Source: an uncultured bacterium | GTDB lineage: Bacteria; Krumholzibacteriota; Krumholzibacteriia; JACNKJ01 | Reading direction: 5' to 3' | Assembly (NCBI GenBank): GCA_964627205.1 | Contig: CAZVHI010000040.1 | Coordinates: 1-31,997 of the forward strand | Length of the DNA: 31,997 nucleotides | Made by a program: the position numbers and the translations under genes | The notes under the pieces: model-generated | Told to the model about the DNA's origin: nothing | Database searches by the model: none | The model's input: the letters and a program-made list of their open reading frames with translations, nothing else | Part shown: piece after piece, positions 1-31,997 of the stretch | How the letters are laid out: every line of letters begins with the position of its first letter | Position numbering within the stretch: position 1 is the first letter of the stretch

Positions 1-58
1 CTCGCTGACGGCTTCTCAATCTCGACGTCTCCGGCGCCCCATCCGGGGGAGGTGGCTC

Positions 59-793
59 ATGTCTTGTCGCAATCATCTCCTGATCTACTGGGAAAACCAC
101 GACGATCGCATCTTCCGTCACGCCTGCGAGCTCGCGCGCGAGATCGCGGACTGGGACGATGACAACGTCCTGGGCAACGTCTACGAGCACCAGTGGCTCG
201 TCGAGCCCGAGTGGGCGCGCGTGCGCCTGCACAAGCCCGCGGGCTGCTCCGAGCAGCTCGACCAGCTCTGGCAGCTCGTGAAGGACTGGCCGGCCACCTT
301 CGCCAACAAGAAGATGATCGCCACCCTGGAGAAGCTGCGCCACCTCGAGCGCTGCCTCGATCAGCGCGGTACGAACGACCGCCTGGCCTGCATGGTCAAT
401 CCCGACCGCAACCTGCGTTTCGCGGGCTGCCGGCGGCTCTATCCGGCGTTGGGTCCCGTCGATCTCGGGCAGTCCTTCGAGCCTGCGAGCACCTACTGGT
501 ACGCCGGCGAGGGCTCCGGCGGACTCTGGCGCTGCTTCAGGGGCGAGATCGAGGAGCACTGGCAGCGTCAGGCCGAGGAGTTGGGGCTGGAGTTCTGCCC
601 GCGCTACCGCGGCTTCCGCCAGGATCTCGAGCTGATTCCCGGCAGCATGCAATACGGGGTGGGGCGCGCCTGGCGCCGGCTCAAGGACAGCGACGGCGAT
701 CTCTGCATCTTCCCCGCCGACCTGCCCCTGCCCGAGGGCTTCTATCCCTGGCAGGAACGCTCGGAGTCGCCGGAGTCGGAAGAGCACGAGTAG
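59..793 (+). CDS. Hypothetical protein, 244 aa, Trp/Arg-rich and cytoplasmic-looking. ATG at 59 is preceded by GGGGGAGGTGG.
   Basis: Long ORF with strong SD (GGAGG) 7 nt upstream of ATG. No recognisable domain motifs. Followed by a GC hairpin at 816-839. Confidence 0.55.
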   Translation: MSCRNHLLIYWENHDDRIFRHACELAREIADWDDDNVLGNVYEHQWLVEPEWARVRLHKPAGCSEQLDQLWQLVKDWPATFANKKMIATLEKLRHLERCLDQRGTNDRLACMVNPDRNLRFAGCRRLYPALGPVDLGQSFEPASTYWYAGEGSGGLWRCFRGEIEEHWQRQAEELGLEFCPRYRGFRQDLELIPGSMQYGVGRAWRRLKDSDGDLCIFPADLPLPEGFYPWQERSESPESEEHE

Positions 794-815
794 CGACACC
801 GACCAAGCGAAAAAC

Positions 816-839
816 GGGCGGGGCCCCGAGGCCCCGCCC
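816..839. terminator. Bidirectional intrinsic terminator hairpin between convergent genes: GGGCGGGGCC-ccga-GGCCCCGCCC.
   Basis: Perfect 10-bp GC stem with 4-nt loop. Flanked upstream by AAAAA (a U-tract for the minus-strand transcript of the 870..1436 gene). No T-tract on the plus side. Confidence 0.6.
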
Positions 840-869
840 GCGCATCCATCCTCGAATCCGTCTCGAATA

Positions 870-1436
870 CTAGTAGAGGGACTTGAGCCGCGACCAGCTC
901 GAGTTCGCGATCGGCGACCAGTCCGGGATGCCGGTCCCCGTGTCGTCGACGACGATGGTCACCGGTGTCCGGGTCTCGATGTGATCGCCGCCGACGTTGC
1001 CCTGGTGGCCGAACCAGGCCGCTTCCCAGGCGTACTCGCCAACTGCCTGGGGCGCGAAGGTCTCGAGGTCGACGGGAAAGATGACGGGGTTTCCCAGGCC
1101 GTCGTCGCCGGTGCCCGTGGGGCCCATCTCGAGGGCGACCACCATGCTGTTGTGGTCGTAGAGGATTCCGCGGATCCAGCCGGTCCGGTTGCCGCCGTCG
1201 AGGGTGACGGTGAGCGGGTCGCCGGGGGCGTAGACATCGGCGTTCGCCGTCGCGGAGATGGCTCCCCGGTGGTGGTGGCAGCCGTTGCAGGTGGACGTGT
1301 CGTCGCTGTGGCAGGACGAGCAGCGGCTGGTGAAGAAGGACGAGTAGGCCTGGGCGCTGCCCGCCATTCCGAAGGTGACGAGGCTCAGGCACAACAGAAT
1401 CGCGAGAGGACCGAGGAGAGGGGTGGCGCTTCTCAT
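870..1436 (-). CDS. Small secreted protein (188 aa) with N-terminal signal peptide and two CxxCH motifs (CSSCH, CNGCH). Putative c-type heme-binding or metal-binding protein followed by a beta-rich domain.
   Basis: Internal ATG at 1436 has GGAGGAAG 7 nt upstream. The N-terminus MRSATPLLGPLAILLCLSLVTFGMAGSAQA is a classic signal peptide. The track ORF's 28-aa extension to 1520 lacks an RBS. Two CxxCH motifs lie within 15 aa of each other. The C-terminal tail is ...SRLKSLY. Confidence 0.6.
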   Translation of the reverse strand: MRSATPLLGPLAILLCLSLVTFGMAGSAQAYSSFFTSRCSSCHSDDTSTCNGCHHHRGAISATANADVYAPGDPLTVTLDGGNRTGWIRGILYDHNSMVVALEMGPTGTGDDGLGNPVIFPVDLETFAPQAVGEYAWEAAWFGHQGNVGGDHIETRTPVTIVVDDTGTGIPDWSPIANSSWSRLKSLY

Positions 1437-1550
1437 GACTGCTTCCTCCAGGGGATTGAGGGGTGACAGGAACAGGACCTCCGACTCCACAATATAGCAC
1501 AGAAAGTAAGCGGGATTCACCTGTATTCTAAATCCATTGGCTGTCTGCCC

Positions 1551-2300
1551 CTAAGCTTCGCGGGGTTCGAACAGCGGGCTGCTCAGCAGCTTCGTGTGGT
1601 GGAGCGTGTAGCGGAGGAGCGCCTCGAGGGTGAACAGGCCGTACTCCAGACTGCGCGCGAAACCGATGCTGCTCGCCTCCTTCATATAGCGCACGGGCAC
1701 GGGGACGTCGGCGAGGCGGAAGCCGAAGGACACTGCCTGGATCAGGAATTGGCTGTCGAAGACGAAGTCGTCGCTGTTGCGCTCCCAGGGCAGGGTCTCG
1801 AGCACTTCGCGGCGATAGGCGCGGAGCCCCGAGTGGAACTCCCCGAGGTTCTGTCCCAGCCAGAGGTTCTCGACGACAGTGAGCAGGCGATTGGCCACGT
1901 ACTTGTAGGCCGGCATGCCACCCGCCAGCGCCTCCCCTCGCGTGCGGATGCGGTTGCCGAGCAGCACGTCGCAGTGGCCGGCGCCGAGGATCCCCGTGAG
2001 CACGGGCACGACGCTCGAGTCGTACTGGTAGTCCGGATGGATCATGATGATCAGGTCCGCGCCACGCTCGAGGGCCGCGCGATAGCAGGTCTTCTGATTG
2101 GCGCCGTAGCCCCGGTTCACCTCGTGCTCGATCACCGTGAGGCCCAGCCGCCGCGCGAGGGGCACGGTGCCGTCGCGGCTGCAGTCGTCGACCAGGATGA
2201 CCTCGTCCACGGAGCCCACGGGGATGTCGGCCAGGGTGCGCTCCAGGGTGCTCTCGGCGTTGTAGGCCGGCATGACCACGATGACCTTCTGCTGTGCCAT
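1551..2300 (-). CDS. Family 2 glycosyltransferase (dolichyl-phosphate mannose/glucose synthase-like), 249 aa.
   Basis: N-terminus [15 protein letters not shown]...[12 protein letters not shown] is the GT2 (GT-A) signature with the DxD-type motif (VDD). ATG at 2300 has AAGGAG 5 nt upstream. It lies 14 nt downstream of the preceding gene's stop, so it is likely operonic. Confidence 0.8.
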
Positions 2301-2314
2301 GACGCTCCTTCTTC

Positions 2315-4531
2315 CTATCGCTCCAGGTAGGGTTCGATCTCGGGGAGTCGCTTCAGCTCGGTGTCCCAGAAGGCGCCGAGATTGCCGTACCCGCCTTCTT
2401 CGCTGCCGGGTGCGGGCAGGGTCCGCCACACGCTATCGGCGAGCAGTGTGTCCGGCGAGAAGCGGCCGGTCTCCGGATCGCGCAATTCGTGGCGGTCCTT
2501 GCCGCCACCGTCCAGCAGCAGGCCGAGACTGAGAGACTCTCCATAGTAGGGAGCCGTGCTCGGGGGCCGCGAGTACTCCTTGCGGCTGTCCGAGGCGCCG
2601 AAGCCGAGCTGTCCCGCGTCGAGGCGGTAGAGGTCGTCGCCCCCCAGGTCGATGAGCAAGGCGTTGCTGCGGATCTCGGCCAGCCCCAGGCTGATGATCT
2701 TCGCCTCGTAGATGTCGTCGCCCGCCGTGTCGATGAGCAAGGCGTTCGTGAAGTCCCAGCCGAAGGCGATCCCGGCGCCCGCGTTCTCGAAGAGGCGGTG
2801 CGTGTCGTCGCCGCCCTCGTCGACGATGGCGCCGATGCAGTAGTGGGCGCCGCTCGCCTGCGTGAAGTAGACGCTCTCGTAGAGGTCGTCGCCGTCGCCT
2901 TCGTAGACGAGACCCACGCCGTACCAGTAGCCGCAGCCGAGGCTCCAGTTGCCGCTGCGGTAGCGATCGTTGCCGTGGATGTCGATCAGCGCGCCCAGGC
3001 CGCCGGCCCAGCTGTGGCCGTCGCTGCCGTCGCCCCGGCGGCCCATGCCGCAGCCCTGGGCGGCGTTCGCGGCGACGAGGTGCTCGCTGTGGTAGTCGGC
3101 GCGGCCGGCCTTCTCGGCGTAGGGCTCCGCCTTGTAGTGGTCGTTCCCGCCCCAGGAAGCCAGCACGCCCACCCCGCCGACGCCCCCGTAACCCTGCCCC
3201 TCGCCCAGGAGGTAGAGCTCGTCGTCGCCGTCGGCGTCGAGGAGCAGGCCGCAGCCAAAGTAACCCGCACCCTGGCCGCTGCTTTCGAGCCGCCAGCGGT
3301 CGCGACCTTCGAGGTCGGCGAGCATCCCGATGCCGAACTGCCCGCAGCCCTGGGCCAGCTTCCCCGCCTCGTAGCGATCGTTGCCGGCGACGTCCAGCAG
3401 CATGCCCACGCCGAGCAGGCCGCAGCCCTGCGCGCCGTCGCTGCCGATGTATTCGTCGTCACCGTTCAGGTCGAGCAGGACCGAGACTGGCAGCTCCGGG
3501 CCGCGGCTGCCGGCCGCGGCGCCGCGGTACTTGTCGTTGCCGCCGAGGTCGACCCAGAGCAGACAGCGCTCGGCATGGTAGTCGCCGCCGTCCCGTCCGC
3601 TCAGGACCACGCGGCCGAGCGCGGTCTGAGCGTCCAGCAGGATCCCCTTGCCGCCGCGCGCGGAGGGCGAGAGGCCGAGCAACGCGAGGCGCGCCGTGTC
3701 GAGGGCCTGCGCGGTCTTGAGTGCGGCATAGGCGAGCGACTGTCGGTCCCAGAGCCGCGCCAGGTCGTCGATCTCCGGGTAGTAGACATCGCCCGTGCTC
3801 TGGGTCTCGCCCAGGTCGTCGATGCGGAGCACGCTCTCTGTGAGCTCCCGGTCCGCGCGCCGAAGCGACAGGCGCGACCAGCGCGCCGCCTCGGCGAGAT
3901 TGAGGACGAGCTCGCCGAGGACCTTCCGCAGCGCGGGATCTAGGGCGGCGAGGCTCGCGGCGAGTTCCACGTCACCGGGTGCCGCGGTTTCCTCCTCGTA
4001 GCGCGCCCCGAAGGCGGGGCCCGCCACGCCCCGCGCGCGGCCCAGGGAGGCGAGGGCGCTCGCCAGCGGCGCCTCCGGGTCGAGCTCCGGAAAGTTGTTG
4101 GCCGAGTAGTTGCGGAAGCCACCCGCGAAGTTCTCCACGGCGAGGTGATAGCAGAGCTGGTAGAGGCCGTCGTCGTGCTCGGCCAGGCGGGCGGGGTCGA
4201 GGTGTTTCCGGACGGGGTCCGCCATGCCGTGCAGGTAGCGCGGGATCACCTGGGGACGCGCGAAGAGGTCGTCGAAGGCGTGGTGGAGGTAGGGCGTGCG
4301 CGAAGGCAAGGGATAGCGGCGCCAGGAGCCGCGGGGGCGGTAGCCCAGGTCGTCGCGACTCAGGCCCAGGCGCTCGAGGGCCTCGCCGAGGATATCCGAT
4401 GGCTCCTCCTCGAAGACGTAGGTACCGAGGGTGACGAGGCCCTCCGGCTGCACCTGCTCGGTCTGCGCGTGGGCGGCACTCGCGGCCAGCAGGGCCAGCA
4501 GGATTGCGAGAAGCGTGAAAACGGCGCGCAT
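2315..4531 (-). CDS. Large secreted repeat protein (738 aa) with signal peptide and ~13 tandem ~22-27-aa repeats carrying a G-[ND]-D-x-[YHW] motif. Predicted beta-helix/beta-roll-like surface protein.
   Basis: Start at 4531 (ATG) with GGGGGGAGG upstream. Signal peptide [22 protein letters not shown]. Repeats such as [54 protein letters not shown] and [11 protein letters not shown] are separated by Gly-rich QGCG/GxG stretches. I cannot assign a named family. Confidence 0.7.
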
Positions 4532-4559
4532 GTCATCCTCCCCCCGGGGCCGGCGCGCC

Positions 4560-5588
4560 TCAGGGTAGCTCGTAGAGGTAGAGCTCGCTCTGGCCCTCAC
4601 GGTCCGCGCGGAAGACGAAGCGCTTCCCGTCCGGCGAGACTCGCTGATCCATCTCGCCCCGGCCGAGGTCGAGGAGATGAGTCACTTGCATCGTATCGAG
4701 GTCGAGCACACCCAGGTCGTATCCCCGCTTGGGATCGGCTTCGCTCAGGTAGGTGACGAGCAGGCGCCGGTTGCCGGGCAGCCACTCCACGCCACCGAAG
4801 AAGTTGCCCGGCACGGTGTAGTCCTCGACCAGGGCGCTGATCGTGCTATCCACGACGCGGATCGCGCTCTTCCGGCCGAGTCGGTGGACCCAGGCGATCT
4901 TCTTGCCGTCCCGGCTCACGGCGGGATGGCTGTGGTTGCCGGCGTCGTGCAGCAGGACCTTGCGGCTCTCCCCATCCCTGCCGACCACCATGCCCTGGTT
5001 GCTCATGCTGCCGACGGTGGAGAGCTCGTAGTAGACCTTCATGCCCGAGCTGCTCCAGCGGGGGAAGGTCTCGCCGGACAGGCTCATCTCGGGAGTGAGC
5101 TTGGCCGTTTCGCCATCCTCCAGGCGCAGCACCCAGAGCTTGTCGCCGACCTCGAGCATGCGACGGCTGTAGACGAGGTAGCGTCCGTCCGGGGAGATAT
5201 CGGGATGCTTCGCGGGCCAGACCGAGTCCGTCACGGCCTCCGTCTGCCCGCTCTCCAGGTCCAGCCGGTAGATCCGGAGTCGGCCCTCTTTCCTGGCGGT
5301 GTAGTAGACGGCCTCGCCGTCGGGGGACCAGCAAGGGCTCATCTCGTCCTGCGGCGTGTCGGTCAGTCGCGTGACGCCCTCGGGCACGGGCGGCATCTCG
5401 GCGCGCTCTTCGTCTGCGCCCTCGCCCGCCGCCTGGCGGGCGCGCCAGGCCATCAGCTCGAGCTTGCTCATCCGGGTCGTGTCCGGCGCCTGCGCGCCCT
5501 CGGCTGCGACGGCGGCGAGCGCGCCCGGGCCGGAGGCGAGCAGGAGCAGGACCAGCGCGACAGCCGTGGTTCTTTCGCTTAAGCGCAT
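4560..5588 (-). CDS. TolB-like periplasmic beta-propeller protein (WD40-like PD40 repeats), 342 aa, with signal peptide.
   Basis: Internal ATG at 5588 with GAGGAAAA upstream. Signal peptide MRLSERTTAVALVLLLLASGPGALAAVAA. Repeated SPDG(x)x(I/V)(A/V)(F/Y) blocks (DISPDGRYLVYS, AVSRDGKKIAWV, RVSPDGKRFVFRADREG) are typical of PD40/TolB propellers. The upstream 45 codons of the track ORF have no RBS. Confidence 0.7.
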   Translation of the reverse strand: MRLSERTTAVALVLLLLASGPGALAAVAAEGAQAPDTTRMSKLELMAWRARQAAGEGADEERAEMPPVPEGVTRLTDTPQDEMSPCWSPDGEAVYYTARKEGRLRIYRLDLESGQTEAVTDSVWPAKHPDISPDGRYLVYSRRMLEVGDKLWVLRLEDGETAKLTPEMSLSGETFPRWSSSGMKVYYELSTVGSMSNQGMVVGRDGESRKVLLHDAGNHSHPAVSRDGKKIAWVHRLGRKSAIRVVDSTISALVEDYTVPGNFFGGVEWLPGNRRLLVTYLSEADPKRGYDLGVLDLDTMQVTHLLDLGRGEMDQRVSPDGKRFVFRADREGQSELYLYELP

Positions 5589-5765
5589 GTTTTTCCTCGC
5601 TTTGGGATTCCGGAGCGGAGAGTAGCATCCCCCTCCTGTCCTGGCAAGATCCCTGCTTTCTGGTGGCGTCGCGGATGCAAATCGCCTATAGTGTGCGGCA
5701 CTCACCTTGCCTGATTTTGTCAACTCCCATCACACGAGCTTTGCTTGAGATACTCGGAGTGTGCC

Positions 5766-6578
5766 ATGTCGGACCGATTGACGAAGCTGTTCGATGAGAT
5801 CGTGGAGACCCTGCGCGAGGACATGCGCCGCCAAGGACGGGAAATCGATCCCCTGCATTACGTGGAGGAGGAGGCCGCGCGCTGGCGCCAGGCCCGCGAG
5901 AGCGACGAGGGCATCTGGTTCTCGCTCCTGCTCCAGATGCTGCGTCACGGTTTTCCGAACTTCGAGTACACGCACGAACTGCAGCCCCTCCTCAAGGAAC
6001 ACCTGGGCGACTTCGCCGCTCTGGCCGAGCTGGACGAGCGTGGCAAGAAGAAGCTGGCCGAGATCGAGGAGCTGGACCTCAATCTCCAGCGCGTGCGTTC
6101 CGTTGCCAAGAACGCCCGGACGATGACGATGCTCCAGAACGACTTCGGCTCGGTCGTGGATCTGCTCGCCTCCTTCGAGAGCGAGGAGGATCTCGCCGCG
6201 GGCGTGGAGGAGATGTTCAGCTACATCAAGGGACCCTCCGCCACCGAGTTCACCCGCGAGATGGGCTGGAAGAAATCCGGCAGCAGCTCCGGCGTGCGGC
6301 GAGTGCTTTCGCGGATGAATGACCTCGTCGACGGTTCGCTCGACGTCGAGGGAATTAAAAAAGCCATCGAGGGCATGGCGAAGGGCACGAAACGTGACGT
6401 CGAGGAGATCGACTTCCTGCTCGAGCTGTTTGCCTCGGGCGACGACCGGATCGGCATGCACGCGATCTGCGACGTGAATTTTGCCTGCTACCGTTGCCGA
6501 GTGAGCACCGCGCAGTGCGAGGAGCGACGCTACGAGTTCGGCTCCGCGAAGGAGATCGTCCACGAGGAGCGGGATTAG
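5766..6578 (+). CDS. Hypothetical acidic cytoplasmic protein (270 aa) with a C-terminal Cys cluster (CDVNFACYRCRVSTAQC).
   Basis: ATG at 5766 with GGAG 7 nt upstream. The track ORF began at a TTG 21 nt earlier. No recognisable domain. It sits immediately upstream of a CHAT-like gene. Confidence 0.55.
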   Translation: MSDRLTKLFDEIVETLREDMRRQGREIDPLHYVEEEAARWRQARESDEGIWFSLLLQMLRHGFPNFEYTHELQPLLKEHLGDFAALAELDERGKKKLAEIEELDLNLQRVRSVAKNARTMTMLQNDFGSVVDLLASFESEEDLAAGVEEMFSYIKGPSATEFTREMGWKKSGSSSGVRRVLSRMNDLVDGSLDVEGIKKAIEGMAKGTKRDVEEIDFLLELFASGDDRIGMHAICDVNFACYRCRVSTAQCEERRYEFGSAKEIVHEERD

Positions 6579-6757
6579 AAGCCGCCTCCATCCCTCCCCT
6601 GGCTCTCTCCGCTTCTTCCCTCCGCCCGCCGGTATGGGTCCGTTTTCTGGGGAACGCCGCGCCACGTCCGGGCAGCGCCGCCCGTCCTTCCTCTGTTCCT
6701 GACGATCATCGCCTGAATTCGGGCACGGTATCCGCGGGGCTGTCATCGCTCTTGCTC

Positions 6758-8272
6758 ATGGCGATGGTGATGACACGCCTCTACGACATCCGCGAACGCA
6801 GCATCGAAGTCTCCACCCAGCGTCCGACCGACGTGCGGGTGGACGCGAGCATTCTACCCTGGCGCCCCGGCGACCGGGAGCGGGAAGCGACGGGTATCCT
6901 GGGGAAGGCCGGCGGGGCCGTCCTCGTGGAGATCGACGACTACCGTGGTGAACGCGACGTGATGCTCACATCCGGCGGATTCCTGCCCTCGCGCTTCCTC
7001 TTCCATCTCACCTTGCCCGAGGAGGGCAAGGTGGATCCCGAGATCCTGGAGGAGCGCTTCCGCGACTGTCTCTTCCAGGCCGGTGTGCTGGGGCTCGGCG
7101 AGCTCGCCATCCCCATCGTCGAGTTCTCGCCCTTCGTGGAGGACTTCTCGGAACTCGTGGAAGCGGTCTGGAAGGCCTGCCGCGAGTTTCTCGGTAGGGA
7201 GCGCGGCCCCCGGCGCGTCCTCTTCCTTGTCGAGGATCGGGACCTGCGGGGCCAGTACCTGCGGCACTTCTTCGGGCGCAAGCAGGCGGAGGAGCGCAAA
7301 TGGAGCGCCGGCGACTCGGCGCCGGGTGCGATCCCGACGCCTGCGAGTCAAACGCCGTCGGAAGCGATCCTCCGCCGCCGGGAGGGCGAGGAGAAGGTGC
7401 TCTCGCTGGACGTGGCCGAGACCGACGCGCTGACGGGCGCCCTGCAGTCCCTGCTGGTGGACTACAGCCAGGGCCGCAGCCTCGACCCGACGCTATGCGG
7501 CCTCACGCCGCCCATGCGCCAAGCGCTGGACCGCAGCGTGAGCCGGCAGGGCGAACCCTCCGAGCTGCCCGCGCGCCTGCGCATCCTGGGCTCGGATCTA
7601 GTGCTCAAGTTGCCCTGGGAGCTCCTGCGTCTGGGGCACGGCTACCTGGGGGAGGAGCACCTGCTCACGCGCGGAACGAACTTCCTCCATTTCCAGAAGG
7701 AGCGGCGGCGCACTTCCCCGCAGCCCTTCCAGGTCAGCTTCCGAGTGACGGGCAGTCCCGACGCCGCCCGCCGCCTCGCCGAGGAGCTGCAGAGCCTGAG
7801 CGAGCGGCGCCAGCTTGGCCTGAGCTGGGGCAAGGAAGAGGGAGCCAGCGCCCGCTTGGTGCACTGTCTCGGCCGGAAGGCGGCCGAGAGCCTGCTCGAC
7901 GAGATGCCGCTCAGCTGCGAGCTGGTCTTCCTGGAACTGGAGCCGGGCGAGGACTGGCGCGAGAGCAGCGGGATCGCCACGGAGGAGTGCGCCCGGCAAC
8001 TCGTTGCGCACGGCTGCCGCCGCGTGCTGGCTCCGCTGGCCGGCTTCCGCAGCGACCGGGAGCGCTTCGCCTTCCGGACGACCTTCTACGAGCGTCTGCT
8101 CTCGGGCGCCAGCGTCGGTGACGCCCTGCACTATGCGCAGCGCGTCGCCATGGAAGCCTTCGGCACGCACTCGGGCTGGTGGCTCTACCGGATCTTCGGC
8201 CAGACGGACGAGATCCTCATCCCCGCGAGAAAGACAGCCCAGCGCGAGAGCCGCGCGACGCAGCAGGCATAG
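6758..8272 (+). CDS. CHAT-like (caspase-fold) domain protein, ~504 aa. Start codon is uncertain (ATG 6758/6764/6770, none with a clear SD).
   Basis: The C-terminal half follows the CHAT domain order: LKLPWELL motif, then LVHCLGR (His region), then MPLSCELVFLE (Cys region), then a helical region ending HSGWWLYRIFG (CHAT domains typically end hP.WAaFvL.G). The reading frame stays open back to 6494, but that stretch is P/S/A-rich and overlaps the previous gene. A strong terminator follows. Confidence 0.45.
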   Translation: MAMVMTRLYDIRERSIEVSTQRPTDVRVDASILPWRPGDREREATGILGKAGGAVLVEIDDYRGERDVMLTSGGFLPSRFLFHLTLPEEGKVDPEILEERFRDCLFQAGVLGLGELAIPIVEFSPFVEDFSELVEAVWKACREFLGRERGPRRVLFLVEDRDLRGQYLRHFFGRKQAEERKWSAGDSAPGAIPTPASQTPSEAILRRREGEEKVLSLDVAETDALTGALQSLLVDYSQGRSLDPTLCGLTPPMRQALDRSVSRQGEPSELPARLRILGSDLVLKLPWELLRLGHGYLGEEHLLTRGTNFLHFQKERRRTSPQPFQVSFRVTGSPDAARRLAEELQSLSERRQLGLSWGKEEGASARLVHCLGRKAAESLLDEMPLSCELVFLELEPGEDWRESSGIATEECARQLVAHGCRRVLAPLAGFRSDRERFAFRTTFYERLLSGASVGDALHYAQRVAMEAFGTHSGWWLYRIFGQTDEILIPARKTAQRESRATQQA

Positions 8273-8338
8273 CCGCCGGCGACGACGCGACCGCAACAGC
8301 AAATCACCCAGTCGGATATCCTCTCCCACCCACAGCCG

Positions 8339-8372
8339 GGCCGGGGCCTTCGGGCCCCGGCCTTGTTGTTTC
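8339..8372 (+). terminator. Rho-independent terminator: GGCCGGGGCC-TTCG-GGCCCCGGCC followed by TTGTTGTTTCG.
   Basis: Perfect 10-bp GC stem closed by a UUCG tetraloop and a T-rich tail, 67 nt after the stop at 8272. Confidence 0.8.
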
Positions 8373-8426
8373 GCTCTCTCGCCTGCGCTCTGGCCTCGGC
8401 GCGCGATACCGGGTATTGTGTCGGAC

Positions 8427-11141
8427 ATGACGACCTGCACACATTGCAAGACGGAGCTTCCCGAGGGGAGCCGTTTCTGTCCGTCCTGCGGCGCGGCCCG
8501 AGCCTCCGACCCGACGGCGAAGACCATCGACTCGGGTGCGTCGAGCTTTCCGACCACGCCGGTCCCAGCACCCTCGCAGCGGCGCGAATCGGGCGACGCG
8601 GGCTCGCGGCCTTTGTCCAGCGGCGGTTCAGGCGGGCGCTTCGCGCCGGGGCAGATCCTGGGCGAGCGCTACCGCATCGTCGCCCTGGCGGGCGAAGGCG
8701 GGATGGGCGAGGTCTACCGCGCGGACGACCTCACCCTCGAGCAGCCCGTCGCCCTCAAATTTCTGCCGGAGGGTCTGGACCGGCATCCCGACAAGCTCGC
8801 GCGCTTCCGCGGCGAGGTCCGGCTCGCGCGCAAGGTCTCGCACCGTAACGTCTGCCGCGTCCACGACATCGGCGAGGCCGCGGGGCTGCAGTTCCTCTCG
8901 ATGGAGTACGTGGACGGCGAGGACCTCGCCACTCTTCTCAAGCGCATCGGCCGCCTCCCCCGCGACAAGGGCCTGGAGATCGCGCGGCAGCTCTGCGCGG
9001 GCCTGGCCTCCGCCCACGAGAAGGGCATCCTGCACCGCGACCTGAAGCCCGCCAACGTCATGATCGACGGCCAGGGCATGGTGCGCATCACCGACTTCGG
9101 GCTGGCGGCGCTCGCGGGCGCCGAAGGCGGCGAGCGCGTCTTCGCGGGCACACCCGCCTACATGGCCCCCGAGCAGCTGGCGGGGGAGGAGGGGACGGTA
9201 CGCAGCGAGCTCTACGCCCTCGGGCTCGTGCTCTACGAGATCTTCACGGGCAAGACCGTCCACGGCGGCGCCACGATCGCCGAGATCACGCGCCAGCAGC
9301 GCGAGACGGACCCAGCGAGCCCGTCGACGATCGTCGACGACATCGATCCCGTCGTCGAGCGCGTGATCCTCCACTGCCTGGAGAAGAACCCCGAGCTGCG
9401 CCCGGCCTCCGCCCTCGAGGTGGCGGCGGCGCTGCCCGGCGGCGACCCCCTCGCGGCCGCCCTGGCAGCGGGCGAGGTGCCGTCGCCGGAGATGGTCGCC
9501 GCCGCGGGCAAGCGTGGCGCGATCCGCCCCGTCTGGGGCTGGCTCTGCCTCCTGGGCACGGCGCTGGCCCTCGTGCTCGCCGTCCTCCTGGCGAGCCAGG
9601 TGACCTTGCTCCGGCTCGTGCCCCTCGAGAAGCCGCCGCCAGTGCTCGCGGAGCGTTCCCGGGAGATCATCCAGTCGCTCGGCTACGACGAACCCGTCAC
9701 CGACAGTGCGAGCGGCTTCAGCTTGAACTACGACCTCCTGCAGTTCATGGCGGGCAGCGATTCGTCTTCCTCGCGCTGGGGGAAGCTCGGCTTGGGGCGG
9801 CCGGCGGCGGTCTACTTCTGGTTCCGCGAGAGCCCGCGGCACCTCATCGCGCAAGACGCGGACGGCGACGTCTCGCGGCGCGACCCGCCCATGCTGATCT
9901 CGGGTGAGAGAAGAGTGTTCCTCGACGCCAAGGGCCGCCTGCTCCGCTTCGACGCGGTGCCGCCACAGGTCGATATCGTGGAGCCGGATCCCGATCCGGC
10001 GGATTGGACGGCGCTCTTCGCCGAGGCTGGACTCGATGGGGGACTCTTCGCGCCGGTGGACTCCGTGTGGAACCCGCCGGTCTACTGCAACGAGCTTGCG
10101 GCTTGGGAGGGGAGCCTGCCCGAGCTGCCGGACAGGAGGATCCGCGTCGAGGCAGGCGCCTACCGCGGCCGGCCCGTCTACTTCCGGATCCACGGCCCCT
10201 GGAGCCGCGCGGAGCGCATGCAGCCTCCCCAGCTCGGGTCGGGTCTTAAAGCGGCCCTGGTCATGAACGTCGTGCTGATGCTGGCGGCGCTGATCGCCTC
10301 CGCCCTGATCGTCCGCCGGAACCTGCGTCTGGGACTCGGCGACCGCCGCGGGGCCTTCCGCATCGCCCTCTACGTCTTTGTGGTGACCATGATCGGCTGG
10401 CTTCTCAGGGCCGACCACGTGCCCTCGCCCGCTGATGAGCTCGAGCTCTTCGAGAGGGGCGCGGGCGCGGGGCTCTTCGTGGCGGGCATCGTCTGGCTGC
10501 TCTACATGGCCCTCGAGCCGGCCGTGCGTCGCCGCTGGCCCCAGCGCCTCGTGGCCTGGAGCCGGCTCCTCGCGGGGCGCTTCACCGATCCCCTCGTCGG
10601 TCGAGACCTACTGCTGGGCGTGTCCTTCGGCATGGCCACGCTCTTCCTCGTCAAACTGGCGAACGCGGTCCCCGCCTGGCTCGGCCTGCCGGCACCGATG
10701 CCCGGCCTCACGGGGATGGTCGGCTTCGGCGGTCTTCCCCAGGCCTTCGCGGTTCTCTTCAACACCCAGGTGGTCGCCCTGATCAACGCCCTGTTCTTCC
10801 TATTCTTCCCGCTCGTGCTCTTCATGGTCCTGCGCAGGATCTGGGCGGCGGTCGCCGTCTTCTTCCTGATCCTGGTCGCGATGTTCACGATGACCTTTGG
10901 CCACCTCGCGATCGGCATCGTGACCGGCGCGTTGCTCATGGGCTCGTGGATCTTCGTGGCCCTACGCCTCGGAGTCCTGGCGAGCGCCGCCTGCTTCTTC
11001 GCCTACTTCACGCTGACCATGCTGCCGGTCACCTTCGACAACTCCGCCTGGTACATGAGCAGCAGCCTGGTGGGGGTGATCGTCGTGCTGGCCCTCGCGG
11101 TCTTCGGCTTCCGCAGCGCCATGGGCGCCAGCCGCACCTAG
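8427..11141 (+). CDS. Hanks-type Ser/Thr protein kinase (904 aa) with an N-terminal zinc ribbon, one transmembrane (TM) helix, a ~230-aa extracytoplasmic segment and a C-terminal polytopic (7-8 TM) membrane domain.
   Basis: N-terminus MTTCTHCKTELPEGSRFCPSCG has two CxxC pairs. Kinase motifs: GEGGMGEVY (Gly loop), ALK (VAIK Lys), HRDLKPANVM (catalytic loop), DFG and APE. After the kinase come the hydrophobic helix WGWLCLLGTALALVLAVLLA, a soluble segment, then many hydrophobic helices through to the C-terminus. The track ORF extends upstream to 8004 across the terminator and is rejected. Confidence 0.8.
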   Translation: MTTCTHCKTELPEGSRFCPSCGAARASDPTAKTIDSGASSFPTTPVPAPSQRRESGDAGSRPLSSGGSGGRFAPGQILGERYRIVALAGEGGMGEVYRADDLTLEQPVALKFLPEGLDRHPDKLARFRGEVRLARKVSHRNVCRVHDIGEAAGLQFLSMEYVDGEDLATLLKRIGRLPRDKGLEIARQLCAGLASAHEKGILHRDLKPANVMIDGQGMVRITDFGLAALAGAEGGERVFAGTPAYMAPEQLAGEEGTVRSELYALGLVLYEIFTGKTVHGGATIAEITRQQRETDPASPSTIVDDIDPVVERVILHCLEKNPELRPASALEVAAALPGGDPLAAALAAGEVPSPEMVAAAGKRGAIRPVWGWLCLLGTALALVLAVLLASQVTLLRLVPLEKPPPVLAERSREIIQSLGYDEPVTDSASGFSLNYDLLQFMAGSDSSSSRWGKLGLGRPAAVYFWFRESPRHLIAQDADGDVSRRDPPMLISGERRVFLDAKGRLLRFDAVPPQVDIVEPDPDPADWTALFAEAGLDGGLFAPVDSVWNPPVYCNELAAWEGSLPELPDRRIRVEAGAYRGRPVYFRIHGPWSRAERMQPPQLGSGLKAALVMNVVLMLAALIASALIVRRNLRLGLGDRRGAFRIALYVFVVTMIGWLLRADHVPSPADELELFERGAGAGLFVAGIVWLLYMALEPAVRRRWPQRLVAWSRLLAGRFTDPLVGRDLLLGVSFGMATLFLVKLANAVPAWLGLPAPMPGLTGMVGFGGLPQAFAVLFNTQVVALINALFFLFFPLVLFMVLRRIWAAVAVFFLILVAMFTMTFGHLAIGIVTGALLMGSWIFVALRLGVLASAACFFAYFTLTMLPVTFDNSAWYMSSSLVGVIVVLALAVFGFRSAMGASRT

Positions 11142-11163
11142 CAACTCCGCGGGCAAAAGGAAA

Positions 11164-11187
11164 AGCCGGGACCTCGCGGCCCCGGCT
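11164..11187. terminator. Bidirectional terminator hairpin between convergent genes (AGCCGGGACC-tcgc-GGCCCCGGCT, one mismatch), A-rich on the 5' side and T-rich on the 3' side.
   Basis: Stem-loop centred in the 76-nt gap between the 11141 (+) and 11218 (-) stops. It is flanked by CAAAAGGAAAAG upstream and CTCTCCTGCCTTTCG downstream. Confidence 0.55.
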
Positions 11188-11217
11188 CTCCTGCCTTTCG
11201 CGTGTGCTGCGCTCGGG

Positions 11218-12564
11218 CTAGGTCTCTACCTCTTCCACCTCAGCCTCCAGCATGCGCAGGAAGGCGCCGAGGATGTCGTCCATGTCGGGCCGGCCGATCT
11301 CCTCGAGGGAGTAGGTCACCCGCGTGCTGGGGTGCTGGATGTCGATGATCCGCCGCAGGTCGATGGGCGTGCCGATGACCACGGCCTCGCATTCGGTGGC
11401 GTTGATCGTCGCCTCGAGGTCCTTGATCTGATCGTCGCCGTAGCCCATGGCCGGCAGCAGGATGCCGATGTCCTCGTAGTGGTCGAAGGTCTCCACGAGC
11501 TTGCCGACGAGCCAGGGGCGGGGGTCGACGGGCATGCCGCCGTGCTTGAGCACGGCCACCGTGCCGGCGCCCAGCTTCATCTCGCCGTGCGTGAGCGTGG
11601 GGCCGTCCTCGACGATGAGCACCTGCTTGCCCTCGATCAGGTCGGGATCCTCCACGCTGATGGGGCTGGCCGCGTCGACGATCACGGCCTCGGGGTTGAG
11701 CTCGCGGACGACGTCGCGGACCTCCTCGATCTCGTCCAGGCCCGCGCTGTCGATCTTGTTGATCACGACGACGTCCGCCTGGAGGAGGTTCGTCTCGCCG
11801 GGGTAGTAGCTGGACTCGTGGCCGGGACGGAGCGGGTCGACCACGGTGATCAGCAGGTTGGGCAGGAAGAAGCTGGTGTCGTTGTTGCCGCCGTCCCAGA
11901 GGATGACGTCGGCCTCCTTCTCCGCCTCGCGCAGGATGGCCTCGTAGTCCACGCCGGCGTAGACGACGTGCCCGGCCGCGATGTGCGGCTCGTACTCCTC
12001 CATCTCCTCGATGCTGCAGTCCTGCTCCTTCAGGTCGTCGAGTGTGGCGAAGCGCTGGACGGCTTGCTTGACGAGGTCGCCGTAGGGCATGGGGTGGCGG
12101 ACGGCCACGACCTTCTTGCCCAGGTCGCTCAGGATCTCCATCACCTTGCGCGTCGTCTGGCTCTTGCCGCAGCCGGTACGCGTGGCGCAGACGGCGATGA
12201 CGGGCTTGCTGCTCTCGAGCATGGTGGCGGCCGTGCCGATGAGCTTGAAGTCCGGGCCCATGGCGTTCACGAAGCTGGCAGCGTGCATCACGTGCTCGTG
12301 GGGGACGTCGCTGTAGGAGAACACGACCTCTTCGACCTGATATTCGTCGATCAGCTCGGCGAGATCCTCCTCCGGGTGGATGGGAATGCCCTCGGGGTAG
12401 AGCCCGCCCGCCAGCTCGGCGGGGTAGCGCCGGCCGTCGATGTCGGGAATCTGCGTGGCCGTGAAGGCGACGACCTCGATGTCCTCGTTGTCCCGGTACA
12501 GGACATTGAAGTTGTGAAAGTCGCGGCCCGCCGCGCCCATGATGATGATCTTCTTGCGTGCCAT
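11218..12564 (-). CDS. P-loop GTPase-like protein of the cyclic 2,3-diphosphoglycerate synthetase (COG2403-like) family, 448 aa.
   Basis: ATG at 12564 with GAGGAG 8 nt upstream. Walker A TRTGCGKS, Walker B VILWDGG and NKID (G4-like) in the central domain. Overall length and N-terminus (KKIIIMGAAGRDFHNF) fit cDPGS-family proteins as I remember them. Family assignment is from memory, not a search. Confidence 0.45.
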   Translation of the reverse strand: MARKKIIIMGAAGRDFHNFNVLYRDNEDIEVVAFTATQIPDIDGRRYPAELAGGLYPEGIPIHPEEDLAELIDEYQVEEVVFSYSDVPHEHVMHAASFVNAMGPDFKLIGTAATMLESSKPVIAVCATRTGCGKSQTTRKVMEILSDLGKKVVAVRHPMPYGDLVKQAVQRFATLDDLKEQDCSIEEMEEYEPHIAAGHVVYAGVDYEAILREAEKEADVILWDGGNNDTSFFLPNLLITVVDPLRPGHESSYYPGETNLLQADVVVINKIDSAGLDEIEEVRDVVRELNPEAVIVDAASPISVEDPDLIEGKQVLIVEDGPTLTHGEMKLGAGTVAVLKHGGMPVDPRPWLVGKLVETFDHYEDIGILLPAMGYGDDQIKDLEATINATECEAVVIGTPIDLRRIIDIQHPSTRVTYSLEEIGRPDMDDILGAFLRMLEAEVEEVET

Positions 12565-12735
12565 GGAATTCTCCTCGGTACAGAGCCGAGTCGCGTCCGC
12601 GGGACCGGGAGGCCGCCGCGGGAAGACCCTGGCCGGGTGGGTGGATCTAACAGGCGCATAGTAAAAGAGTTGTGCGGAAAGTCAAGACACCCCGCCCCCT
12701 TGCGTCCTCGCGCGCGGGCGACTACTGTGTCGCCC

Positions 12736-13608
12736 ATGCAGGGAACACTGACCGGCTACTCCAAGGCGCTCTACGCCACCTGGTTCTACTACAAGCCCGC
12801 CCGGCTCCTGCTGGATGCGGGGGAGGGCATCGTCCACTCCCTGGGCAAGAAGATCTTCGGCATCCGGCGGGTCTTCCTCACCCATGGGCACGAGGACCAC
12901 ATCGCCGGTCTGCCCAGCCTGGTCAACCTGCGGAACCTGAGCAACGGCGACCGCGACATCCCCCTCAGCGTGCACTACCCCGCGGGCGATCCCTTCATCG
13001 AGTACCTGCGGGAGTACCTGGACAGAAAACAAAAACATCGCCTCCAGTATCGCCTCAGCTGGGAGGAGCTGGAGCCGGGAAGCCACGTGGAGCTGGATGT
13101 CACGCGCCGCAGCACGCGCGTGACGGCCTTCGGCGTGCAGCACACACGCGGCTGGCAGAGCGTGGGCTATCGGATCGAGGAGAAGCGCCAGGCCCTGCGG
13201 CCCGAGTATGCGTCCGCGTCCCCCGACGAGGTGAAGGGGCTCATCGCCGACCGGGGACGCGATGCGGTGTTGGCGAAATTCTGGCACCCGGTGCTCGTCT
13301 ACACGGGCGACAGCGTGCCTCTGACCGACCTCGCGCCCTGCCGCGAGGCGGACGTCCTGCTGATCGACTCCACCTTCCGTAGCGCCGAGGACCTGGCCGA
13401 GAGCCGCACGCGTCACGGACACATCGACGCCAGCTTCGAGACGGCCATGGCCGCCGGTGTCAAACATCTGGTCCTGGTCCACCTCTCGGGTCGCTATAGC
13501 CGCCAGGAGACGCTCGACGCCATCGAGAAGGCCGCGGCCCAGCACGGCCGCCCGCCCCGGCTCGGCTACTTCTTCGAGGGCCACTATTACGAGCTAGCAG
13601 CCTGCTAA
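12736..13608 (+). CDS. MBL-fold metallo-hydrolase, RNase Z/ElaC-like (290 aa).
   Basis: LLDAGEG...FLTHGHEDHIAGLP matches the metallo-beta-lactamase HxHxDH motif and the RNase Z N-terminal organisation. ATG at 12736 is immediately preceded by a perfect 7-bp inverted repeat (GGGCGAC-N6-GTCGCCC) and no obvious SD. The track ORF running back to 11332 is antisense to the GTPase gene and is rejected. Confidence 0.6.
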   Translation: MQGTLTGYSKALYATWFYYKPARLLLDAGEGIVHSLGKKIFGIRRVFLTHGHEDHIAGLPSLVNLRNLSNGDRDIPLSVHYPAGDPFIEYLREYLDRKQKHRLQYRLSWEELEPGSHVELDVTRRSTRVTAFGVQHTRGWQSVGYRIEEKRQALRPEYASASPDEVKGLIADRGRDAVLAKFWHPVLVYTGDSVPLTDLAPCREADVLLIDSTFRSAEDLAESRTRHGHIDASFETAMAAGVKHLVLVHLSGRYSRQETLDAIEKAAAQHGRPPRLGYFFEGHYYELAAC

Positions 13609-13739
13609 GGGTGTGGCCGGCGCCGCGGGCTGAGTTCCCTCCCGGGGCCCGGGATTCCCGACGCTTCCGAATCATCCCTCAAGCTTCGCTGTCCGGATGA
13701 CGATCCTTGGGCAGGACCCCGATCCTGGAAGGAATCGTC

Positions 13740-14090
13740 ATGTCAGAGAGAAGGACTTTCGCCAGGAAGCACCTGATCTTCCACCTGAAGGTCTTCGACG
13801 CGAGCAAGACAGAGCTCATGGGGCAGGCCGTGGACATCTCACCGGACGGTCTGAAGATGGTCAGCGCTCATCGGCTGGAGGTGGGGAAGGCCCATGCCAT
13901 CGCGATCGAGCTGCCCCAGGGAGTGGACAAGCGGGAGTACATGGAGATCGAGGCCGAGGCGGTCTGGAGCCAGGAAGACATCAATCCCGGGCTCTACATC
14001 ACCGGCTTCAAGTTCCCGGCCCGCAGCCCCGAGGAGCGCGAGGATCTGAATGTGAGGATCCAGGGCCTCTTCCGGGAATACGTCTTCTAG
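13740..14090 (+). CDS. Single-domain PilZ protein (c-di-GMP receptor), 116 aa.
   Basis: RRTFAR (RxxxR) followed ~25 aa later by DISPDG (D/NxSxxG) are the two PilZ c-di-GMP-binding motifs. ATG at 13740 with GGAAGGA 6 nt upstream. Confidence 0.7.
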   Translation: MSERRTFARKHLIFHLKVFDASKTELMGQAVDISPDGLKMVSAHRLEVGKAHAIAIELPQGVDKREYMEIEAEAVWSQEDINPGLYITGFKFPARSPEEREDLNVRIQGLFREYVF

Positions 14091-14142
14091 CGCGGGCCCG
14101 CCGCGCAACGAAGAGCCCGTGGCAGGCCCACGAGCCCGCGCC

Positions 14143-14556
14143 TCAGAGCGTGATGATCTGCGCGCCCTCGCAACCCGCGAGGAAGGCGGTGGCACCGCTG
14201 AAGCCGTCCACCTTGCCCTTTAGCTCCTCCTCCGCGATACCCAGCACATGCAGCGTGTTCGAGCAGGCGAAGAGCTTCACGCCATCCTGGCGAAGCTGTG
14301 CGAGCAGCTCGCTCGCGCCGGGCTGCCCGGCCAGCGCCGCGCGGACGCCGTCGGCCAGGTCCGCGAGGCCGCTCGGCAGGGGCGCGTCGTCCAGGGTGCC
14401 GCGGGCCAGGCGCAGGAGGGGCTCCCAGCTCAGGAAAAGGCGGACCTCCTTGCCGAGAGCATGCGCGCTGGCCGCAAGATTGACAGCCGCCACGACCCGA
14501 TCCAACCCCCCCGAGACGAGCAGTATGCAGACCTTCCTGTTCTCCTCTTGAGTCAT
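14143..14556 (-). CDS. DsrE/DsrF-like (YchN-fold) small protein, 137 aa.
   Basis: Size and pattern (KVCILLVSGGLDR...conserved Cys in FACSNTLHV...C-terminal GCEGAQII) resemble the DsrE/DsrF/TusD-like family. GGAG upstream of the ATG at 14556. Call is from motif memory only. Confidence 0.45.
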   Translation of the reverse strand: MTQEENRKVCILLVSGGLDRVVAAVNLAASAHALGKEVRLFLSWEPLLRLARGTLDDAPLPSGLADLADGVRAALAGQPGASELLAQLRQDGVKLFACSNTLHVLGIAEEELKGKVDGFSGATAFLAGCEGAQIITL

Positions 14557-14625
14557 GGAATACGCTCCAGAGCGCGCTCTTGAAGAGGGCTACGGTATCA
14601 GTGCGCGGTCTTGAGTGGGTGTAAA

Positions 14626-14702
14626 CGGTCTGCGCTTGGCCGGCTCCCGCCGTAGCGACTGTGAAACCGGAGCCAAGGCGGGAGCCGGCCAAGCGCAGAC
14701 CG
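14626..14702. repeat. Hairpin element A: perfect 26-bp inverted repeat with a 25-nt loop GTAGCGACTGTGAAACCGGAGCCAA. It ends 1 nt from the stop codon of the 14704..15966 gene.
   Basis: 14626-14651 (CGGTCTGCGCTTGGCCGGCTCCCGCC) is the exact reverse complement of 14677-14702. The loop and the inner CGCC/GGCG pairs are almost identical to element B at 30458-30540, while the outer stems are unrelated. Confidence 0.9.
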
Positions 14703-14703
14703 C

Positions 14704-15966
14704 TTAGATATTCTTGAGGACCGCGCTCTGGACCGTGATGAAGTGCATGTTCGCCGTCGTGACGATGTTGGTGTCCTTCCGCTGCTCGCGCGGGTTGCGC
14801 CGGTTCCGCAGGGGGAAGGGCCGGTTGGCCAGGCGCATGTCCACGATCGCACGCTCGTTGTTGGCGGCGGCCATGTCCATGATCTCCTGGATCTCCGGCT
14901 TCACGCCCTCTCGCGGGATGACGAAGCGGAACTCGTCCTCGCCGATGATGTATCGGTCGCCCTCGTTGCTGAGCCGGGCCGTCACGCTGACGGTCTGCCC
15001 GAGCATCCAGCCGAAGGTGGCCTCCTCCAGCGGATCCGCGTCGCGCACACGCACGTAGGCGCCGCGGGCCTCGGTGTCCAGCGCGTCCACGCGGCTGGGC
15101 GCCGAGCCGGAGACGGGGATGCGTCCCAAGTACTTGAGCTCGCCCCGAGGGGAGACCATCTCTTCGCCGACGTAGATTCCGTTGACCCTCATGTTGCCCT
15201 CGCGGGTGTCCAGCTTGAGGGTCACGGGGGCGTTGTTGTGGGCCTCGATGGAGGCCTTCAGGTTGCCGATCCCCTCGATCTTCACGTAGAAGCCGCCCTC
15301 CAGGATCACGTTGTTGCCGCGGATGTAAAGCGGCCGCTTGATCCGGAGGTTCGAACGGTGGCTGAAGTGCGGCTTCAGGAAGTAGGCGAAGTAGTTCTGG
15401 CCTTCGAAGGGTTGCTCGGTGGTCTTCATGACCGCCTGGAGGCTGCGCGGCTCGTAGTGGTCGGCCTGGGCGAGGTAGACCGCGCGGGCCACGACGAGCA
15501 CGACGATGAGCACGCCGAGGCGCACGGCGCTGCCCTTGATCAGGGCGGCGGGGCCCTTCTTGTAGAAGGGCAGGTTCGCCTCCATGATGTGCGTCAGTTC
15601 CTCGGTGAAGGAGTCCTCGCGACTCAGGGTCCGCTTCGCATCCTCGGACGAGGGGATGAACTCCTCGCCCGCGCTCAGGGCGGCGCCCGGTGTCTCGTCG
15701 AGCATCTCGCGAAGAAAGGCGAGGCGGCCTCCGGGGCAGGTGAAGCAGATCTCCTTGCCCGCCTTGCCCGATACGACGAAGTAGTCGTCACCCCGCAGGT
15801 CTTCGTACTCGTCCATGCGGACGATGGCCGACTCGATCGGATCGAGATTCAGTTTCGCGCGGAGCTGCTTCTCCTCGCGGGCGGAGTAGCCGCTCACGCG
15901 GACCTGGTAGTTGGGATCCTTCCTGTAGACGGCGATCCTCATGCGGGACTCTGCCAACGCGCGCAC
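14704..15966 (-). CDS. Hypothetical bitopic membrane protein (~410-420 aa). N-terminal cytoplasmic domain, one TM helix (AVRLGVLIVVLVVARAVYLA), large extracytoplasmic domain.
   Basis: Long ORF with a clear hydrophobic helix ~130 aa in. Start is ambiguous: GTG 15966 has GGAGG directly adjacent, TTG 15957 has GGAGG 8 nt upstream, ATG 15942 has no SD. No named domain recognised. Confidence 0.5.
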   Translation of the reverse strand: MRALAESRMRIAVYRKDPNYQVRVSGYSAREEKQLRAKLNLDPIESAIVRMDEYEDLRGDDYFVVSGKAGKEICFTCPGGRLAFLREMLDETPGAALSAGEEFIPSSEDAKRTLSREDSFTEELTHIMEANLPFYKKGPAALIKGSAVRLGVLIVVLVVARAVYLAQADHYEPRSLQAVMKTTEQPFEGQNYFAYFLKPHFSHRSNLRIKRPLYIRGNNVILEGGFYVKIEGIGNLKASIEAHNNAPVTLKLDTREGNMRVNGIYVGEEMVSPRGELKYLGRIPVSGSAPSRVDALDTEARGAYVRVRDADPLEEATFGWMLGQTVSVTARLSNEGDRYIIGEDEFRFVIPREGVKPEIQEIMDMAAANNERAIVDMRLANRPFPLRNRRNPREQRKDTNIVTTANMHFITVQSAVLKNI

Positions 15967-16148
15967 CTCCGCCGAGCGACAATGGTAATTGAAGTGGGGC
16001 TTGGGATTTATCGAGCCGCGCCAGTCTAGCGCAGGCCCCTGGGGAATGCAACCTGGCAGCGCGAAATATAAGCTCGGCCTCCGCCTGGTGCAATCCTAGC
16101 CCCATAGCCGCGTCTCCCGGCGATCCGTCCTGCGAAGAGCCGCCGGAG

Positions 16149-16177
16149 TTTGACAGGCCACCGGGCGGGACCTATCC
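16149..16177 (+). promoter_or_regulatory. Candidate sigma70-type promoter TTGACA-N17-TATCCT upstream of the 16209 gene.
   Basis: Perfect -35 hexamer and 4/6 -10 with 17-nt spacing, 32 nt upstream of the AGGAGG SD and ATG. Confidence 0.4.
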
Positions 16178-16208
16178 TGCCGGGAGCCCGCCCAGCCCCA
16201 GGAGGAGC

Positions 16209-17366
16209 ATGCGCCGCCTCGGAACCCTTCTCGTTCTGCTCACCCTAGCCGCCACGCCGGCCAGCGCGGCGCCCGAATCCTGGGAGAGCCTGACCGATTT
16301 CGAGGCCCGCTGGCGGCAGTTCCGCCTGGACCTCGCCGATCTCGACCGCGAGGAGCGTCTGGCGGAGGCGGCGCGCTTCTTCGAGTCCGTCCCCTGGGAA
16401 CAGGTCCGATTCTACTGCTCTGGCGAGGCCGGCCCGGATCTCAGCAACTTCCTCGGGGGTATGGTCGAGACCAAGCTTCGCTTCCAGCCAGTGAACCTGG
16501 GCGTCCTGGCCGATCTCGTCGGCGACGCCGACACCGACGCGGGCTGCCAGCGGGCGGCCGTCAAGTTCATCTTCGTCCATGCCGACTCCTTCGCGGCACT
16601 GCCCGGCGTCTCTCACCTCGCTCGGGCCTTTCTCGACCTGGCCGATTCCGGGAAGCGCAGTGCGAAGATCGGCCGCGAGTTGGAGCGGGGCGCCGCCGCG
16701 CTCTGGGCCGGCGACGAGCTCATGCGCAGGATGATGAGTCACGGCCGCGCGGGGGAGTTCCGGGAGACGAAGCACGGCGTGAAGATGCTCGCCGGCTCCT
16801 GCGACCCGCGCGCGACCGACTCCCTGGCCGTGCTCTGCCATGAGCTCGCCGACGAGGGGGGCTACGACCGGACCGTCGGTTTTGGACTGCAACGCCTGTC
16901 CGAGAAGACCGGCGGCGAACACTTCGACTTCTTCGTGGAGCTCGCCGAGGAGTCGGCGGACGATCCCATCGGCGAACTCCACCGCGCGGCGCTCAGCGCC
17001 ATCGGCGGAAGCGGGGATCCCCGCGCCTATCCCATTCTCCTCGCGGAGTACGACGACGAGGAGACCGGTATCGTGGCTGCCACGGGCGAGATCGCCGACC
17101 GCGATCTCCGCAGTCGTTACTGGAGCCTCTGGTTCGCCGTCCGCCTCGCCGAGCCGGGCATGATCGAGGTCCTGGGGACTGGGGACCCGGTGGCCGTGCA
17201 GGCCGTCGAGCTCCTCGACCGGGCGAGCCGCTTCGGCCTGCCGGACACGCGGGAGGAGATCTGTCTCGCCCTCGAGGCCTGGGGAGAGCGGCGCGGCGGG
17301 GGGTGGCAGGAGCGTATCTCTTTGATAGTAAATCGCTTCCGGTCCTATCCCGATCCAAGGCAATGA
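16209..17366 (+). CDS. Secreted hypothetical protein (385 aa), signal peptide, alpha-helical and acidic.
   Basis: AGGAGG 4 nt upstream of the ATG. N-terminus MRRLGTLLVLLTLAATPASAAP is a signal peptide. No domain recognised. Confidence 0.6.
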   Translation: MRRLGTLLVLLTLAATPASAAPESWESLTDFEARWRQFRLDLADLDREERLAEAARFFESVPWEQVRFYCSGEAGPDLSNFLGGMVETKLRFQPVNLGVLADLVGDADTDAGCQRAAVKFIFVHADSFAALPGVSHLARAFLDLADSGKRSAKIGRELERGAAALWAGDELMRRMMSHGRAGEFRETKHGVKMLAGSCDPRATDSLAVLCHELADEGGYDRTVGFGLQRLSEKTGGEHFDFFVELAEESADDPIGELHRAALSAIGGSGDPRAYPILLAEYDDEETGIVAATGEIADRDLRSRYWSLWFAVRLAEPGMIEVLGTGDPVAVQAVELLDRASRFGLPDTREEICLALEAWGERRGGGWQERISLIVNRFRSYPDPRQ

Positions 17367-17418
17367 GGCCCGGCCTGCCCGGATCCGCTTCGATGATTCA
17401 GGACCCGCTTGTAACAAA

Positions 17419-17448
17419 TTGATGCCGCCCCTCGGGTTGTGTTAAAAT
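17419..17448 (+). promoter_or_regulatory. Candidate strong sigma70 promoter TTGATG-N18-TGnTAAAAT (extended -10) in an AT-rich island upstream of the 17521 gene.
   Basis: Locally AT-rich (~45% GC over 17400-17520 versus ~69% around it). -35-like TTGATG, extended -10 TGtTAAAAT, and AAGGAG SD 10 nt before the ATG. Confidence 0.45.
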
Positions 17449-17520
17449 CGAACCTGAGTTTTCTCGAGAAACCTCATTTCGTCTCAGTTTGACATCACTA
17501 GCTCAAGGAGTATCAATAAC

Positions 17521-18300
17521 ATGAAGAAGGTTATCGCAACATTGGCAATGGTCGCGCTGTTCGCTGGCGCCGCCATGGCTGCCGATATCGCGAAGGATCC
17601 CGCGGTCTACGTCGAGGGCGTCTACACGCCGGGCGACGATATCAACAACCGCGGTGACGTGGCCGTCGTGGGTCTCTACGAAGGCACCTTCACCGACCTC
17701 AGCGGTTACTACCTGACCGGCTACAGCAACGCCGGCTACACCCCGGATCTGTTCCTGGATCCCCTGGGCGGCGTGGACTACAGCAGCTTCCTGCAGGTCC
17801 TGGTCAGCACATCCGACAACTGGTGGGGCACCGACTTCGGGACCGAGATCCCGGTTCTCGCTGCCTACATGGACGGCGGCGGCCGCTGCATCGTCGTGGG
17901 CCAGGACTGGCTCTACGGCAGCGGCGACTACGGCTTCGCCTCGACCTACCTCGGCATGGCCGGCGCCGTCGAGGATCTGAACTACGGCGACGAAGGCATG
18001 ATGGACTGGACCGGCACAGCCGGTGGTCCGCTGGACGGCCTGGCCGACAGCCTGCTGCCCTGCTTCGAGGCGAACCCCTGGTTCACCGACATGGTCGATC
18101 CGTCGGCTCAGGGCCTCGCGATGTGGGGCACCCCCATGGCGCCCGGCCCCCAGGAGGGCGGCTGCGCCGCCACGACGGGCATGCTCTCCACGGTGGAGTT
18201 CGGCTGTGGGAACATCGACGTCGTCGGCAACCTGGCGGCCTGGTTCACTCCGACGGCCACCGAGGAAGCCAGCTTCAGCACGCTCAAGACCCTGTACTAG
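17521..18300 (+). CDS. Secreted Gly/Asp/Tyr-rich hypothetical protein (259 aa) with signal peptide. C-terminal tail ...STLKTLY.
   Basis: AAGGAG SD. Signal peptide MKKVIATLAMVALFAGAAMA. Followed by a textbook terminator. The C-terminal LK[ST]LY tail is shared with the 870..1436 protein. Confidence 0.7.
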   Translation: MKKVIATLAMVALFAGAAMAADIAKDPAVYVEGVYTPGDDINNRGDVAVVGLYEGTFTDLSGYYLTGYSNAGYTPDLFLDPLGGVDYSSFLQVLVSTSDNWWGTDFGTEIPVLAAYMDGGGRCIVVGQDWLYGSGDYGFASTYLGMAGAVEDLNYGDEGMMDWTGTAGGPLDGLADSLLPCFEANPWFTDMVDPSAQGLAMWGTPMAPGPQEGGCAATTGMLSTVEFGCGNIDVVGNLAAWFTPTATEEASFSTLKTLY

Positions 18301-18333
18301 TCTCGAGTACAGCGTCGCGAGTTTCGATACGGG

Positions 18334-18370
18334 AAGAGGACTCCGCCTCGCGGAGTCCTCTTTCTTTTCG
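18334..18370 (+). terminator. Rho-independent terminator: AAGAGGACTCCGC-ctc-GCGGAGTCCTCTT followed by TCTTTTCG.
   Basis: Perfect 13-bp stem, 3-nt loop, T-tract, 34 nt after the stop at 18300. Confidence 0.85.
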
Positions 18371-18459
18371 CCCAGACGATCGTCGCGCGGCGCCGCGGTG
18401 GCTTTCGTTTCCCGCTGCGCCGTCGCGAACCTTCCGGCGCACACTGTGTTCCCGAATCC

Positions 18460-19032
18460 CTAGCCCGCGTCCTCCTCCCGCAGCGCACCGCAGCGCGCGC
18501 TCCAGTAGAGGATCGCCTCCGCGAATCCCCGCGCGCTGTAATCGCAGGGCGTGCCGCCCGGCCGTCTCAGGTAATTACGGGCCATCGTCAGCGGGCGCAT
18601 GGGCTCGTCCGCGCGCGGCCCGGCCTGGATGGAGACGACCTCCCAGTCGAAGTCGCCGCTTTGCTCGCCATCGTTCTCGAGCAGCGTCGCCGCGCTGTAG
18701 AGGACGACCGCCGCGTGGCGCGCCGGCTCGGGCCGGGCGTCCGCCCGCACCTCGATGTAACCCTCCTCGTGGGCCTGGCGGCGCGTGAAGGCGGCGCGCA
18801 GGGGCGTGTCCTCGTCCACCGACACCGTGCCGCAGGTGAAACGCTCGGGCGGCAGGGGCACGATCACCACCTTCTCGAGATCGTCGCGGCCCGCGCCTGG
18901 CGCGCGCGATTCCCAGTGTTCGCGGACGAGCGCGATCAGCTCCTCGTCGCTGCCGGTGAAGTGGCTGCGGCCGCTCCCCGGCCGGTAGCGCTCGCGGGCG
19001 AAGCGGCTGAGACCGATCGTCGCCTTCGTCAT
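18460..19032 (-). CDS. Hypothetical protein (190 aa), last gene of the minus-strand lipoprotein/exonuclease/patatin operon.
   Basis: ATG at 19032 with GGAGAGAGA upstream, 44 nt after the patatin gene's stop. No recognisable motif. Confidence 0.5.
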   Translation of the reverse strand: MTKATIGLSRFARERYRPGSGRSHFTGSDEELIALVREHWESRAPGAGRDDLEKVVIVPLPPERFTCGTVSVDEDTPLRAAFTRRQAHEEGYIEVRADARPEPARHAAVVLYSAATLLENDGEQSGDFDWEVVSIQAGPRADEPMRPLTMARNYLRRPGGTPCDYSARGFAEAILYWSARCGALREEDAG

Positions 19033-19076
19033 GTCTCTCTCCGTTCGGAGGTGGGACCTGCGCGCATGGCAGCTTG

Positions 19077-20006
19077 CTAAGCGCTTTCCTTGAAGAAAGC
19101 GCGGCGCAGCGTGCGTCCGATGCGCCCGCTCAGGCTGCGACGCGCGCGCAGCGCCTTGCGCAGCTCGGGGAGGGCGGCCCGCATCGCCTCCACACCGGTT
19201 GCGCGGATCTCGTCGGCGGCGCCGAAGTTGGCCCAGTGGAATTGACCCACGTCGGGCCGGATCACGAGGTCGGCCTCACGGAGGATCATCTGGTTGAGCC
19301 GGTTGCGCGCGATGGCGTCGCTGCGCATGAGCACGTCGAGGCCGGTCTTGAACTCGTCCTTGTTCGGCGAGAAGGATGGGATGTCGACTGCGATCACAAA
19401 CTCCGCGCCCAGCTCGTGGCAGACGCGGACCGGCACGCGGTAGGGACCGCCGCCGTCGATCAGCAGCTCGCCGCCGAGGGGCAGGGGCGGGAAGACACCA
19501 GGGATGGCTCCGCTGGCGTAGATGGCGCTGACGAGGTAGCCCCGCTTGAACACGCGCGGCTCTCCGCCGCGCAGGTCCACGGCCACGCAGGCGAAGGGCA
19601 GCTTCAGCTCCTCGATGCTCTCGGTGCTGAAGAGCTTGCGCAGGGGCTCGAAGAGGGTCTCCGCGCTCTGCTGCGAGGGCGAGCTGAAGGTCTTGAAGGT
19701 GAGGATCTTTTTCTGAAGGGAGCGGCGGAACTCGCTGAAGAAGCCCCGCTCCTCTGTCATGGCGGTGTCCTCGATGAAGGGCTCCCAGCACGCCTTGAAC
19801 TCGGGATCCTTCGTGTAGGCCCAGAGCTTGTCCGCCACGACGGACGCGTCCATCTGCTCGGCGTAGAGGGCGCCAACGATCGCGCCCATGCTGGTGCCGG
19901 CAATGCAGCCGGGGACGAGGCCCTCGTCCTCGAGCACCGAGAGGACGCCCACGTGGGCCAGACCCCTCGCGCCGCCGCTGCCCAGCGCCAATCCCGTTCG
20001 ATTCAT
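19077..20006 (-). CDS. Patatin-like phospholipase (309 aa).
   Basis: GSGGARG (oxyanion Gly-rich loop), GTSMG (GxSxG nucleophile elbow) and IDGG (catalytic Asp, DGA/G motif). Internal ATG at 20006 with AAGGAGG upstream. The track ORF's 47-aa N-extension overlaps the upstream gene and lacks an RBS. Confidence 0.8.
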   Translation of the reverse strand: MNRTGLALGSGGARGLAHVGVLSVLEDEGLVPGCIAGTSMGAIVGALYAEQMDASVVADKLWAYTKDPEFKACWEPFIEDTAMTEERGFFSEFRRSLQKKILTFKTFSSPSQQSAETLFEPLRKLFSTESIEELKLPFACVAVDLRGGEPRVFKRGYLVSAIYASGAIPGVFPPLPLGGELLIDGGGPYRVPVRVCHELGAEFVIAVDIPSFSPNKDEFKTGLDVLMRSDAIARNRLNQMILREADLVIRPDVGQFHWANFGAADEIRATGVEAMRAALPELRKALRARRSLSGRIGRTLRRAFFKESA

Positions 20007-20073
20007 CACTGGCTTCCTCCTTGCCGCGTTTTCCGTCGCGCTGGCTCGCAGCGCGGCCGGCAGGGCGACTCTC

Positions 20074-20949
20074 TCATCGCCATTTTCGCACGAAGGGCAG
20101 GATGTGCGAGAAGCCCAGCTCCGCGAAGAGCGTCTCGCAGCGCTCACGCGAGGCGCCGTGATACTCCAGCTCTGCGGGTCCCGCGTCCAAGGGCAGGTTC
20201 CGCTCGAGGAGCACGAGCCGGCGGGAGAGAAAGGCGCTCTCGCGATGCTCCTCGAGGCGCTTGGCCACGCCCTTCGCGCCGCGTATGGGCAGCTCCGGCA
20301 CCTGCTCCAGCGAGTCGTAGACGCCGTCCAGCGAGTGCAGGGACTCGAGCAGCGCGGAGGCGGTCTTGGGCCCCACGCCCCTCACGCCCGGAACGTTGTC
20401 GCTGCTGTCCCCGGTCAGCGCGAGATAATCCACCATCTGCTCCGGCGTCACGCCGAAGCGGCGTTTCACCGTGCGGGGCGTGAAGCGCCGGCTGCGCGAA
20501 GGGTCGCTGACCGTCAGGCGATCGTCGACGAGCTGGGCGAGGTCCTTGTCGCCGGAGATGATGGTCACGGTCATCCCCTCAGCGCGGACGGTTTCTGCCA
20601 GGGTGGCGAGCACGTCGTCCGCTTCGTAGTTCTCCATCTTGAAGAGGGCGAGGCCCAGAGCTTCCACCAGGCTCTCGCACTGGGCGAACTGGGGTAGCAG
20701 GGCGGGGGGTGTCTCGTCGCGGTTCATCTTGTATTCGGGGAAGATCTCGTTGCGGAAGCTCTTGGGCCCCGAGTCGAAGACGATGCCGATGTGACTGGGG
20801 TTCTCGCGCGCGAGCAGGCGGAGCAGGAAGTCGACGAAGCCGAAGCTCGCATTGGTGGGCACGCCTTCGGGACTCGCACCCTCCGGGTTGGAGTAGAAGT
20901 AGCGGAAGATGTAGGCCATGGCGTCGACGAGGATGACGTTCGCTTCCAC
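20074..20949 (-). CDS. 5'-3' exonuclease / flap endonuclease (Pol I N-terminal-domain-like, ExoIX/Xni-type), 291 aa, GTG start.
   Basis: N-terminus NVILVDAMAYIFRYFY (conserved LLxDGxxLxxRAxxA-like start of 5'-3' exo), acidic metal-binding cluster ENYEADDVLATLA...ISGDKDLAQL, and the H3TH region DNVPGVRGVGPKTASALL. GTG with AGGAG 5 nt upstream. Starts 8 nt after the upstream lipoprotein gene's stop. Confidence 0.8.
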   Translation of the reverse strand: MEANVILVDAMAYIFRYFYSNPEGASPEGVPTNASFGFVDFLLRLLARENPSHIGIVFDSGPKSFRNEIFPEYKMNRDETPPALLPQFAQCESLVEALGLALFKMENYEADDVLATLAETVRAEGMTVTIISGDKDLAQLVDDRLTVSDPSRSRRFTPRTVKRRFGVTPEQMVDYLALTGDSSDNVPGVRGVGPKTASALLESLHSLDGVYDSLEQVPELPIRGAKGVAKRLEEHRESAFLSRRLVLLERNLPLDAGPAELEYHGASRERCETLFAELGFSHILPFVRKWR

Positions 20950-20956
20950 TGCGCTC

Positions 20957-22756
20957 CTAGGGGCTGACGTACCACCACGTGATGTTCTCGTGCAGCACTT
21001 GCTCGTCGTATCCGCCCATGCCGTCGTAGTTCTCGCTGTGGCTGCGCACCTGGAGCACGCCCGCGCCCGGAGCGACCCAGAACGTGTCCACGCCGCTCGA
21101 CAGCCGGATGGCCTCGAAGACCTCGCGCCCGACCGGGATGTCCGCCCAGATCTCGTACTCCAGCTGGAGCTTGGCGCAGTCGCGGGTGACCGCGCTCATC
21201 GGCGGCGGCTGGCGCTCGCCGGCGAAGGGGAAGCGCGGCGCGCCGTCGCCCTCGCCGAAGAAGTCGAAGGGCAGATCCTCGAAGCCGAGCATCTCGACCG
21301 CGTAGTCCAGGTCGCCCGTGATGCCGAGGCCCACGTCCATGACCGAGGAGCCGCTCCAGGACTGGCCGGCGACTGGCGGCAGGCGGAGCCAGTCGACAGG
21401 CGGGTCGAACCACTGGTCGATCCAGATCGGCTGGCTCGCGGGGAAATAGTCCGTGTACTCGCCGAATCCCCGAAGGCGGATCGCGTTGCTGAGCTTGCTG
21501 TAGTAGTTCTTGCTTGCCAGCGTCAGCTCCCGCCCGTAGCTGACGTGGTAGCGGCTCAGGGAGAAATTCGTGCCGGCGAAATCCTCGACGCGGTCCTCGA
21601 AAAAGTCCGGGAACTCACGGCCGCCGCCGTCCTCGACCATGTACTCGAAGCCAGTCCAGACGTCGTGCGGGTTCGAGGGGAACCAGTCGACCTGGCCCGC
21701 GATCTCGACCGACCACTCGGGCGGATCTTCGCTCAGGTTACCGGCCTGGTCCTCGAAGGGACCGAGGTCGACGAAAATCTCGGCGCCCAGCGGCAGGTCG
21801 AAGAGCGTAATCGTCAGCGCGCTGAAGTCTTCGTTCCAGTCGATGTCCTGGCCGGCCATGGCCATGATGAAACGCGTGTCGATCAGCATCGGATTCACCG
21901 TGCCCGGCTTGACCGGCTCCGTAAAGCTGATGCCGACCGTGCGGATGTCCGCGGGCACGTTCGTGGAGCCGCTGGTGGGGTTCCAGGTGTCGACGGCGGG
22001 CGGCGTGTCGTCGGTGGCGCTGCCCGTGGTGAAGCTGAAGCTGAATTCCTCGGGCAGGGTCTCGCCGTTCGCGGCCTGCGCCGCCGTGCTCACGGTGATG
22101 GTGTACCGGGTCTCGGCCGTCATGTCCTCGCCGAGATCGAGTGTGGCCTGATGCGTCTGTTCGTCCCAGAGCCAGGTGACGTCGAAGGCCACGGGCGGAT
22201 CGATGGAGAGTGCCGCCGCCGTCGCGAATTCGCTCATCTCCTGGTTGAAGTTGATCCAGGGATTCGCGTTCAGCGCGACGCCGGTGTCATCGACCTCGGG
22301 ATAATGGCGCAGCACCTCCGGCCAGGCGACGTGCGTGGTGAAAGACAGCGTCCAGGCCTCCGCCAGGCTCACGCCGTCCGCGCTTCGGGCGCTCGTGCCG
22401 ATGTTCACCGTGTGCTCGGAATCGTAGGCGAGGGGGTTCGTCGGCTCGATCCAGAAGACGGTGCCCATCCAGTTCCAGTGGAAGGGGATGTCATCGCGCG
22501 CGCCGCCGGGGCCTGTGAAGCTCGTCGCCGCCTCGACGCTCGCGCGGTCCATGGGCTCGCTGAAGATGATGACGATCCCGGGCTGTACTGCGACCTGGAC
22601 GGCGCCGTTCTCCGGGCTGCTCTGGAGCACCTCCGGCGGTTCGGGCGGGGTGGGATCGCCGCCGCCGCTGCTATCGCTGCATCCGCCGAGCACACCCGCC
22701 GCTGAGAGGCCCAGGATGAGTCCGAGTGCGAGCGAGCGTGGGATCCGTTCCAGCAT
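20957..22756 (-). CDS. Lipoprotein (599 aa) with three SbsA-type bacterial Ig-like (Big_5) domains and a C-terminal beta-rich domain.
   Basis: ATG at 22756 with AGGAGG upstream. Lipobox LGGC after a hydrophobic N-terminus, then a Gly/Ser/Pro linker. Three copies of the Big_5 pattern (P.nG...v.....i.i.FsEPmd..S): SSPENGAVQVAVQPGIVIIFSEPMDRASV, YPEVDDTGVALNANPWINFNQEMS and TWNPTSGSTNVPADIRTVGISFTEPVKPGTV. Confidence 0.7.
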   Translation of the reverse strand: MLERIPRSLALGLILGLSAAGVLGGCSDSSGGGDPTPPEPPEVLQSSPENGAVQVAVQPGIVIIFSEPMDRASVEAATSFTGPGGARDDIPFHWNWMGTVFWIEPTNPLAYDSEHTVNIGTSARSADGVSLAEAWTLSFTTHVAWPEVLRHYPEVDDTGVALNANPWINFNQEMSEFATAAALSIDPPVAFDVTWLWDEQTHQATLDLGEDMTAETRYTITVSTAAQAANGETLPEEFSFSFTTGSATDDTPPAVDTWNPTSGSTNVPADIRTVGISFTEPVKPGTVNPMLIDTRFIMAMAGQDIDWNEDFSALTITLFDLPLGAEIFVDLGPFEDQAGNLSEDPPEWSVEIAGQVDWFPSNPHDVWTGFEYMVEDGGGREFPDFFEDRVEDFAGTNFSLSRYHVSYGRELTLASKNYYSKLSNAIRLRGFGEYTDYFPASQPIWIDQWFDPPVDWLRLPPVAGQSWSGSSVMDVGLGITGDLDYAVEMLGFEDLPFDFFGEGDGAPRFPFAGERQPPPMSAVTRDCAKLQLEYEIWADIPVGREVFEAIRLSSGVDTFWVAPGAGVLQVRSHSENYDGMGGYDEQVLHENITWWYVSP

Positions 22757-22903
22757 CGCGATTCCTCCTGTAAGGGGTCTGCAGCCCGCCGATGGCGCCT
22801 TCTTGCTACTCCGCCTCCTGCCAAGCACTTGTTACCATGGCCGAGAAATACGGCTCGAGCAAGGACTCAGTTGCCATGACATCAGGGCCGCCGGGGCACG
22901 TGG

Positions 22904-23167
22904 TCAAGCTTGCCTGGTTCTCTTCTGCTGGAAGAGATTGTAGAGCAGCGCGAAGATGGCTCCGCCGATCAGGGCGTCCACAAAGCCCCACAGCAGACCG
23001 ATGAAACTGCCCGCGGGGGAGATGCTGTAACCGCGGTATAGCCGCCCGAGAAGGGCGGCATCGCCGATGGCTCCATCGAAGGCCATGATCCACCAGGTCA
23101 GGAGGAAGAGGCCGATCCCCCAAAGAAGTCCGCATGACAGCGCAAATGCTTTGACATCGAGTTTCAT
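22904..23167 (-). CDS. Small membrane protein (87 aa, 2 predicted TM helices), hypothetical.
   Basis: Internal ATG at 23167 with GGAAGGG 7 nt upstream. Hydrophobic segments LLWGIGLFLLTWWIMAF and FIGLLWGFVDALIGGAIFALL. The 70-aa Arg/Pro-rich extension in the track ORF is rejected. Confidence 0.5.
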   Translation of the reverse strand: MKLDVKAFALSCGLLWGIGLFLLTWWIMAFDGAIGDAALLGRLYRGYSISPAGSFIGLLWGFVDALIGGAIFALLYNLFQQKRTRQA

Positions 23168-23321
23168 GATTTGCCCTTCCGTGAATTCTCGCCGGGCATC
23201 TGCCTTCCATCCGTCCCCCGGCATCGCGGCGGCCGGGAGAGGGGAGCGCGCTGCCCGACCCCCGACCGGCCGTCCCGCTAGGGGAGCGGCCGGCCCGGGG
23301 CCGGTGGGCCGCCGCCGGAGA

Positions 23322-24455
23322 TCAGGACTCCGAGGGCGGATCCGCGGGCGCGTCTCCCTTGGGCGCCACGCCAGCACCCGGCAGCTCGCGGTCGAAGGCG
23401 GTCAGGCCGCCGAGGGCACCGAGGCCCATGGTCTCCACGGCCGTCGAGGGCACGATGATCATGCTGCCCTTCTGCTTCAGGCCCTCGAAGACCATGTTCA
23501 TGGCCCTGAGGTGGAGGGCCACGGGGTTGTCGCGGTAGGCCTCGCTGGCCGCGGCGAACTTCTCGGAGATCTCGGTCTCGGCCGTGCCGAGGATGACCCG
23601 GCTCTGCCGCTCGCGCTCAGCCTGGGCCTGACGGCTCATGGCATCCTCCAGCGCCTCGGGGATGATGATGTCCCGGATCTCGATGGACTGGATCGTGATG
23701 CCCCAGGGATCGGTCTTGCGGTCGAGGACCTTCTGGATCTCCTGGCCCACCTTCTCGCGGTGGGAGAGCATGTCGGACAGGTCGTGCCGGCCGATGGCGT
23801 CGCGCAACGCGGTCTGCGCGCTGAGGATCACCGCGTCCACGTAGTTCTCCACCTCGAGCACGCTCATCTTCGCATCCCAGACCAGCCAGAAGGCGATGGC
23901 GTCCACGTTCACGGGCACCGTGTCCTTCGAGAGCGTGGTCTCGGCGCGGAAGTCCGTGGCACGCACGCGGTGGTCGATGAACAGATCCACGCGATCGATC
24001 AGCGGCAGGATCATGAAGAAGCCCGGGCCCTTGAGCGCCTTGAAGCGCCCCAGACGCAGCACAACGCCCTTCTCCCACTGCCTGGAAATCTGGATCGAGG
24101 CGGAGACCAACAGGCCCAGGTAGCCGCCGAGGTGCATCCAGAGCAGCGGGACATCGCGGAACGCGAAGCGCAGGATCACCCAGTAGAGCACGCCGAGGGC
24201 GATGACCTTCTGCCACTTTGGAACCGCCGTCAGGATTCCGCCCATGATCACGGCCGCCAGGACGGCGAGGATCTCGGGCCTGACGAACATCCACGCGTGG
24301 CGCGGGACCTCCTGCCGGAGCTGCAGCGCAGCCCCGACGGACATGATCAGGATCAGCACGAAAAGATTGAACGCCCCGAAGCGGAAATCCGGCTTCATCG
24401 GGATCCTCCACTCGTGGGCATGACCCGTGGCGATCTTCTTGGCTAGCTTGCTCAT
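23322..24455 (-). CDS. SPFH/band-7 (stomatin/HflKC-like) membrane protein, 377 aa.
   Basis: N-terminal TM helices followed by an SPFH core (VVLRLGRFKALKGPGFFMILPLIDRV...TLSKDTVPVNVDAIAFW...) and a coiled-coil-like region (SRQAQAERERQSRVILGTAETEI). ATG 24455 with GGAAGGAG upstream. The start codon overlaps the stop of the GntR gene (TGATG). Confidence 0.75.
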   Translation of the reverse strand: MSKLAKKIATGHAHEWRIPMKPDFRFGAFNLFVLILIMSVGAALQLRQEVPRHAWMFVRPEILAVLAAVIMGGILTAVPKWQKVIALGVLYWVILRFAFRDVPLLWMHLGGYLGLLVSASIQISRQWEKGVVLRLGRFKALKGPGFFMILPLIDRVDLFIDHRVRATDFRAETTLSKDTVPVNVDAIAFWLVWDAKMSVLEVENYVDAVILSAQTALRDAIGRHDLSDMLSHREKVGQEIQKVLDRKTDPWGITIQSIEIRDIIIPEALEDAMSRQAQAERERQSRVILGTAETEISEKFAAASEAYRDNPVALHLRAMNMVFEGLKQKGSMIIVPSTAVETMGLGALGGLTAFDRELPGAGVAPKGDAPADPPSES

Positions 24456-24856
24456 CACGACTCCTTCCTGACGCTAGGGAGACGCTCGGTCAGCTCGGAA
24501 TGCAGATCTCCCGCGCCGAAGCCGAACTCGGCCGCCTTGGACAGGAACTCGCCTACCAGCTCTCGCAGCTTCGCGCTGCGCACGAGTTCGTCTTCCGGCA
24601 GCTCCGCGTCGGATATGAAAGTGCCCTTGCCCCGCAGGGTATGGACGACACCCGCACGCTCGAGCTCCGTGTAAGCGCGAGCGGCGGTGTTGTAGTTGAC
24701 GCCCAGATCGACCGCCAGCTGGCGCACCGTGGGGAGCTGGCTGCCGGGGGGCATCTGCTTGCCGGCCACGCCAACCTTCACCCAGTCAACGATTTGCCGG
24801 TAGATGGGCAGCCCGCTGGCGGTGTCGAGGGTCAACTTGGGGGGTCCGTTCTTCAT
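24455..24856 (-). CDS. GntR-family transcriptional regulator, short YtrA-like subtype (133 aa).
   Basis: Winged-HTH signature PSERQLAxxLGVSRxTVxxAYxxL matches GSQLPTVRQLAVDLGVNYNTAARAYTELERAG. Short C-terminal domain. ATG 24856 with GGAGAGAG upstream. Translationally coupled to the SPFH gene. Confidence 0.75.
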   Translation of the reverse strand: MKNGPPKLTLDTASGLPIYRQIVDWVKVGVAGKQMPPGSQLPTVRQLAVDLGVNYNTAARAYTELERAGVVHTLRGKGTFISDAELPEDELVRSAKLRELVGEFLSKAAEFGFGAGDLHSELTERLPSVRKES

Positions 24857-24894
24857 CGCTCTCTCCGAGGGATATAGAGAAATGTTGTTATAGA

Positions 24895-24922
24895 GTATTA
24901 GTACAATAGAGATAGATGTCAA
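24895..24922 (-). promoter_or_regulatory. Candidate sigma70 promoter (minus strand) TTGACA-N16-TAATAC for the GntR-SPFH operon, overlapping three CTCTAT(A) direct repeats (possible operator).
   Basis: The minus-strand sequence reads cccTTGACAtctatctctattgtacTAATACtctataacaacatttctctatatcc, within an AT-rich 70-nt stretch. CTCTAT occurs three times at 16-20-nt spacing between the -35 and the SD. Confidence 0.4.
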
Positions 24923-24982
24923 GGGAGAAATCCCTCGACGGGGGTCGGAGTTCGGGGTTTGGGAGCCCAGGGGATTTGGAGC

Positions 24983-26203
24983 CTAGCCCACCTCGGCGGG
25001 ATCCACGTTCTTCTGGGTCTCGGTCGGGAGGAATCGCGTCAGGTGCTCGAGCTCGCGGGCCTCCTTGAGCACCCAGCGGGCGATCACCATGCGCTGCACC
25101 TGGTTGGTGCCCTCGTAGATCTGTGTGATCTTGGCGTCGCGCATGTACTTCTCGACGGGGTAATCGCGCATGAAGCCGTAGCCGCCGAAGATCTGCACGG
25201 CGTCGGTGGTCACCTTCATCGCCGTGTCGGTGGCGATGAGCTTGGCCTCGGCCGCGAGCTTGCTGACGTTCGGCGCCCCGTCGTCGATGTTCTTCGCCGC
25301 CGCGTAGACCAGATAGCGTGCCGCGCTCACCTGGGCGCTCATGTCGGCGAGCATGCCCTGGATCATCTGGAAGGAGCCGATCGACTGGCCGAACTGCCGG
25401 CGCTTATTCGCGTAGACCGACGCGTACTCCAGGGCGCCCTGGGCGAGCCCCACCCCCTGGGCCGCCACGCCCGGCCGGGCGCGGTCCAGCGTCATCATCG
25501 CCTGCTTGAAGCCCTGGCCGGTCTTGCCCCCGAGCAAGCGCTCCTCGGGGATCTCGCAGCCCTCGAAGTCCAGCTCGACCACGGGCACGGCGCGGATGCC
25601 CATCTTGTCCTCGATCTTGGCGATGCTGAAGCCGGGGTCGCCCTTCTCCACGATGAACGCGCTGACGCGGCTGCGCTGGCTCTCGGGGTTGGTGACGGCG
25701 AAGACCGTGTAGAGATCGGCGATGCCGCCGTTGGTGGTCCATTTCTTCTCGCCGGTCAGGGTCCAGCCCTTCGCGCTCTTCTCGGCCCGGGCGCGCAGGG
25801 ACGCCGCATCGCTGCCCGCGAACTTCTCGCTCAGCCCGAAGGCGATGAGCTTCTCGCCCGCCGCGATCTGGGGGAGGTACTGCTTCTTTTGTTCCTCGGT
25901 CCCCGAGAGGAGGATGGGAAAGCTGCCCAGCGCGTTCACCGCGTAGGCCACGCCCACTCCGCCGCAGGCCCGGCTCAGCTCCTCCACGCAGAGGCAGAGG
26001 TTGAGCACGCCCGCGCCCGCGCCGCCGTACTCCTCGGGGATCCAGACGCCCAGCAGGCCGGCCTCGGCCATGGCGTCCTTGACCTCCCAGGGGTACTCCT
26101 GCAGCTCGTCGTACTTCTTGGCCAGGGGCCGCACGACCTCCTCGGCGATCTCGCGGGCCTTCGCCTTCCAGCGCAGATTCTCCTCGTTCAGAAAGGGCAG
26201 CAT
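24983..26203 (-). CDS. Acyl-CoA dehydrogenase (406 aa).
   Basis: ATG 26203 with AAGGGAG upstream. ACAD features: N-terminal helical domain, middle beta domain with (F/A)GLSEKFAGSDAASL-type signature, C-terminal QIFGGYGFMRDYPVEKYMRDAKITQIYEGTNQVQR (catalytic-base YEGTNQ motif). Confidence 0.85.
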   Translation of the reverse strand: MLPFLNEENLRWKAKAREIAEEVVRPLAKKYDELQEYPWEVKDAMAEAGLLGVWIPEEYGGAGAGVLNLCLCVEELSRACGGVGVAYAVNALGSFPILLSGTEEQKKQYLPQIAAGEKLIAFGLSEKFAGSDAASLRARAEKSAKGWTLTGEKKWTTNGGIADLYTVFAVTNPESQRSRVSAFIVEKGDPGFSIAKIEDKMGIRAVPVVELDFEGCEIPEERLLGGKTGQGFKQAMMTLDRARPGVAAQGVGLAQGALEYASVYANKRRQFGQSIGSFQMIQGMLADMSAQVSAARYLVYAAAKNIDDGAPNVSKLAAEAKLIATDTAMKVTTDAVQIFGGYGFMRDYPVEKYMRDAKITQIYEGTNQVQRMVIARWVLKEARELEHLTRFLPTETQKNVDPAEVG

Positions 26204-26309
26204 GAGCTCACTCCCTTGGAATGCGTGACTTACGGCATGGTGGGGTCTCGGCCCGCGCAGTATAGCATTCCGGGCGGCGAGGTAAAGGGGGGGCGGCGAA
26301 AAGCTTCCG

Positions 26310-26339
26310 TTCAAAGATCAGAGGCGGATGCGCTATAAT
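26310..26339 (+). promoter_or_regulatory. Candidate sigma70 promoter TTCAAA-N18-TATAAT upstream of the C25 peptidase gene.
   Basis: Perfect -10 TATAAT at 26334-26339 with a 4/6 -35, ~78 nt before the ATG at 26417, which has GGAGG 6 nt upstream. Confidence 0.45.
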
Positions 26340-26416
26340 TGTGGGGCTGCGGAAGAGGCACCGGATCCCACCCTCGGCGATCCATCCCCATGTCTATCCC
26401 ATTCTCGGAGGAAACC

Positions 26417-29400
26417 ATGCGCCGGTTACCCGCGCTCCTGATCCCGATGATTCTCCTTCTCTCCTTCGACGCGGCGGCTGTCGTCCAGCCGCAGAAGCTG
26501 CTCCTCGATCCCGACGCCGCCTCCGAAGCGGTAGCCTGCCGGATCGCGAGCGAGGTGGGAGAGCCGCTGCGACTGGAGTTCACGCTTCCCGCCCTGGATC
26601 TCGAGGAGATCGCGGTCGCGGGGGAGGTGTACCAGGCCCTCAGCATCTCCGGTGGGGGGATGAGGGGAGAGACCGGCCAGGCAGGGCTGCCCAGCTACTC
26701 CCGTCTGCTCGCCGTGCCCGCGGGCTCGGTCGCCCGGGCGACGGTCATCAGCAGGGCCGACCAGGCGCTGCCCGGTTATAGAGTCCTGCCGGTCCAGCCT
26801 GACGGCGCCGAGGACTTCGTCATCGATCGGGACTGGTACGCCGCGGGGGTGGCGGCCGCGCCGCCCGCCGTGGAGCTGGGCGATGTGGCCTACATCCGCG
26901 ACCAGGCCGTGCTGCCGCTGACGATCAACCCGGTTTCCTGGGACCCCGCCACCGGCGAATTGCGCGTGGCGACGCAGCTCGAGATCGAAGTGGAGCTCGT
27001 GGGCGCCTCTGCCTTGACGGACGACAGCGCCCGTCGCTTCATCCCCGAGTCCTTCGACCGCCTCTTCTCGGACGTCCTGTTGGGCTACCAGCGTGGGGAC
27101 GCGGAGGTGGGGCCCGGCACCTATCTCATGATCTGCCCCAACAACTCGGGCGTGACCAGCCGTCTCTCGAATCTGCTCGACTGGCGCCGCCGCCAGGGCT
27201 ACAACGTGATCCTGGCCACTACTGCCCAGACCGGCACCACGACCGGCTCGATCTTGAACTACATCCAGAGCACCTACAACACGGTCGACCCGCCGCTGGA
27301 GCACGTCGTGCTGGCGGGCGACGCCAACGGCTCCTACAGCATCCCCTGCTGGTACGAGAATCTCTCCTGGTACGACGGCGAGGGCGACCACTACTACACG
27401 AACCTCGAGGGCGGCGATGTCCTGTCCGACGTGCACATCGGCCGCCTCTCCTTCCGCGACTACGGCACGCTCGAGGACATCGTCGACAAGATCGTCACCT
27501 ACGAGAGCGATCCGCCCATGGGCGACGCGGGTTGGTTCACACGCGCGGGCCTGGCGGGAGACCAGTACACCCAGTCGGGCATCACCACGGTCTACGTGAA
27601 CCAGTGGGTCAAGCAGCACCTGCTTGCGCACAACTACACGCAGGTGGACACGATGTGGGCCCCGAACGCCACCCAGATGAGGAACTCCATCAACCAGGGG
27701 CTCTCGGTCTTCGGCTACCGCGGCTACCTGAACATGAGCGGCATGTCCACCGGTTACATCACCGGGCTCACCAATGGCTACAAGCTGCCTTATGCCATCA
27801 TCGTGACCTGCGACACGGGCTCCTTCTCCGAGCAGCAGACCTGTCGCTCCGAGGCCTTCCTGCGCGCCGCGAACGGCGGCGGCATCGGCTCGGTGGGCAC
27901 CGCCACCTGGGGCACGCACACGCGCTACAACAACTGCTACTACCAGGGCTCCTGGGATGGGGTGATCAACGGCTCGGACCACCGTCTGGGTCCCTCACAC
28001 ACGCGCGGGAAGCTGGAACTCTACAACAACTACCAGCTTTCCCAGCCGAACACCGTCGAGATCTGGTGCGTGTGGAACAATCTCATGGGCGATCCCGCCA
28101 CGCCCATGTGGATGGCCTATCCCGCCGACCTGGACGTCACCCACCCGGCCGAGCTGGCGGTGGGCGCCAACTCCGTGGCGCTGAACGTGAGCTCGAGCGG
28201 CCTCCCGGTGGAGGGCGCGGGAGTCGCGCTCTACAAGGACGGCGAGCTCCGCGTCACCGGCTACACGGACGCCGCCGGCGCGGCGAACCTGCCCATCGCG
28301 GGCTACGGCGCGGGCGAGCTGCTGGTAACCGTCACCAAGCACAACTTCATGCCCTACCTGGGCAGCCTCGACCTGGGCAGCCTGCCGGTCTTCGCGGCCT
28401 ACGAGGCCTCGATCGTCGATGACGACGGCTCGGGCGGCAGCCTCGGCAACGGCAACGGCGTGGTCAACCCGGGCGAGACGATCGAGCTGCCGGTGGCGCT
28501 GCACAACTACGGCAGCGGCACGGCGACCGACGTCAGCGCCACGATCACCAGCAGCGATCCCTTCGTGTCAATCATCGACGATGTGGAGAGCTACCCGGAC
28601 ATCCCGGCGGGGGCTACGGTCTGGAGCGCCGAGGATTTCGATTTCGCGGTGGCGGCCGGCACGCCGGACGGACATGTGATCGCCCTCGATCTCGAGGTCA
28701 CTAGCGGCTTCCAGTCCTGGACCTCGCTGATCGAGCTGACCGTTGTCAGCGCGGCCTTCGAGCAGGAGGACTTCTCCTGGGGCGGCTCGGGCAGCATGCT
28801 CGATCCGGGCGAGTCGGGCAGCTTCAGCGTGCTGATCCGCAACGTGGGGACGAGCAGCAGCGGGGGCGCGCTGGCCGTGCTTCAGACGGACAGCCCCTGG
28901 GTCGACGTGACCGATCCCTTCGGGACCTACGCGCTCATCGCCCCCGGCTCGACGGGCGAGAACCTCGACGATACGTTTGCGCTCGACATTGCGTCCGACT
29001 GCTTCGAAGGCCACCAGGCAGCCTTCCAGCTCACGCTGATCTACGGTGACGGCGCGCAGGCCACGGCGGAGTTCAGCCTGCCGGTGGGTTCGACCTCTAC
29101 GGGCGACCCGATCGGCCCGGACGGCTACGGCTACTATGCCTTCGACAACTCCGACTCTGCCTATCCCCAGGCACCGGTCTACGACTGGGTGGAGATCGCG
29201 CCGAACCACGGCGGTTCGGGCACGAGCGTGGGTCTCACGGACAATGGCTGGGAGCAGGACGACACGAACATCCTGCCGCTGCCTTTCACCTTCCGCTACT
29301 ACGGCCAGGACTACAACGAGATCTCCATCTGCTCCAACGGCTGGGCCGCATTGGGCGCCTCGGGTCTGGTGCACTACCGCAACTGGAGCATCCCTAGCTC

Positions 29401-30454
29401 GGGCAGCCCGAACGCGATGATCGCCCCCTTCTGGGACAACCTCTACCAGTCGGGCAACGACAAGGTCTACTACTGGCACGACACAGCGAACCACCGCTAC
29501 GTCGTGCAGTGGAGCCGGCTGCGAAACCAGCACAATGGGTCGACCGAGAACTTCGAGATGATCCTCTACGACCCCGTCTACCATCCGACGGCCACCGGCG
29601 ACGGCGAGATCGTCTTCCAGTACAGCACGATCTACAACGTCGACAGCACCAACGGCTACGGCACGGTGGGCATCCAGAACCAGGACCGCTCGGACGGGCT
29701 GCTCTACACCTACTGGAACCAGTACCCGGCTGGCGCCGCCAGCCTCTCGAGCGGCCGCGCGATCCGCGTCCTCACAGTGACGTCACAGCTCGAGCCCACC
29801 TGCGACGCCTCCCCCGAGGAGTTCGTCCGCGTCATGGCGCCGAACGAGACGACGACCGGTTGGCTACAGCTGAGCAACGGCGGCGACCCCGGCTCGATCC
29901 TCTCCTACCAGGTCGGCGCCGGGGAGCTGCCCAGTGGAGGCCCGGGCGGCGGCCCGCTGGCCGGCCGCGGTGTCGATTGGCTGCAGATTCAGGACGGCGC
30001 GGGCGACGTGCCCCAGGGCGGTACGGACGACGTTCAGATCACCTTCGACTCGTCCGGGCTGGAGGAGGGGACCTACGAGGCACTGCTGCTCGTGGCGAGC
30101 AACGCCGCAGAACCAGTGTTCGTGCCGGTCACCCTGATCGTGGACGGCACCGGCACGGGCGCGGAGCAGGCGCCGACCGTCTTCGCGCTAGGGCAGAACC
30201 ACCCCAATCCCTTCAACCCGCGGACGGAGATCCGCTTCGCCCTGCCCGCGGATGGCGAGGCGCGGCTGGCGATCTACGACCTGTCCGGCCGGCGCGTGCG
30301 CACGCTGGTCGAGGGTTCTCTCCCTGCTGGCACTCATCATGTGGTCTGGGACGGCACGGACGATGCCGGCCAGGCCCTGGCCTCGGGCGTCTACTTCTAT
30401 CGCCTCGAGACCGCCGCGCAGACTCTGAGTCGTAAGATGCTGTTGTTAAAGTGA
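26417..30454 (+). CDS. Large secreted C25-family (gingipain-like) cysteine peptidase (~1345 aa) with multiple Ig-like/beta-sandwich domains and a T9SS type-A C-terminal sorting domain.
   Basis: Signal peptide MRRLPALLIPMILLLSFDAAA. The C25-like core LAGDANGS...YRGYLNMSG...KLPYAIIVTCDTGSFSE resembles the gingipain catalytic-Cys region. The C-terminus NHPNPFNPRTEIRFALP...YDLSGRRVRTL...GVYFYRL...KMLLLK is the Por_Secre_tail/T9SS CTD signature. Confidence 0.7.
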   Translation: MRRLPALLIPMILLLSFDAAAVVQPQKLLLDPDAASEAVACRIASEVGEPLRLEFTLPALDLEEIAVAGEVYQALSISGGGMRGETGQAGLPSYSRLLAVPAGSVARATVISRADQALPGYRVLPVQPDGAEDFVIDRDWYAAGVAAAPPAVELGDVAYIRDQAVLPLTINPVSWDPATGELRVATQLEIEVELVGASALTDDSARRFIPESFDRLFSDVLLGYQRGDAEVGPGTYLMICPNNSGVTSRLSNLLDWRRRQGYNVILATTAQTGTTTGSILNYIQSTYNTVDPPLEHVVLAGDANGSYSIPCWYENLSWYDGEGDHYYTNLEGGDVLSDVHIGRLSFRDYGTLEDIVDKIVTYESDPPMGDAGWFTRAGLAGDQYTQSGITTVYVNQWVKQHLLAHNYTQVDTMWAPNATQMRNSINQGLSVFGYRGYLNMSGMSTGYITGLTNGYKLPYAIIVTCDTGSFSEQQTCRSEAFLRAANGGGIGSVGTATWGTHTRYNNCYYQGSWDGVINGSDHRLGPSHTRGKLELYNNYQLSQPNTVEIWCVWNNLMGDPATPMWMAYPADLDVTHPAELAVGANSVALNVSSSGLPVEGAGVALYKDGELRVTGYTDAAGAANLPIAGYGAGELLVTVTKHNFMPYLGSLDLGSLPVFAAYEASIVDDDGSGGSLGNGNGVVNPGETIELPVALHNYGSGTATDVSATITSSDPFVSIIDDVESYPDIPAGATVWSAEDFDFAVAAGTPDGHVIALDLEVTSGFQSWTSLIELTVVSAAFEQEDFSWGGSGSMLDPGESGSFSVLIRNVGTSSSGGALAVLQTDSPWVDVTDPFGTYALIAPGSTGENLDDTFALDIASDCFEGHQAAFQLTLIYGDGAQATAEFSLPVGSTSTGDPIGPDGYGYYAFDNSDSAYPQAPVYDWVEIAPNHGGSGTSVGLTDNGWEQDDTNILPLPFTFRYYGQDYNEISICSNGWAALGASGLVHYRNWSIPSSGSPNAMIAPFWDNLYQSGNDKVYYWHDTANHRYVVQWSRLRNQHNGSTENFEMILYDPVYHPTATGDGEIVFQYSTIYNVDSTNGYGTVGIQNQDRSDGLLYTYWNQYPAGAASLSSGRAIRVLTVTSQLEPTCDASPEEFVRVMAPNETTTGWLQLSNGGDPGSILSYQVGAGELPSGGPGGGPLAGRGVDWLQIQDGAGDVPQGGTDDVQITFDSSGLEEGTYEALLLVASNAAEPVFVPVTLIVDGTGTGAEQAPTVFALGQNHPNPFNPRTEIRFALPADGEARLAIYDLSGRRVRTLVEGSLPAGTHHVVWDGTDDAGQALASGVYFYRLETAAQTLSRKMLLLK

Positions 30455-30457
30455 GCT

Positions 30458-30540
30458 TGCTCGGAGAGGACACGTACCCTTTCGCCGTAGCGACTGTGAA
30501 GCTGGAGCCAAGGCGAAAGGGTACGTGTCCTCTCCGAGCA
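30458..30540. repeat. Hairpin element B: perfect 29-bp inverted repeat with a 25-nt loop GTAGCGACTGTGAAGCTGGAGCCAA. It starts 4 nt after the peptidase stop codon.
   Basis: 30458-30486 (TGCTCGGAGAGGACACGTACCCTTTCGCC) is the exact reverse complement of 30512-30540. The loop differs from element A at only 2 of 25 positions, and the CGCC/GGCG closing pairs are shared. Confidence 0.9.
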
Positions 30541-30649
30541 CCCCCGTAGCTAACCCAGCTACCGAACAAACCACGGGGGTGCAGGGCCTCTCTGCTCGAG
30601 CCAGGATTATCGCTTGCAGCCACGGCGGACTTCGGGGCACAGTGCGCGC

Positions 30650-31804
30650 ATGTCCACGCTCATCATCGGCGACATCCACGGCTGCTACGACGAGCTGCAG
30701 GCCCTGCTGGACCTCGTTGGCCCCGACGAGGATGACGATATCCTCGCCGTCGGCGACCTCGTCGACCGGGGTCCGGACAGCCTGCGCGTGCTCGAGTTCT
30801 TCCGTGACCATCCCCGTGCGAGTTCCCTGCTCGGCAACCACGAGGACCGTCACGTGCGCGCTTTCTACGGCGAGGGCAGCCTTGGCTTCTCCCACCAGAT
30901 CGCGTGCGCCCAGATGGGCAAGAAGGCCTACCGCGACGCCTGCGCCTACATGGGCACTCTTCCCATCCACCGCGAGATCGACGACGCGCTGGTCGTGCAC
31001 GCGTTCTGGGAGCCGGGCCTCCCGCTGAAGAAGCAGAAGGGCATGGTCCTGGTCGGCAACGCGGAGGGCCTACTCTACCTCTGGGAGAAGTACGAGCGGC
31101 CCTGGTACACGCTCTACGATCGCGAAGGGCCGATCGTAGTGGGGCATCTCGACTACCTGCAGCGCGGCGAACCCTTTGTCTACGAGGATCGCGTCTTCTG
31201 TCTCGACACCGGCTGCGCGAAGGGCGGCGCCCTGACCGGCCTGCTCCTGCCGGAGTACCGGCTCCATACGGTCGAGACGCCGCGAAACCACTGGCGCGAG
31301 CTCAAGTCCTCCTACGGGGACCTTCGTCCCGAGGTGAACGTCGCGGACACGAACGTGAGCTGGTCGAAACTCGGCGAGCTGCTCGAGATGATGTCGGAAC
31401 AGAAGGAGATGACCCCCGGTCTCGAGAGGCGCCGAAAGAACCTGCGGGAGTTCAGTCTCCAGGGTGAGGACGCGCTCGACCGTCTCCTGACTGCGTTGCT
31501 CGCCAGGAACGCGGAGATCCTCCGCAAGCTGAAGACGAAGAAGGACTACGACGAGCTCCCGCCCGACAAGCAGCGCAAGCTCTACGCCGCCCGGGCGGGG
31601 GACTCGCCCCTGAGCCCGTTGCTCGAGCGGGCCCGCGAGGGGCGCCTGACGCGCAAGGCCCTGCGCAAGCACTTCAAGAAGCCCCGCGACCTGATCACCT
31701 TCTGCCAGACCGCCGACCTCCTGGGCGACGAACTGCTCGCGCTGAATGAAGGCAGTAACGGCGGGAAGAACAACAGCAAGAAGAACGGTAAGAACGGCGG
31801 CTAG
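30650..31804 (+). CDS. PPP-family metallophosphoesterase (Ser/Thr phosphatase, ApaH/PrpE-like), 384 aa, with a ~150-aa C-terminal extension ending in a K/N/G-rich tail.
   Basis: IIGDIHGC (GDxHG), VGDLVDRG (GDxVDRG) and GNHE motifs in canonical order. ATG at 30650 with a weak SD. The TTG at 30614 used by the track has none. The C-terminal 150 aa is charged and helical, ending NGGKNNSKKNGKNGG. Confidence 0.7.
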   Translation: MSTLIIGDIHGCYDELQALLDLVGPDEDDDILAVGDLVDRGPDSLRVLEFFRDHPRASSLLGNHEDRHVRAFYGEGSLGFSHQIACAQMGKKAYRDACAYMGTLPIHREIDDALVVHAFWEPGLPLKKQKGMVLVGNAEGLLYLWEKYERPWYTLYDREGPIVVGHLDYLQRGEPFVYEDRVFCLDTGCAKGGALTGLLLPEYRLHTVETPRNHWRELKSSYGDLRPEVNVADTNVSWSKLGELLEMMSEQKEMTPGLERRRKNLREFSLQGEDALDRLLTALLARNAEILRKLKTKKDYDELPPDKQRKLYAARAGDSPLSPLLERAREGRLTRKALRKHFKKPRDLITFCQTADLLGDELLALNEGSNGGKNNSKKNGKNGG

Positions 31805-31997
31805 GCCCCGGGCCGCCGACCTCATCGAGAAGGGTATGGTGGGGACGATCGGCGTCATGACCGTGACCTACGACTTCGAGCAGCACATGGACGGCGCGCA
31901 GCTCAGCCGGAGCGCTGCCATGCTGATCAGATTGCTCGTCATCGTTGTTCGTTGCCAGCTCTATCCGGACTCCATGGCCCCATAGCTAACAGACACT

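What the first reader, a model, noticed from the sequence alone, without database searches (positions are those of the whole stretch)
14626..14702. Long perfect hairpin with a conserved 25-nt apical loop, abutting the stop codon of a minus-strand gene (member A of a two-copy family)
Positions 14626-14651 and 14677-14702 form a perfect 26-bp inverted repeat. The 25-nt spacer is GTAGCGACTGTGAAACCGGAGCCAA. A second element at 30458-30540 has a 29-bp perfect stem of unrelated sequence and a loop differing at only two positions (A15G, C17T, both transitions). Both also share the innermost CGCC/GGCG pairs, giving a conserved ~33-nt core. A conserved apex combined with covarying but perfectly paired outer stems indicates selection on structure. 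This pattern is expected of a structured RNA, or of a protein- or recombinase-recognised DNA hairpin. It is not expected of an ordinary intrinsic terminator, which would lack a conserved 25-nt loop, and this element has no convincing U-tract. It is the opposite of the integron attC pattern, which has conserved stem ends and a variable middle. Element A is squeezed between a stop codon (14704) and the start of the DsrE-like gene (14556). Candidate roles: a protein-binding 3'-UTR RNA element, a small-RNA apical-loop seed, a miniature mobile hairpin (REP/MITE-like, or a target/end of an IS200/IS605-type transposase), or a recombination site.
Basis: seen in the sequence. Interest (0 to 1): 0.8.

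Follow-up and report, generated by a model that had tools for sequence, protein, structure and literature searches.

The report
Nested repeat hairpins after stop codons
The two long hairpins are real and belong to a previously undescribed repeat family of an uncultured bacterial phylum (Krumholzibacteriota): a small conserved mini-hairpin sits at the tip of a perfect, site-specific stem that starts right after a gene's stop codon, and its function is still unknown.

Summary
A (14626-14702) and B (30458-30540) are perfect 26-bp and 29-bp inverted repeats around a 25-nt centre that differs at 2 positions.

The centre is not an open loop. It is an imperfect mini-hairpin with a 5-pair helix, tandem G·A mismatches, and a 9-nt loop TGTGAARCY.

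The motif is not private to this window. Related Krumholzibacteriota genomes carry the same apex (GCGCC-TGTGAAGC-GGCGC) on unrelated outer stems, and I saw it in either orientation relative to the upstream gene. Most copies start 0-6 nt from a stop codon. One (L091 #2) instead ends 14 nt before a start codon.

Close relatives show presence/absence differences. One orthologous copy shows three fully compensated pair changes in the stem and no change in the apex. There is no Rfam match and no clear U-tract.

Best reading: a REP-like duplicative core sitting at the tip of gene-end hairpins, whose arms are kept perfect by arm-to-arm copying and/or selection.

A strand-specific 3'-UTR RNA element is less likely, because orientation is not tied to transcription. 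It is not excluded.

Copy number per genome and any partner enzyme could not be tested. I rate it a new variant of a known kind, of moderate interest.

The parts
14626..14651 (.). Element A, left outer arm (26 nt, site-specific)
   Evidence: Perfect complement of 14677-14702.
14648..14680 (+). Element A, conserved 33-nt core (CGCC + 25-nt centre + GGCG). It contains the mini-helix 14655-14659 / 14669-14673 with tandem G·A, and the apical loop TGTGAAACC at 14660-14668.
   Evidence: 31/33 identical to 30483-30515. The motif occurs twice in the window with 0 expected. The apex is shared with L091, L092 and L093.
14677..14702 (.). Element A, right outer arm (26 nt)
14704..14706 (-). Stop codon (TAA) of the 412-aa gene (14704-15942, minus strand). 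It pairs with 14622-14624 as an extension of stem A.
   Evidence: The extended stem is seen (I1).
14712..14736 (-). Segment S: the last codons (TVQSAVLK) of the 412-aa ORF. It pairs across hairpin A with S'1, or alternatively with S'2.
   Evidence: score 30 against a shuffle maximum of 22; MFE fold. The same pairing is seen in L091 and L093 (12-bp perfect pairing with the stop codon in the loop).
14592..14615 (-). S'1: first downstream complement of S. It closes an outer helix around hairpin A.
14562..14586 (-). S'2: second complement of S (21/25). It overlaps the GGAG Shine-Dalgarno (14565-14568) of the DsrE-like gene, whose ATG is at 14554-14556 on the minus strand.
   Evidence: (I3).
30452..30454 (+). 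Stop codon (TGA) of the C25-peptidase / T9SS C-terminal-domain gene, 3 nt before stem B
30458..30486 (.). Element B, left outer arm (29 nt, unrelated to the arm of A)
30483..30515 (+). Element B, conserved 33-nt core. The apical loop TGTGAAGCT is at 30495-30503.
30512..30540 (.). Element B, right outer arm (29 nt)

Best explanation
A and B are two copies of a repeat family found across several lineages. I could count it only in about 20-30 kb stretches. The family consists of nested extragenic hairpins in Krumholzibacteriota.

The repeated unit is a 33-36-nt imperfect mini-hairpin, the 'core'. It has a 5-pair helix closing the loop TGTGAAGC and conserved non-Watson-Crick pairs below it. The core sits at the tip of a perfect outer stem whose sequence is specific to each site. 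In most copies that stem starts at a stop codon or within a few nt of one.

Shown:
- the architecture;
- its presence in at least two clades at about 65% protein identity;
- near-identical cores within one genome, against diverged cores between genera;
- both orientations;
- gain/loss differences between close relatives;
- fully compensated changes in an outer stem.

Inferred:
- The core is a REP/MITE-like duplicative sequence that is copied or converted between sites, probably by a trans-acting enzyme that recognises the apex.
- It lands in, or seeds, hairpins at gene ends. At site A it lies inside the loop of an older hairpin (S/S').
- The outer arms stay perfect because one arm is repeatedly copied from the other by replication template switching, possibly helped by selection for a stable 3'-end hairpin in the mRNA.
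- Any effect on the host (transcript 3'-end protection or termination, or coupling to the downstream gene at A) would be a by-product or a secondary recruitment.
For: **Architecture and significance.**

**Lineage.** The best named homologue of the flanking protein is from Candidatus Krumholzibacteriota, and synteny is conserved.

**Same apex on unrelated stems in relatives**:
- L091 #1: 16-bp stem.
- L091 #2: 11+4-bp stem.
- L091 #3: about 27 pairs.
- L092 #3.
- L093 #2.
- Invariant columns GCG.CTGTGAA.C.

**Within-genome identity.**
- The cores of L091 #1 and #2 are exact reverse complements over 32-36 nt.
- A and B are 31/33 identical, yet their stems are unrelated.

**Both orientations relative to the upstream gene.**

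**Position.** The outer stem starts 0-6 nt from the stop codon at A, B, L091 #1, L091 #3 and L092 #3.

**Turnover at the orthologous site.**
- L081 has an 11-nt spacer and no hairpin.
- L092 (95.7% aa identity to L091) keeps only the 3' half of #2. The roughly 179-nt difference is bounded by the direct repeat GTGAAGCGG.
- L093 (86%) lacks #1 but keeps #2 with a different outer stem.

**Nesting.** In L093 the S/S' hairpin is uninterrupted (12 bp). In L091 and in the window, the core-bearing hairpin lies in the loop of S/S'.

**Stem evolution.** L091 #3 versus L092 #3 shows 3 pairs changed on both sides, 0 on one side, and an invariant 27-nt apex, while the flanking non-coding DNA diverges freely.

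**Mechanism precedent.** Template switching creates and repairs perfect stems and gives multi-base compensated changes (PMC8794818). It also homogenises inverted-repeat arms and inverts spacers (PMC8604942).

**REP precedent.** REPs are 20-40-bp palindromic repeats found mostly downstream of ORFs, in either orientation (PMC3733652).

**Not a described RNA family.**
Against: - No complete genome could be scanned, so high copy number is an extrapolation from 2 copies in 32 kb and 3 copies in 21 kb.
- No transposase or nuclease partner was seen in the window or the loci. One cannot be excluded elsewhere in the genome.
- The element at site A keeps the same orientation and a homologous 3' block (..CA[C/G]AG[G/T]CGCT..) in five lineages. 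That looks like vertical inheritance under constraint rather than repeated insertion.
- The 8-nt loop is invariant across genera, which is more conservation than a selfish repeat strictly needs.
- Outer stems of 26-29 bp are longer than the ordinary hairpins of these genomes (10-17 bp). So 'insertion into ordinary terminators' does not by itself explain them.
- The direction of the indels (gain or loss) is not resolved.
Confidence: 0.5

Rival explanations
1. A dedicated cis-acting RNA element. The hairpin is transcribed as the 3' end of the upstream mRNA, or the 5' leader of the next gene. Its conserved apical loop (UGUGAAGC or its complement) is bound by a conserved protein, or kisses a complementary loop, to control termination, decay or translational coupling.
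For: - The loop and closing helix are invariant across genera while the stems turn over.
- The stem starts at the stop codon.
- At site A orientation is conserved in five lineages.
- At site A the surrounding S/S' pairing sequesters the SD of the DsrE-like gene.
- In L091, #1 and #2 lie on one transcript with fully complementary loops.
- G·U-compatible positions exist: the A extension on the gene strand and the loop SNP C5T in L002.
Against: - The loop is presented in both senses on mRNAs: A, L091 #1 and L091 #3 one way, B and L091 #2 the other.
- Close relatives lose the element without replacement.
- Perfect 26-29-bp duplexes would be RNase III substrates rather than typical protein-binding stems (general knowledge).
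- The wobble evidence is mixed between strands.
- There is no Rfam relative.
Confidence: 0.22
2. A DNA-level recognition site. The apex, extruded as a hairpin or cruciform or exposed in single-stranded DNA, is bound or cut by a recombinase, an HUH/Y1 transposase or a nucleoid protein. In pairs, inverted cores could flip the DNA between them, for example L091 #1/#2 upstream of the DsrE-like gene.
For: - Independence from transcription direction.
- Exact inverted 32-36-nt cores about 100 nt apart in L091, just upstream of a start codon.
- An indel bounded by a repeat that lies inside the loop.
- Several G·T positions fall on the TGTGAAGC strand whichever strand the gene is on: L091 #2, L093 #2 and L095.
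Against: - No recombinase or transposase gene lies next to any copy examined.
- No inverted-orientation variant was seen among the population contigs at A or B.
- The window copies are single, not paired.
- The recognition arms of tyrosine recombinases are normally the conserved part, whereas here the arms vary.
Confidence: 0.15
3. Ordinary intrinsic terminators that happen to resemble each other.
For: They lie immediately 3' of genes and are very stable GC-rich hairpins.
Against: - A 33-nt core shared at 31/33 has 0 chance expectation.
- The same apex occurs in other genera.
- There is no clear U-tract, whereas canonical A-tract/hairpin/T-tract terminators do exist in the same genomes, for example L091 14353-14382 and 20768-20794, and L085 20668-20702.
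Confidence: 0.03

Closest known systems
REP / BIME / REPIN elements (repetitive extragenic palindromes mobilised by RAYT, TnpA-REP)
   Same: Both are short (about 33-36 nt) imperfect palindromes, repeated within a genome. Both are extragenic and found mostly just downstream of ORFs, in either orientation. Both have lineage-specific sequence variants. Copies are sometimes found as inverted pairs, as in L091 #1/#2. The window core even begins with GTAG.
   Different: In REPs and REPINs the conserved repeat forms the stem and the spacer varies. Here the conserved unit is the tip, and it is embedded in long, perfect, site-specific arms. GTAG is not conserved in the L091 clade, which has GCGAG. No RAYT gene was seen, and this could not be tested genome-wide.
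Template-switch (quasipalindrome) mutagenesis of inverted repeats
   Same: It explains perfect arms, multi-base compensated changes in one step, growth of arms into flanking DNA, and possible spacer inversion (PMC8794818, PMC8604942).
   Different: It is a mutational process, not an element. It does not explain why the same apex recurs at many sites and in several genera.
Insertion sequences that target hairpin loops (for example IS1397/ISKpn1 in REP loops; from my own knowledge, not checked here)
   Same: A mobile sequence is found at the tip of a pre-existing palindrome. Site A shows nesting inside an older hairpin.
   Different: Those are full-size IS elements with transposase genes. Here the insert would be a 33-36-nt non-coding unit.
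Integron attC sites
   Same: Both are hairpin-forming sites placed right after the stop codon of a gene. Structure is conserved more than sequence.
   Different: attC conserves the stem base (R/L boxes) and varies the apex. Here it is the reverse. There is no integrase and no cassette array.
Rho-independent terminators
   Same: Both are GC-rich hairpins at the 3' end of a gene.
   Different: Here there is no clear U-tract, the stems are 26-29 bp, and the core is a conserved 33-nt sequence.

Membership tests
REP/REPIN-RAYT | Short imperfect palindrome repeated in extragenic DNA, mostly 3' of ORFs | tested here: met
   The core is an imperfect mini-hairpin. There are 2 copies in the 32-kb window and 3 in the 21-kb locus L091. 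All are intergenic, and 5 of the 7 clear copies start 0-6 nt from a stop codon.
REP/REPIN-RAYT | High copy number per genome (tens to hundreds) | not testable with these tools
Only local densities are known.
REP/REPIN-RAYT | Conserved unpaired GTAG (or CGTC) tag at one end of the palindrome | tested here: not met
   The window core starts with GTAG, but G4 is paired. The L091/L092/L093 cores have GCGAG or CCGGG at that place. The definition is taken from PMC3733652.
REP/REPIN-RAYT | The conserved repeat forms the stem, and the loop or spacer is variable | tested here: not met
   Here the outer stems are unrelated between copies and the tip is conserved.
REP/REPIN-RAYT | A RAYT (Y1 HUH) gene in the same genome, flanked by the repeats | not testable with these tools
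   No such gene is in the window or in the roughly 300 kb of related loci annotated by Pfam.
Intrinsic (Rho-independent) terminator | GC-rich hairpin followed by a U-tract on the transcribed strand | tested here: not met
   On the transcribed strands the hairpins are not called as terminators. The tails are GUUUACACCC at A, CCCCCGUAGC at B, and CCCGCGCACG at L091 #1. On the + strand, antisense to the genes at A, the scan does call a 5-pair sub-hairpin at 14691-14705 with tail AGATATTCTT, but that is within the number of calls expected from shuffles.
Integron attC | Conserved R''/R' (GTTRRRY) at the stem base, variable apex, adjacent integrase or cassette array | tested here: not met
   The stem bases are unrelated. 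There is no integrase among the neighbours.
MITE | Terminal inverted repeats conserved between copies, plus direct target-site duplications | tested here: not met
   The arms of A and B share nothing beyond CGCC/GGCG. No direct repeats flank either element.
Any Rfam 15 family | Score at or above the family gathering threshold | tested here: not met
   There are 0 hits at gathering threshold in the window. Only sub-threshold generic miRNA-precursor models match A and L091 #1/#2.

The most novel reading that the evidence does not exclude
The 33-36-nt core is a new kind of miniature mobile unit, or the recognition module of an unknown hairpin-specific enzyme. It inserts at, or nucleates, hairpin tips next to stop codons. 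It then drives outward growth of perfect palindromes by self-templated synthesis, creating strong 3'-end hairpins throughout Krumholzibacteriota genomes. Alternatively, the invariant UGUGAAGC loop defines a phylum-wide post-transcriptional regulon bound by an unknown protein.
Probability: 0.2. Interest if true: 0.75.

Novelty: new variant of a known kind. Interest (0 to 1): 0.55.

Why it matters
1. It adds a repeat and hairpin family, absent from Rfam, in a candidate phylum known only from metagenomes.

2. Its layout (conserved tip, site-specific perfect arms) is the reverse of REPs, REPINs and attC sites. It offers a natural system for separating selection on structure from mutational arm-to-arm copying as the cause of 'covariation'. 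This is a caveat for covariation-based RNA discovery.

3. The elements break short-read assemblies in three lineages, with contig ends and a poly-G/N artefact at the hairpin. They are therefore probably under-represented in MAGs and may explain recurrent contig breaks in this phylum.

4. If an apex-binding enzyme or protein exists, it would be a new hairpin-recognition system.

Tried and rejected
- **Motif scans of public collections.**
  - The strict 25-mer gave 0 hits in genome contigs and 0 in metagenome contigs.
  - A relaxed 17-base pattern gave 59 metagenome hits. All lacked a flanking inverted repeat, and that number is about what chance predicts.
  - These collections do not contain the samples that hold this contig, so absence there means little.
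  - Viral contigs: 0 hits for the window core. The L091-type core gave one hit without a long flanking inverted repeat, probably chance.
- **'Stems are spacer-like matches to viruses'.** Both stems gave 0 hits in viral contigs. Rejected.
- **Phage and plasmid similarity.** Only chance 20-28-nt matches inside coding genes.
- **Rfam.** Nothing.
- **Sigma-54, sigma-70 or CRP-like site in the centre.** Checked by eye only. The -12 element is missing and there is only one TGTGA half-site. Rejected as unsupported.
- **K-turn reading of the tandem G·A.** There is no 3-nt bulge in register. Rejected.
- **Inverted duplication of the gene end created by the insertion itself.** The S/S' pairing exists without the core in L093, so it predates the core-bearing hairpin. 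It was kept only as 'nesting in an older hairpin'.
- **Walking beyond the window.** All population contigs stop at the same repeat at the right end.
- **Lost look-ups.** Two returned no DNA.
- **Formal pair-shuffle test on the two-sequence alignment.** It is weak by construction (57/500). The argument rests instead on 3 double and 0 single changes, and on the slid controls.

Full report
**1. The observation**

Reading the sequence and the repeat finder confirm two exceptional hairpins.

| Element | Arms | Pairing | 25-nt centre |
|---|---|---|---|
| A | 14626-14651 / 14677-14702 | 26/26 | GTAGCGACTGTGAAACCGGAGCCAA |
| B | 30458-30486 / 30512-30540 | 29/29 | GTAGCGACTGTGAAGCTGGAGCCAA |

- They are the two longest inverted repeats in the window by a wide margin. 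In a scan for perfect hairpins, nothing else exceeds 13 pairs.
- The 25-mer occurs twice in the window, with none in 100 shuffles.
- With the shared CGCC/GGCG, the common core is 33 nt, 31/33 identical. The arms are unrelated.
- Folding z-scores are -10 to -13 on either strand.

The '25-nt loop' is not open. It forms T2:A24, G4:C22, C5:G21 and C8:G18, with tandem G6·A20 / A7·G19, around a 9-nt loop TGTGAARCY. This is read directly from the sequence, and parts of it appear in the folds.

**2. Context in the window**

- A lies between two minus-strand genes. One is a 412-aa protein without a Pfam domain (14704-15942). The other is a DsrE-like protein (14143-14556).
- B lies 3 nt after the TGA of a plus-strand C25-peptidase gene that ends in a T9SS sorting domain. 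It is 110 nt before a metallophosphatase gene.
- Both cores read TGTGAA on the + strand. So the core is antisense to the genes at A and sense at B.
- There is no clear U-tract. On the strands the flanking genes are transcribed from, neither hairpin is called a terminator. On the + strand, antisense to the genes at A, the scan calls a 5-pair sub-hairpin (14691-14705, tail AGATATTCTT), which is within the number of calls shuffles give.
- Stem A extends through the stop codon: TAA pairs with TTA, with one G·U on the gene strand.
- Beyond a 6x6 internal loop, the last codons of the ORF (S, 14712-14736) pair with 14592-14615. Alternatively S pairs with 14562-14586, which covers the GGAG of the DsrE-like gene.

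**3. Where the contig comes from, and why motif scans failed**

- Exact-protein look-ups found the same contig in many samples, in ENA SUTE22-1 assemblies, JGI and Logan.
- Seven of the ten places shown for the DsrE-like gene have a contig end within 138 nt upstream of the gene. That is inside hairpin A or just short of it. One scaffold has poly-G plus N in place of the hairpin.
- One contig carries a C5T change in the centre, near its end.
- The strict motif gave no hit in the genome or metagenome collections. A relaxed pattern gave 59 hits, all without a flanking inverted repeat, about the chance number.
- Those collections do not hold the JGI samples in which B is present verbatim. So the negative result says little.

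**4. Relatives**

Homologues of the 412-aa protein (47-68% identity) include a protein from Candidatus Krumholzibacteriota. Synteny with the DsrE-like gene is conserved.

At the orthologous site, directly after the stop codon, I found the following.

| Locus | Relationship | What is at the site |
|---|---|---|
| L091 | 65% to window | 16-bp perfect stem around a 32-nt centre CCCGCTCGCGCCGCTTCACAGGCGCTCGCAGA |
| L085 | 67% to window | 20-bp perfect stem, 26-nt centre |
| L077 | 66% to window | 11+4-bp stem, 38-nt centre |
| L095 | 90.6% to the L085 orthologue | 12-bp stem, 55-nt centre |
| L097 | 78% to the L091 orthologue | The core with only a 4-bp outer stem |
| L081 | P0010 lineage | An 11-nt spacer and no hairpin |

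- The outer stems are all different.
- The centres share a 3' block ..CA[C/G]AG[G/T]CGCT.. in the same orientation as A on the gene strand.

L091 has two more copies.
- #2 (11392-11454) has a core that is the exact reverse complement of the #1 core. It ends 14 nt before the DsrE-like start codon.
- #3 (about 20809-20873) has its outermost pairs overlapping the TAG of another T9SS-domain gene.

Aligning seven copies gives invariant columns GCG.CTGTGAA.C. So the family apex is a 5-pair helix closing TGTGAAGC. That helix is GCGCC/GGCGC in the L091 clade and GCGAC/GGAGC with tandem G·A in the window.

On the upstream gene's strand the loop reads:
- GYTTCACA at A, L091 #1 and L091 #3;
- TGTGAAGC at B and L091 #2.

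**5. Dynamics**

- *L092.* Its orthologue is 95.7% identical to that of L091. It has only 48 nt between the two genes: TAG, then TGTGAAGCGGCGCGAGCGGGAGAA..., which is the 3' half of L091 #2. The roughly 179-nt difference is bounded in L091 by the direct repeat GTGAAGCGG, once right after the stop codon and once in the loop of #2.
- *L093 (86%).* It lacks #1 but keeps the spacer and #2. The #2 core has 1 change, and the outer stem is different and includes a T:A to C:G double change. Its contig ends in the hairpin.
- *S/S' in L093.* The S/S' pairing is an uninterrupted 12-bp hairpin with the stop codon in its loop. In L091 and in the window, the core-bearing hairpin sits inside that loop. So at this site the element is nested in an older hairpin.
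- *#3 in L091 versus L092.* Three of ten pairs in the middle stem changed on both sides (T:A to G:C, G:C to C:G, A:T to G:C). None changed on one side. The 27-nt apex is identical, while the adjacent non-coding DNA is heavily diverged. The built-in shuffle test has no power with two sequences (57/500). The slid controls give 0-1 double changes.
- *My own estimate.* The chance that three 3'-arm substitutions hit the three partner positions with the complementary base is about 1e-5.

**6. Interpretation**

Four features fit a duplicative, dispensable repeat of the REP type better than a strand-specific regulatory RNA:
- near-identical cores within a genome, but diverged cores between genera;
- both orientations;
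- intergenic sites just 3' of ORFs;
- gain or loss between close relatives.

REPs are 20-40-bp palindromic repeats found mostly downstream of ORFs (PMC3733652).

What is unusual is the layout. The conserved unit is the tip of a long, perfect, site-specific stem. Two non-exclusive processes can give this.
1. The core lands in the loop of an existing hairpin. This is supported by the nesting at site A.
2. Replication template switching copies one arm from the other. This creates, extends and repairs perfect stems and gives multi-base compensated changes (PMC8794818). It also homogenises arms and can invert spacers (PMC8604942).

Copying from the ORF side towards the intergenic side would also explain two things: why stems abut or include the stop codon, and why the complement of the last codons is found downstream. 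That last step is inference.

Selection for a stable hairpin at the mRNA 3' end may add to this. Canonical terminators with A and T tracts exist in the same genomes. So the core-bearing hairpins are a separate class.

**7. What argues the other way**

- The 8-nt loop and its closing helix are invariant across clades at about 65% protein identity.
- Site A keeps its orientation in five lineages.
- At site A the structure could couple translation of the two genes.

A protein- or RNA-recognised apex therefore remains a serious rival, at 0.22 as RNA and 0.15 as DNA.

**8. Comparison with known kinds**

- No Rfam family matches.
- It is not a GTAG-tagged REP. The tag is not conserved, and the conserved part is not the stem.
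- It is not a MITE. There are no shared terminal repeats and no direct target duplications.
- It is not attC. The conservation pattern is reversed and there is no integrase.
- It is not a canonical terminator. There is no clear U-tract.

It works most like a REP-type repeat combined with self-correcting palindromes. I file it as a new variant of a known kind.

**9. Limits**

- Copy number per genome, a partner enzyme, transcription and the polarity of the indels could not be tested.
- The confidence in the composite explanation is 0.5.
- The architectural facts (family, nesting, conserved apex, compensated stems) are secure.

Noticed in passing
window 30538-30582 and 31981-31993: A second hairpin (B2) lies directly after B. 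It has a 10-bp stem GCACCCCCGT/ACGGGGGTGC and, again, a 25-nt loop, which contains a nested GTAGCT/AGCTAC mini-hairpin. Its 5' junction CCCCCGTAGCTAAC recurs as CCCCATAGCTAAC at the very end of the window, next to the repeat where all contigs break.
   Followed up: partly
window 31980-31997, continued in L070 11337-11414: Every contig of this population ends about 66 nt beyond the window's right end. The break is inside the tail of a minus-strand ORF (..RWYNQGYELKAEELIRPSSIRESVC*), which is probably a multi-copy (IS-like) gene. It could be relevant as a possible transposase but could not be identified.
   Followed up: partly
window 14562-14586, 14592-14615, 14712-14736; L091 11210-11223 / 11323-11336; L093 7662-7673 / 7709-7720: A conserved long-range pairing (S/S') joins the last codons (VQSAV) of the 412-aa ORF to a downstream complement, enclosing the stop codon. 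In the window a second complement covers the Shine-Dalgarno of the DsrE-like gene. This could be a translational-coupling or attenuation device, independent of the repeat core.
   Followed up: partly
window 3708-3723 and 14602-14617: There is an exact 16-nt repeat TGCGCGGTCTTGAGTG. One copy is inside the 761-aa ORF (codons LKTAQ) and the other is in the S'1 segment next to hairpin A (blast E = 8e-4). It could be chance or a templated copy.
   Followed up: no
L002, L003, L006-L010 (site A); L093, L094; L099; L004 400-447: Short-read contigs from three different lineages end inside or next to these hairpins. One scaffold has a poly-G/poly-C run plus Ns in place of the hairpin. The elements are likely under-represented in MAGs and cause assembly breaks.
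   Followed up: partly
window 14704-15942 (minus strand) and P0001-P0031: The 412-aa protein has no Pfam domain. It is nonetheless well conserved (69% mean column identity in a 15-sequence alignment, many invariant residues). In most of the related contigs examined it sits next to a DsrE-like gene and an MBL-fold (Apyc1-like) gene. Among hits that carry a taxon name, only Krumholzibacteriota appears. This is an uncharacterised, possibly lineage-restricted family.
   Followed up: no
L093 1086-2547: A group II intron-type reverse transcriptase (RVT_1 + GIIM) lies about 4 kb upstream of the orthologous site in one relative. No link to the hairpins was seen.
   Followed up: no
L091 11240-11249: A solo half-motif CGTGAAGCGG sits directly after the stop codon, in front of hairpin #1. 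It can pair with the loop of #1 (CCGCTTCAC), giving an alternative fold. L093 has a degenerate version (TCGAAGCGCGG) at the same place.
   Followed up: partly

What the first reader, a model, noticed from the sequence alone, without database searches (positions are those of the whole stretch)
30458..30540. Second member of the conserved-loop hairpin family, in the opposite gene-strand context (3' of a plus-strand T9SS peptidase gene)
The 29-bp perfect stem (30458-30486 with 30512-30540) encloses the loop GTAGCGACTGTGAAGCTGGAGCCAA. The loop has the same orientation on the plus strand as in element A, but here the upstream gene is on the plus strand, whereas for A it is on the minus strand. The core therefore keeps a fixed orientation while the flanking gene orientation flips. 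This argues against a simple transcript-bound terminator module and is more compatible with a DNA-level (mobile or recombinogenic) element or a bidirectionally functional hairpin. There is no T-tract on the plus side after the stem (the following sequence is ACCCCCGTAGC). The next gene (the PPP phosphatase) starts ~110 nt downstream. The stems of A and B share no sequence, so the elements are not simple duplications of each other.
Basis: seen in the sequence. Interest (0 to 1): 0.75.

Follow-up and report, generated by a model that had tools for sequence, protein, structure and literature searches.

The report
Perfect hairpins sharing one conserved tip
Just after a secreted-protease gene lies an 83-base perfect DNA hairpin, one of at least three in this uncultured bacterium that share a tip sequence but have different stems; it is real and fits no catalogued family, and it most likely shapes the end of the messenger RNA rather than being a jumping element.

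Summary
Positions 30458-30486 pair perfectly with 30512-30540 (29 bp) around the loop GTAGCGACTGTGAAGCTGGAGCCAA. The hairpin starts 3 nt after the TGA of a C25/T9SS peptidase gene, has no T-tract, and lies 110 nt before the phosphatase ATG. Element A (14622-14706) has the same core. I found a third member, C, about 1.1 kb left of the window. All three share GC[GACTnnGAAnnnGGA]GC inside a ~33-nt core. They start -3 to +10 nt from a stop codon and contain only Watson-Crick pairs (no G-U).

B and C are probably paralogous modules. They follow homologous T9SS C-terminal domains and their arms are similar (p about 0.003). However, the loop is inverted relative to the gene. Loop orientation therefore flips by arm-to-arm exchange, and orientation does not show mobility. 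The window also holds ordinary terminators, so these hairpins are a separate class. Rfam, 327 kb of related genomes and three collection scans gave no further members.

Best reading (about 0.45): a lineage-specific, REP-like 3'-end or intercistronic mRNA stem-loop whose palindrome is kept perfect by templated correction. One thing remains unexplained: the A and B cores match at 30 of 33 positions while their arms are unrelated. That leaves room for a DNA-level process seeded by the core.

The parts
26417..30454 (+). Upstream gene: C25-family peptidase with a T9SS C-terminal (FlgD_ig-type) sorting domain. Its TGA stop is at 30452-30454.
   Evidence: Gene table with Pfam PF08126, PF01364 and PF13860; sequence.
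30458..30486 (+). 5' arm of element B, 29 nt, locus-specific sequence. Its last 4 nt (CGCC) are shared with A.
30487..30511 (+). Conserved 25-nt 'loop' GTAGCGACTGTGAAGCTGGAGCCAA. It comprises a 3x3 internal loop (GTA/CAA), two G-C pairs (30490-91 with 30507-08) and the 15-nt apex.
30492..30506 (+). 15-nt apex GACTGTGAAGCTGGA. The family consensus is GACTnnGAAnnnGGA. On this strand the predicted mini-fold has tandem G.A/A.G pairs, a C-G pair and two covarying pairs closing a GAA triloop.
   Evidence: The opposite strand has no consistent fold.
30512..30540 (+). 3' arm of element B, the perfect complement of 30458-30486.
30541..30581 (+). A second, imperfect hairpin immediately after B (outer CCCCCG/CGGGGG, inner GTAGCT/AGCTAC). 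No T-tract follows it.
   Evidence: Folds.
30650..31804 (+). Downstream co-directional gene: a PPP-type metallophosphoesterase. Its ATG is 110 nt after B.
14622..14706 (+). Element A, sister member of the family. It has a 26-bp perfect stem plus 3 more pairs that include the TAA stop (14704-14706) of a minus-strand 412-aa gene. Its core matches B at 30 of 33 positions and its arms are unrelated to B's.
14562..14586 (-). Left arm of an outer imperfect inverted repeat around A. It covers the GGAG/ribosome-binding region upstream of the DsrE-like ATG (14556).
   Evidence: I3: 25 nt, 84%; 0 of 2000 shuffles reach the score.
14712..14736 (-). Right arm of that outer repeat. It consists of the last ~8 codons of the 412-aa ORF.

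Best explanation
Element B belongs to a small, lineage-specific family of long, strictly Watson-Crick palindromes (67-85 nt) that sit directly after stop codons in an uncultured Krumholzibacteria-like bacterium.

Shown:
- The family has three members in about 34.5 kb.
- All share a ~33-nt apex.
- The arms are perfect and locus-specific.
- Each starts at a stop codon, and each is followed 66-110 nt later by a co-directional gene.

Inferred mechanism:
- The hairpin is transcribed as the 3' or intercistronic part of the upstream mRNA. It acts through its stem as a barrier to 3' exonucleases, as a possible RNase III site and as an obstacle to the terminating ribosome. This sets the level of the upstream message relative to the downstream gene. 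This is how REP elements and plastid 3' inverted repeats work, and it differs from a canonical U-tract terminator.
- At the DNA level the two arms repeatedly template or recombine with each other. This keeps them perfectly complementary while they drift and occasionally flips the loop, which explains why loop orientation relative to the gene differs between members.
- The conserved apex reflects common descent. It is probably also a binding site for an unknown factor.
For: - Position: B starts 3 nt after its stop codon, A overlaps its stop, and C starts 10 nt after its stop, in spacers of 195, 147 and 177 nt. My rough estimate of the chance of this is about 0.002.
- All three lie between co-directional genes.
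- The window has canonical short-loop terminators elsewhere. B has no U-tract, so it is a different class.
- Around A, an outer repeat pairs the last codons of the upstream ORF with the ribosome-binding region of the next gene (0 of 2000 shuffles; fold). This is a translational-coupling layout and implies read-through transcripts across the hairpin.
- B and C follow homologous T9SS C-terminal domains (53% aa; 63% DNA identity). Their arms are similar (17 of 31; 17 of 5000 shuffles) but their loops are inverted.
- 15 of 21 outer pairs changed on both sides, none on one side only, and there is no G-U pair. This fits templated arm-to-arm correction.
- The orthologous C25 gene of the nearest relative also carries a hairpin, of different and imperfect sequence, 4 nt after its stop. 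The position is therefore conserved but the sequence is not.
- Precedents: REPs lie mostly downstream of ORFs between unidirectional or convergent genes and can stall ribosomes near the stop codon (PMC3733652, PMC12306157). Hairpin loops flip in plastid spacers (PMC6824564).
Against: - There are no expression data, so transcription, 3' ends and processing are all inferred.
- If only the stem matters, the strong conservation of the apex is not explained. Loops match at 13 of 15 (A-B) and 11 of 15 (A-C, B-C), against 55% or random identity in the arms.
- The A and B cores match at 30 of 33 positions with unrelated arms and unrelated upstream genes. This is hard to get by vertical descent plus drift.
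- Only three copies, from one clonal population, are available.
- The B-C arm homology rests on p about 0.003, and the orientation call for C rests on 15 nt.
- Relatives have ordinary short hairpins after their T9SS genes, so the need for a 29-bp stem is not obvious.
Confidence: 0.45

Rival explanations
1. DNA-level mobile or recombinogenic element. The ~33-nt apex is the conserved unit, for example the recognition or nicking site of an HUH/Y1-type or other DNA enzyme acting on an extruded or single-stranded hairpin. After the apex arrives at a site, the long arms are built locally by snap-back or template-switch copying of the flank. This would give each copy unique but perfect arms.
For: - The A and B cores match at 30 of 33 positions while their arms are unrelated.
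- The arms are strictly Watson-Crick, with no G-U in about 85 pairs.
- Loop orientation is independent of gene orientation.
- Around A, the distal flank carries an inverted, diverged copy of the coding 3' end. Outward palindrome growth from local sequence would produce this.
- A variable stem with a conserved loop is the architecture of rolling-circle Rep origins (my own knowledge, not tested here).
Against: - No transposase, Rep, reverse transcriptase or recombinase appears in the window or in the 2.5 kb beyond it.
- No target-site duplication or empty site was found.
- There are no copies in 327 kb of related genomes, in GTDB representatives or JGI contigs for the A/B loop, or in viral contigs.
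- B and C share homologous flanks, which argues for spread by gene duplication.
- The tight link to stop codons is unexpected for random insertion.
Confidence: 0.2
2. Strand-specific structured RNA. The apex on the GACU...GGA strand folds into a defined motif (tandem sheared G.A pairs, a C-G pair, a 2-bp helix and a GAA triloop) that is bound by a protein. The long duplex is a scaffold or a processed payload. In B this strand is the mRNA sense strand. In A and C it would need antisense transcription.
For: - RNAalifold predicts the same apex fold in all three members, with two covarying pairs (GC/GC/UG and UA/UG/CG).
- The U.G wobbles would be C.A mismatches on the other strand, which has no consistent fold.
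- The apex is more conserved than the arms.
Against: - There are only three sequences, two of them near-identical. My estimate of the chance of the six compatible pairs is about 0.01-0.05.
- The consensus fold energy is only -1.7 kcal/mol.
- In two of three members the motif is antisense to the flanking genes.
- There is no Rfam match beyond generic long-hairpin (miRNA-like) hits far below threshold, on both strands.
Confidence: 0.15
3. An ordinary, possibly bidirectional, intrinsic transcription terminator. The shared loop would be a leftover of common ancestry with no function.
For: - It is a GC-rich hairpin just after a stop codon.
- A perfect palindrome folds equally well on both strands.
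- For B and C, the loop, arms and coding flank are all about 55-73% identical, which fits plain divergence.
Against: - There is no U-tract on either strand, and the terminator scan finds nothing.
- The stem and loop are far outside the usual range, and the same genome uses canonical terminators.
- All three members lie between co-directional genes, so bidirectionality is not needed.
- The coupling structure around A implies read-through.
- A and B core identity with unrelated arms is not explained.
Confidence: 0.1
4. Assembly or library artefact (fold-back chimera or adapter-derived loop), or an actively switching invertible DNA segment.
For: - Palindromes often confuse assemblers, and several contigs end in A or B.
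Against: - The sequence and loop orientation are identical in independent JGI, ENA and Logan assemblies from different samples, with unique genes on both sides.
- The loop matches no collection sequence other than chance coding hits.
- No locus shows the opposite loop orientation.
Confidence: 0.03

Closest known systems
REP / BIME elements (repetitive extragenic palindromes, with or without RAYT transposases)
   Same: - Short extragenic palindromes forming lineage-specific families.
- Mostly located downstream of ORFs between unidirectional or convergent genes.
- Thought to act as RNA hairpins that stabilise mRNA, attenuate transcription or stall ribosomes when close to the stop codon (PMC3733652, PMC12306157).
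- Palindromy is preserved through complementary changes (PMC2817692).
   Different: - REPs are 20-40 bp imperfect palindromes whose stem sequence is the conserved part. They carry an unpaired GT(A/G)G or CGTC head at one end (PMC2817692, PMC3733652).
- Here the stems are 25-34 bp, perfect and locus-specific, and the conserved part is the apex.
- GTAG occurs only in A and B, at the top of the stem, and is absent in C.
- The copy number and any RAYT gene are unknown.
Intrinsic (Rho-independent) terminators
   Same: A GC-rich stem-loop a few nucleotides after a stop codon.
   Different: - There is no U-tract.
- The stem is 29 bp and the loop 15-25 nt, against short stems and 3-8 nt loops.
- The same window contains canonical examples.
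Plastid 3' inverted repeats with flip-flop 'small inversions'
   Same: - Stem-loops at gene 3' ends whose loop is found in either orientation between related sequences, because the arms recombine or template each other (PMC6824564).
- They act as RNA processing and stability elements rather than as terminators (my own knowledge).
   Different: - They are organellar.
- Their loops are not conserved between different loci.
- Their stems are shorter.
Stem-loop origins of HUH (rolling-circle Rep) endonucleases, and IS200/IS605-type hairpin ends
   Same: - A sequence-specific element presented on a hairpin.
- In Rep origins the loop is conserved and the stem varies (my own knowledge).
   Different: - No Rep or TnpA gene is nearby.
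- The loop resembles no known nonanucleotide.
- The chromosomal copies are tied to stop codons.
- Nothing about this comparison was tested here beyond the absence of such genes in the window.
The palindromic repeat of the sister species (L021 20027-20081 and about 9876-9945)
   Same: - It comes from the nearest related organism.
- It is a hairpin with a 25-nt loop placed 8 nt after the stop of a T9SS cargo gene, with a second copy in the peptidase-phosphatase spacer and the loop inverted between the copies.
   Different: - Both the stem (about 85% identity) and the loop are conserved between its copies, so it is REP-like.
- Its loop sequence is unrelated.
- Its loop folds further into a normal small-loop hairpin.

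Membership tests
REP (repetitive extragenic palindrome) | An unpaired GT(A/G)G or CGTC head at one end of the palindrome (PMC2817692, PMC3733652) | tested here: not met
   The feet of A, B and C carry no such tag. GTAG occurs only in A and B, at the top of the stem inside the conserved core, and C lacks it.
REP (repetitive extragenic palindrome) | A 20-40 bp imperfect palindrome whose stem sequence is conserved among copies | tested here: not met
   The elements are 67-85 nt with perfect stems. The A arms are unrelated to those of B and C, and the B-C arms are 55% identical.
REP (repetitive extragenic palindrome) | High copy number (about 100 or more per genome) and clustering into BIMEs | not testable with these tools
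   Only about 34.5 kb of this genome could be reached, and it holds 3 copies, none clustered.
REP (repetitive extragenic palindrome) | A cognate RAYT (Y1 transposase) gene flanked by the repeats | not testable with these tools
   None is present in the window or in the flanks held. The rest of the genome is not available.
Intrinsic terminator | A GC-rich hairpin with a short loop (3-8 nt) followed by a U-tract | tested here: not met
   The scan finds no site in 30300-30750. The loop is 15-25 nt, and the following sequence is ACCCCCGTAGC on the + strand and AAGCTCACTT on the - strand.
Any Rfam 15 family | A covariance-model score at or above the family's gathering threshold | tested here: not met
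   There are no hits at the gathering threshold in the window. At E<=10 there are only generic miRNA-type long-hairpin hits at 12-42 bits against thresholds of 41-180, on both strands.
Integron attC site | Conserved R''/R' boxes (RYYYAAC ... GTTRRRY) at the foot of an imperfect hairpin with extrahelical bases | tested here: not met
   Read from the sequence. The feet are TGCTCGG...CCGAGCA in B and TAAACGG...CCGCTTA in A. There are no such boxes, the stems are perfect, and conservation is at the apex rather than the foot.
Invertible DNA switch (inverton) | Both orientations of the segment between the inverted repeats present in one population | tested here: inconclusive
   All 7 assemblies of B and all 4 of A show one orientation, but only consensus contigs were examined, not reads. 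The flip is seen only between the paralogous loci B and C.
MITE / insertion-derived element | Terminal inverted repeats conserved among copies, direct target-site duplications, and empty sites in relatives | tested here: not met
   The arms are not conserved. No flanking direct repeats were noted at B. The nearest relative is too divergent (52-55% aa identity) to define an empty site, and it carries its own hairpin at that position.

The most novel reading that the evidence does not exclude
The ~33-nt apex is a self-contained DNA unit that is copied or converted between sites. It then seeds a palindrome whose arms are synthesised from the local flank by snap-back or template-switch copying. 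This would be a new kind of recombinogenic or mobile element with a constant tip and locally templated perfect arms, possibly driven by a dedicated hairpin-recognising enzyme.

The reading would explain several observations:
- the near-identical A and B cores with unrelated arms;
- the complete absence of G-U pairs;
- the loop flips;
- the inverted copy of coding sequence beyond element A.
Probability: 0.12. Interest if true: 0.8.

Novelty: new variant of a known kind. Interest (0 to 1): 0.45.

Why it matters
If the ordinary reading holds, this is a clear bacterial example of two things. First, gene-end palindromes are kept perfect and flipped by their own arms, a process well documented in plastids but rarely noted in bacteria. 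Second, it is a caution that loop orientation cannot be used to infer mobility.

The conserved tip on otherwise unrelated perfect stems matches no REP, terminator or Rfam class. It therefore marks either a binding site for an unknown factor in a poorly known phylum (Krumholzibacteria-like, FCB group) or a new way of making palindromes.

There is also a practical point. These hairpins break short-read assemblies of this organism, which partly explains why its contigs stay under 35 kb.

Tried and rejected
1. Collection scans for the A/B loop (GTAGCGACTGTGAANNNGGAGCC). GTDB representative genomes gave 1 hit and JGI metagenome contigs gave 2 hits. All are chance matches in coding sequence with no hairpin.

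2. Viral-contig scans. The family apex pattern gave 113 hits, none with a long stem. An extended pattern gave 1 hit with no hairpin.

3. Attempts to reach more of this genome or close relatives. I ran homolog searches with the phosphatase, the T9SS C-terminal domain and the sister species' 1348-aa T9SS protein, followed by look-ups. Every look-up gave other Krumholzibacteria-like organisms, with at most 55% identity for the phosphatase. None has the motif, and the covariance model R1 finds nothing in 327 kb. One relative's DNA could not be fetched.

4. Stem arms as guides or antisense. The arms have no significant match elsewhere in the window or in the related loci searched. The whole B element has none in the phage or plasmid collections.

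5. SECIS or read-through after the TGA. Rejected: the protein ends in a normal T9SS C-terminal motif, A follows a TAA and C a TAG.

6. tRNA anticodon-like loop, T-loop, K-turn, hammerhead core, group II domain V, SRP domain IV, CsrA site, sigma-54 or ECF promoter, IHF site, ssoA CS-6. I compared each by eye. All were rejected because required pairings or consensus positions are missing or are not shared by C.

7. CCGTAGC enrichment near A and B. The 7-mer is over-represented across the window (13 against 4 expected), but mostly inside coding sequence. I did not pursue it.

8. Homology of the sister species' post-stop hairpin to B. Its structure is different and it has no 15-nt apex. Only the position is shared.

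9. Population variation. All samples are at least 99.96% identical, so nothing can be learned about constraint or polymorphism.

Full report
**1. The observation**

Arms 30458-30486 and 30512-30540 are perfectly complementary over 29 bp. They enclose the loop GTAGCGACTGTGAAGCTGGAGCCAA. Allowing two mismatches, pairing continues to 34 nt, leaving a 15-nt apex. The fold is extreme for its composition: RNA -67.5 and -70.8 kcal/mol on the two strands, z about -10; DNA -40.5 kcal/mol, z -10.

The loop pattern occurs exactly twice in the window, at 14652-14676 (element A) and 30487-30511 (element B), both on the + strand. None is expected by chance.

B begins 3 nt after the TGA (30452-54) of a 1345-aa C25 peptidase that carries a T9SS C-terminal domain. 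It ends 110 nt before the ATG (30650) of a metallophosphoesterase gene. No T-tract follows on either strand, and the terminator scan is empty.

The hairpin is identical in seven loci from independent JGI, ENA and Logan assemblies. Other assemblies break inside A or B, or leave a poly-G/N gap. It is therefore real DNA and not an artefact.

**2. A third member and the true conserved unit**

I walked off the left end of the window using a window protein and scanned the new sequence for hairpins. This found element C at L025 15600-15666, about 1.1 kb beyond window position 1:

GAGGGACGAGGACCCGT-A-TGCCGCGC[GACTTCGAAGGCGGA]GCGCGGCA-G-ACGGGTCCTCGTCCCTC

C lies 10 nt after the TAG of a 77-aa gene that encodes only a T9SS C-terminal domain.

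Aligning A, B and C shows a shared core of about 33 nt:

[C/T]GCCG(TA/C)GC GACTnnGAAnnnGGA GC(CA/G)(A/C)GGC

These three are the only hairpins with a perfect stem of at least 14 bp found in the ~34.5 kb of this organism that I could read, and all three carry this apex.

On the chromosome C points the opposite way to A and B. Relative to the upstream gene, A and C carry the apex antisense and B carries it sense.

**3. No catalogued family matches**

Rfam gives nothing at gathering thresholds. At E<=10 it gives only generic long-hairpin (miRNA-type) hits far below threshold on both strands.

The A/B loop is absent from GTDB representative genomes and from JGI metagenome contigs, apart from chance coding matches. 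The family apex pattern finds only stem-less chance hits in viral contigs. There is no phage or plasmid similarity.

A covariance model built from A, B and C finds no further member in 327 kb of this and related genomes.

**4. The organism and its relatives**

The best phosphatase homologs are only 52-55% identical. Named hits are Candidatus Krumholzibacteriia, and one related contig is labelled Krumholzibacteria.

The syntenic sister species (L021-L024, L145-146) has no such apex. Even so, its C25 gene is followed 4 nt after the stop by an imperfect, branched hairpin of unrelated sequence. That species also has its own REP-like palindrome with a 25-nt loop. One copy lies 8 nt after the stop of another T9SS gene, and a second copy with the loop inverted lies in the peptidase-phosphatase spacer.

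Other relatives have ordinary short-loop hairpins after their T9SS genes. No relative is close enough for an empty-site test. The population itself is clonal, at least 99.96% identical across samples.

**5. What kind of hairpin this is**

The window contains canonical terminators with tetraloops and T-tails, at 794-869, 8332-8375 and about 18340-18380. A, B and C are therefore a separate class. Their stems are 25-34 bp, their apex is 15 nt, and they have no U-tract.

All three lie between co-directional genes, 66-110 nt upstream of the next start codon.

All three start within -3 to +10 nt of a stop codon, although the spacers are 147-195 nt long. By a rough calculation of my own, this has a chance of about 0.002.

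Around A there is a significant outer inverted repeat, 14562-14586 with 14712-14736 (25 nt, 84%; 0 of 2000 shuffles reach its score). It pairs the last ~8 codons of the upstream ORF with the GGAG region just before the next gene's ATG. This is the classic layout for translational coupling and implies that transcripts read through A. B and C have no such outer repeat.

**6. How the family evolves**

Across the three members, 15 of 21 outer-stem pairs differ on both sides, none differs on one side only, and no G-U pair occurs anywhere. Pairing is therefore strict at the DNA level and equal on both strands. That is not the pattern of an RNA helix drifting through wobble intermediates.

B and C are probably homologous as whole modules:
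- The C-terminal domain of the peptidase and the 77-aa protein are 53% identical.
- Their coding DNA is 63% identical (147 of 234).
- The arms after the stop codons match at 17 of 31 positions, and only 17 of 5000 shuffles reach this.

Yet the 15-nt apex of C matches B at 11 of 15 positions only when it is inverted relative to gene and arms, against 3 of 15 in the same orientation. The simplest account is exchange or template switching between the two arms. This both restores perfect complementarity and flips the loop, the flip-flop described for plastid hairpins (PMC6824564).

What remains unexplained is A. Its core matches B at 30 of 33 positions, but its arms and its upstream gene are unrelated to those of B.

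**7. The apex**

On the GACT...GGA strand, RNAalifold predicts the same mini-fold in all three members. It comprises two closing G-C pairs, tandem G.A/A.G pairs, a C-G pair, a mismatch, and two pairs that covary (GC/GC/UG and UA/UG/CG) around a GAA triloop. The complementary strand has no consistent fold.

With three sequences and -1.7 kcal/mol this is only a lead. In A and C that strand is antisense to the flanking genes.

**8. Verdict**

Most likely (about 0.45), B is a lineage-specific, REP-like stem-loop at the 3' or intercistronic end of an mRNA. It would act through its stem on message stability, processing and ribosome release, and its palindrome would be maintained and flipped by arm-to-arm templating.

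It fails the defining tests for REPs, intrinsic terminators, attC sites, MITEs and every Rfam family (see the membership table). The features it shares with REPs are position and presumed role (PMC3733652, PMC12306157, PMC2817692).

Rival readings:
- A DNA-level element seeded by the core (about 0.2).
- A strand-specific RNA motif (about 0.15).
- A plain terminator (about 0.1).
- An artefact or an active invertible switch (about 0.03).

The finding is real and unclassified, but it rests on three copies in one clonal uncultured population, with no expression data. I score interest at 0.45.

Noticed in passing
L025/L026 15600-15666 (about 1.1 kb left of window position 1, same organism): Third member of the family (element C). 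It has a 17+8 bp stem with one A.G mismatch and the apex GACTTCGAAGGCGGA. It lies 10 nt after the TAG of a 77-aa gene that encodes only a T9SS C-terminal domain. Its loop is inverted relative to B.
   Followed up: yes
window 14562-14586 with 14712-14736 (alternative partner 14587-14612): An outer imperfect inverted repeat encloses element A. It pairs the last ~8 codons of the 412-aa ORF with the GGAG region upstream of the DsrE-like gene, which looks like translational coupling. The two downstream partner segments are diverged direct repeats of each other.
   Followed up: partly
window about 14599-14696 and 30486 (contig ends of L010, L012, L013, L016-L020; gap in L014): Many independent short-read assemblies end inside or next to hairpins A and B. 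One scaffold has a poly-G/N gap in place of A. L012 shows GTAGTGAC instead of GTAGCGAC within 40 nt of its contig end, which is probably an error.
   Followed up: partly
window 30541-30581: A second, imperfect hairpin lies directly after B (CCCCCG...CGGGGG with an inner GTAGCT/AGCTAC stem). It also has no T-tract.
   Followed up: no
L021 20027-20081 and about 9876-9945; L022 9476-10000: The sister species has its own 55-nt palindromic repeat with the loop CGCTTCGCACGGACGTGAGGCGCTT. It has two copies with the loop inverted between them. In some assemblies a ~237-bp unit of the peptidase-phosphatase spacer is tandemly duplicated.
   Followed up: partly
L156 679-714 (different organism, ENA ERZ781358): A T9SS C-terminal domain gene is followed 2 nt after its TAG by GCCGCGC[GTGTGACAACGTG]GCGCGGC. 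The inner stem is the same as in element C, and the loop resembles TGTGAAAC of A. The contig ends there. This may be a distant relative or may be chance.
   Followed up: no
window 31985-31997 and L004 11337-11414: All assemblies stop about 260 nt after the phosphatase gene, at a GC-poorer stretch holding the end of a minus-strand ORF (...RWYNQGYELKAEELIRPSSIRESVC*). It is probably a repeated, IS-like sequence.
   Followed up: no
L025 about 15523-15540: A perfect 16-bp palindrome, TTTGTCACGTGACAAA, lies upstream of the prepilin peptidase (A24) gene. It looks like an operator.
   Followed up: no
window 6758-13608: A cluster of possible signalling or defence flavour. It comprises a 504-aa protein with a weak CHAT hit, a 904-aa Ser/Thr kinase with a zinc ribbon, a 448-aa protein with a CobW-type NTPase hit, and an MBL-fold protein that hits the Anti-Pycsar Apyc1 family.
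   Followed up: no
window, 13 sites (e.g. 14589, 14650, 30485, 30544): The 7-mer CCGTAGC is over-represented (13 against about 4 expected). It occurs once more within 60 nt of both A and B, but most copies are inside coding sequence.
   Followed up: partly
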